Below are positions 1 through 64,000 of a stretch of DNA of 64,000 nucleotides, one piece after another. Source of the stretch: Octopus sinensis (taxonomy: Eukaryota); NCBI RefSeq assembly GCF_006345805.1, contig NC_042999.1, positions 168,082,001 through 168,146,000 on the forward strand, read 5' to 3'. The notes under the pieces are model-generated. The model searched no databases, was not told the DNA's origin, and worked only from the letters and a program-made list of their open reading frames with translations. Position 1 is the first letter of the stretch. Each line of letters begins with the position of its first letter. A program made the translations under genes and the position numbers.

Positions 1-243
1 GCCTGAATAATCATCATAATTCAGTGCAATCATTAACAGTACTTTCAAGCAATTCAGCCCTGAGCAACGCCGGGCAATTCTGCTAGTCAACAAATAACTG
101 ATGCTTCATTACCATTCTTGGATCATCAAATCCAGCCAATCTAAACCATTGTTTCAACTTTATTAACATATAAGAAGTAAATGCATATATACCTTATTCT
201 AAACAAATAAACTGGTAGCAATGAGAAAGCTGATAATTCTTAC

Positions 244-365
244 TTTTTCAACTCTGGAATCAAGATCTTGATTATCCTTGCTGCCTAAAAATAGATCACA
301 GTACCTGACAGCCTGTTCAACTATGGCAGCTGGTAATCTGAGAATTTCTCTTTTGGTTTTCTTTT
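244..365 (-). CDS. TTLL3: TTLL3/TTLL8-family exon G; gene continues beyond the left edge
   Basis: Acceptor gtgctgttcag, donor AAA|gtaaga; QKKTKREILRLPAAIVEQAVRYCDLFLGSKDNQDLDSRVEK resembles TTLL3 FVDEALCACEEYL...HMDID; phase 1 entry matches exon F. Confidence 0.85.
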
Positions 366-2276
366 CTGAACAGCACAATAAGAAACAAGAATCATCAGAA
401 CATGTGGTTTAGTAAATAAATAAGCCATGATATTAAAGGTAAGAAATAAACATCATGCATGTGAAAGAATTTCAACATTTTCAGTTGAAAAATTAGAGTA
501 AAAGATATTAGTAATTCTTTTTAATAAAGTCATGAGAAATTTAAAAAATCATATTTGATGGATATATGAGTAAGGGCCTGGTTGTTTCCATAAGATTGCT
601 TCACAATCACATGGTTACAAGTTCTATCCTACTGCATGGCCTTGTCTGTAAAATTCAGTACACAGAAACTGTATAGAAATTTGTAGAATGGATTTTCCAG
701 GTAAGCTATAAAGTGTATTGTCACTTTCCTCACAAATCAGGAGAGCCATGCAAAGCTCATCATCAATATTCTTCTTCCTCTTACTAAGTCATAAAAAAAA
801 AATTATCATCCACAGATGTTGGTAAAAATATATCTAGATTACCTTACTAGTATCATCTTTTAGTTTGAAGAGAAGGGCATGATCCTTTTCAGGGCAAAAG
901 ATAGAGTTTACTGGATGTGAGAAAGAATATCCAGTTTCCATATGCTGCTACAATTATTTGCCTTGACTAACTTTCATATATTTTGATCATGATGTGGCGA
1001 GGAACATTGAAAGCTAAGACTAACTGTGCTTATTGTCTAACAAAGAACATTATACTGAAACATAATTAAGATTGGATATGATAATGACATGTAAAACATT
1101 TGAATGATATCAGCAGTCAATGTCAGCAAAGAAAAAATTATAAAGAAGGAGAAAGTAAATATGATAACAAGCTTACAGTATTGGCTTTTTTTTATATATA
1201 TCCAAATTTTGACATTTGGTCAAGAAATGTCAAATTGATGAAGTAAGGATAGAAGTGTTAAAGAAGCTTTTATCTTTGACTTGTTTCAGTCATTTGACTG
1301 TAGCCATGCTAGAGCACTGCTCTGAAGGGTCTTAATCAAGCAAATTGATCCCAGGACTTACTTTTTAAAATCTAGTACTTACTTTATCGGAATCTTTTGC
1401 TGAACTGCTAAGTCACAGGGACATAAACACACCAACACTGGTTCTCAAGCAGTAGTGGGGGACAAATATAGACACAAAGGCACACACACAGATATATGCA
1501 TCATCATCGTTATCATTTAACATCCATTGTCCATGCTGGCATGGGCTGGACAGCGTAACCAGGGCTGGCAAGCTGGGGAGCTGCACCACGTTCCAGTCCG
1601 ATTTGGCAGGATTTCTATGGCTGGATGCCCTTCCAAACACCAACCACTTTACAGTGTGCAGGGTGCTTTTACGTGACACTGCACAGGCACTTTTATGTGA
1701 CACCACACAGGTGCTTTTACATGGCACCGCATGGGCACTTTATGAGTCTAGTTTTTAGACTAGTTTCCAACTTGCATTGGAACTTCATGTGACTGAAATG
1801 AATACATGTGATTTCTCTCTTTCTGTCCATGAAGGTATAGCTGTGTGGTAAGAAGTCTGCTTCCCAACCACATGGTTCCAGGTTCAGTTCCACAGTGTTG
1901 CACCTTAAGCAAGTGTCTTCTATTGTAGCCTCAGGCTGACCAAAGCCTTGTGAGTGGATGTGGTAAATGGAAACTGAAAGAAGCCTCTGTGTGTGTGTGT
2001 GTGCGCGCATGTGTGTGTGTCTTTGTACCTGAGTTTGTGGCCCACTACTGCTTAACAACCAGTGTTGGTGTGTTTATCTCCCTGTAACTTAGTGGTTCGG
2101 CAAATGTGATTGGTGGAATAAGTACCAGGCTTAAATAAAACAAAAAAAGTTAAGTCCTGGGGTTGATTCATTTGAGGCAGTGCCCCAGCATGACCACAGT
2201 CTAATGGCTGAAACAAGTAAAAGATAAAAGCAAAGTGTTTACACCCATATTACTAAAATTTCTAGCTATAAATATA

Positions 2277-2670
2277 TAGGAGTGGCTGTGTGGTAAGTAG
2301 CTTGCTTACCAACCACATGGTTCCGGGTTCAGTCCCACTGCGTGGCATCTTGGGCAAGTGTCTTCTGCTATAACCTCGGGCTGACCAAAGCCTTGTGAGT
2401 GGATTTGGTAGACGGAAACTAAAAGAAGCCCGTCGTATATATGTATATATATGTGTATGTGTCTGTGTCTGTGTTTGTCCCCCTAGCATTGCTTGACAAC
2501 CGATGCTGGTGTGTTTATGTCCTCCGTAACTTAGCGGTTCGGCAAAAGAGACCCATAGAATAAGTACTGGGCTTACAAAGAATAAGTCTTGGGGTCGATT
2601 TGCTCAACAAAAGGCGGTGCTCCAGCATGGCCGCAGTCAAATGACTGAAACAAGTAAAAGAGTAAAGAGT
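2277..2670 (+). mobile_element. Young tRNA-derived SINE family 1 with internal (TA)n(TG)n and (AAAGAGT)n tail
   Basis: A box TGGCTGTGTGG, B box GGTTCAGTCCC, cttgggcaagt block; many near-identical copies in this window. Confidence 0.9.
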
Positions 2671-2825
2671 ATATCATCATTTTAGCATGCACCTTTCTAT
2701 GCTCGCATGGTTTGGATGGAAATCATTGAGGTGGATTTTCTACGGCCAAAAGCCCTTCCTGTCGCCAACCCTCACCTGTTTCCAAGTGTGTGCGTGTATG
2801 TATATATATATATATATATATATAG

Positions 2826-2873
<48 letters not shown>

Positions 2874-4139
2874 ACACATACATACATACAGCAAGATGAT
2901 GGATGGTTGATCTGTCTTAAAACACAGATACTAGATTGCAATTGGTTACTTCTTAACTAGTATTTGAATCCCACAAATATAAGTTATGTTCATTATTAAC
3001 AAGTTGAGGGAGCCTTTACATACTTGCTCAAATTGCAAGAAAAGGTAGCCAAGTCTCTTCATATCACACCCTACTAGCTTCACACCACTAGAAGGATCAG
3101 TCTTCACACTTCTACTGTGGAGTACAAGTCTTCGTGAGAATGACAAGGTGTAAGTTATCTTGGCCCTATATATATATATATATATATATATCACCATCAT
3201 CATTTAATATCTGCTTTCCATGTAGGCATGGGGTGGACAGTTTAACAGGAGCCAGCCAGGTAGAAGACTACTCCAGGTGACTGTGTCTGTTTTGGCATGA
3301 TTTTTACAGATGGTTGCCCTTCCTAACACCAATCACCCTAAAGAGTGGACTGAGTGCTTTTTGCATGATTAAGAATGAGGACAGAAACAGGTGTGTTGCT
3401 GAAGAGGAGATACATGGTTACCCAGAGAGAGAGAGAGAGAGTTAACAAGAAAGTGGACAGAAACAGGTGTGCTGCTTTAAAGGAGATGCATGGTTACCAA
3501 GCCAGAGGTAAGAACAAGAGAAGTGGGGACAGAGGGATCAAGGATGAGGGCAGAAACAGGTATGCTGCTGAAGAGGAGATACATGGTTACCCAGCCAGAA
3601 GGAAGAGGAAAGGAAAGAGAGAGAGAAAGTGGGAGACAGCAAGAGAGAGCAGGGAAGAAATGGTGGCAAAGAGTCAGGGTACAGTTGCAAGGAATGGGGT
3701 TCAGAGCATAGATGAGATGGTAGAGTAAGGAAAGGAGAGATCAATGATGGCAGGGGCCAGGACATATTACCAAGGTATGGAAGTCATAATATAGATGGCA
3801 GGGTATTGCTAAGAAGTTGCAAGTAGGGAGAGGAGATGGAGAATGTTGTAACTGATGAGAACTTACATAGATAGCAATGATACAGTGAGCAGGGGAGTGA
3901 GGACAGGATTGGCAAATGGAAGATAATCATAGAGTATGAAGAGGAAATGTGTGGAAGAGAGGAGAGGAGATGCAGTTTGGGACCGAAGATGTTCTTTGGA
4001 TCAAATCAATAAAAAATATAAATCATATTAAAAACATCAATGTCACACTTATTAATTTTCTTTTCTGAAAGCTCAGGCTTTGTATCTACACAAAACGCAA
4101 TTTTCAATCTTACTAGCATCATCATCATTATTATACAAA

Positions 4140-4336
4140 GGGGCAAGATGGCAGACTCGTTAGCATACCAGGCAAAATGCTTAGCAACATTTCATCCAAC
4201 TATGTTCTGAGTTCAAATTCTGCCAAGGTCAACTTTGCCTTCCATTCCTTTGGGGGTCAATAAATTAAGTACCAATCAAGTACTGGGATCAATGTGATCG
4301 ATTTTCCCCATCCCCCAAAATTTCAGTCCTTATACC
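4140..4336 (+). mobile_element. SINE family 2 (Nin/Deu-like central domain); copies at about 8270-8495, 8510-8720, 28590-28780(-), 33612-33810(-), 57539-57763(-), 59270-59490(-)
   Basis: gagttcaaattc B-box-like word, gcctttcatcctttcggggtcgataaaataagtacc block, (ATT)n tails; the 57539 copy has a 9 bp TSD gccagtacc (57530-38 and 57764-72). Confidence 0.8.
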
Positions 4337-4337
4337 C

Positions 4338-4517
4338 TAGATGTCTCGCAAACAACTTGCACATGCAAGTGCTACCAGTCAAAAGCTTTGTATACCGGAA
4401 ACTAGCAAGTGTATGGGGTCATCAGGAGAGAATGCGCGCCGTTTCGGGGCCTATCTCTTGACGGCATCAATGCGCACCAGCCCCCCTCACTGATATGAGG
4501 CCCCACTTGTTAGATCA
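4338..4517 (-). repeat. 3' terminal direct repeat (3' UTR) of the HERO-like element
   Basis: Aligns without gaps to 8042-8221 (16 mismatches in 180 nt by hand count) and to about 47044-47222 on the opposite strand. Confidence 0.95.
4402..4513 (-). ncRNA. Candidate permuted hammerhead-like ribozyme (3' repeat copy)
   Basis: Same motif; first stem I base mutated (GUC^AAGAG); predicted cut between 4460 and 4459. Confidence 0.42.
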
Positions 4518-7500
4518 GCAGGTTATTAAAATAAGCTCAATATCCTTCTATCCATCGCTCATCGTCTCTTTTTAACCAAATCCAGTGGCTAGCCTTCTCC
4601 ACTGTAGATTGGATATCAGTCATGGTGGTATTGACTTTACGATGAGTTAGGCCTAGCGATAACAACAGTCGTCTCACGCTGTGTCCTACAAACCCTCTAC
4701 ATCCGACTTTGATAGCAAAATGTTCCGCTTTCCAGCCTACGTCTTCACATTCCTCGAGGAGGTTTTCATAACAGTTCAATTTTCGAGCCCGAGCGGCGTC
4801 CATATTATCTTCATGAAGAACCGTTAACTCGACTATATTTACAATGTTCCTTCTTTCACACCACATCAAAATATCTGTATTTTTCGTAATTGGGATGGGA
4901 AAGAAAACCTGGCACCCAGGTAAATCTGCAGTTACCTCCCAATAGCCGTTCCACTTTTCATTTCTCTCAGAAAGTTTCTTGATCTTCTTCTTGAAACGGA
5001 TCTGCTGACCTGGTCGCACGAAGGTAACAAAATCTCTAGATGGTACTTTTAACGGTTTTTTTCTCAGTGTTGTTGAGATGAATTTGGTTCTTTATAGCAT
5101 TGAAGATAACCTTAATGACCAAGTTGTGCCTCCATGTGTACCTGTTCAATGCTAATGAACAGTTGGAAAGAATATGTTTCAGTGTACCGACCCTTCCACA
5201 TTTGCAGATGTCATTCTCTGAGACGTTCCATCTTACTAGATTCGTAGGTGATGGCAAAACATCATAAGATGAACGAATCAGGAAACTCAGCCGAGATGTC
5301 GTCCACTTCCACATCTCATCCCAACTTATCTTCCTCTCAACAACATGTTCTTCACATCTCGTCATCTGACCTTGATGAACACATCGGATCAAATGAAGCT
5401 CTCTTCTCTCTGCTTCTCTTGTTTTGACGCTGTTGCTAATAACAGATCTGCGTTCACTCCGCATCATGCTTGCAAATGGTCTGAACTGATCCGCGCCAAA
5501 ACCAAATCCTTTCCGATGGTTCTGCGTTGCTTCCACCATATCTCTGTGTATAAGAGAAGACAAGATGTCATCAGTTTCTGCTTCTGCTTTCCACTTCCTG
5601 GCTGCTTTCACCTCTGGTGGGTTATGCGTGATTTCCATATCCTTCGATTCTCTCAGCATCATGACTGTCCGTATCTTCCCCAGCTTATATATTTCGACTA
5701 TTGATGCTATTGGTAGCTGCAATGAACCTCTTTTATGATAAAAAGCTGAACTGTTCAACATACGAGGTAGACCTAGCCACTTTCTAATGAACGCATTAAA
5801 TTCTTGTTCAATGATTTCAACTCGTGACAATGCTACTTCGTATATTAAAAGTGGCCACGCGAGTACAAGCCGAACTGCAAGCACCAAATTTTATAGTTAC
5901 CTGGTAACTTCGAATTATCAATCGCCGATAACCCAGCCTCGGCCTGTTTCATAATTTCAATCCCACGACTTCTCTCTGACAATGTTCCAGCGTATACTCG
6001 TCCCAAGCTCTTGACGGGCTCTTCCTTGACTGTTGGAATGCTTTCTTCAGATATTCGAAACTTAAATTCTTTCTGCACTCCCTTAACAAATGTCAGACTA
6101 CGCGACTTTTTTGCTCTAAATCGCATCCTTGACCACCTCACAAGTTTGTCTAATCTCAAGAGGGCATTCTGCATGATTTGTTTATCTGTAGCTAGAAGTG
6201 TCACGTCATCCATGAAGGCTTTCTTAGGCGATTGTACATGGACGATTTGTTCCAAAAAATCTACAGCTTTCAAAATCATCTCCATGACTAAGATAAACCA
6301 TGTGACAGATATTGTACAGCCAGCAGCAATGCAATCTCCAATCGGAGCCAATCTGTTGTAGAATCTCCGGTTGTAAACCTCATTTCGAAACTGTCATAGT
6401 ACATCCTCATTACTTTGATCACTTTGTCTGGAATGTGGAAGTGGTCCATGGCTCTCGTGTGTAATTCGTGTGGCACTGAACCATATGTGTTAGCTAGATC
6501 GAGCCATACCACATTCAGACTTTTCCTGTTCTGTTTGGTGTCCTGGATCGCTTTCCAAATCGAAAAACAGTGTTCAACGCATCCAGGGATCCCGGGAATC
6601 CCGTTATTCTGTAAATATGTCACTGTTCTCCTCGACAGAATTCCCATAAAGATCTTGCCTTTCACATTCAATAAGGATATCGGCTTAAACTGTTTAATGG
6701 TCTTTGCATTGGCCTCTTTCGGCAGGTATATACCTTCTGCCTGACACCAATCCTCTACTATAGTCTCCTCGCGCCACAGTTGTCGGAGTAGGACAAAGAG
6801 CTTCTTTCGCAGACGATTGCAGTACTTGTAGACTTTATATGAGATGCCATCACCTCCTGGGGCACTCTTTGCTCTAGCTTTTCTTACGAAGTCATTCACC
6901 TCTCTCTCCCTGATGTCCCCAATCTGGAATTCGATATCAGGTCCTGAGAGATGATTTAGCCCATGTAGAGGTGGCAGTGGCTGGTTACGGAGAGAATCGC
7001 TGTCGGTTTCCTTGATATGAGCATCCAATTCTTCTTTTGTGCATGATAAAGAACCAGTCTTCGGTTCATTGAACAGCTTCTTAATAAACCCGTACGGGTC
7101 CTTCAGAAACTGCCTCCGAGTCCTTTTACTCTCCTTTCGACGCTCATATCGGCAGATATGTCATTGCACATAACGACATTTCCTCTTCAAATCGTTATAC
7201 AGCAGCGCAAGGCCAGGTTTCTCATCTAGTGTAGCACATCTCCATCGCTTTCTTAGGTTGGTCTTTTCCTTCCTCAACTGCTGTAATTTCCTGATCCTCC
7301 TGCTTGGTCCACACTTTCCTTTCTCTAGTCGGATATTCTCTTTTACTCCAAATAAATATTTTCCTATATCGTATATTGAGCTTGATAATTTACCCAGTTT
7401 CTCCACTGTAGAGCCTGTCATTTTATAAAGAGCCCGACAAACCTTGTTTTCAAACTCTTTATATTTCCCTTTCTCATTAGCAGCAGGCCACAAAACCCTC

Positions 7501-8041
7501 GGTTTCCTCTGAGTATTATCCGATGCACCAGTTTCATGACTTGTAGTTTCATCACGTGAAGAGGTCTCTGCAGTAGCATTTATCGATCCGCTGTGGTTTG
7601 AGTCCGGGGATGATTTGCCACGTGTTTTACGATCTGATGATCCACACTGCTCTGTCCTCTTCTCACAAGTCTTTCCCTGATGTATCTTCAAGCCCATCAC
7701 AGTTGCAAAGGTTCTATAGCGCTGCTTGCATCCAAAGTTGTTTGCATTTCGTTCACTGTTTGAATGAATAACCGTACTCGTTCCCAAGGTCATTCCCGTG
7801 CTGACTGGGTTTGATTGATTCTCGACTCCCCCCTCTCAGTCAATCGTGGGGCTGTCATTTCCATTCATTTCTGTTACAATATATTACAAAGGCGAGGATC
7901 GTAAGTCCGCAGCCTCCACCGGTCTTTCCTGGTGTCGATAGTCTTTCCTATTGTCCGCTCGTCTTTCCGAGCAGTCCTCTTGTCTTTCCAAGATGCCTAA
8001 CCGTCTTTCCGGTTTGTCAGTGGTTCCCTACCACAAGGTCT

Positions 8042-8221
8042 TAGATGTCTTGCAAACAACTTGCACATGCAAGTGCTACCAGTTAAAAGCTCCGTATACC
8101 AGAAGCCAGCAAGTGTATGGGGTCATCAGGAGAGAATGCCTGCCGTTTCGGGGCCTACCTCTCGACGGCATCAATGCGCACCGGCCCCCCTCACTGATAT
8201 GAGGCTCCGCTTCCTAGATCA
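8042..8221 (-). repeat. 5' terminal direct repeat of the HERO-like element (a copy of its 3' UTR placed upstream of the 5' UTR)
   Basis: Same 180 nt as 4338-4517 at an offset of 3704; abuts an (ATT)n tract at 8222. Confidence 0.95.
8106..8217 (-). ncRNA. Candidate permuted hammerhead-like ribozyme (5' repeat copy, core intact)
   Basis: Sense RNA: GGGGCC...GCCGUC^GAGAG-GUA-GGCCCC-GAAA-CGGC...CUCUC-CUGAUGA; predicted cut between 8164 and 8163. Confidence 0.5.
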
Positions 8222-8761
8222 ATTATTATTATTATTATTATTATTGTTATTATTAGCAGCAGCAGCAGTAAGGCAGTGAGTAGCAGAATCCTCAGTACCC
8301 TGGGTATTTCGTCCATCATTTCATTCTGAGTTCAAATTCCACTGAGCTCGACTTTGCTTTTCATCCTTTCAGGATTGACAAAATAAGTACCAGTAGAATA
8401 CTGGGATCAAAGTAATCAACTAATGAACTATTTCCCTCTCCAAAAATTTCAGGTCTTGCACCTATAGATGAAAGGATTTTATTATTATTATTATTATTGT
8501 GCATGAGGCTGTAAGCTGGCAGAATCATTAGCACACCGGACAAAATGCTTAGTGGCATTTCATCCATCCTTATATTCTGAGTTCAAATTCCACTGAGGTC
8601 GACTTTGCCTTTCATCCTTTTGGGGTTGATGAATTAAGTACCAGTGAAATATTGGGGTTGATGTAATTGACTAGTTCCCTCCCACCAAATTTCAGGCCTA
8701 GTGCCTACAACAGAAAGAAGAAGAAGAAGAGTCGCCGCCGTCATCGTCGTCATCATCATCA

Positions 8762-11700
8762 TTCAGTAGTCTTATTTTTATCACGGTGCTTTCACTGCAC
8801 TACTATGTACCTTGGTTATGCGCTGTGGTTTGTTGTGATGCTCTTATTTTTACTGTATTGAAAGTGTTACATAGGCTGTTGTGCAGTGCCTAGTAGTGCT
8901 ATTTTTTGTATGTTATATATACTTGTTAGTCCTGGTGTTTTTGTTATGTATTTGTCTGAATATATTTTTCATCATACCTAATGCGCCTACTATAACAGGA
9001 ATTGTTTGTTTTTAGACTCCACATTCGTGTTACCTCTATTTCCAGATCTCTGTATTTTAAAAGTTTCTCTGTTTCTTTAAGAGAAACATTATCATCTGTT
9101 GATATTAATACATCGATAAGAAAGCATTTTTTCTTGATGATCTCTAGCAACTATATCCAGTCTATTGGCTTTAATTTCTCTATCTGTGAGTATTAGCATA
9201 TTCCAGAGTCTGGTTGCTTTCTCATTTTCTGTGACCTTTTCTGGTGTGTGCCTATATCATCTTTTTTCTATTGTTATTCCATAGTGTTGGCATAGCTTTC
9301 AGTGTATATAGATTCCAACTTTGTCGTGTCTGTGAATATATTCCTTCTTAGCCAAGACTTGGCAGCCAGAGACAATATGATTTATTGTTTCTTCTCCATC
9401 TCCACATATTCTGCAGTTACGTGTTATGTTTCTTTTCATTATATGTTTTCGGAAATTTCTGGTGGGGAGGCTTTGGTCTTGTGCTGCAATTAAAAATCCT
9501 TCAGTCTCTGCTTTGAGTCCTGAGCTTCTCAACCATTGCTGGGATTTTGCTTTGTCTATTTCTTTTGCATTTAGTTTAACCCAGTATTTGCCATGAAGGG
9601 GGTTTTCTTGCCATCGTTTTATCATGGTTCGTTGCTGTTCTATTTTTAGTTTGGATTTCATTTGTTTTATAGCTTTTGTTGTTTCTTCTTCTTCTTCTTC
9701 TTCATATTTGTTAGGTGGTATGATTTCTTGTTTGTATTTGTCAGCTTCCTTAAATACTGAGAACAGTTTTTTGTTTTGCTCGTGTTTTGCCGCTATTTGT
9801 ATCATTTTTCCTTCCTTCTGAAGTAAATATTTTTGCAGTCCTATGGTGGTTATTTTATAGTAGTTTTCCAGCTGTATAAGTCCTCTACCACCTTCTATAC
9901 GTTGTATATATAGCCTTTCTATGTCAGATTTTGGGTGACGCATCCTAGATCCTGTCATTATTTTTCTTGTTTTCCTATCTATTTTGGTCAGTTCATTTAG
10001 TGTCCAGTTAAGGATAGTGTAGCTGTAACTTATAACTTGACATCATTTTCTCAGGATCCATTGTTGTCCCAGTTTTAGTTTGGATTTCAGTTGTTTTACA
10101 GCTTTTGTTGTTTCTTCTTTTTCTTCATAGTTGTTAGATACTATGACTTCTTTTTTGTATTTGTCAGTTTCCTTAAAGACTGAAAACAGTTTTTTGTTTT
10201 GTTCATGTTTTGTAGTTATTTGTATTAGTTTTCCTTGCTTCTGAAGTTGGTATTTCTGTAGTCCTATGGTGGTTATTTTGTAATAGTTTTCAAGCTGCAT
10301 AAGGCCTTTACCATCTTTGATATGTTGTTGGATTTTGGGTGGTGCATCCTAATTCCTGTTATTATTTTTCTTATTTTCCTGTCTATTCTGATTAGTTCAT
10401 TTAGGGTCCAGTTAAGAATACTGAAGCTGGGATGTCTAGAGTGCTGATACCTATTATCTTGTTTTTTGTATTGAGCTCTGTTTTCAGAATTAATCTAACT
10501 CATCTATAGCATTCTTTTCTTATCTTCTCTTTCATTTGTGTGTTGTATCATATCTAGTTCATTGATTCCTAAGTATTTGGTCTAATTTTCATATTCCATT
10601 AGCTTTATCTAGTGTGATGTTACTACTCTTAACTAGTTTTCCTCTTTTCAAGGTTGCTTTGACACATTTTTCTAAGCCAAATTTCATGCTTATTTTTTGA
10701 TAAATCTATGTACTGTCTGTAGTAATGTTTCCAGATGTTTATCATTTGTAGGGTACAGTTTTAGATCATCCATATATAAGAGGCGGCTGGTTGTTTTGAC
10801 GTGACAATTGTATCTACATCCAGTTCTGTTTAGCATGTCAGAGAAAGGTGTCAGTGCCAAGAAGAATAGGAGTGGAGAAAGCACGTCTTCCTGGAATATT
10901 CCTCTTCTAATGGCTTCGGTTTTTATGAGTCCCTCTTTTGTCTAGAGCTGTAGTACTGTCTGCCATTTATTCATGGAATGTTTTATATATCTTATGATTA
11001 TTGGTGCTACCTTGTTCATGGCTTGTATTTCTAGGATACATGTGTGAGGAATACTATCAAAAGCCTTTGAGTAATTGATCCAGGCCATACTTAGACCTTC
11101 TTTCTGCAGCTGTCTTCAGTTATGGCTTTATTGATCAGTAGCTGATCTTTACAGCCATATGAGCCCTTGCAGCATCCCTTCTACTCTTCTGGAAACAGAT
11201 TGTTTTCTTCAAGTTGTTTGCTCATTCTCTGCGATATTATTGCAGTTCAGTTGTTGCAGGGGTCCAGAGTTGTTCAGGTGCTGTGTCTGTTCTTTCGATA
11301 TGTCTTTGCTGAGGTTGTTCATTCACCAACCATATTTCTTTCCAAAATTCTTCCACTTCTTCTGCTATTGGTGCTGTACTGATTTCTATTTTATTTTTGC
11401 CAAGTTCTTGGTAGAATCTTTGGGGTTGGAGTTGAACTGTTTGTTTTGTTCAAAGAAATGTTGGCATTTCTCATACCGTTAGATTCTTTGTGCTTTGGCA
11501 AGGACATCTTGCTTTAGTTGTTCTTTTACTTCAGGTATACCTTGCTCTGTAATTTTGTAATTTATGTAGCATTTATCTTCCCTTACTGTCGCTTAGTAGT
11601 GTTGATTGTCTACTAGTTTCATTAAGGATTGATAGATCTTTTCTTTTCTTTTCTATTTTTTCTGGATATTATTTACCCATAGGGTTTGTTTGGGTGGTGA

Positions 11701-12725
11701 TGCTCCTATTTGGATGGGTTTTAGAGGGTATCCAGCTTTTTTTGTGTCCACAGAGGCTGCTGCATATATTATATCATTTAGCCTGGTCATACTGACATTT
11801 GTTTCTGCTATTTATTATCAATTTTAATTTTGGGGAGGTATAATCAGTGGTCCATACTGAGATCTGTGGCTTTCAATTCTTTGATTATGCTCATTTGCAG
11901 AATATTATAATCATTAGTTTCACCTTTGCTCTTTCCAGATTTTAGATTTGTTTCATATTGCCTCCCATTCATATTTGTGTCTGTGGTGTTCTTGTTTGGC
12001 GCCTTTTGCTCATCCTTATACATTCCTCTGATCAGGGTTTGTTGTCTTTCGTTGTTCACTTCATTTTTGTTGGACATGTAACGTCTGTCTTTGTGTTTTA
12101 CAGTCCCATTACTTCTGACATTATTTGGCATTGCTGTGTGGTTACTATCTACGTTTTACTATGAATTTTTTCGTTTAAGCATTCTATTTCTATTTCTGAT
12201 ATTTTTTTGCTTTGAGATTATATCTCCGTATGTTAGCTAGTTTATTAAGGGTTCAATGCTGTATCCAAATCATAATTTAGATTATTTTTCTTCCAGATTT
12301 TATATGTATATGTTGTGTTGTGTTTTCATTCTGTGGGTAGAGCTTCAATGTAAAATAAGCATATATGACTGAAATATATTCCTCACATGATTTTTCAATT
12401 TTATTTGCAGGACATGAGGAATAACATCTGGCCCTCTGTTTTGATGGTCATCATTTTCATAGGGTACCGGTCCATTCATTTCTAGGGTAAAATGGTTTTG
12501 CACAAGTAGTTTTTCATACTTTTAGTATAACAAGTTTAAAGCATGCATTTCCCATTTGTTATCCTTGGGTTGAATAATACAGGTATTATTTATTTTTCAT
12601 TTTTTTCTGTACATGGCGGTTGAGGATGGAAATGGTCTGATGTTGGTTGGATCATAATGTGGTGAGCGTGTTTACATGTGTTGTGCGAGTGATGGAGATG
12701 ATACACAGTTAAAATACATCACTTC
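8762..12725 (-). mobile_element. R4/Dong-like RLE non-LTR retrotransposon, decayed and chimeric
   Basis: ORF pieces LLYMDDLKLY, HPKSDIERLYIQRIEGGRGL, LHGKY, ETEGFLIAAQDQSLPTRN, CRICGDGEETINHIVSGC...RHDKV, CFLIDV; flanked by (CAT)n on the left and (TAT)n on the right. Confidence 0.85.
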
Positions 12726-14134
12726 ATTATTATTATTATTATCATCATTATTGTGCATGCCATTGTGCTACAATAAATATTCGGCTTCAGTTCTCTGTTA
12801 GCATTCCTCTACTTACTCACCAAGGGCAAAAATCCGAATCTAAAGCTTCATGTCTATTTAATACATTATTGTTACATACAGAATATGAAAGAAGCCGAGT
12901 TTTCAAAATAGAAAGACTTAAAAAATAGTGGTAGCAAAGCTGTAAGTCATAGATACTGTTGGTCTTTATGACAAAACAATAAGGAATCTATTCAGAGACC
13001 ACAAATCCATAACACCACACCATGAGAAAACCTTGATTAAAGAAGAAACAACCAAATGTGTGTGTACATATGCATGCCTGCATGTGTGCATGTGTGAGTA
13101 TGTGTATAAAATATACATATCTTTTATTTATTCCACTCATTGGCCTGTAGCCATAGTGGTGCACCATTTTGAAGGGTTTAGTCAAAAAATTGACTCCAGA
13201 GCTTTTTTTTTTAATGCCTGGTACATATTCTATCAATGTGTTTTTGAACCACTAAGTTATGGGGACATTAACAGGCCAACATCAATTTCCAAGCAGTGGT
13301 GGTAGACACACACATTTATATTGTATGGGCTTCTTTCAGTTTCCATCTACCAAATCCACTCACAAGGCTTTGGTTGATCTGAGGCTACAGTAGAAGATAC
13401 TTGCCCAAGGTGCCGCACAGTGGGACTGAACTCAAAACCACGTGGTAGAGAAACAAACTCCTCACCACATAGCCATGCTATATAAAAAATATGTCAGCAA
13501 TCAAAAACAATAACACAATACTATAAAACAATAAATTTGTATGAGCCTTTCCCCTACAAAATTGATCTCCTTTATTTTCAACATCTCAGAGTTAATAGAG
13601 ACTGTCACATGGAGTCGCTTTCCAATCACAGTGACCAAGTTAGATACCTATATACCTGTAGCTTCTCACCTTTCAGGCCCTCAGAGAAATCAATGTTTTT
13701 ATGGTGACAATAGCAAATCCTACAACTGGTATAAAAAACAACTAGCTAAGTTACCTATTCAAGTGCCTCCACTCATCTCTCATTCTTTGAATCAGTGAGC
13801 ATCAATGAAGCTTTCTTTATCCAACTTTCTATTTAATACAAGATTCAGCTAGATCATTTCTTTCTTTCCTTCTGAACATTAACAAAATTGACAATATATC
13901 TAACAACACACAATTCTATGGCAACAATATCACCTGTCATTCCTGCTTAACATTTCCCATACTGATGACACCAACATGTAACTTAGGCCTTCACCGATTG
14001 GCTTGCACAGTTTCTGTGACGAGACCTAAACATATCACGTAGTAACATGAACATCACACAGTTACATCACCCAACTTTATTACAAATCTTCTTCAAATCT
14101 CCTACTATCTTTAAAAGAAAAGTATGCATTACTA

Positions 14135-14562
14135 TAGGCGCAGGAGTGGCTGTGTGGTAAGTAGCTTGCTTACCAACCACATGGTTCCGGGTTCAGTCCC
14201 ACTGCGTGGCATCTTGGGCAAGTGTCTTCTACTATAGGCCCGGGCCGACCAATGCCTTGTGAGTGGATTTGGTAGACGGAAACTGAAAGGAGCCTGTCGT
14301 ATATATGTATATATATATATATATATGTATATATATGTGTGTCTTTGAGTGTTTGTGTTTGTCCCCCTAGCATTGCTTGACAACTGATGCTGGTGTGTTT
14401 ATGTCCCCGTCACTTAGCGGTTCGGCAAAAGAGACCGATAGAATAAGTACTGGGCTTACAAAGAATAAGTCCCGGGGTCAATTTGCTCGACTAAAGGCGG
14501 TGCTCCAGCATGGCCGCAGTCAAATGACTGAAACAAGTAAAAGAGAGTAAAGAGTAAAGAGT
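14135..14562 (+). mobile_element. SINE family 1 copy
   Basis: Full-length match to 2277-2670. Confidence 0.9.
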
Positions 14563-15283
14563 ATTAGATAATGGAGAGAAAAAAGTGGGATGATGTTGGT
14601 TGGGAAGACATAAGTTTGTCTGATTAGAGCTGACACAGGGGCTACATAGCAAAAATAAACCAATGAAGAAGATTCTATGTGGTTAATTGAACTGTTAGAA
14701 ATAGCAACGAACTCTCCTTTAAGTAACATCTTAAATGGTAAAGACTCCCTTTGGTCATGAATGACCATGGGATGCGACTAGAAAGTTCCCCTCCGAGGCA
14801 CAAGCCTGGGCAAAGTTGTTAATGGAAGAACAGCAGTCACCCATGCACACCAGCCTCTCCTCTCCATGCCACCAATGTTATCCAAAGGAAAGGCAAAGGG
14901 GCCAATACAGCTTGGCACCAGTGATGTCGCAACTCATTTCTACAGCTGAGTAAACTGGATCAACATGAAATAAAGTTTCTTGCTCAAGAACACAACCCAC
15001 AGCCCAGTCCAGGAATCAAATGGAATGCTCAGCTACATGCATGTCAATTTCACGAGCAGGCTGTTCTATCGATTGGATCAACTGGAATCCTCGTCATCGC
15101 AACCAATGGAGCACCAGCTGATATAATAGGAATTAACAAGAAGCTTGGGATCAGTTCAATCAAATTTACACCTCCCTACAAATATAATCTTGTGTTTAAC
15201 CCTCAATCAAGATAATAATCTCTCAAACTACTAATTAAAACAATTCTAGTTATTTGATAAATAACTAACAATTCTAGTTATTG

Positions 15284-15827
15284 GCCAGCGCCACCTTGAC
15301 TGGCTTCTGTGTCGGTGACACGTAAAAAGCACCATCCGAACGTGACAGATGCCAGCGCCACCTTGACTGGCTTCTGTGCCGGTGACACGTAAAAAGCACC
15401 ATCCGAACGTGACAGATGCCAGCGCCACCTTGACTGGCTTCTGTGCCGGTGACACGTAAAAAGCACCATCCGAACGTGACAGATGCCAGCGCCGCCTTGA
15501 CTGGCTTCTGTGCCGGTGACACGTAAAAAGCACCATCCGAACGTGACAGATGCCAGCGCCGCCTTGACTGGCTTCTGTGCCAGTGACACGTAAAAAGCAC
15601 CATCCGAACGTGACAGATGCCAGCGCCGCCTTGACTGGCTTCTGTGCCGGTGGCACGTAAAAGCACCCACTACACTCACAGAGTGGTTGGCGTTAGGAAG
15701 GGCATCAAGCTGTAGAAACACTGCCAGATCAGACTGGAGCCTGGTGCAGCCTCCTGGCTTCCCAGACCCCAGTCGAACCGTCCAACCCTTGCTAGCACGG
15801 AAAACGGACATTAAATGATGATGATGA
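15284..15827 (+). mobile_element. RTE 3'-UTR fragment with 67 bp minisatellite (about 6 units) and (GAT)n tail
   Basis: Units start at 15284, 15351, 15418, 15485, 15552, 15619; downstream part matches the RTE 3' ends at about 32840-33010 and 57800-57977. Confidence 0.88.
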
Positions 15828-15838
15828 AATCTACTTAC

Positions 15839-16015
15839 GATCTTTTTTTTCTGATTTTTCTCCGAAATTAAGATTTTCAGTTTCCCCTCTTCTATCGACT
15901 GCAATGATTTTGTCAATCTCTTCATTGTATTTCTTGTTGTATCTTCTAGAAGCTGAATAGTATGCCTCAAGGACAATTTTTAAAATACTTGTACAGGCAG
16001 TAAGATTGAAGTCAT
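15839..16015 (-). CDS. TTLL3: TTLL3/TTLL8-family exon F
   Basis: Acceptor ctcatttcag, donor C|gtaagt; DDFNLTACTSILKIVLEAYYSASRRYNKKYNEEIDKIIAVDRRGETENLNFGEKSEKKD (DFxLTAxxxxLK motif); phase 1 to 1. Confidence 0.92.
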
Positions 16016-16451
16016 CTGAAATGAGAGAGATTAAATTTTACAAAGTTACTATTCTGATTTCAACTGTTGTTCAGTCATTGATTTTACATCTATTTTACCA
16101 TGCTGGTATAGGTTGAACAAAGACTACTTTGACACAGCATTTTATGGCCAAATGTCTTTCTTGTTGCCAACACTTAAAAGCTATTCAAGAAAGGGGTCTC
16201 CTTATTCCACTGGATTTTGAAAGCTCAGAGCAACAAGTTGTAATGCCAACAAGGAATATAAATATCACATCAGCAACAGGCAAAGATGTGGAATGTCAAC
16301 ATTCACACACACACTGAGGTGCAGGCATGGTTGTGTGGTAAGAAACTTGCTTCCCATCCACATGGTTCTGGGTTCAGTGCCACTGTGTGACACCTCAGGC
16401 CAACCAAAGCTTTGCAAGTAGATTTGGTAGACAGAACCTGAAAGAAGCCTG

Positions 16452-16485
<34 letters not shown>

Positions 16486-17016
16486 ATGTGTGTGTGTGTG
16501 TGTGTGTGTGAGGGGTCTATTTATTCCCCCCTCACCGCTTGACAACTGGTGTTGTTGTGTTTACATCCCTGTAACTTAGCAGTTCAGCAAAAGAGACTAA
16601 CAGGATAAGTACTAGACTTAAAAAATAAGACTGAGGGTTGATTTATCTGACTAAAATCCTTCAAGACAGTGCTCCAGCATGGAGCACAGTAAAATGACTG
16701 AAAAGAATAAAAGAATATATCATCATCATTGCTTAACGTCCATCTTCCATGCAAATACATATGGGCTTCACTTTTTTGGTTTTGTTTTTTGTTTTATACA
16801 GCAAACAACTCCTTACCCACACAACTCTGCTCATACTTTATCCACACAGTCATACCCCCACCTATCTTAATAAATTGAGAGGACATTAAAGTGTTTTTGT
16901 GCTACTCTGTACTACAGAATAAATCTACAGATTTTAGCCATCATAGGTGACAGACAGATGTCATCTCCTTGACTTTTAGGACAATATTTTTGTGAACAGG
17001 AAAAGAGGACACGGCC

Positions 17017-17173
17017 AGACTAGTTTCCAACTTGCATTGAAATTTCACCTGAGTGAAACTCTTACCACAGCTGTGTGGTAAGAAGTTTGCTTCACTACAA
17101 CATGGTTCCAGGTTCAGCTCCAGTGTGTGGCACCTTGTGAGTGGATGTGGTAGATGAAAACTGAAAGAAGCCC

Positions 17174-17211
<38 letters not shown>

Positions 17212-18215
17212 CATGTATGTGTATGTGTGTGTGTCTTTGTATCTGAGTTTGTGGCCCACCACTGCTTAACAACCGGTGTTGATGTGTTTATCTCCCTGTA
17301 ACTTAGTGGTTCGGCAAATGTGATTGGTGGAATAAGTACCAGGCTTAAATAAAACAAAAAAAGTTAAGTCCTGGGGTTGATTCATTTGAGGCAGTGCCCC
17401 AGCATGACCACAGTCTAATGGCTGAAACAAGTAAAAGATAAAAGCAAAGTGTTTACACCCATATTACTAAAATTTTAGCTAATAAATATAGGAGTGGCTG
17501 TGTGGTAAGTAGCTTGCTAACAAACCACATGGTTCCGGGTTCAGTCCCACTGCGTGGCATCTTGGGCAAGTGTCTTCTGCTATAGCCCCGGGCCGACCAA
17601 TGCCTTGTGAGTGGATTTGGTAGACGGAAACTGAAAGAAGCCTGTCGTATATATGTATATATGTGTATGTGTGTGTGTGTGTTTGTGTTTGTCCCCCTAG
17701 CATTGCTTGACAACCGATGCTGGTGTGCTTATGTCCCCGTTACTTAGCGGTTCGGCAAAAGAGACCGATAGAATAAGTACTAAAGGCGGTGCTCCAGCAT
17801 GGCCGCAGTCAAAATGACTGAAATAAGTAAAAGAGTAAAAGAGTAAAGAGAGTATATATGTATATATATATGTGTATATGTGTGTGTCTGTGTTCGTCCC
17901 CCTAGCATTGCTTGACAACCGATGCTGGTGTGTTTATGTCCTCCGTAACTTAGTGATTCAGCAAAAGAGACCGATAGAATAAGTACTGGGCTTACAAAGA
18001 ATAAGTCCTGGGGTCGATTTGCTCGACTAAAGGCGGTGCTCCAGCATGGCCGCAGTCAAATGACTGAAAGAAGTAAAAGAGTAAAGAGTATATCATCATT
18101 TTAGCATGCACCTTTCTATGCTCGCATGGTTTGGATGGAAATCATTGAGGTGGATTTTCTACGGCCAAAAGCCCTTCCTGTCGCCAACCCTCACCTGTTT
18201 CCAAGTGTGTGCGTG

Positions 18216-18285
<70 letters not shown>

Positions 18286-18495
18286 CACACACACACATAC
18301 ATACAGCAAGATGATGGATGGTTGATCTGTCTTAAAACACAGATACTAGATTGCAATTGGTTACTTCTTAACTAGTATTTGAATCCCACAAATATAAGTT
18401 ATGTTCATTATTAACAAGTTGAGGGAGCCTTTACATACTTGCCCAAATTGCAAGAAAAGGTAGCCAAGTCTCTTCATATCACACCCTACTAGCTT
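17017..18495 (+). repeat. Direct duplicate of 1757-3080
   Basis: Same order of old SINE, unique spacer gtttacacccatattactaaaattt, young SINE and near-identical downstream unique sequence ending cacaccctactagctt. Confidence 0.9.
17489..18089 (+). mobile_element. SINE family 1: copy with internal deletion followed by a second 3' half
   Basis: Head at 17489, tail about 17850, then (TA/TG)n and a second 3' half to 18089. Confidence 0.88.
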
Positions 18496-19856
18496 ACAAA
18501 ATGGCCACTGCAGTTCCAGACAGACAAAAACAGAAGCAAGTTGCTCAATCAGAGTTAACAACAACAATCTTTCATTTCACTTGTTTCATTCATTTGACTG
18601 CAGCCATGCTGGAGCATCACCTTGAAGGTCTTTTGCCAAACAAATTGACTTCAGGACTTATTTTTTTCTAAGCCTGGTACCATTATTCTATCAGCGTCTT
18701 TTGCTGAATCACTACGTTAGGGGACACAAACACACCAACACTAGTTGTCAAGTGGTGGTAGGGAACAAACACAGACACAAAGAGATAAACATATACACAT
18801 CATTTTATATATATATATATAACTGTTTCCGTCTACCAAATCCACTCACAAGGCTTTGGTCGGCCCAAGGCTATTGTAGAAGACATTTGCCCAAGGTGCC
18901 ATGCAGTGGGACTGAACCTGGAACTATGTGGTTGGGAAGCAAGCTTCTTACCACACATCCATGCCTGCACCTTAAAGCAATTAAATTTTCTATATTTCTA
19001 CTCGCGATTATATATATAGTCTTCTACCTGGACAGCTCCTGTCAAACTATCCAACCCATGATAGCATGGAAAAGGGACGTTAAATGATGATGATGATATA
19101 TATATATTAGTGTCTGTATTTATCATTAATGTCAGATGACAAATAATCTATGGTGGCAATAATTCATGTAATGACATACATATGGACCATTCTCATGTGA
19201 TGTACACGACAGTCAGACACATGTTGTAAATCTTGATCATTTACAAGAATTGTACTGATTTGTTTTTTGGAATAAACTTTGACTGCCCGGGCAAAAAATT
19301 TTTTACCAAGAATGTATGCTGAATTTTTTGAAGAGGACCCAAAGCATATGATGTATGTGACATTGCACAAAATATCTTGCTTCGCCTGAAAATATTAACT
19401 GTGAATTCCTCTGAATCTCTCCAGAGCAGCCAAAAATGCTTCATGATGTTTATTTACATTAAACTTTGAATTAAAACAATGCTAATATCTTTGCTCAACA
19501 TTAATGTTTGTGGTAACAATTCTCATTTACCTGGAGTGACCTGCATGACGAAAATAGGTGTAGCATTTTCAAGATAAATATTTTCTGTCTTCCAAACAGA
19601 GTAGATCTGGAAGAAAATGTCCCAGTATCAATATTTGTCCATATATGAACCATTTCAACATACCTTTATAAGTGTATAGTGATTTTTCTGGACATTCTAG
19701 AAATTTTTGAAAATCTGTTTTAACTTTCATGAGAATGATCCACATTCATTCTTAATATGTTCTAGAAGATTCGAACATGTGTTAATTGCCATTGTGTTTT
19801 ATCATCGGAGAAAAACCACCTTTAAATGAATGTGTCTTCATAACAAACTTGATTCA

Positions 19857-20273
19857 TAGGCGCAGGAGTGGCTGTGTGGTAAGTAGCTTGCTAACCAACC
19901 ACATGGTTCCGGGTTCAGTCCCACTGCGTGGCATCTTGGGCAAGTGTCTTCTGCTATAGCCCCGGGCCGACCAATGCCTTGTGAGTGGATTTGGTAGACG
20001 GAAACTGAAAGAAGCCCGTCGTATATATGTATATATATATAAGTGTGTGTATATGTTTGTGTGTCTGTGTTTGTCCCCCCAGCATTGCTTGACAACCGAT
20101 GCTGGTGTGTTTACGTCCCCGTCACTTAGCGGTTCGGCAAAAGAGACCGATAGAATAAGTACTGGGCTTACAAAGAATAAGTCCCGGGGTTGATTTGCTC
20201 GACTAAAGGCGGTGCTCCAGCATGGCCGCAGTCAAATGACTGAAACAAGTAAAAGAGTAAAGAGTAAAGAGTA
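19857..20273 (+). mobile_element. SINE family 1 copy
   Basis: Full-length match. Confidence 0.9.
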
Positions 20274-20496
20274 ATAGGGTTAAGGGTACTTTGGGACAAT
20301 GATGTTTTGACCTTGTTGTATGCCTCTCAGCCAAAGCTATTCCAGACCAATGAATCTAAAAGATTTTTGAGGCTCTTGTTTACAGGATTCAGCAAATAAA
20401 ATATTTGCTGATGAATGCTGATGTCTGTTAAAGAAAATACAAAATTCTTTTGAGAGACTTTTAAAAATTTACTAAGAGTAAATTTACTAAGAGAAC

Positions 20497-21533
20497 TACT
20501 GAAAAGTTCATAGGCTGACTAACACACTCTCATGAAATGTGACCAAATGAACTTTATTTTTCAATCTAGTCTCCCTCATAGTCCACACATTCCTCTCACC
20601 AGCGATGCAATGCTTGGATCCCACTGGTGGAAAAGCTTTCATCCTGTTAGTAAAAAAAGTCATCCACGGCAGACATGATGTTATCATCACAGCGAGACTG
20701 GTTCCCAGCTAAGTATCTTTCCATTTTGGGGAACAGATGATAGTTAGATAGGGGCCAAATCAGGGGGGTAGGGAGTAGGGTGATCAATCAACGCAAAGTC
20801 ACACTTATCCACAGCAGCCATTCAAAGCAAGGACGTCTGCGCTGGAGCATTGTCCTGGTGAAACAAGACCCTTTTCATCAGTTTTCCCGGACATTTAGTC
20901 TTGATAGTCTTTTGTAATTGCTTCAGCAAGTTGGCATAGGACTATCCATTGATCTTGTGGCCCTTTCGAAAACAGTCAGTAAACACAATGTCTTTTGCAT
21001 CGCCAAAACTTTCATCATGCAGGTTCATTGTGCAGAATATTCTCAACTCTCTCACAGGATATGCTAATAGCATTGGCTATTGGATTTATAGTCAATCACC
21101 TGTCATCCATCTGCATGTGGTGAACACAATCAATATTTTCCTTGGTGGTGGCAGTTTCAGGAAATTGAGACCTTGGGTCATCTTCAAGACTCTCCCTTCC
21201 CCTCCTAAATCCAGCTTCCCACTTTTGCACAGTTGATAAAGCTGGAGCATCATTTCCTAATGTAACAAGCATATCAGCATGAATGTCACTGCGGGGCTAA
21301 GCCCTTTTTTCTGCAGGTACTTGATAACATCACAATGCTAAATTTTGTCCATTTTCAAGAGAAGTTGCTACTAGTTATATTTGAAGTGTTCTTTGAGCAG
21401 TGAGATGTCAGTTTACCTGGAAAGAGATAATGCAGTTATTCGTAAGGAGAGCTGAAATTAATCCATGTAAGATTTCACAGTTCTAACATCACTCTTTCAT
21501 CGTCAGCCTATGAACTTTTCAGCCCACCCTCAC
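20497..21533 (-). mobile_element. Mariner relic
   Basis: TIR ctgaaaagttcataggctgac / gtcagcctatgaacttttcag; minus strand reads HQDNAPA near 20845-20860 and a DLAP-like motif near 20755. Confidence 0.8.
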
Positions 21534-21577
21534 ATGACAAAAAACAACATATTCTAATATGATGTTTAAATATTTAC

Positions 21578-21692
21578 CAATAAATTCTTGTTTTTCTTCA
21601 CTATGACAGAGTAGGTAACAACGAGGAAAAAATGTGTGTGGATCTGTTTCGTCATACCAAGGAAGATTTCGTAAATTCAAGCACAAACCAAC
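21578..21692 (-). CDS. TTLL3: TTLL3/TTLL8-family exon E
   Basis: Acceptor tattacag, donor G|gtaaat; [38 protein letters not shown], the diagnostic glycylase [11 protein letters not shown]...FFPRCY motif. Confidence 0.95.
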
Positions 21693-22196
21693 CTGTAATA
21701 TAATAAAAATTTACACTTCATATTACACCTGGAAATAAGGGTTTTTATCAACAGCTCCAATTTTTGTTCTTTTTTTTTTTTTTTTTGCTTTCATATTAGT
21801 TAAATCAATTAATAGTTAGAAATCTTAGCTTCAATCATCTGAAAATTATTTAAAATTAATTTAAATACATGCTATCTTTAAATATTTTTTTTAAGTTGAA
21901 TCAAATGACAATGATGTTATATAAAGCATAAATAAACTATTATATTCATAGAGGTGAACAAAATCAAAAATATTGATTTTAATCATAATGATGGAGAGGA
22001 GTAAACATTTTCTCTTTCCTTAATACTAAGAAGTGCATAGTATGAGGGAGATTTGGCTACTATTTCTAGCAAATTGAACAACCACACAGAGAGTATCTTA
22101 TTGGCTCATTTGTTGAAGTGTATAAGTAAATAAAAACTAAAGGAAAAACAGACACTAGCAAACACACACACACACAAACGTATATATATATATATA

Positions 22197-22527
22197 TGTG
22201 GCTCACTGGTTAGAGCACCGAACTTACGACCGTGAGGTTGTGAGTTCGAATCCCGAACTGGGCTGCATGTTGTGTTCTTGAGCAAAACACTTTATTTCAC
22301 ATTGCTCCAGTTCCCTCAGCTGTAGAAATGAGTTGCGACTCCACTGGTGCCAAGCTGTATCGTCCCCTTTGCCTTTCCCTAGGATAACATCGATGGTGTA
22401 GAGAGGGAAGGCTGGTATGCATGGGCGACTGCTGGTCTTCCATAAACAACCTTGCCCAGACTTGTGCCTCAGAGGGTAACTTTCTAGGTGCAATCCTATG
22501 GTCATTCATGACCAAAGGGAGGCCCCA
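22197..22527 (+). mobile_element. tRNA-derived SINE family 4; related copy at about 14745-15020(-)
   Basis: A box TGGCTCACTGG, B box GAGTTCGAATCC, gtgttcttgagcaaaacacttt block. Confidence 0.78.
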
Positions 22528-22528
22528 A

Positions 22529-22529
22529 C

Positions 22530-22573
<44 letters not shown>

Positions 22574-22659
22574 ATATATATATATATTATATAATATATA
22601 CATATATATATATATACATATATATTATATACATATATAGATATATACATATATATATA

Positions 22660-22694
<35 letters not shown>

Positions 22695-22869
22695 ATATAT
22701 ATATATAATATATATATATATGTATATATATATATATGTATTATATATATATATATGTATATATATATATAATATGTATAATATATATAATATATATATA
22801 TATATATGTATATATATAGATATATGTATATATATATATAATATATATATATGTATATATATATGTATG

Positions 22870-22901
<32 letters not shown>

Positions 22902-23150
22902 ATATATATATGATATGTATATATATATGTATAATATATATATAGTATATATATATATATATATGTTATATATATATATAATTATATATATATATATATG
23001 TATATATATTATATGTATATATATATATATATGTATAATATATATATATGTATATATATATATAATATATATATATATAATATATAATATATATAATATA
23101 TATAATATATATATATATATTATATATTATATATATATAATAAAATATTA
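22529..23150. repeat. Long degenerate (TA)n microsatellite
   Basis: About 620 bp of almost pure A/T dinucleotide repeat. Confidence 0.97.
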
Positions 23151-23821
23151 GGGAATAAATCCTAACTTACAGGGAAAATCAGATTTAGGATTGAATCCAA
23201 TTTTATAGTAAAATATTATATTATATTAAATTAGAGATAAAACCACTATTAGGCAAATCAAACAGTGAAAAACATAAGCCAATACATAAAATTAATTTAA
23301 CTTATATTATTTTAAATATATTTAAAATAAAATAATATAAATTAAATTAAATTAATTTTATGTATTGGCTTATGTTTTTCACTGTTTGATTTGCCTAATA
23401 GTGGTTTTATCTCTAATTTAATATAATATATATATATAATATATATATATTATATATATGTATATATAAATAATATAATAAATTTGACAGGGGCAATTCT
23501 TGTTTTAGGATTCTCGATCAAATGGCTGGGTGGAATTGCGTGAAAAATGACACAGATGTGTAGAATAATCCAGTGGTGATACTGGGCTTTGTATTTTTTC
23601 ATAGCTCCCATGGTTACTGAGATAATCTACTATAATAATACTCTTGTGTTTATGAATGAGAAAGGAAGGGGGTGATAGATGAATAAGGAAGGAAGGGGTG
23701 ATGTCATAGTGGAATGATGAAAATTGTATGCAGAAAATCAAACACCGTTTCAACTCTGTGTGAATATATGTGTCTGTATGTAAAAGGGGGGTGTGTGTGC
23801 GAGTGTGTGTACATATGTGTG

Positions 23822-24118
23822 TGGAGGCACAATGGCCTAGTGGTTAGGGCAGCGGACTCACGATCGTAGGATCGCGGTTTCGATTCCCAGACTGGGCGTT
23901 GTGAGTGTTTATTGAGCAAAAACACCTAAAAGTTCCACGAGGCTCCGGCAGGGGGGGGGGGGTGATCCCTGCTGTACTCTTTCACCACTCTTTCTTCTGT
24001 TGGCCTGCTCACTTAGCCAGCGGGGTGACGTCATTCGAAGGCCAAAACAATGCAAACACATTGTGACCAGCGATGTGTAACTACATCTGATGGACTGGTC
24101 GGTCACGTGATCATGTGA
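23822..24118 (+). mobile_element. tRNA-derived SINE family 3; related copies at 36240-36622(-) and 58823-59130(+)
   Basis: A box TGGCCTAGTGG, B box GGTTTCGATTCC, shared gtgtttattgagc-aaacacctaa block. Confidence 0.8.
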
Positions 24119-24179
24119 GATATATATATATATATATGAATGGGTGGAATTATGATGTAAGCTCATGCTAAAATGCCTC

Positions 24180-25790
24180 ATAACTTTTGTATTTTTACGA
24201 ATTTTTACAAAACTTTATCAACTCTGTCTTTTGCATAATGGAATTGATATGATTATGCAACAAAAAAAAATCTCCCACCTCCCCAATTTTTAAATTTTTT
24301 TATTGATTTGTGGTTTTAAAATACAGACTTTCCGAATGTACCATTCATTTCTCTTTATAATTTCCAAATAATTTTTCAATACTTTTATGGAAAAAAGTCA
24401 ATTGATGATCCTCACACTTTTGCACAGAATCTTGGACTTCATATGTGAAACGCCAGTGACATGCTGCATGTCCATCAGCAATATTAGCAGACAGACAACC
24501 CTGCAGTGGTACGACACATAGTCCAAGTAGACAAAAGCCTTCTTTTTAAGAGGAAAAATGAAGTTGGAAGAGTGGTGAAGAAGTTTTGGATATTTGTGAT
24601 TATCATAACCAATGGCGTACCAGGTTTTTATGCATGTATGTGCATGTATAAAGATATCATCATCATTTAGCGTCTGCTTTCCATGCTAGCATGGGTTGGA
24701 CGGTTCAACTGGGGTCTGGGAAGCCTGAGGGCTGCACCAGGCCCAGTCTGATCTGGCAGTGTTTCTATGGCTGGATGCCCTTCCTAACGCCAACCACTCT
24801 GTGAGTTTAGTGGGTGCTTTTTACGTGCCACCCGCACAGGTGCCAGACAGGGCTGGCAAACGGCCATGGACGGATGGTGCTTTTTACGTGTCACTGGCAC
24901 GGGGGCCAGGCAAGGCTGGCAATGGCCACGATCGGATGGTGCTTTTTACATGCCACCGGCACGGAGGCCAGTCAGGGCGGCGCTGGCAACGGACACGGTC
25001 GGGTAGTGCTTTTTACATGCCACCGGCACGGGGGCCAGGTGAGGCTGGCAACGGCCACGATCGGATGGTGCTTTTTACGTGCCACCAAAACAATACATAT
25101 ATGCCCCCCCACACACACACACCTATATACACTGCAAGGTCTAAAGGTGTGAATTTTCTAAAACTCCTTTAGGGACAAACGGTTTTCACAATGAATTCCA
25201 ATTTAATCGGAATCTACATGCTCTGAAACATATTTGTAGAAAAGAAATATTAAATTTTCTCAAGATTATGAAGAAGCAAATCTTTGGGGCACAATTGTGT
25301 AAGTACACCAAAATATTTATATATATATACAAGGATTTATATAAAACTAACTCTTTAAAAATGTATGTATGTGTGTATATATTTGTATGTTTCTGTATGC
25401 ATTTATACATATATAAGTTTCAGAAGATATTAGAATAACGGAATAAAAGTCAGTCATAAGAGATCCCCCAAAATCTATTTCCTTAATTTTTAACTACTGT
25501 TTCTGGCACACATATTTACATAATTTTGATTTTGAAGTATTTAAAAAATTATTTGGAATTTATAAAGAGAAACGAATGGTAGATTCGGACTGTCCATATT
25601 TTAAAATCTCAAATCAAAAAAAAAAATTTGTGCATGTCAAATTTTTTCTCCAGAAGTTCATGGCTTCATAGGAATAAGCATGGAGAACTGCATCAAGATA
25701 ACCAATTTTCAGATATTTTACTTCCTTTTAAAAAATGCAGATTGTGTGAATGAAATAAACTGGATCCTGAATAAGAAATGAATGTTTAAT
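24180..25790. mobile_element. Old DNA-transposon-like element with long imperfect inverted repeats and a nested RTE tail
   Basis: About 24300-24385 is complementary to about 25535-25618; outer limits approximate. Confidence 0.5.
24655..25087 (-). mobile_element. RTE 3'-UTR fragment; further copies near 1500-1740, 3190-3365, 35830-36125, 44826-45225, 48808-49080, 53815-54017, 58298-58570, 63885-64000
   Basis: (CAT)n followed by ccatgctagcatgg...ggatgcccttcctaacgccaaccact...gtgctttttacgtgccac repeats. Confidence 0.85.
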
Positions 25791-27802
25791 ATGTCAAATT
25801 TTCAGATTTTTTTACATCATTTTAAAAGGGGCTGATTTTGTGACACAAACTAACTAGATCCAAGTACAGTGAATACCATCCATCACAATTTGCTACACAC
25901 ATGAAGTACATATGTATTTCACCAATTTCTTAAATACACTCTTTCTTGAGCATAAAAAATTTTCTTCCCAAGTGACAATAACTTATACGTCACATTGTTG
26001 CACAAGTTCTAGCTGTTTTGATAAGAGAAATCAGAAAAAGTTTGAAATGATTTCATCAGCATTTACTTGCACCAAAAAGCACTCTTTCTATAGACAACAC
26101 ATTGATTTCATAAGTGTCGCATGGTGCAAATAAACGCAATTACTAAACTTTCAATTCATTATTTCGTTTTTTGCATTTCGATTTGAACATCTGTACTCCC
26201 GACTGCATACAAGGGCATATGTAAAACGACGTCCATTTTTTAAAATCATTTTCTGCTGGTATCAAACTAAGTAGTATATTGAAAAATGAAAATAATTTCT
26301 GTGGGGGAGATTTGTGACTCCAAGTGTCAAAAGGGGGTCTTTGGGCCGAAATGGGTCGAGAACCTTTGATTTACAATATAAAATCTATCATTACAAAGCA
26401 CTCAAAGCTAATCCTAAATTTAGATTGTTTTTAAAGATTCCAAAGACCTTTCCTTTAACAAAATAGCATAAATGACTATGACCCAAACAAATTTAATAGT
26501 AAACTAAAAGTGAATACTCATGATAAATTCTTTTACAATGAATACAGGAATACTTAATTCAAATTGACACCGGAATACTAGAAGATATAGTAACTTTTGG
26601 TATTTTCTTTTCTATTTTGGAATATGGAAATAATTGTTTTAGTTATTGATAGATTTGTTTTATGAGTATTTATTTTCTATATTAAAACAGAAATGTTGAC
26701 AAATACATGATAGCTCAGATATTACAAAAGATGGAAATTTCCTTTTTTAACATAATTTTACAATGATCTGAGTCAAAAGCAATATAGCATATTTATTGCA
26801 GAAGGTAATCCTGTGTTTACTATTGTATAAAGGATCAGAAAACTGTACATGTATAATAGAGAAGACCACAGAACATATAAAATGAAATTTTGAAATTGGA
26901 CTCTTAAAGTAAACTTGATGATTTTTCATTAAAAGAACTGACACTAAAAATTTCAATGAATTGTTAATTGCTCTTAAAATAATTTTTGCATCAATTCCCT
27001 TTCATCATCATAATACTAAATGGTGCTTCAATCACTAATTTAACCTTTTAGGATTCAAATTAATCTGTAAAGCTTATTTAGTTATGCAGCTTTCAATCAA
27101 TTATGCATCATCTCAGTTTAGGATTTTGATGATGTGACTTTATTTTTAGAATGACATTACAGGTGTGAGAAGTCAGACCTGGCTGGTTTGACCATAAAAC
27201 AGATAGGATATTTTGGCTACATATGGCTGGTTTAAATGCTAAAGATTTAAAGAAGAAAAAATTGAATGTTCATCAAATCAAAATTCGATGAAAAATAAAG
27301 AAATTAACTTTTTCTTAGGGTTGTAATTTCAATCAAACAGAAATTCTTTTTGGTTCACTACATTATGTATGTTAGCTCATGCAAAACATTCTTCATGAAG
27401 AAGACATCCAGGAGAAATTTCCTGATATATCTGTTTTAAATTGTGTTACTAGTGAATAATTCCCACAAAAAAAAGAAAACATTCACTTAAAAATCATTCT
27501 CAGATATGGCAGTTATGTGTTAGGTTCTGCTTTGCTAAAAAAGTTTGATAAGACTGAAATATGTTTGGAGTTGTCTGTGTAACTACTAAAGATCACACTC
27601 ATTCCTACATAACCACATTTACATTTTTATCCATTTAAATTCTGGACTTCTCTCCTTTGTCCCTCTTGGCAGTAATCCTCATTAACACTAATCTTTTATC
27701 TTCTGATTACACGTGTACTTTAAAGAGATTAGAAATCCTTCTTCATTCACTTCATATATATATCAGCTCTCTCTTAACTGTATTCCAGAAAGTTACGCTT
27801 AC

Positions 27803-27931
27803 CTTTGTGGTAAATACTCCTGAATGCAGAAAATGATTAATCATTTGATCTTTGTTTAATAATCGATGATCAACATAATCTCTTTGTAACACCCAAATCA
27901 AAGATGGTTGCACATTTCGGACCATTCTGGA
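27803..27931 (-). CDS. TTLL3: TTLL3/TTLL8-family exon D
   Basis: Acceptor attctag, donor AAG|gtaagc; SRMVRNVQPSLIWVLQRDYVDHRLLNKDQMINHFLHSGVFTTK resembles TTLL3 SRMVRNETP...KDQMINHY...FTTK. Confidence 0.95.
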
Positions 27932-29215
27932 CTAGAATATATTAAAGACTGATGATATTTCAATAGATTTAAAAATAATTACTGTGCTTTTTCTAAAATG
28001 TTTTAGTTATAATGCACTGAAATCATATCAAAATTTCAAAGATATACAATATTCTCAAACCAAAGTTTAAAGATAATCAAGTACTTTTAATTGTAAATCT
28101 CATTCTTACAATATGGGTTAGTATATCAATAATTTCTTTCATCTTTACTGGGAAAATATTATTGTTATAATACTAGCAATATATTTTTCAACTTATGTTT
28201 TACAAAAGTATTTTATAAAAGAATAATGTATTTATGCATCATATACAAGTAACTGAATAATCATAAAGCTATGCAGAGCTAGCAATCCATTAAACAGTTT
28301 GAGAGAAATTAATATGCAAATCTATTTTCAAAATGGATTGAGATATATCTAAGGTTATATAAAAAGAAAAGTATGAGCAATATAAAAAGAAACAATTGAC
28401 ATACTTTGGAAATATATTAAATAGTAAATATCTATTTTGGAAAGGCAAAACTATTTCAACCATTTACTTTTTAATCCAAATAAATGAAAATGTCTATATT
28501 TTTCTCTAGTTACCATCTTGAATTTTTATAAGACAATTAATAGATTTCTTTCATGTGGCAATTTTCATTAAACACAATTACTTCACATATAAGCACAAGG
28601 GCTGAAATTTGGGAAGAAAAGTTAGTAAATTAAATATACCCTAGTACTTTATTTTACCAGCCCCAGAGGGTTGAAAAGGCAAAGTTTAGCTCAGCAGGAT
28701 TTGAATTCAGAACAAAGAACTGGAAGAAATACTGCAAAGCATTTCTGCTGACTCTGTAATTATTCTGCCAGCTCATCACCTTTATTAGACATATTCAATC
28801 TGTTATTAGTAAAGGTTCTGAAGAATACTTCACAATGGTCACTGATATAAATTATTACAAATTTAGACAAGTAAATTCATTGATAAGGTTTAATAATCTT
28901 GAAGCACATTTTACTATTTTAGTTGTTTCAGCTTGCTGGTTGTTGCCATGCTAGAGAAGCATCATTAAAATGTTATGATCTTATTTTTAATCAAGAACAA
29001 TTAAAAGAATTCTAAAACAAACAGAGGAAAATGTCAAAGCCCATAAAATAATGATAAACGTATTCAATTAAATTTTACTCACAAATAAGTGGGTTGGTGT
29101 TAGGAAGGGCATTCAGACATAAAAGAAACTTGCCAAAGCAGACATTGGAACTGAATGCAGTCTTTGGGTTCATGATCTTTTCAAACCATCCAACCCATGC
29201 CAGCATGGATGTTAA

Positions 29216-29436
29216 CCCTTTCATTACTGAATTTATTTTGAGATGTTCAGTGTTTCTTCCAATTATTTTAAATATAACAAAGAATTAAGTAAAATAACAT
29301 CGTTATCATTAAGCTAGAGTTAGGGACATAAATTGTGACTAAGGTTTGGTGGAAGATTTTAATTCAAAACTTTTGAAAACCAGACATTTGTACTAAAGAG
29401 CCAGAGCCAGTTTCAGCCGGGTTGATAACGAAAGGG
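29216..29436. mobile_element. piggyBac-type MITE in the TTAA of an RTE tail
   Basis: TTAA|CCCTTTC...GAAAGGG|TTAA (TSDs 29212-15 and 29437-40). Confidence 0.8.
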
Positions 29437-30283
29437 TTAAGCTGATGCTGATGCAGAATAAAAATATCTTTAATCTTGTAGCAAGCAAATTCATTTCTAC
29501 ACACACATAAATTTATAAATGTTAGTTTACTGCACAGACAGGCTGTGGGGTAAGAAGCTTCCTTCTCAAACACATGGTTCTGGGGTCAGTCCTACTGCTT
29601 GGAACCTTGGGCAAGTGTCTTTTACTATAGTGTTAGGCCAGCAATTTCGATAATGGCTGGAATTGCATTTGACCCTCCTGCCAATAACTGATGAAGAATT
29701 GGTGATCTTCTGTGTTTTCTATTCACCTGTGTATTTTGTATATGGACACTAATACAAGACCCACATTAGACTCCTCAATCATATCACTATCGAACCAAGA
29801 CTTTAACTACGGTCTGTCCAAAGCACTTACTAAGTGTTACCTGCCACTCTTTGGATATATAAGTATATATATACTTATTCTTTAATTTGTCTCAATCATT
29901 TGACTGCAACCATGTTGGGGCACAGACTTGAAGGATTTTAGTCGAACAAATCAACCCCAGGACTTAATTTTCTAAAGCCTAGTACTTATTCTATCAGTCT
30001 TTTTTACTGAACTGTTATGGAGACATAAACATACCAACACCGATTGGAAAATATGACATACCTATATATATAATTTTTAAAAATGTGTAGTAAATAAACA
30101 AACATATACTAAATACACAGGTGAACAGAAAACACAGAAGACCACCAATTCTTCATCAGTTATTGGCAGGAGGGTCAAATGCAATTTCAGCCATTATCAA
30201 TAACGGCTGAAGTTGTGTCTGACCCTCCAGCCAAAAACTGATGAAGAATTGGTGGTCTTCTGTGTTTTCTGTTCATTTGTGTA

Positions 30284-30707
30284 TCTCTCTCTATATAAAC
30301 GGCAGTCTGTGTGTCTGTCAGGTTGTACCCTCACCCTGACCACAACTTTCAACCAATTCTGATGAAACTTGACACACACATAGCCCAATGTCATAATTCA
30401 AAACTAACGCAGTGAAAATTTTGAAAAGTTCCCCCAGTTCTGAAAAAAATCGATAAATTCGACATGAGGTCGAGAATCTAAGCTTTTTATATGCAACACA
30501 TTTTCTGTCTAGGGGACACAATTCAACCATTTTATCACCCAAAGGGACAGCTAGGAACATCGTATACACAGAAGTATTCGAGTGAAGAGAAGACATTGCA
30601 ACCTACACATGCGCCTTCGTTCCCTAGAGGGAAAGGACTAGATTGGGATTAGTCGTTGCCTACTAGGGGCTCTTACATACCCGGGCAACGCCGGGCTATG
30701 CTGCTAG
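30284..30707 (+). mobile_element. Non-autonomous Helitron
   Basis: A|TC start, subterminal hairpin cccgggcaacgccggg, CTAG|T end, no TSD; near-identical inverted copy at 45411-45843. Confidence 0.85.
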
Positions 30708-30870
30708 TTTAGTATACGTTCATTTGTTTAATTACAATACATTTTTTTGTTAATTATATATAGGTGTGTCATATTTTCCAATTGTTGTCCTTTTATTTAA
30801 TCCTGAAAATATTATTTATGTAATGCATGCACTCATTAATTTTTTACTTATATATATATATGTGTGTGTG

Positions 30871-33010
30871 TTGCTGAATGTGGAGAATGAATGGGAGGAG
30901 GCGAGCCTGCCAAATGTTGACCCGGTAGAGGGACCAGCTACCCGAATAGACAGCCCCCTAGTAGTTAAGGCAATTAAGGGTATGAAACCAGGAAAAGCCC
31001 CCGGCCCATCAGGAATCACTGCTGAGATGCTTAAAACATCTGGTGGTGTGGGCTATGGCCTAGTCTCCCGCATTGTAAACCAGGTAGTTCATGATGCAAT
31101 CATACGCAATGACTGGCGTAGCAGCACCATAGTCAACTGCTACAAGGGTAGAGGTGATGCTCTAGATAGAAATAACTACAGGGGTATTAAACTGTTGGAT
31201 CAGGTGATGAAGGTCCCAGAGAGGGTCATAGCCCATCTCATTAGGGAGAGAATTTGCTTAGATGAGATGCAGTTCGGTTTTGTGCCGAGTAGAAGCACCA
31301 CTGATGCTATATTCCTGGTTCGACAACTGCAGGAGAAATACCTAGCTAAAGATAAACCCCTCTACATAGCTTTTTGGAGAAAGCCTTTGACAGGTTCCCC
31401 CGATCCCTTATCTGGTGGTCGATGCGGAAACTGGAGATTGACGAATGGCTAATAAGGGCTGTACAGGCCCTAAACAGAGAGGCTGTCAGCAAGGTTAGGA
31501 TTGGCAATGAGTATAGTGAAGAATTCCGGGTAGAAGTAGGTGTCCACCAAGGTTCAGCCCTCAGTCCCCTTTTATTCATCATAGTCCTCCAGGCAATAAC
31601 AGAGGAATTCAAAACAGGTTGCCCATGGGAGCTCCTCTATGCTGATGACCTGGCCCTCATAGGAGAATCACTACCGGAACTAGAAAAGAAATTTTGGGTG
31701 TGGAAGCTAGGTTTAGAATCAAAGGGCCTTAGAGTAAATGTAGCAAAGACCAAAGTTATAGTAAGCAGAAAGGCGAACTCAGCACACACACCCTCAGGCA
31801 GGTGGCCCTGCTCGATCTGTAGGAAAGGTGTAGGTAGAAACTCCATAAGATGTACCCAGTGTAAGCAATGGACGCATAAGAGGTGCAGCAACATCAAAGG
31901 GAAATTAACTGATAAGATAGCTTTCATGTGCGGCAGATGCACAGGGACAATAGACACCACAGAGAGTGTCACCACTAGAATACGAATAGCCTGGGTAAAG
32001 TTTAGAAAGCTCCTATTCCTACTGGCGACAAAGGGTCTCTCGCTCAGAGTGAAAGGTAGATTGTATGATGCATGTGCGCGAACTGCCATGCTTCACGGTA
32101 GTGAAACATGGGCCGTGACTGCAGAGGACATGTGTAGACTTGAAAGAAATGAAGCTAACATGATCCGCTGGATGTGTAATGTCAGTGTGCATGCACGACA
32201 GAGTGTAAGCACCCTGAGAGAAATGCTGGACATAAGAAGCATCAGATGTGGTGTGCAAGAGCGACGCTTGCGATGGTATGGTCATGTACTGCGGATGGAT
32301 GAGGAGAGATGTGTGAAGAAGTGCCACTCCCAAACACTTGAAGGTATCAGGGGGAGAGGTAGACCCAGGAAGACATGGGATGAGGTGGTCAAGCATGACC
32401 TCCAAGCATTGGGCCTCACAGAGGCAATGACGAAGGACCAAGATCTCTGGAGATATGCTGTGACTGCAAAGACCCGGGCTGCTTCCTGCACCAGTTTCGC
32501 ATAGCCCCAGCCCATTCAAAGTACCTTGGATTGCAGAACAACCTGCTGTGCTTGAAGAGACCTATTGAGTCAAGTACATGAACATTGAAATAAATATCAA
32601 ATGGAAATAGTAGTTGTGATACCTGTGCCGGTTGCACGTAAAAAGCACCATCCGAATGTGGCCGATGCCAGCACCGCCTAGACTGGCTTCTGTGCCGGTG
32701 GCACGTAAAAAGCACCATCCGAATGTGGCCAATGCCAGCGCCGCCTTGACTGGCTTCCATGCCGGTGGCACATAAAAAGCACTAACTGATCGTGGCTGCT
32801 GCTAGCCTCGTCTGGCACCTGTGCCGGTGGCACATAAAAAGCACCCACTACACTCATGGAGTGGTTGGCGTTAGGAAGGGCATCCAGCTGTAGAAACACT
32901 GCCAGATCAGACTGGAGCCTGGTGCAACCTCCTGGCTTCCCAGACCCCGGTTGAACCATCCAACCCATGCTAGCACGAAAAACGGACGTTAAACGATGAT
33001 GATGATGATG
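30871..33010 (+). mobile_element. RTE-clade LINE, 5'-truncated, with RT, Cys/His-rich insert, minisatellite 3' UTR and (GAT)n tail
   Basis: KAPGPSG, NYRGIKLL, EKAFDR, GVHQGSALSP, LLYADDL, RLRWYGHV, RGRGRPRKTW; frameshift near 31372; tail cggacgttaaacgatgatgatg. Confidence 0.92.
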
Positions 33011-33998
33011 GATGGATGGACGGATGGACGGACAGACGGATGGACAGACAGACATAGATAGATAGATAGATATAGATATACGATGGACTTCTTTCAATGT
33101 GAACTGGATACTTTTCACATGGTACCAGCACTGGCAGGATAACCAAGTAACTTGCAACACAAGGAATTTTGGGAGGGGAGGTGGCACTGAAGGAGGTAAT
33201 TTTGTGTCAGATTATGAAAGGTTAGAGTGTGACAGAGACAGAAACAGGTGTCTTGCTATAGAGGAGGTACATGGTTACCTGGCCAGAGAGGGGGGAGAGG
33301 GGGAGGAAGAGAGTAGGGAAGAGAGGGAGGAGGAGGGGTAGTAACTTTTTAAATATATCTAAATTACTAACTAGACATCTTCTAATGAGATTTTCCTTCT
33401 ATTTTCTTATATAACTTCCAGAAGTGAAGCTTTCTTCAATTATCAAATAAGCTGTCAAGTGAAAAATCCAATTCACATGAATTTTACGATAAATTTTACT
33501 CTATTCTCATCAATGAAGGTTAGAGTGTGACAGAGACAGAAACAGGTGTCTTGCTATAGAGGAAGTACATGGTTACCTGGCCAGAGAGAGGGGGAGATGG
33601 GGGGGGGAATAATGGTTTCAAATTTTGGCACAGGGCTGGCAGTTTTGGAGGGGATGGTAAAGTCAATTACTTGACTGGCACTTATTAATGCCAAAAGGAT
33701 GAAAGGCAAAGCTGACCTTGGCAGAATTTGAACTCAGAATAAAAAGACAGATCAAAATGCTGCTAAGCATTTTGTCTGGTGTGCTAATGATTCTGCCAGC
33801 TTGCCGCTTTAAACTAGTTTTTAAAAAATAATCTCAATTTAGCATTTAATATACTTGTATTAATTTATCTATGCATTAAAGTAAATAGAATCAATTGCTT
33901 GATGTTATCAGTGAAAATACGTGATCCAAAACAGATGCTTAACTTCAGTGATTTCTTTGAAGGAGGAAACAATTATATCAATCCCAGCACATCACTGC

Positions 33999-34923
33999 TA
34001 CATGAGATGGTATCAAAAAATTCCACGACTAGTTATGTTTCATAAAAAAATAACTTATCTATCTAAGTTTTAACATCATCTCCTTCAAAATAGTCACTTT
34101 GCACAGCAATACACCAATCCCAATGTTCCTGCCACTTTTGGAATCTGGCCCGGAAAGCATTTTCCATAAGCTAGTCGGGGACCTTCTGTGATTCACTCTC
34201 AATCTCAACAACAGTGTTAAAACGTGACCTTGAGCCACATTTTCATCTTAGAGAAGAGATGGAAGTCCGCAGGTGCTAAATCTAGCGATTAGGGTGGCTG
34301 TAGAAGCAATACTATATCATTTCTGGCAAGAAACCCATGAGTGAGGAGAGGTGGGTGACAGGGTACATTGTTGTCATGAAGAATCCAATTCTTTGCGCTC
34401 CACAGATCCAGTCACTTTCACCAAATGTCCTCCCTCAAACGCTTCAAACCATCACAATAGAACCCTCAGTCGACAGTCTGACCCTGGGGGATGGATTCTC
34501 AATGCACAATACCACATCTCTGGGGATGATACTTGTTGCAGATCTTCCAGATCACTCATCCTCTTCCAGGGACATTCTTCTACTTTTGAAGCATCCATGT
34601 CATTTGAAACATTGCATATGACCCATTGCCTTTTCACTGTAAGCTTGCCAAAGCATGCTTGATGTCTCTGTAGCAGACTTCCCAAGTTTTACACAAAATT
34701 TCACGTTAGCTTTTTGTTCCTGTCCATGACAAAATCACAGACTACAGCATACACATGATCACAGAAGCACAAATTTCACAACTTGCAAAGTAAACACAGC
34801 AATGTCTCTTGGCATATTGCCTCATGAAGGTCACTGCTAGCTTTCTCTGCACACACAACTGTGTGCTGTGATCTGATGGTGCACTACAGAACTAGTCCGA
34901 GAACTTTTTGATACCACCTCATA
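33999..34923 (-). mobile_element. Mariner relic with internal deletion
   Basis: TIR gagatggtatcaaaaa...actag / ctagt...tttttgataccacctc; decayed LHDN, DLAP and YFEGD remnants. Confidence 0.75.
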
Positions 34924-35391
34924 TACTCTACGGACCCAAGAAAGCTGAAAAGCAAAACCAACCCCAGCAGAATTTGAACTCAGCCATAACGGGTTGTTTA
35001 TTTTCTTTAATATTAATGCTTTGAAAATTTAACGATAAACTAATATTAGCTACCTTATTATTCTTTTGTAAAAGTTAATGGTTTTACCCAAGTATTATGA
35101 AGATGATTAAGATTGTTGTATTAATCATTTATTTTAATTTATGTTTAAAACTTAGGAAGTTTGATGATTTTATGTATCCAGTAAGGGGAATCTATAACTA
35201 AATACTGCAAAACTTTTGTTTGCGGTCCTAATGATTCTCCAAATTCACTCTGTAAGAATTGACAGCAGAATATATTATCTCTAAAAGTCTTTGCAGTGTA
35301 CATTGCACAGAATTGTTCAAGTATTCATGGTAACATTAAATACAATATTTCAAATTTAGTTCAGATACAGTAGAAATGTTCTTTATTTTAC

Positions 35392-35441
35392 CATTATATT
35401 ATAAAGCCTATCTTCTTCCTTCAACTTTACATTAGAAATAT
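35392..35441 (-). CDS. TTLL3: TTLL3/TTLL8-family exon C (50 bp)
   Basis: Strong polypyrimidine acceptor ttctttttag, donor ATG|gtaaaa; DISNVKLKEEDRLYNIM; bridges phase 1 (exon B) to phase 0 (exon D). Confidence 0.8.
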
Positions 35442-36094
35442 CTAAAAAGAAAAAAAAGGGGAAAAATCAATTCATTTCAAAATAGCTTTTTCCATTAACA
35501 TTTAACAAATAAATATTTTCATTGTAACTGTGGATTTTAATAGCTGGCTAACTGAAAACATCTTGATTACATTAAACCTTTTAAAAACAAGAATTATTTA
35601 ATCCTCCACTGTATTTTCACAGTTAAACCTGGCAAGATCCTTTGATGTTTCTTCTATTTCAACTATAGTGGAATTTTGGTTTACAAACACCTCATAACAA
35701 ACAAATTAGTTTATGAACAATTCTTTGAATATGACAAAGGATTGAGATCCCTAGCACCTGGCCATACTCAAGAAGACCAATGACCTGCCGCAGAAGTGTT
35801 AAGACTGATCATGCTCATGGTGTAAAGCATTTATGGTAGTGTCACGTAAAAGCGCCCATATGGTGCCACGTAAAAGTACCTGTACAATGTCACATAAAAT
35901 CACCTGCGCAGTGCCACATAAGAGCACCCATGCTGGTGACACTTAAAGGCACCCACTACACTCTGTAAAGTGGTTGACATTAGAAGGGCATCCAACCATA
36001 CAAACCATGCCAAAGCAGACTGCGGTCTGGTGTAGCATGCCAGCTTGCCAGCTCAGGTAAAATCATCCAATTTATGACAGAATAGACAACAGAT

Positions 36095-36125
<31 letters not shown>

Positions 36126-37284
36126 ATAAAAACGTTTCAGGTGATCCACTGTGTCTCAGGTAACAAACACGCAAGCCAGCAACAACAGTTAGCAATAAAT
36201 GGCAAGTATTAGCAGGAGAGCTTCAGTTACTGTCTTCTTAAGCACTCCGTCAGTTATGACGACGAGGGTTCCGGTTGATCCAAATCAACGGAACAGCCTG
36301 CTCGTGAAATTAACGTGTAAGTGGCTGAGCACTCCACAGACACGTGTACCCTTAATGTAGTTCTTGGGGATATTCAGCGTGACACAGAGAGTGACAAGGC
36401 CGGCCCCTTGAAATACAGGTACAACAGAAACAGGAAGTAAGAGTGAGAGAAAGTTGTGGTGAAAGAGTACAGCAGGGATCACCACCATCCCCTGCGGGAG
36501 CCTCGTGGAGCTTTTAGGTGTTTTCGCTCAATAAACACTCACAACGCCTGGTCTGGGAATCGAAACTTCAATCCTATGACCGCGAGTCCGCTGCCCTAAC
36601 CACTGAGCCATTGCGCCTCCACCAGTTACTGTCTAGCTTTCACTTAGAGCACATCCCTGCTCAAATTCACCAAACCTTCTTTAGAATTTCCTATGGGAAA
36701 AATAGGCTTTGGTTTATGAACATTTCAGATGATGAACAGTTTTCAGAAAAGAATTAAATGTGTAAACCAAATGTTCTACTGTACTTAAAACTGATAAAAA
36801 TCTTAACATGCTATATTCTTTCACTGGTTTCAATTATTGGACTATGGCCAATCCCAGAGCCATCTGATACTGATTTTATTGATCCCTATTTGTTGAATTG
36901 TGAAGTTTTGGGAAAGACAACACTGTAAACATAAACACAGATGGAGACTCAGAAATGCATATATACATATTCTCTCTCTCTCTCTCACACATACGCACAC
37001 ACACACACACAAAATGGCCTTCTGCACAATCCTGTCTACCAAATTCCATCCACATTGATTCTTTTAGACATGCATTGTTTTTTTCCATCTCAAACAGCCA
37101 AAGTGAATGCCTTATGGTGACTCTTATAATACATGATTTCATGATTTCAGCCTTGTGAGTGGATTTGGTAGACAGAAACTGAAAGAAGCCTGTCATATAT
37201 GTATGTGTGTGTGTGTATGTCTTTGTGTCTGCCCCCACCACCATTTGACAACCAATATTGGTATGTTTACATATTTTTTTTTTC

Positions 37285-37688
37285 TCTTTTACTCTTTTAC
37301 TTGTTTCAGTCATTTGACTGCGGCCATGCTGGAGCACCACCTTTAGTCGAGCAAATCAACCCCAGGACTTATTCTTTGTAAGCCCAGTACTTATTCTATC
37401 GGTCTCTTTTGCCGAACCGCTAAGTGACAGGGACGTAAACACACCAGCATCGGTTGTCAAGCAATGCTAGGGGGACAAACACAGACACACAAACACACAC
37501 ATACATATATGTATACATATATACGACAGGCTTCTTTCAGTTTCCATCTACCAAATCCACTCACAAGGCTTTGGTCGGCCCGGGGCTATAGCAGAAGACA
37601 CTTACCCAAGATGCCACGCAGTGGGACTGAACCCAGAACCATGTGGTTGGTTAGCAAGCTACTTACCACACAGCCACTCCTGCGCCTA
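37285..37688 (-). mobile_element. SINE family 1 copy
   Basis: Reverse complement of the family consensus. Confidence 0.9.
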
Positions 37689-38060
37689 TATATATATATA
37701 TATAAAATCAAGGGTGGGACTAAAACAAAATAACAACAAGCAGAAATCCAACAAAACACAAAATGCAGGAAAATAGATGATAACATAACAAACAGCAAAC
37801 AGGATTAAATCAAGAGACATGGATCATTCACAGCTCATTTCCTCTTCAGTCAGTGTCCAGAAAGTCCTTGCAGTTTCACACTTTTTTTCATCACTGAGAC
37901 TGCTCAAATCCAGCAAGTGCCAGAGATTCAAGCTAAAATTATTAAGCCTCTGGGAAAAGCAAACAAATGTATACAAGAATGAAAACAAGAGCGGAAACAA
38001 AAACAAGGACACTAGAATTATACACGTACAACTGAAGGAAAATAATAGTACATTTACAAA

Positions 38061-38559
38061 TCTTTATATATAAAAGAGAAGTTGTGTGTCTGTCTCCTAC
38101 GATTTAGATTCCTAACTACTCCCACATTTTGCGGTGCAGGTTAACCAAAACCGGGTATCTTATAGTCGTGATTCATATCGAGCCCTTCTGGGTATTAGCG
38201 CGCGTCTACGATGAGTCTACGATTTAAAAAAAAATTTACCATCATTTTTTTCCATTTTAATGCATTTTTTTCGCTATTATATAAGGGAAGTAACTCTCTA
38301 AAAATGTCTACGATGAGTCTACGATTTAAAAAAAAAATTACCATAATTTTTTTCCATTTTAATGCATTTTTTCGCTATTATATAAGGGAAGTAACTCTCT
38401 AAAAATGTCTACGATGCGTCAACGATTTAAAAAAAAATTTACCATCATTTTTTCCCCATTTTTAATGCATTTTTTTGCTATTTTTTGGCTATAACTCTCT
38501 AAAAATGCTTTATAGTTATTTCCCTTACAAACCTGAGCAACGCCGGGCGATACTGCTAG
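38061..38559 (+). mobile_element. Non-autonomous Helitron, second family, with three internal repeats of about 100 bp
   Basis: A|TC...cctgagcaacgccgggcgatactgCTAG|T; a similar 3' end is present at 57-86. Confidence 0.82.
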
Positions 38560-38879
38560 TAATAAATAATAGAAAGGGCCTTTTAGCTTGAGTCTCTGCC
38601 ACTTACCAGATTCAAGTAGTCTCAGTGATGAAAAAACTGCAAAACTGCAAGGACTTTCTGGACATTGACAGAAGAGGAAATCAGCTGCAAATGAGCTGTG
38701 GAATCTTGTTTTTGTCCTTTTTACTCTTTGTTATGTTACTGTCAATTTTTCCGCATGTTGTATTTTCTTGGATTTCTGCTTGTTGTGTTCTTTCTGTCCT
38801 ATTCTTGAATTATCCATGCAGTGCACTGTACAACCTGTTGATTACTCTGTTAAAAAAAAAATGGGGGGGGGGGGCTGTT

Positions 38880-38911
<32 letters not shown>

Positions 38912-38915
<4 letters not shown>

Positions 38916-39305
38916 TGCAGGAATGGCTGTGTGGTAAGTAGCTTGCTTACCAACCACATGGTTCCGGGTTCAGTCCCACTGTGTGGTACCTTGGGCAAGT
39001 ATCCTCTACTGTAGCCTCGGGTCAACCAAAGCCTTGTGAGTAGATTTGGTAGACGGAAACTGAAAGAAGCCCGTCATATGTATATATATATGTATATATA
39101 TATGTGCGTATGTGTTTGTTCCCCCAACATCACTTGACAACCAATGCTGGTGTGTTTACGTCCCCGTAACTTAGCGGTTCAGCAAAAAACCCGATAGAAT
39201 AAATACTAGGCTTACAAAGAATAAGTCTTGGGGTTGATTTGCTTGACTAAAGGCGGTGCTCCAGCATGGCCACAGTCAAATGACTGAAACAAGTAAAAGA
39301 GTAAA
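38912..39305 (+). mobile_element. SINE family 1 copy
   Basis: Full-length match. Confidence 0.9.
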
Positions 39306-39377
39306 AAATTATATATCTGTGTGTGTGTGTGTGTCCTGCCACTGTTTGACAACTGGTGTTGATGTGTTTCCATCCCC

Positions 39378-39797
39378 TTATTACACACATGTGAGTGAGA
39401 ACACTTTGAGATATTTTTGGTATCTAAAATATATCAGATACTGCGAGCGCTGCTTCTGATTGGTCAATCCATGGTGATGACCCGAGGTCATGGTGACAGC
39501 GCTGCTTCTGATTGGTCAATTCATGGTGATGACCCGAGGTCACGGTGACGGCACTACTTTTGTCATTCATAAGTTACAACTAAACATGAAGAATTTAGTT
39601 ATTGGGTTCATAAAATATGGTCGTTTATTCGTGTGTAATAAATAAAATACCAAACTCATTCCCTATGGATACCGTATTTATTACAACGAGTGGCTTGTAA
39701 ACGTATCTAACGAGCGAAAGTGAGTTAGATACGTTTACAAGCCACTCGTTGTAATAAATACGGTATCCATAGGGAATGAGTTTGGTATTCTCTATAT
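39378..39797. mobile_element. Unclassified foldback element inserted in an old SINE
   Basis: Perfect 66 bp inverted arms 39646-39711 and 39724-39789 with a 12 nt loop; two roughly 52 bp repeats containing GATTGGTC at 39446-39550. Confidence 0.65.
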
Positions 39798-39989
39798 ACT
39801 TAACAGTTCACCAAAAGAGGCCAATAGAATAAGTACCATGTTTAAAAAATAAAAAGAACTGGGGTCAATTCATTCGACTAAAAAATTATTGAAGGCAGTG
39901 CCCCAGCATGGCCACAGTCTAATGACTGAAACAAGTAAAAGATAAAAAGATAAGAGTGGAAATTGGTAATAAAAGACTGAAAACACTAC

Positions 39990-40182
39990 CATTATCATCT
40001 TCATTAATGTCATTATCAGCATCATCCCCTGTAGCATCTTGAATATCATCCAAAGGATTGGTTTTTACCTGAGGTTGCTTACAAATTTTAGTCATTTGGA
40101 AACAATTTTCCACCCAGCCACGTTGTCGTAGACAACATCGTACAGTCGAATAGCCTCCTTGAATAGTAAATATTTGGTTCAG
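39990..40182 (-). CDS. TTLL3: TTLL3/TTLL8-family exon B
   Basis: Acceptor tattttcag, donor G|gtagtg; LNQIFTIQGGYSTVRCCLRQRGWVEN...DDADNDINEDDN matches the IFTIQGxYxxIRxxLRxRGWVE motif followed by an acidic tract. Confidence 0.92.
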
Positions 40183-40627
40183 CTGAAAATAAAAAGAAAA
40201 AATATATATTTTTGAAATGTCGTTAACAAAAAAATAATAATAATGATAATAAATTATGATTTATCATAAGTAATGATGAACTTACATTTATCCATCAAAA
40301 ATGGCTAAAAAGTATTCTAAGATTAAATTGTTCAATAACATCTTTTAGTCTAGTTGCACCAAACAACAAGTCTTTCACACTTCAGTTGTTGTTAAGCCCA
40401 GTGCCAACCTTAATTCAGCTAACTTATGATCAAAGGCTTTCCAGTTATGACAATCCTATCTTTTTTTTTTTCTAGTATAGTGTACCCCACACTGTCTTCC
40501 CTTTTTCTATTATGATAACAATATTTATTGAAAGATTTGGATGCTATTTCTAACCGACTGCAAGACCATATAAAAACTTCCTTATTGGCTCACTCATCGC
40601 ACAGAATTTGATGAAATATTACCAGAA

Positions 40628-41061
40628 TAGGCACAGGAGTGGCTGTGTGGTAAGTAGCTTGCTTACCAACCACATGGTTCCGGGTTCAGTCCCACTGCGT
40701 GGCACCTTGGGCAAGTGTCTTCTACTATAGCCTCGGGTCAACCAAAGCCTTGTGAGTGGATTTGGTAGACGGAAACTGAAAGAAGCCCGTTGTATATATG
40801 TATGTATATATATATATGTGTGTGTGCGTGTGTGTTTGTGTGTCTGTGTTTGTCCCCCTAGCATTGCTTGACAACCGATGCTGGTGTGTTTATGTCCCCG
40901 TCACTTAGCGGTTCGGCAAAAGAGACCAATAGAATAAGTACTGGGCTTACAAAAGAATAAGTCCCGGGGTCGATTTGCTCGACTAAAGGCGGTGCTCCAG
41001 CATGGCCGCAGTCAACTGACTGAAACAAGTAAAAGAGTAAAGAGTAAGAGAGAGTAAAGAG
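40628..41061 (+). mobile_element. SINE family 1 copy
   Basis: Full-length match. Confidence 0.9.
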
Positions 41062-43059
41062 AATATTAGTAAAAACCAGATATTGAGTAAGACTTCAAGA
41101 GTATTACTAATGATTTCTTTGAAACAAGTTTTCATAGCATTCGTTTTAAAAAAAGCACCTCTTAATTTATAGAGAGCAAGAGCACCTCTTAATTTAAAGT
41201 AAGAGCAAGAGAAAGAACAGCAAACAGAGAGTTGAATGAGCTCCATTGCCAGATTGGTATTTACCAACTATTCAAAAATGAAAAGCAAATTTGACTTCAG
41301 AGGAATTTAAGCACAGAATGCAGAATAAATACCACAAAGCATTATATTCAATGTTCTCACAAGTCTGTCAATTAGTTACCTTAGCAAAAATATGGAACAA
41401 TTCCTGAATTTGAGTACCATCCATATATAGAAAACTTTATACTATAAAATAGCTTGTTCTCTACAGTTTAGATCCAGATCTTATTGACTTACACATTTAG
41501 CTAAATTGAAGACATGTTACCTTGAGCCAAAGGAAACGTTCTTCTTCATATTATATCTATGGCAGCAGTAAGATTATTTAAAACTTTATTCCATAAGGAA
41601 ATGCAATAAGTTTGGTGGAATTCTGGTTTAATCACCCTCATAACCTTTTTTAGTTTTTGCAATTTTTGGAAAATTTTGCAAATTTGTGTTCTACAAAAAG
41701 AAAACAAAAAATTTTTTGTATGTGATTTAAGGATGACTTAGCTGTTGTTTTTAGCACATCCCACGACCACCTGATACCATCCTCTTTCTTTGTCACTTTG
41801 ACATGTATTAATATTTTACAATATTTTTCTGCATGTTAACATATTTAATGGAATGATGATGCACCCAAGAGTGATCCACTGCTGGGATTTAAGCAAAAAA
41901 TTTGGACTGTCTAAAATTTTAAACTCCAATTTAAAGAAAAATATTTTTAAAAAAAGTAGAAGTTTTAGGATTTATTTGTGAAGGGGTTGAAAAAAAAATT
42001 CTCATAACTATGAATTCCCATGTGTAGAACACAAGTTTGCCAAAAATTTTTACGACATCAGATACTGTCTTTTACAACACTAAATATATTAAAATGACAA
42101 AAATGTTTTAATTTGTTAAAATGATCACTTAAAGCCACACCACTTTTTTGTAGCTATTATTCTTTGAAAAACGGTTTTTACCATAAGATTCATCTCATAT
42201 AGTTCTTTCATATCAACACAATTATTGTATAGCTTTCTTTAACAATAACTGAGATATTTTGATTCAAAGTCAATTTTTGGGGTTACCATTTTTTGGTCAT
42301 TTAAAGCCAAATTACATTTTTCCTAGCTAATACATTTTAACAAGGTTTACACCAAAGGATTCTTCTCAATGAGCACATATTTTTTAACTCAAGTAATCTA
42401 GATTTTTCTTTGAAACTACCTGGGATATTTTGAATCAAAGTCAATTTTCACCTTACTCTCCCATCTTTGACCTAACATTTTTTTTTTTAAAGAACCAAAT
42501 TTAGATTATTTCGTCTCACATTCAATTGGCTAATAACTGAATTACTGATGAAGCCTAGAAGTGCTTGTGAGTAACCAAAAGTTGACCTTAAGAATAAATC
42601 TACCCACTGCTATAGGTGAACAATACACACATCACACGCATATATATTATACAGAGAGAGAGCAGGAAGGAGGGGATGATGAAAGAGGAAGTTGTGATAA
42701 GTGGTAGTTGAGGTGGTAAAAAGGGGAATATGAGAGGAAAAACAGAAACAATACTATTGAACTGATGCAGATGTATAATCAGACGCACGTGCATCCCTGT
42801 GCACATATATAAACACACATTTTTGTTATATGAAGTTAAGGCACGTCGTTAACTTGCAGGCTGCCAAAAACAACCAGGTACAATAAAATAAGGTTCATAG
42901 TGAAAGAAACAACACTGAATACATAAAGTGTTAGTAGCATATCATAGATATACAAGTACGAAATACAATTTAAATCATAGATCTCACTCGGGGGTGGGTC
43001 CTTGGTGTGGCATGGGCGTAAGAAGTAAATACAAATGGCATTTAAAATTTACAACAGAT

Positions 43060-43263
43060 ACTCTTTTACTCTTTTACTTGTTTCGGTCATTTGACTGCGG
43101 CCATGCTGGAGCACCACCTTTAGTCGAGCAAATCGACCCCGGGACTTATTCTTTGAAAGCCCAGTACTTATTCTATCGGTCTCTGTTGCCGAACCGCTAA
43201 GTGACGGGGACGTAAACACACCAGCATCGGTTGTCAAGCAATGCTAAGGGGACACACAAACAC

Positions 43264-43304
<41 letters not shown>

Positions 43305-43461
43305 ACAGGCTTCTTTCAGTTTCCGTCTACTAAATCCACTCACAAGGCATTGGTCGGCCCGGGGCTCTAGCAGAAGACACTTGCCCAAGATGCCAGGCAG
43401 TGGGACTGAACCCGGAACCATGTGGTTGGTTAGCAAGCTACTTACCACACAGCCACTCCTG
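43060..43461 (-). mobile_element. SINE family 1 copy
   Basis: Reverse complement of the family consensus. Confidence 0.9.
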
Positions 43462-45410
43462 TTTCAATGAAATTTTATTTATTTAATGCAGTCATAAAAA
43501 TTAAGATCTTAATATATAATCCCCCATCGTAAAGTAAAATTTTAAACATTGACCTAAACATAGCCAACATTAGCTGGACTAGAGACACATTTACAATCTA
43601 AAATAGGTTTTGACTTAACAATAATGCTTAATAATCTAAGAATCATCAGACATTGGGTTGCCATGAGTTGTAATTCAAGTCATCAAAACAGATCTATTCT
43701 CAGTTGAAGGAGAAACATGAAGGTGTTCACCCATCACCGACATCAACCAGTTATCAACAGTCAACCCTTCATATCCATGCATGTGTACAATAGATATACA
43801 CTGTATATATTCTTTTTCTTTTTACTTGTTTCAGTCATTTAACTGTGGCCATGCTGGAGCACTGCCTTAAAGGGTGTTTAGTTGAAAAAATCAACCCCAG
43901 GACTTATTCTTTATAAGCCTAGTACCTATTCTATCGATCTCTTTTGCCGAACCACTATGCTACAGGGACATAAACACACCAGCATCAGTTGTCAAGCGAT
44001 AGTGAGGGGACAAACACAAAGACACAAATATATGTCTGTCTACTTACTGTACTTACTTCTTATGCCCATTCCACACCAAGGACCCACTCACAAGGCTTTG
44101 GTCAGCCCAAGGCTATTGTAGAAGACATTTGCCCAAGGTGCCATGCAGTGGGACTGAACCCAGAAACATTTGGTTGAGAAGTAAGCTTCTTAGACAGATA
44201 TACATACATAGACATATATATATATATATATATATTTATATGCACACATCCTGCCACACATATATATGTATAGACATAGATACATATATCACAGTACATA
44301 TAAGCATAAAACTGCCATAAATATATATACATAAACATAAATTTATACATTACACATGCATATGTATAATTAAGACAACATAAAGAAGAATTATATATCT
44401 TCAAAATTTGTTCATTACAGTATTATTCTCATTAATTTCACATTACATTTACCTATTGAATTCAGCACCTTGTAACTGTTTATATTTTTCCGGCAGGTGA
44501 CCAAGACGTAAGCTAAAATCTGCTTTTCCCTCAATCTCCATGTTCTAAGATAAGTCACTCTACAAATTTCTTTTTCCCTTGTCAATAAAATGTAACTTGC
44601 AACCCAATTGTTTCACTTTCCCTCTCTGAGGAGTTTCATTAACATAAAATCCCTGATTCAGTTTTTCTTATATTATCATTGCTCAAATATTCTTGAATAA
44701 ATATTTCTATATAATTTATTTTAATGTCCAAGTCACTTCACCATAGTTCCTCTCTGTCCCAACAGATGCCATGTCAATGACTATTAATATTATTCATTGT
44801 CGAAGTAGTAGTTAGTAGTTATGAATCATCATCATCATCATCATCGTTTAACGTCCGTTCTCCATGCTAGCATGGGTTGGACGGTTTGACCGGGCATCTG
44901 GGAAGCCAGAAGGCTGCACCAGGCTCCGGTCTTATCTGGCAATGTTTCTACAGCTGGATGCCCTTCCTAATGCCAACCACTCTGTGAGTGTAGTGGGTGC
45001 TTTTTACGTGCCACCTGCACTGGTGCCAGGCGAGGCTGGCATTGGCCACGGTCAGATTGGTGCATTTTACGTGCCACCTGCACGGAAGCCCGTCGAGGTG
45101 GCACTGGCTTCGGCCACGATTCGGATAGTGCTTTTTACGTATCTCCAGTCCAGGGGTCCTGGCATCTGCCGGGTGCCAGTCATAGGATTGGTTCAATTTC
45201 GATTCCGATTTCACTTGCCCCAACAGGCAAGTTTATTGAAATTCCTATTCAGGTAAATATGTTCTTAAATTCCATGCAAGATGAATCCACATGTTCAGGA
45301 GCCTATTTAAACAAAGACTAAATGAGCAGCCACCAAAACTGTTTCTCCTTATCCCTCCCTCTCACCTAACTTCTACCCTTATTAATGTCAGATACACACA
45401 TATATACATA

Positions 45411-45843
45411 CTAGCAGCATAGCCCGGCATTGCCCGGGTATGTAAGAGTCCCTAGTAGGCAACGACTAATCCCAATCTAGTCCTTTCCCTCTAGGAAACG
45501 AAGGCGCATGTGTAGGTTGCAATGTCTTCTCTTCACTCGAATACTTCTGTGTATACGATGTTCCTAGCTGTCCCTTTGGGCGATAAAAAAGTCGAGTTGT
45601 GTCCCCTAGACAGAAAATGTGTTGCATATAAAAAGCTTAGATTCTCGACCCCATGTCGAATTTATCGATTTTTTTCAGAACTGGGGGAACTTTTCAAAAT
45701 TTTCACTGCGTTAGTTTTGAATTATGACATTGGGCTATGTGTGTGTCAAGTTTCATCAGAATCGGTTGAAAGCCGTGGTCAGGGTGAGGGTACAACCTGA
45801 CAGACACACAGAAACACACACAGACAAACTGCCGTTATATATA
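45411..45843 (-). mobile_element. Non-autonomous Helitron (same family as 30284-30707)
   Basis: Reverse complement match; begins ctagcagcatagcccggcattgcccggg on the + strand. Confidence 0.85.
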
Positions 45844-45979
45844 TACATACATATGTGTGAATGAAAAGTGCATAAAACCATATATGCATGAGAATGGGTT
45901 TATATAGTTGTCTACATAACAATACACACAGTTTGATGTTTTAAGCACCTACGTTAGTTTACATATATCTACAAATATA

Positions 45980-46199
45980 TACGAGGGGGTGGGGCTGAAA
46001 AGTTCCTGGCTTTAAGTGTATTGCAAAAGGCCTGGTTGGAGGCCCAACATTCTGAGTTCTTTTACGAGGCATAGAAAAACTGAAGAACTGTTGCAATAAG
46101 TGTGTGGGTCTAAGGAGGGAATACGTTGAATAAAATCATAATTAACTGATCTTGTATTTTCTTTTACCAAAAGCCAGTAACTTTTCAACACCCCTTCAT
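45980..46199. mobile_element. Mariner-derived MITE related to 51797-53097
   Basis: TIRs tacgaggggg...ctgaaaagttcctggcttt / aaagccagtaacttttcaacacccct; interior matches the reverse complement of about 51800-51975. Confidence 0.8.
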
Positions 46200-46809
46200 A
46201 TGTGTAAATATGCTTTTATGCCTAAGCACATATATATATGAGTTTCATATACAAATATGAGAAAGCATATAAAGGTGTGCCTACTTTCAAAATTTGACCG
46301 ATACCCTATGACTGCCCTACTCACACCATCCCCATCCCACCTTGTTTTGTTGAGGCTTGTCCTCTGGGGACCTGGAATTGGAGGGAGACTGTAAACATTG
46401 AGCAGCATATGCATATTTACCCACACCTGCTTTCACTGACATATGCAAGGCCCCCACTGCCTCCAGGCAAGTGCCCAATAAAGTATTCGTCTTCACAGAT
46501 GTCAAACACAATCCCCTGCATATTCTCACATTCCCTTGAAGTCCACAAACTTAGAACAGCTACAATCTATGTCAGTACCATGAAAGGCAGATCTAGTGAG
46601 ATTGTTGAAAAGTTCAAGTGGAGAAATGTGTAGGTTTGCTGCATGAAAGAGGTATGATGGTAGGGAGCTTTTGGGTAAATAGCATAAATATATATTCTTC
46701 TGAATAGGGAGTAGTGATGGGGTAGACAGTATAAGTATACTTTTGGCAGAGAACTGGGTAGATAAGGTGATTGAGGTTGTCAGGGTATGTGATAGGATTA
46801 TCAAGTTAA

Positions 46810-47223
46810 GAATGTGAAGAAGCAGGCTGGAAAGCGGAACATTTTCCTATCGAAGTCGGATGTAGAGGGTTTGTAGGACAGTGTGAGACGACTGTTGTTA
46901 TCGCTAGGCCTAACTCATCGTAAAGTCAATACCACCATGACTGATATCCAATCTACAGTGGAGAAGGCTAGCCACTGGATTTGGTTAAAAAGAGACGATG
47001 AGCGATGGCTAGAAGGATATTGAGTTTAATTTCATAACCAGCTGATCTAGCAAGCGGGGCCTCATATCAGTGAGGGGGGCCGGTGCGCATTGATGCCGTC
47101 GAGAGGTAGGCCCCGAAACAGCGCGCATTCTCTCCTGATGACCCCATACACTTGCTAGCTTCCGATATACGGAGCTTTTAACTGGTAGCACTTGCATGTG
47201 CAAGTTGTTTGCAAGATATCTAA
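46810..47223 (+). mobile_element. 5'-truncated copy of the same HERO-like family inserted in a decayed RTE
   Basis: Closely matches the reverse complement of about 4338-4752 (end of the RLE domain plus 3' UTR), ending ...gatatctaa. Confidence 0.92.
47047..47158 (+). ncRNA. Candidate permuted hammerhead-like ribozyme (third copy)
   Basis: GUC 47098-47100, GAGAG 47101-05, GGCCCC-GAAA 47109-18, CUCUC-CUGAUGA 47130-41, outer stem CUAGCAAG/CUUGCUAG; one stem III mismatch (A47120). Confidence 0.45.
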
Positions 47224-49078
47224 CAGTGACATTTATCTCTGTAAATGCTTCACATTGCTGGACCAGATGATGAACAGAAGGACTGTTTCCACAAGTCTCT
47301 TCTGCAGACTACCTCGACAATGAAGGACAATGACTGTATTTTCATAGCTGATGACTTCAACAGTTATGTTGGGCAGCACTTCAATGGATTTTATGGTGTG
47401 CATGGTGGTTTCAGCTTTGACATTAGAAATAAGGATGGAACAAAGCTGGTCTGCAACACTAAATTCAGGAAACCTGCCAGCAACCTAATCCCTTATCAGT
47501 CTGGTGGGCACTCAAGCCAGACTGACTACATTCTCATCAGAAACAGGGATAGGCTTATAAATGCAAAGCCCTTTCCCAATAAGGAATGTACAACTCAACA
47601 CAGATTAATGACTATTGTCTTCAGACTTAGGGCTAGATGGACAAGGAAGTTATGGAAGCTCAAAGAGCCATCAAACAATCAGAGATTTAGAGATATTCTG
47701 ATTAAAGTGTTTGATGAGAAAGAGGAAGAGGTTGTGACATATAATGTAGAAGACAACTAGAAGTTCTTATGGGACAACCTTGTGAAGGTTGCAGACCAAA
47801 TCTGCAGCTGACACAAAGTTTCTGCCAGATGGAGTGTGATTTTGTGGTGGAACAATTAGGTAGATAGGGCTATAAAAGTGAAGAGACAGGCTTGGAAAGA
47901 TTGGAGAAATGGAGGCAGCAAAGACCTAAATTAGGTAGCCAAGAAGGAAGCTAGGTTTATCTAGCAAGGACAGAAGCAGAAAGGAAGAGGTTTGCCAATG
48001 CCTTACAATGTGAAGATCAAAGACTTGAGCAATTCCAGATCATTAGAGAGTGAGTGAGAGAGAATTGAGATGTTGTGGGAGAGAAGTGTATACAGATAAA
48101 CAATGGTATGCTTGCACTTCAAAAAGTAAAAGACATGAAAGTATAACTATGAAAGTTTTTAAATGTGGAAAATAAATAAGAGAAAGGGAATCTCCTCTAT
48201 ATCAACCCTACAGAGGGACTGGCTATTTGTGTTGAGAGCAGCATGATAGATGAGGCAATTATGGATATAAAGACAGAGAAAGCCTCGGTCCATTAGAAGT
48301 TACCACTGAGATGCTTAAAATACCTAGTGGAGTAGGATATAGTCTAGTCACCTGTATAGTTAATTAGGTTATTCAGGAAGGTGTTGTGCCAATGACTGGT
48401 GTAGCCGCGTTATAGTCAGCTGCTACAAGGTTAAAGGAGATGCCTTAGATAGAAGCGATTACAAAGGCATCAAATTGCTTGACCAGGTCATGAAAGTTAC
48501 AGAAAGAGTTATAGCCCATGCAATTTGGCTTTGTGCTGCAAAGAAACAAGATTACAGTAAAGCATGAACTATTCCTAGCCTTAAATAATATTCAAATGAG
48601 ACAGTTTTACTTAACTTAATTACAAAGTATAGGTTAAAATAAATGCTTACAGGTAAGAGATTAAGTAGAAAATATTCAAAGCATTTTAGTTAACAGGCTT
48701 GAAGTATAAAAAACTGTTTCTAATATAGTAGATGTATTTTGCCTGAGTTCCCAAGATTTATTAAGGACATTAGCTGAACATTTTAGTATTTCTAATAATT
48801 ATATTTATCACCATCATCATTATTTAATGTCCAATTTTCATGGTTGCATGGGTTGGACAGGTTGACTAGACCTGGTAAGGCCAGAGGCAACACTAGACTC
48901 CATTGTCTGTTATGGCATGATTTCTACAGTTGGATGCCCTTCCTCATGCCCACCACTCCACAGTGTATACTGGCTGTTTTTTTATGTGGCACCAACACCA
49001 GGGCTTTTTTCATGACACCAGCACCGATATCAAATCTGCTGTAGCAGGCAGATCTTCTTCAGCACAGCAATGCACCAG

Positions 49079-49111
<33 letters not shown>

Positions 49112-49441
49112 ATATATATGCACATACTGAACTGTAATAGTTTGTTGTGGTGATGGTGATGATGTTGATTAGAGCATTAAAGTGGTAGTGGTTCATGTAA
49201 GTTGGAAAGAACAAACAGCTAACAATTTAATTTTTAGCTAAAATTTAAAGAAAAAAAGTACTACATGGTTTACCGCATGTGCCTTAGTGTCAGCAATTGT
49301 TACAAATGACTAACATCTTCACTACTGCCATCATTAACATCTCTTATTTTCCCTTCTTTTTTCTCTCCCACTTTTGAATTACTTTCCCAAGCATGATAGA
49401 AAAGGTAAGTAGAAATGTGCTATTATATCAATATATAGATA

Positions 49442-49838
49442 TAGGTGCAGTCGTGGCTGTGTGGTGAGAAGTTTGCTTCCCAACCACATGGTTCAGGGTT
49501 CAGTCTCACTGCAAGGCACCTTGGGCAAGTGTCTTCTACTATAGCCTCAGGCTGACCAAAACCTTATGAGAAGATTTGGGAAATGGAAACTGATAAAAGC
49601 CTGTCATAAAGATGCATAAATATAAATGTGTCTGTGTTTGTCTCTCACCACTGCTTGATAACTGGTGCTGTTGTTTATGTCCGATAACTTAGTGGATCTG
49701 CAAAAGAGACTGATAGAATAAGTACCAGGCTGCTAAAAATATAAGTCCTGAGATCAATACATTAATCTAGAAATTCTTTAAGGTGGTGCCCCAGCCTAAC
49801 CGCAGTCTAAAGACTTAGATAAGTAAAGGATAAAGGAT
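49442..49838 (+). mobile_element. Older SINE family 1 subfamily copy; others near 1270-1500, 1835-2230, 13125-13480, 16318-16715, 17068-17445, 18575-18970, 43815-44190, 50150-50715
   Basis: Same layout, diverged (agaagtttgcttcccaaccacatgg head, aaaagataaaag tail). Confidence 0.8.
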
Positions 49839-50322
49839 ATATATGTAGGTATTCCTAATGAACAATTGGATGCAAGCCACTGATCAGTCCTGTCACTGGA
49901 ACAGGCTGCCAAACTTATGTGAATAAAGTAGGAAGCATAAAGCAATGTCAAGGGTCAAGAAGTGAGCTAAGATTTACTTAACCAAGATAAAAACAAGATT
50001 ACTTGTGTTCTGTGCCTTTAGAATAAGCAGCGTGAAATATTTCAAATAGCTGGATAATATATTCATATTGGGCAAGTGTCTCCTACAATAGCCTCGGGCT
50101 AACCAAAGCCTTGTGAGTGAATTTGGTAGACAGAAACTGAAAGAAGCCCGTCATATATATATTCTTTTACTTGTTTCAGTCATTTGACTACAGCCATGCT
50201 GGAGCACTGCCGTAAAAGGTTTTTTAGTTGAAGAAATCAACCCCAGGACTTTTTCTATCGGTCTCTTTTGCTGAACTGCTACATTATCGAGCAATGGTGT
50301 AGGGACACACACACACACATAA

Positions 50323-50372
<50 letters not shown>

Positions 50373-51796
50373 ATGGACTTCTTTCGGTTTCTGTCTACAA
50401 AGTCCGCTGACATGGCTTTGGTCAGCCTGAGGGTATAGTAGAAGACACTTGCCCAAGGTGCCACACAGAGGGACTGAACCGAGGTTGGGAAGCAAACTTT
50501 TTACTACACAGCTACACCTGCAACTATATGTGTGTGTCTGTGTTTGTTTCCCACCCTCCCACATAACTTAGTGGTTTGGCAAAAGAGACAGATAGAATAA
50601 GTACCAGGCTTTAAAAAAAATAAGTACCGGGGTCAATTCATTCTACTAAAAATTCAAAGTGGTGCCCCAGCATGGCCGCAGTCTAATGACTGAAACAGAT
50701 GAAAGATAAAGGATATAATTACAAAGAATTATATTCAAAATGAAACTGATAAATCAGTGAATATGAAAAGAAAGACAAATAGAAGTATCTTCTGAACAAA
50801 GAATATGAATAGAATTATGAGGGTCAACTTCAAAAGGAATCAACAGAGAGGTAATCTATAGATATACATACAAGATAAATTAATGAGACAAGAGAAGTGC
50901 AGGTCCATTAATGACAGTTGCTGAGGTGTAGAAATCATTAGATTACGTTAGGAGTCCATAATTGCCTAAATGTTTAGGTAATGCCCTTAATAAATCCTGT
51001 GAACTTAGGGTAAAATACTTCCACTACATTAGAAACACATGTTTATACTTTAAACCTATAAACTAAAATGCTTCGAATATTTACTACTTAATCTCTTACC
51101 TCTAAGTATTTATTTTAACCCATACATTGTAATTATGCTTCAACGTTATCTTGCTTCTCTCTGGCACAAAGTATTAACCCCATTCATTGACTTACGTAGT
51201 AGTACAGCTGTCACTCACAGATAGAGTAACCAAAAGAGTCTCAATGTGACGGCTCAAATTGTTAGAAATAGAAGCCAAATATCTTTCAAATTACACCATA
51301 GTACTTAAAAAAAGAATACACTAGATGAAGTAGTCTATGATATACTATTCACCAAAATAAGACAAGATGGTCTTGGATGTTTAGACTAAAATCCTCACAA
51401 AAGGATGATTATAGGTCTACTCAATCAGAGCCTATTTGGTGACAACAACAAGAGTAAGAAAACAAGAAGACTTGGCTGTTGGGTCAAGTTAGTGCAGAAT
51501 CATACTAAAGACAAAGTTGGGTTCCATAAGAGTTGCTTCGAGTATGTATCAGCTCAAGGATGTTTCCATATTTCCATACTTCTAGTCATTTATCTACAAG
51601 AAAAATGTTCAACTAAGAACAAGGAATTCTGCTTTGAAGGTCCTAGATTCGATAGTCTGATGCAAACTGAAAAAGATGGTTGTAAATGGATGGTACTGTT
51701 CGGGCCATTTATAAGCAAAATCAGGAATTAACAGTGATTTCAGTTAAGAATCTAGTCTACAAATAGTGCTTACTATGGTTCTATTCTTAATACTAT

Positions 51797-53097
51797 TTAT
51801 GAAAGAGTGCTGAAAAATTCCTGGCTTTGGGTAAAAGAAAATACAGGAGGATCAGTTAATTTAATTATGATTTTATTCAACATATTCCTCTCTCATATTT
51901 ACACACTTATAGCAGTCCTTTAGTTTTTCTAAGCCCTGTAAAAAGAACTCGGAAGTTTGGGCCTCCGACCAGGCATCTGTAGCAGCAATCACTTCTGAAT
52001 CAGAGTGAAATTTTGCACCCTTAAGATGTTTCTTCAGTTGTAGAAAGAGGTGATAGTTAGAGGGAGTCAAGACAGGTGAGTAAGGTGGATGGTCTATCAA
52101 CTTGAAGCCAAAGTTGCATATTTTCCATAGAGTTTCATGTGCTGTGTGCGCTGGTGCATTGTCCTGCAAAAACAGGACACTGTGGTTCAACTTTCCATGG
52201 TGTCCCTGCTTCAAAGCTTCATGCAATTCATCCAACAGAGACATGTAGTATTCTGCATACCTTTGACAGGTATTTTATGAGGAGTACTCCATCCTTGTCC
52301 AGAACACTGAAACCAGAATCTTTCCAGCTAACTCCTGGGTCCAAAACTTCATGGGATACAGTGAACCACAGTGGCACTACTCCACTGATTGCTACTTGGT
52401 CTGGTAATCATAAAGATGAAGCTAAGTTTCATCCAAAGTGACTAAGCCTCTCCCACAGCAAACCAGTCCAAAATTGTCTTTTGTGCTTCTGATCTAAGTT
52501 CAGGTATTTTGTGATATGCTTCTGATCAATGTCCAGGTATTTTGTTATGTGCTTCTGATCTATGTCCAGGTATTTTGGCACCCATTTTGCAGAAAGCTTT
52601 CTCATGACCAGAATGTTGTGGATGATGTTGCCAGCTCTTTTTCAGGAATTCCCCAGAATCTCAGCTATGAGTCTAGCTGAAATCATGATATACACAGCGT
52701 TGGCTTAATCCTCTGTTCTCACAGAAGTTGATCACCCTGACCAGGGTTCATCTATGACATCAAAATGATCAGTCTGAAACCGTGAAACCCCGATTTTCAC
52801 TGTGAAGTAAGATGGATAGCCATTTTTCAAGATTTCCTTCATCGTGTTATGGATTTTGCCACTCCTTTGCCTTGCACAAAGAAGAACTTCATAACTGCTC
52901 ATGCTTCGATTTTACCAAAATCCACTGTTGGAGTTGCCATCTTTTGTTAAATCTGCAAAAAAAAGAAAGATATATTGTATGCCATCATGACATTTTTGCA
53001 TATCTTCTAAAGAGTTGTCCTATCTCCCTGTAACGGTAACAGCACAATCGTTTCACAATACCCTTAAAAGCAGCAACTTTTCAGCACCCCCTCGTAC
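51797..53097 (-). mobile_element. Mariner (DD34D) transposon relic, about 1.3 kb
   Basis: FLQDNAPAH...HPPYSPVLTPSNYHLF; inverted ends gtgctgaaaa.ttcc / aacttttcagcac; TA flanks. Confidence 0.88.
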
Positions 53098-54214
53098 TAA
53101 ATTATAGCTTTCAGGATTAGATGTTAGTGGAATTTTTATATGCTTCTGAGTTGCTTCTCATAATAGAATATAAAATTTGAAGTCAAAAAAACTGTTTTAG
53201 AGTAGAAAAACTTAAATGTAAACATGGCAAAACATGGTACTGGTTATTTGTGAGAAAGTACAAACACTAAGTGTTAACTAAGAAATAAACTGGCACAATA
53301 TGTAAGAAGTGGGTTGGTTGAAATTCAGTAGAAACAATTGCTGATAAAAAAAGTATAGTGAATTTATGGTAGCTTGACAGGAAACAGAATCCTAGGTACA
53401 AGACAACCATGTAATGAAATCCATGTAATACTCAGACAATTCAAATAATACTTTCCACAATCTAAGTGACATGATTTGTGATGTAAGCAGTTGTGGTGCA
53501 AGTGTCTTAGACTGAGTAAGAATATGGATGAAGTTGAGGGAGATATTGCCTATTTTCAAGTTACTCTTTCTAAGCAAAGACAAATTGATGCCTGAATAAC
53601 ATAAACAATACTATATAGCAGTGAGACATGGGTTCTGAATAGGAAACATCTGTGGAAACTAAACATGAATGAACTAAATTGGGTAAAAGACAGAGTTAAA
53701 ATGAACTTGATATGTAAATGCTTTTCTCATTGAGGAAAATGACCAACTTCAAAGTGAATAGTTGAGAAAATAGAAACCAGAACAAAACATGTATTGATAA
53801 GTGTCAGATGCCCTTGTCATACAACTGGCACCTGTGCCAGTGGCACATAAAAAGCACCCATTACACTCCTGGAGTGGTTAGCTTTAGGAAGGGCATCCAG
53901 CCATAGAGCCATGCCAAATCAGATTGGAACCTGGTACAGCTCTCCAGCTCACCAGTTTCAGTCAAACCATCTAACCCATGCCAGCATGGAAAGCAGATGC
54001 TAAATGATAATGATGAAGGTTAGTCTAAATAGATTAGAGAACATGTTAGATTTTGCTGCATGTACTGCATACAATGGTTTGCCTGATGATATCAAATCTA
54101 TACAGAATATCAATATTTTAAAGCAAAAGCTAGGACAGTTTATTGATAACAAATCAAGAATGCAGTGTAAAGTTAAAATTTGTTATCTCACCTTGATGTT
54201 GATGATTTTCCCTG

Positions 54215-57200
54215 ATTGTGTTGATAAGGTAATCAAGGTAGTCAGAGTATGTGACAGAGTACTTAAGATTAGATTAGTGCTTCACCATAGGTCAGCTACC
54301 ATTATCTCGGCCTATGCCCCTCAACTGGGGCTGCTGGAGGGGCAAAAAGACCAATTCTATGACACCTTTTTGCAGACTACCTCGTTGACAAACGACAAGG
54401 ACCTTCTCTTTGTGGCTGGTGATTTCAATGGACATGTTGGACAACGTGCAGGGGGCTTCCATGGCGTACATGGAGGCTATGGTTTTGGTTCCTGCAATGA
54501 GGAGGGAACCAGACTACTGGAGTTCTGCGATGCCAATGATCTTATGGTTTGCAATACCAACTTCAGGAAACCCACCTGTCACCTAGTCACCTACCATTCT
54601 GGCAGACACATTAGCCAAATTGACTACATACTCGCCAGAAAAAGGGAAAGAAGGCTGCTTATAAATGCCAAAACCTTCCCAGGTGAAGAATGTACCCCTC
54701 AACATAGATTAGTAGTTAGCAACTTCAGGATCAGGGCCAAATGGATGGCCAGAAGACGACCAGCATGGAGGAGAAATGTCTGGAAGCTTAAAGATCCTGC
54801 AAATGGAGAGAGATTTAGAGACATATTACTCGAAGCCTTCGATGAAATAGAAGGGGATATAGCATCACATAATGTGGAAGACAACTGGAGTATTCTACAG
54901 GACAACCTGTTGAGAGCAACTGACCAGATCTGCAGATGGTGCAAAGTCCCCTCTTGACTCAAGGTAACGTGCTGGTGGAACAATGTGGTTGACAGGGCTA
55001 TTAGACAAAAGAAACAGGCTTGGAGGGACTGGAAGAACGGAGGTAGCAGGGAATTGTATCAGACTGCCAGAAGGGAAGCTAGGAGACAGGTTTATTTAAC
55101 CAGAGGGGAAGCAGATAAGAAAAAATTTGCCAATGTTCTGCGCCGTGAGGACCAAAGACTTGAAGTATTTCGTGTTGCAAGACAGTGTGTGAGAGAGAAT
55201 CGTGATGTGGTAGGAGAGAAGTGTGTTCGCATGGATGATGGTTCACTTGCGCTAAATGAGGATGCAAAGAGAGAGGTTTGGAGACGCCACTATGAAATGT
55301 TGCTGAATAAAGAAAATGAATGGGAGAAAGAGAGTCTGCCGAATGTCGACCCAACAGAGGGACCAGCTATCCAAATTGACAGTACCTTGGTAGATAAAGC
55401 AATCAAGAGTATGAAGGTAGGGAAAGCCCCCGGCCCATCAGGAATCACTGGAGAGATGCTCAAAATATCTGGTAGTGTCGGCTATAGCCTAGTCACCCAG
55501 ATAGTTAACCAGGTGATACACGAAGGAGTCATACCCAATGACTGGTGTAGCAGCATAATAGTCAACTGCTACAAAGGTAAAGGTGACGCTTTAGATACAA
55601 ATAATTACAGAGGTATAAAGCTGTTGGATCAGGTAATAAAGGTCACGGAGAGGGTCATAGCTCAACTAATAAGAGAGGGAGTCAGTTTAGATGAGATGCA
55701 GTTTGGGTTCATGCCAGGGAAAAGCACCACTGATGCTATATTTCTGGTAAGACAGCTGCAGGAGAAATACCTAGCCAAAGATAAACCTCTGTACCTGGCT
55801 TTCGTTGACATGGAGAAAGCCTTTGACAGGGTCCCCCGATCCCTTATCTGGTGGTCAATGAGGAAACTAGGGATAGATGAATGGTTAGTGAGAGCTGTGC
55901 GAGTCATGTACAGGGATGTCGTCAGTAAGGTGAGAGCTGGCAACGAGTACAGTAAAGAATTCCGGGTAGAGGTAGGGGTCCACCAAGGTCCAGTCCTCAG
56001 CCCCCTTCTGTTTATCATAGTTCTCCAGGAATTAACAGAGGAATTCAAGACAGGATGCCCCTGGGAGCTCCTCTATGCTGATGACCTTGCTCTAATTGCT
56101 GAGTCACTATCAGAACTAGAGGAGAAGTTTCAGGTGTGGAAGCAAGGATTAGAATCGAAGGGCCTCAGAGTCAAACCAAAGTCCTAATAAGTAGGAAGGT
56201 AGACAAAAGTTTTAACCTTCTTGTTACTATATTTCTGACCAAAATATGCCCTTCGTGAGTTTCAATTAAATTCTAAAATAATCATGAATAATATACAGCC
56301 CTGGTTATGGTATGGAAGTGATAAATTCCAGACCACATTGTACCCTAGGCCAAGCTGACTAACATTATTTTCCCCGTATAAAGGCGTAGGTAGAAACTCT
56401 ATAAGATGCACCAAGTGTAAGCTATGGACACATAAGAGGTGCAGCAATGTCAAAGAAGGCTAACTAGGAAGATAGTTTTTGTATGTGGCAGATGCTCAGG
56501 AGCAATAAACACTGAAAATGTGCAGAGAACAACTTCTGCCACATTCCAGGGAAAAAAACTAGAAGTAGTTGATAGCTTCTGTTACCTAGGTGACCAAGTC
56601 AGTAGCGGGGGCGGATGTGCTGAAAGTGTACCTGCTAGAATAAGAATAGCCTGGGCAAAGTTCAGAGAGCTCTTACCTCTGCTGGTGACAAAGAGCCTCC
56701 TGTTCAGAGTAAAAGGCTGACTGTATGACACATGTGTATGAACAGCCATGCTACATGGCAGTGAAACATGGGCCGTGACTGCTGAGGATATGTGTAAGCT
56801 TGCAAGAAATGAAGCCAGTATGCTCCGATGGATGTGCAATGTAAGTGTACATGCTCAACAGAATGTAAGTACCTTGAGAGAAAAGTTGGACCTAAGAAGC
56901 ATCAGCTGTGGTGTGCAAGAGAGACAATTGCACTGGTATGGTCATGTGGCAAGAATGGATGAAGATAGCTGTGTGAAAAAGTGCCACACCCTAGCGGTTG
57001 AGGGAACCTGTGGAAGAGGTAGACCCAGGAAAAACTGGGACGAGGTGGTGAAGCACAACCTTCGAACATTAGGTCTCACCGAGGAAATGACTAGAGACCG
57101 AGACCTATGGAAGTATGCTGTGCTTGAGAAGACCCGGCAAGACTAGTGAGACCATAACCCATGGCTTTTACCAGGAATGTAGCCAGCCCACTTATGCATA

Positions 57201-57977
57201 CCTTTCCTTCTTTGGACACAAAACTCTGCTTGCGAAGACTTGTTGGGGCAAGTGAAATCGAAATTGAACCAAATTCGATGACTGGCACCTGTGCCAGTGG
57301 AGCGTTAACAGCTCCATCAGAGCGGAATCACTACCAGAGCAGCTGTCTGGCTTCCGTGCTGGTGGGCACGTAAAAAGCACCATTTGAACGTGATCGTTAC
57401 CAGCATCGCCTTACTGGCACTTGTGCCAGTAGTACGTGAACAAAACATTCAAGCAACGTCATTGCCAGTGCCGCTGGGTTGACTCCTGTGCAGGTGGCAC
57501 GTAAAAACACTATTTCGAGCATGGCCGTTGCCAGTACCTATTTCTTTACTACACACAAAGGGCTAAACACAGAGGGGACAAACAAGGACAGGCAAACGGA
57601 TTAAGTCGATTATATCGACCCCAGTGCATAAGTGGTACTTATTTAATCAGCCCTGAAAGGATGAAAGGCAAAGTCGACCTCGGCGGAATTTGAACTCAGA
57701 ACGTAGCGGCAGACAAAATACTGCTAAGCATTTTGCCCAGTGTGCTAACATTTCTGCCAGCTCGCCAGTACCGCCACACTGTCCCTCGTGCAGGTGGCAC
57801 ATAAAAGCACCCACTACACTCTCGGAGTGGTTGGCGTTGGGAAGGGCATCCAGCTGTAGAAACACTGCCAGATCAGACTGGGCCTGGTGCAGCCTTCTGG
57901 CTTCCCAGACCCCACTTGAACCGTCCAACCCATGCTAGCATGGAAAACGGACGTTAAACGATGATGATGATGATGAT
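54215..57977 (+). mobile_element. RTE-clade LINE (APE endonuclease plus RT), decayed, with nested insertions
   Basis: SAYAPQ, GDFNGHVG, SQIDYIL, RT motifs and YADD; stops and frameshifts; foreign insert about 56210-56380; SINE at 57539-57763; (GAT)n tail. Confidence 0.92.
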
Positions 57978-58571
57978 GTGTACCATCTTTACACTGGGAA
58001 CTATAATGCACATTCTTCTATTATTAATCTCTTATTGTTTGGGTTGAACCTTATTACTTCTACCCAGGTGTCAAATAAGGTAACATTTAGGTTATTTATT
58101 ATCTTTGATCTTTTATTTGTTTTTGTCATTAAACTGTGGCCATGCTGGAGTACCGCCTTAAAGAATTCTTAGCCAAATGAATTGCATGACAGTGGCATTT
58201 GTTTTACAACTATCATGTGAAGTCAAGGCAAGGAGACAACAGCATGCACACACATGCACATACACACACAGTGTGTGTGTGTATGAGTGTGTATATATCA
58301 TCATCATCATCATCATCATCATTTAGCGTCCGTTTTCCATGCTAGCATGGGTTGGACGGTTTAACTGGGGTCTGTGAAGCTGGAAGGCTTCATCAGGCCC
58401 AGTCAGATTTGGCAGTGTTTCTACGGCTGGATGCCCTTCCTAACGCCAACCACTCCACGAGTGTAGTGGGTGTTTTTTACATGCCACCTGCACAGGTGCC
58501 AGACAGAGCTGGCACAACGGCCACGAACGGATGGTGCTTTTACGTGTCACCGGCATGGGGCCAGCCGAGGC

Positions 58572-58610
<39 letters not shown>

Positions 58611-59575
58611 TGGGCTTCTTCCAGTTTCCATCTACCAAATACAGTCACAAAGATTTGGTCAGTCTGGGGCTATAGTAGAAGACTCTTACCCAAGGTACCA
58701 AAAACATGTGGTTGGGAAGCAAATATCTTACTACACAGCCATGTCCAAGCCCATAGATCCAGCTTGTACATAATATATAGATATTAATAATTCCCTGTTT
58801 ACTCATAAGTATATAGTCAATCTGGAGGCACATGGTCTAGTGGTTAGAGCAACAGATTCGAGGTTGAGGGATCGCAGGTTTGAACCTCAGACCTGGCGAT
58901 GTATGTGTTTATGAACGAAACACCTAAGCTCCACGCAGCTCTGGCAGAAAGTAATGGTGAACTTCTGCTGACTCTTTTGCCACAACTTTCTCTCACTCTT
59001 TTCTTCTGCATCTAGCAGCTCACCTGTGAAGGACCAGCGTCCTGTCCAGGTGGGGAACCTATACGCCAATGAAACCGGGAAAGCAGCCCTTATGAGCCAG
59101 GTGTGACTCAAGAAGGAACAAGCAACAACATATAGTAAACTCATCTTTGACATGTCTTCTAATATAAATTTATTTTTTAATAAGAAATCAAAGAAGTATA
59201 TAAATGCAAAAATGAAAAGTTGGTTGTATGGGAAGAGGTCTAGATACTTCTAAGAAGAATAAATATATATTGGTTTCAAATTTTGGTACAAGGCCAGCAA
59301 TTTCAAGGGAGGGGTTAAGTCAATTACATGGACCCCAGTGTTCAACTGGTACTTATTTTATCAACCCTGAAATGATGAAAGGCAAAGTTGATCTTGGTGG
59401 AATTTGAACTCAGAATATAAAGACAGACAAAATGCCACTAAGCATTTTGCCCAGCATGCTGACGATCACCATTCTGCCAGATCACCACCTTAGAATGAAT
59501 ATAGATTGAATATAGATTGAATAAGAAATGTAGAATATTTTACATATAAAAGTTTAAAAAATTGTAAAATATAAC

Positions 59576-59712
59576 CTTCATAGCATTTTCTGTTCTTTCA
59601 CGAGCAAGCTGTAGCTTGTATGCATTTAATGTAGGAAATATTTTTGATATCTTGTGCACATTGATAGCAGGTAAAAGTTTATCATCTGAAGAATGTTGAG
59701 GGCTTTTGATAG
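59576..59712 (-). CDS. TTLL3: Tubulin monoglycylase (TTLL3/TTLL8 family), coding exon A (most 5' confident exon)
   Basis: Acceptor tttttgcag, donor AAG|gttat; reads (x)IKSPQHSSDDKLLPAINVHKISKIFPTLNAYKLQLARERTENAMK; joins in phase 0 to LNQIFTIQG, resembling the TTLL3 N-terminal RLRNAKIYVERAVKQKKIFTIQG segment. Confidence 0.8.
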
Positions 59713-59895
59713 CTGCAAAAAACAAAAAAAATCAATAATTTTTGTATTTTAGCTAAAACAGTAATTTTAGTATAATAATATTTATTCAGATTTAAATAAA
59801 ATTCAAAGGTTTAGTGATGTGGATTCTTAAATTATTGTTTTGTATTGTATCAAAAGTATTTTTTTATATTTATGTATGTTTTGAAAGATTCTTGA

Positions 59896-60255
59896 TGCGC
59901 AAGAGTGGCTGTGTGGTAAGTAGCTTGCTAACCAACCACATGGTTCCGGGTTCAGTCCCACTGCGTGGCATCTTGGGCAAGTGTCTTCTGCTATAGCCCC
60001 GGGCCGACCAATGCCTTGTGAGTGGATTTGGTAGACGGAAACTGTGTTTGTGTTTGTCTCCCTAGCATTACTTGACAACCGATGCTGGTGTGTTTACGTC
60101 CCCGTCACTTAGCGGTTCGGCTAAAGAGACTGATAGAATAAGTACTGGGCTTACAAAGAATAAGTCCCAGGGTCGATTTGCTCGACTAAAGGCGGTGCTC
60201 CAGCATGGCCGCAGTCAAATGACTGAAACAAGTAAAAGAGTAAAGAGTAAAGAGA
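59896..60255 (+). mobile_element. SINE family 1 copy lacking the internal microsatellite
   Basis: gacggaaactg joined directly to tgtttgtgtttg. Confidence 0.88.
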
Positions 60256-60629
60256 TGTGAAATGTGTGTTGAAACAGAGATTGTTATACTTGGGGATGGT
60301 CATCTTTTGCCAATTAAACACATGCACTATTTATTTGATCTTCACTTTAGTTTCATTATTGTTATTATTATTTTTAATTTATTTGTTCATCAACGTTCTT
60401 TTGTCACATATTTCTGTGACATCTTCAGTGACTCTCTGTCCTTTGTGTCTCCTCTTGCCCTGTCATGTAAACTAAAACTAATAAAACTAATAAACTAAAA
60501 AAAATACTAATATATACCAACAATGCCCAATTGTGAAACAATGCAAGGAAAGAAAACCTACCTGATCTTTTTCCTGCAAATACTCTCATAGTGTCCCCTA
60601 GATGAGAGCAAGATGAATATCTAATAGGC

Positions 60630-61806
60630 TAGGGTTGGTACAGTTAGTCAACACAATGATGACTTCTGTGACATACATGAAAGCTATGAATATGATTCAA
60701 GAAATGAGGAGAGTGTAAGGCTCCTGGTGTTGTGATGCAAATGATCTAACAATCTGCAACTCTCTTATAGTATTTAATCAACAACCTTACCACCTACCAA
60801 ATAGGTGAACACACAAGTCAGAATTATTCTTACAAGGAAATAGAACAGAAGGGTTATTGCAATACCACAGCCCTTCCTGATAAAGAATACCCAATGCAAC
60901 ATAGATGAAGGGCTAGTGATTTCAGAGTTAGGCAGACACAAAAACAAGATATTATGGAGAAGGAAGATTTGAAAGCCAAAAGATTCCACACTTAGGAGTG
61001 GGTTTTAAAAAATTCAAATTGATGCATATGACTCTAGGGGGAAAGATTTAAATAGATGCAGCATAGATGACAACTGAGAATTTCTAAAAAAATAACCTGC
61101 TTATGGATAGAGATCAGATATATGACTGAGGCAAAGTCCCAGCCAAACAGAAGACGATGTGGTGGTGGAATGACACAGTTGATGGAGAGGCTTAAAAAAG
61201 CCTGGAAGGATGATAGTAGTAGAGAGCATCACTAAATGGCTAGAGGGGCAGCTAAGAGACAGATATCCTTGCTAAGGGTGAAGTAGAAAGGAAGTTACTT
61301 GTGCGTGTCTTGCATCATGAGAATCAAAGAAGCATTCAAGGTTGCAAGACAGTGAGTGAGAGGGAATCAAGATACGATTAGTGAGAAGTATATTTGGGAG
61401 GATGAAGACATATTTGCTATTAATATGAAAGAGAAGAAAGTAGTATGAAAGCGTTATTATGATAGAATACTGAATAGGGAGAATGCATGGAATAAAGAGG
61501 CTCTACCTCAAATTGACCCCGCAAGGGGAGCAGCTATTCAAGTTGACAGCAGCATGGTAAATACGTGATTAAGGACATGAGAAGTAAAGCTGCAGTTACA
61601 TCAGGAATAGTTCCAGATATGTTCAAAGTATCTATTGAAGTAGGATACATGATTACCACTTAGTTAATCAAGTTATACTGGAAGGTGTTGCACCCAATGA
61701 CTAGCATAGGAGTATCACTGTAAGCTGCTACAAAGACAAAGGAAATACCTTAGAGTGAGGAAATTATAGAGATATCAAACTGCTGGATCAGGTTATGAAG
61801 GTGTGT

Positions 61807-61842
<36 letters not shown>

Positions 61843-61991
61843 CAGCAAGTGAGACAGACAGACACAGTGAGAGAGACAGACAGGCAGACAGAGACAGACA
61901 GACAGACACACAGACAGACACAGAGAGAGACAGGCAGACACACAGAGAAGCAGACAGACAGACACACAGAGAGACAGACAGACACACAGGG

Positions 61992-62038
<47 letters not shown>

Positions 62039-62545
62039 TAGACACAGAAAGAGAGAGGGAAGAGAAAGAGTCATAGAACAACTGATCTGTGATGGGATAG
62101 ATATAGATGAGATGCAGTTTGGCTTCATACCCAGAAGAGATACCAAGGATGCAATCTTCCTGATGAGCCAAGAACTTCTCCTGAAGAGTAAACACTTATT
62201 TCTAAGATTCATTGGCTTGGACCAGGCATTTCACATGGCACCACATTATGTAATTTGGTGGTCACTGAAGAAACTAGGTGTAGATAAATAGCTTGTGAGG
62301 GCAGTACAAGCTATTTACAAAGAAGCAGTAAATACAGTGAATGTCAACAATGATTTCAGTGACCAATTTAGTGTGAAAGATTCAGTCCTCGGTCCTCTCC
62401 TAGAGAATATTTCAGAGGAGTTTTAAGACCTGATATCCCTGGGAATGCCTCTATGCTGACAATCTAATTCTCATGGCTGAATCTATAAGGGAATTAGTGA
62501 GGAAATTCCAGGAATTGGAGCCAAATCTAGAACTGAGGTCTAAAA
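60630..62545 (+). mobile_element. Highly decayed RTE LINE fragment containing a (GACA)n expansion
   Basis: Remnants tggtggtggaat, [21 protein letters not shown]; microsatellite 61805-62065 splits the KV...ERVI motif. Confidence 0.75.
61805..62065. repeat. (GACA)n/(GA)n microsatellite
   Basis: Direct reading. Confidence 0.95.
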
Positions 62546-64000
62546 GCAATTTTCGTCAGTGTCTGATTCATTTGCTGATACTTTTTCAAGTAGAGTTTCT
62601 GTATTTATGTGTGTTGTGATCCTTTTTTAGATTTTAAATTACAGTTTACATCAGATTACAATTGTCATTGATATCTGCTCCTAAACTCATGTTATTTAAT
62701 TGTTTCAAATCAAGCATTCATTAAACAACAAAATATAAAGAGCTCCTTCTATAAAATACTTCTAATTTAGGTGAAAAAACAGAAACTGGTTTTTTTATTA
62801 TGCAGTAACCTGATTTACTTAAATTATACTGTGGTTATCCCATTTTAAATGCCATAAAAGTGTTGGCTACAGAAAAGGTATCTGGCCATAAAACACTGCT
62901 TCAGAAAATCCGTCCAATGCATGTCAGCATGGAAAATTGAATATAAGCTGACAATTATATTTCTTATCTTAATAAAAGAAAACTGAAAAATTATTTTTGG
63001 AAATGAAGAAAACATAAAAAGAACAAAAACTCTAAAGGCTACTAGTTGTAATCTGTATATGACAAGAGAAATGAACCGAAAGTTCAACACAGTTGTCTCT
63101 GCAGGACAAGAAAAATGAACCAGAACACAACATAAGTACTTTTAAGCTGCAACTAGTTAAACATTTCCCTAGCATAAGGGTAAAATAATTCTCAAAAATT
63201 GTTTAGAATGTAAAAATTTTACATTTTATTCTTCTAGTATGCAAAGCTCTTTTCTTTCATAGAAGTATCCTGTTGACATAATGATAAAAGATTCAGAATT
63301 ATCAATCAGACTTTTAAATGTGATAACTCACACACACACAAACATTCTGTGTGAAGATAAACTATAGCAAAAGGTGGGTATGCCAACTACCAACTTATCG
63401 CTTCCAAATATCCCAAAGGTGCAGGAAACCATCATAAACATCAGCTTCCTCTTCATTTTATTGAATCTCAATACTTCTATAAGGAACTCTATAGAACCAC
63501 AGAGCCAAACTTTCTCTTTAATCTGTTGCAAAGCAATAATGTTTAACTACATAACTAATATGGAAAATAATGTTGCTGCTCTTGAAATCAACAAAACTTT
63601 TAGTTGTGTCTGACAAATTTTTGCTTGTGGGTCTCCATCTGTATCACATCTCTTGGACTGGAGATTTACTGTTATGATGTGCCAATGTAACATGCAACAA
63701 GGGAGATTATGTTTTTTGTTTTCAATCCATGCTTTCAATCCAAGATATTCCCAGATGGCTCTAACGCACTTCTGTATACAAAAACGTTTTCCCCGTTACT
63801 TCTAACAACACTTATACCTGTACACCTGATACAATACAACACTTATCTTTAGGCTGCTGGTATTTTCCACTTACAGCCCAGCTTCATCATAATCATCATC
63901 ATCATTTAATGTCCATTTTCCATGCTAACATGAGTTGAACGGTTTGACAGGAGCTAGCAAGCCAGAAGACTGCACCAGGCTTCAGGGTTTTGGCATGATT

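Follow-up and report, generated by a model that had tools for sequence, protein, structure and literature searches.

LINEs are generally supposed to be reverse-transcribed from a linear RNA, beginning at its 3' end. The copy considered here, a decayed and dead HERO-like LINE of the restriction-like endonuclease (RLE) type, lies at 8221-4338 on the minus strand of the window (a stretch of 64,000 nucleotides of Octopus sinensis DNA) and carries the end of its own tail a second time, directly ahead of its head. By what route of copying does the tail of such an element come to stand upstream of its 5' UTR?

The two repeats (8042-8221 and 4338-4517) align without a gap over 180 nt, with 91.1% identity and 16 mismatches, and on the minus strand the 5' repeat passes directly into the 5' UTR at TCTA/AGACC, where the slash marks the junction. 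The 3' end has neither a poly(A) nor a simple-repeat tail, and target-site duplications were seen neither at this locus nor at the 24 other loci inspected with both ends. An earlier note on this DNA had described both the redundancy and the missing tail, and its head-to-tail fusion stands too, with the border placed one base later than ours at a position that is ambiguous. Unit positions are counted from 1 (window 8041) to 3704 (window 4338), and the parts of the element are collected in Table 1.

Table 1. Parts of the element and a related copy, in window coordinates
Feature	Position	Strand	Remarks
5' repeat, second-pass run-on of the element's last 180 nt ('pseudo-LTR')	8042..8221	-	91.1% identical, ungapped, to 4338-4517
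Predicted hammerhead-like motif in 5' repeat, S-G-C block order	8105..8218	-	stem II split over an extra upstream strand; cleavage predicted
Tail-to-head junction TCTA/AGACC	8034..8049	-	also the zone of free 3' ends, the putative internal start of reverse transcription
5' UTR start with five hairpins, GGAAAGAC loops	7915..8041	-	loops at 8010, 7989, 7968, 7948, 7929
Broken single ORF, five pieces	4537..7867	-	N-terminal zinc finger, RT, CCHC knuckle, restriction-like endonuclease; motif labels from sequence reading
3' repeat, the element's true end, without tail	4338..4517	-	alignment to 5' repeat
Predicted hammerhead-like motif in 3' repeat, decayed	4401..4514	-	G>A straight after predicted cut site 4460
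Solo 5'-truncated copy of the same family	46878..47223	+	345 nt of tail

The element and its relatives

The ORF of the window copy is broken by in-frame stops and frameshifts between its five pieces, two of which give weak RVT_1 matches just below the cut-off. A young genomic copy (L094) retains 793 open codons covering the RT, CCHC knuckle and restriction-like endonuclease, PF13966 is found on many relatives and R2 proteins are the best PDB matches of a full-length relative (P0016). The N-terminal zinc finger, and the CCHC knuckle followed C-terminally by a PD-(D/E)xK-like endonuclease, are motifs read by eye. At E <= 1e-30 there are 684 related proteins, the closest named one being an Octopus bimaculoides protein (87%). 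At the start of the 5' UTR the hairpins have a stability (z = -3.0) that none of 200 shuffles reached, and the loop motif recurs 3' of the tail in relatives L155, L156, L160, L166, L170, L181, L190 and L193.

We call the element HERO-like and take it as a putative member of the HERO clade. Insertion is mostly non-site-specific, a HERO-like trait, with unrelated flanks in 90 copies sampled in order of position; the part of PMC4640811 available to us describes HERO elements as mostly without target specificity. Some of the 90 copies sit in TA-type microsatellites.

Other classes of element were considered and rejected. The repeat, which the earlier note called LTR-like, is a run-on of variable length (10-990 nt) and not an LTR of fixed length, and with no target-site duplication and an RLE ORF the element is no LTR retrotransposon. 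Nor is it Penelope-like, the RT being of R2/LINE type and no GIY-YIG family having been found, or a retrozyme, its unit being 3.7 kb long and coding, without an Rfam hammerhead match.

A junction shared by the family

A genome query spanning the junction was biased and was replaced by one made of the 5' UTR only, for which 40 matches were listed. Thirty-six of these cross the junction, corresponding to 22 independent events when a 14-locus amplified cluster and one duplicate pair are each taken as one. The cluster shares a 367-nt tail and internal deletions (flanks were checked in 2), and the two loci of the pair have common flanks. All of the best 30 listed matches have tail sequence upstream; the remaining 10 comprise six that cross the junction and four that end at unit position 30-40. 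None of the 40 listed stops exactly at the junction.

When the loci of both genome queries are taken together, 30 independent events cross the junction, their tails measuring 10-990 nt (median about 200). The junction strings displayed are free of indels and added bases in 30 of 30 cases, differing by substitutions only, in copies with 75-100% identity to that of the window. In distant relatives, too, metagenome contigs run from tail into 5' UTR or wrap round (e.g. L145, L155, L156, L160, L161, L166, L168, L170, L181, L193). The tail-to-head junction is a trait of the family and is not specific to this locus, and it recurs with variable upstream length, the outcome that the earlier note had set as a check of its reading. 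The 180-nt run-on of the window copy is a matter of chance, one draw from 10-990 nt: tails of 180-181 nt occur in only two of the 30 independent events, and 5' ends at 175-185 nt in none of the 90 position-ordered free 3' copies. It had been pointed out that the repeat begins almost where the structured motif does, and here the first motif strand does lie no more than about 3 nt from the repeat start, again by chance. Among the junction loci fetched from this genome, the longest run-on is 990 nt and no copy contains two or more full units.

Internal deletions offer a comparison within the same family. Their 14 joints have scattered breakpoints, with two different joints in one insertion (L129), whereas the junction is invariant; ordinary RT jumps thus look different. 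Long-range pairing as the cause of a deletion hotspot was rejected (-84 kcal/mol vs -93 +/- 9 in control windows). One metagenome contig (L190) has two families only 68% alike joined head to tail, and may be an assembly chimera. In contigs assembled from sequencing runs the junction is bridged by 31-36 nt in three of four runs but, since genomic copies carry the same junction, these contigs say nothing about circles. No RNA dataset was listed as containing the element, the RNA labels of the datasets being guesses.

Where reverse transcription starts and stops

Free 3' ends were collected with an exact 31-nt tail pattern, which gave 686 matches and favours young copies. From the first 100 listed places, 90 were examined as a position-ordered sample, leaving out one place that is L130 and the last nine rows. 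Best-match samples of 3' ends are biased by length or subfamily, and lengths were for this reason counted on the position-ordered sample only.

All 90 free 3' ends lie within 0-8 nt past GCAAGACA and lack a tail, and none is followed directly by element sequence. Among the 21 that match through TCTA, five run at least 2 nt into the letters of the 5' UTR (1.2 expected; p 0.005), an excess of microhomology beyond TCTA that comes from those 5 copies. The pattern of these ends suggests that the template continues past the apparent 3' end of the element, and that priming would be internal, inside a continuous template.

First-pass 5' ends form a broad peak at 250-450 nt (median 319), and second-pass lengths are somewhat shorter (KS p 0.048). 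The predicted cut site of the motif described below corresponds to a length of 122. Only one of the 90 first-pass ends falls within 10 nt of it and 83 pass beyond; for second-pass ends the figures are none and 23 out of 30. A missing stop at the predicted cut site is equally what a motif that does not cut would give.

Do the two repeats share a template?

In 15 copies with both ends, the repeats within a copy share derived variants more than cross-copy pairs do (0 of 100,000 permutations), and the same permutation test on 11 younger copies also gave 0 of 100,000. When the own 3' repeat of 14 copies was ranked by shared derived variants against 125-164 sequences, it came first in five cases, second to sixth in three and 18th to 154th in six. 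Across the family, the two repeats of a copy thus appear from their shared variants to stem from one template. An origin from different subfamilies, which the earlier note had named as speaking for independent insertions, does not fit this grouping of same-copy repeats.

The clearest single copy is L094, whose repeats differ at 3 positions in 984 nt and share 22 derived changes, of which 9 are rare. Private changes make up 1.2% of its body, and the Poisson probability of such repeat identity, if those changes arose after insertion, is 1.4e-7; gene conversion or assembly homogenisation could also be the source of the identity. The window copy behaves otherwise. No derived variant is common to its repeats, two recurrent sites differ between them in opposite directions, and by shared-derived score its own 3' repeat ranks last, 154 of 154. 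Five further copies (L091, L098, L127, L128 and L129) are also uninformative on the kinship of their repeats (ranks 18-80). As the window copy is uninformative, the one-template reading applies to the family and not to this copy, whose repeat divergence of roughly 9% is, as had been said of it, undecisive. Pooled over copies, the private changes gave no support for an A>G editing footprint (78 A>G vs 60 T>C, p 0.80).

A hammerhead-like motif

In the 5' repeat the predicted cut falls after the C of GUC at 8164, with GAAA at 8149-8146 and CUGAUGA at 8129-8123, and stems III, I and IIb are of 6 bp each. In the 3' repeat of the window copy a G>A change breaks the first pair of stem I, and the descriptor finds no S block. 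The distance from predicted cut to predicted cut is 3704 nt (8164 to 4460).

The motif was surveyed in 72 metagenome relative loci with a descriptor consisting of stems I and III around NUH; 37 of the loci have at least 200 nt after the ORF. It is present in 29 of these 37, some of which are near-duplicates, the controls giving 0 (reverse strand) and 1 (ORF windows). Pairing in stems I, III and IIb reaches 90.6% over 24 hand-picked motif copies (38-44% in slid controls), and two-sided changes occur in 14 of their 16 pairs. The core letters and the NUH triplets, which are GUC, GUA, GUU or AUA among relatives, are kept across elements whose proteins are about 32-60% identical.

As in type SGC hammerheads, CUGAnGA, GAAA and NUH stand in S-G-C order with stems I and III. 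In that type the strand after CUGAnGA also pairs directly with the one before GAAA to form stem II, and this stem was not found: its closing pair is present in 0 of the 24 copies, its pairing of 39.6% equals that of shuffles and it has 0 bp in 35 of 37 loci. What precedes GAAA and what follows CUGAnGA each pair with a strand lying upstream, over 4.7 and 8.9 bp respectively on average (3.2 and 6.0 bp in shuffles). By its anatomy the motif would be a hammerhead, and it is a predicted cutter, but because the direct stem II is missing it is not assigned to type SGC. Without a canonical stem II, and against the uninterrupted Block C assumed in PMC10085705, it may not cut.

Rfam returned no ribozyme family in window 1-12000 or at four intact-motif loci; what it did return was miRNA noise driven by microsatellites. 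By single-strand MFE the 3' repeat does not fold more stably than its shuffles (z 0.02), which is expected for a pseudoknotted, decayed copy. HDV-like, twister and pistol folds were sought by eye at the junction and none was found.

A proposed circular template and its rivals

On balance we consider it probable that the predicted hammerhead cuts in both repeats, that the ends of the resulting 3704-nt unit are joined and that the RT copies this template more than once round. The proposal starts from what the copies display directly, namely a head-to-tail junction, a variable run-on, matched repeats, the missing tail and a conserved, covarying motif. A transcript reading through both repeats would be cut after GUC in each, and the unit ends would be ligated or else held by the ribozyme's own stems. 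Target-primed reverse transcription would then start inside the circle, some 120 nt downstream of the cut, with a few bases of microhomology. Most events would abort within 250-450 nt; a few would complete the circle and continue beyond the start for another 10-990 nt, and this run-on would rebuild the upstream ribozyme that the daughter needs.

If the motif does cut, the unit ends must be joined, since the cut site is crossed without a stop or scar and the priming site is crossed again. In a linear RNA, a working cutter lying 120 nt upstream of the point where the RT starts would separate that point from the ORF; in a circle it would do no harm. Against the circle stand the L190 contig, whose head-to-tail join of two families cannot come from one circle, the discordant repeats of the window copy, the ability of the RT to jump (L129), the somewhat shorter second-pass lengths and the lack of a copy with two full units among the junction loci fetched.

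A linear template could give the same arrangement if an uncleaved transcript of a terminally redundant or tandem parent were primed at the downstream junction and copied to any point in the upstream repeat, the motif being a protein-binding fold or slow cutter and gene conversion keeping the repeats alike. This needs no ligation and would account for the exactness of the junction, for copies that pass GUC without stopping and for the microhomology beyond TCTA; it would also suit a motif that is not a canonical hammerhead and the tandem structure reported, in what we could see of the source, for Zebulon. Without a true tandem parent, however, the redundancy could only shrink from one generation to the next, and no such parent was seen among the junction loci fetched (longest run-on 990 nt; 40 matches listed per search; assemblies may collapse tandems). 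The repeats of an aged parent would moreover differ by about twice its age, whereas those of L094 differ by 0.3% against an expected 2.4%, and the core letters and NUH triplets are conserved across proteins about 32-60% identical. We regard this explanation as unlikely. R2 is capable of end-to-end template jumping, and a programmed jump, in which both ends of a linear RNA lie at the junction and the RT, on reaching the 5' end, resumes precisely at the 3' end of that molecule or of a sister RNA, perhaps via a few repeated bases, strikes us as improbable in its turn. The accessible text of PMC11100668 reports that DRT2 makes precise head-to-tail concatemers from a non-circular RNA, the RT of this family jumps within templates (the 14 deletion joints), and jumps between different RNAs would explain both L190 and the discordant repeats of the window copy. 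With 0 of 40 listed matches stopping at the junction, though, such a jump would have to succeed nearly every time (almost 100%) and leave no scar, in contrast to the 14 scattered joints; the junction is unpaired in the predicted fold, nothing is known to make precise RNA ends there, and the conserved ribozyme core 120 nt upstream would be left unexplained.

That a truncated copy landed beside a full-length one, by chance or target preference, was the alternative raised in the earlier note. The window copy taken alone is compatible with it, its repeats having no shared derived variant and differing at two recurrent sites. As a mechanism for the family it is excluded by the free 3' ends, of which 0 of 90 run into element sequence although most insertions are truncated, and by the grouping of same-copy repeats; the same junction in 30 of 30 displayed cases also speaks against it, and we hold two independent insertions to be very improbable.

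Implications

The circular reading can be put more broadly: a widespread clade of autonomous R2-like LINEs would move via a covalently closed circular mRNA, made by a previously undescribed split-stem-II S-G-C hammerhead, with internal priming and a roll past the start that renews the ribozyme. In this general form we rate it as possible, a little short of probable. If true, target-primed reverse transcription would have a second route in internal priming on a circle made by a ribozyme, the tandem structure reported for Zebulon in 2003 would gain a testable cause, RLE LINEs would be tied to the logic of Penelope and retrozymes, and hammerheads would have an added wiring that breaks an assumed rule. 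The paired repeats offer a molecular clock for single LINE insertions, like LTR pairs, and an RT that accepts circular templates would be of interest for RNA-based gene insertion.

Relation to known systems

Zebulon, or HEROTn, of Tetraodon belongs to the HERO clade. Like the window element it is an RLE non-LTR element with a tandem head-to-tail structure, as far as the title of the paper tells (Bouneau et al. 2003, PMID 12805276), a precedent for a tandem RLE LINE that the earlier note did not mention. In the open-access literature we found no report of a ribozyme or of a circular RNA or template in HERO elements. Judging from the parts of these sources that were available, a tandem structure in an RLE LINE is already in print, as is the cleave-ligate-roll model for Penelope and for retrozymes (for the latter PMC7229834; 10.64898/2026.07.22.740005).

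The motif has its nearest counterpart in the type SGC hammerheads represented by HRIMA-1, with which it shares the S, G, C order, covarying stems I and III and a short linker from the strand of stem I to that of stem II; cleavage of that type has been validated, so the topology can work (Eckert et al. 2023, PMC10085705). There, CUGAnGA leads straight into stem II, whereas here the two strands pair with an upstream strand and in 0 of 24 copies with each other. The HRIMA-1 type SGC motifs come from metatranscriptomes, and the text available to us names no retrotransposon host (PMC10085705).

R2 has a 5' HDV-like ribozyme, to judge by titles in reference lists, and resembles the window element in its single RT-RLE ORF, its target-primed reverse transcription and a ribozyme that frees it from a longer transcript. 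It differs in having the ribozyme at the 5' end of a linear RNA, priming at the RNA 3' end, site-specific insertion and no regular tail-to-head run-on. Metazoan non-LTR retrozymes, as described in the accessible parts of PMC7229834 and 10.64898/2026.07.22.740005, have a hammerhead-bounded unit, circular RNA and tandem genomic copies, but are small, non-coding and Penelope-linked, whereas the window element is an autonomous-type LINE of 3.7 kb. For Penelope itself, self-cleavage, ligation and reverse transcription of more than one unit have been proposed to make the tandem (Cervera and de la Pena 2014, PMC4209133, in the portion available), and the Penelope elements with pLTR hammerheads resemble ours in their partly tandem arrangement, in having a hammerhead or hammerhead-like motif in either repeat and in the cleave-ligate-roll model. 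Penelope has a telomerase-like RT, a GIY-YIG endonuclease and minimal type I hammerheads, where the window element has an R2-like RT-RLE ORF and an S-G-C motif with split stem II.

Internal deletions in the family

Fourteen internal-deletion joints were found in genomic copies of the element's family (L128, L130, L129, L127, L099, L111, L108, L113, L118, L071, L080, L067 and L263), and the ~1.1-kb derivatives are the product of these deletions. Numbering the unit from the 5' UTR start (1) to the 3' end (3704), the 5' side of the joint lies at unit 645-824 in 12 of the 14 and the 3' side at unit 3073-3563 in all of them, the latter overlapping the 5'-truncation peak (250-450 nt). Breakpoints differ in nearly every copy, L099 and L080 being nearly coincident. 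Long-range pairing was considered as an explanation of this hotspot and rejected, as it does not account for it.

Rearranged and amplified copies

A 3'-truncated family copy with a 367-nt tail (3'-end sequence repeated upstream of the 5' UTR) has been amplified inside a larger DNA repeat, with 14 loci seen; at one of these, L124, the arrangement is inverted. Two other rearrangements, an inverted duplication of the 3' part of a copy and a tandem duplication within another, are listed in the table.

Locations of features in the window and in family copies
Feature	Location	Strand or orientation
Amplified 3'-truncated copy, 367-nt tail	G000:C18:3.78-5.16 Mb and several unplaced contigs (L120-L124)	
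3' part of copy, duplicated	L099:3184-4383 (oriented)	inverted
Segment duplicated within copy	L088, unit 3441-3603	tandem
Hairpin array, 5' UTR start	window 7915-8016	
Element flanks, with the short interspersed repeat that the element sits in and its further copies (by eye)	window 4130-4337 and 8222-8710	
Two further copies of that repeat (by eye)	window ~8270-8490 and ~8500-8710	
Different non-LTR RT element, remnants with CCHC knuckle	window 9299-10941	minus

The element itself (window 8221-4338) lies where a short interspersed repeat is ending, directly before the (ATT)n tract of that repeat, and two further copies of the repeat follow. About ten bases of the target seem to have been lost.

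Template and 5' end

In L094, a young copy with a long open RT reading stretch, private A>G changes number 11 vs 4 T>C, and in L117 14 vs 2, a surplus that is possibly an RNA-editing footprint in single templates. The excess is absent from the pooled private changes of full-length copies (p 0.80) and weak in the 3'-end set (p 0.04).

L117 is also among four copies (L115, L116, L117 and L118) that end at unit 30-40, within the first GGAAAGAC hairpin, a stop that may mark either a site where the RT pauses or the point where a linear transcript begins. The series of hairpins with GGAAAGAC loops that opens the 5' UTR is conserved in metagenome contigs of distant relatives (L155, L156, L160, L166, L170, L181, L190 and L193), and is a candidate element for binding protein or for driving cap-independent translation of an uncapped RNA. 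One of these contigs, L190 (positions 1-7300), carries a head-to-tail pair of related elements only 68% alike, either a real heterologous tandem or an assembly chimera.
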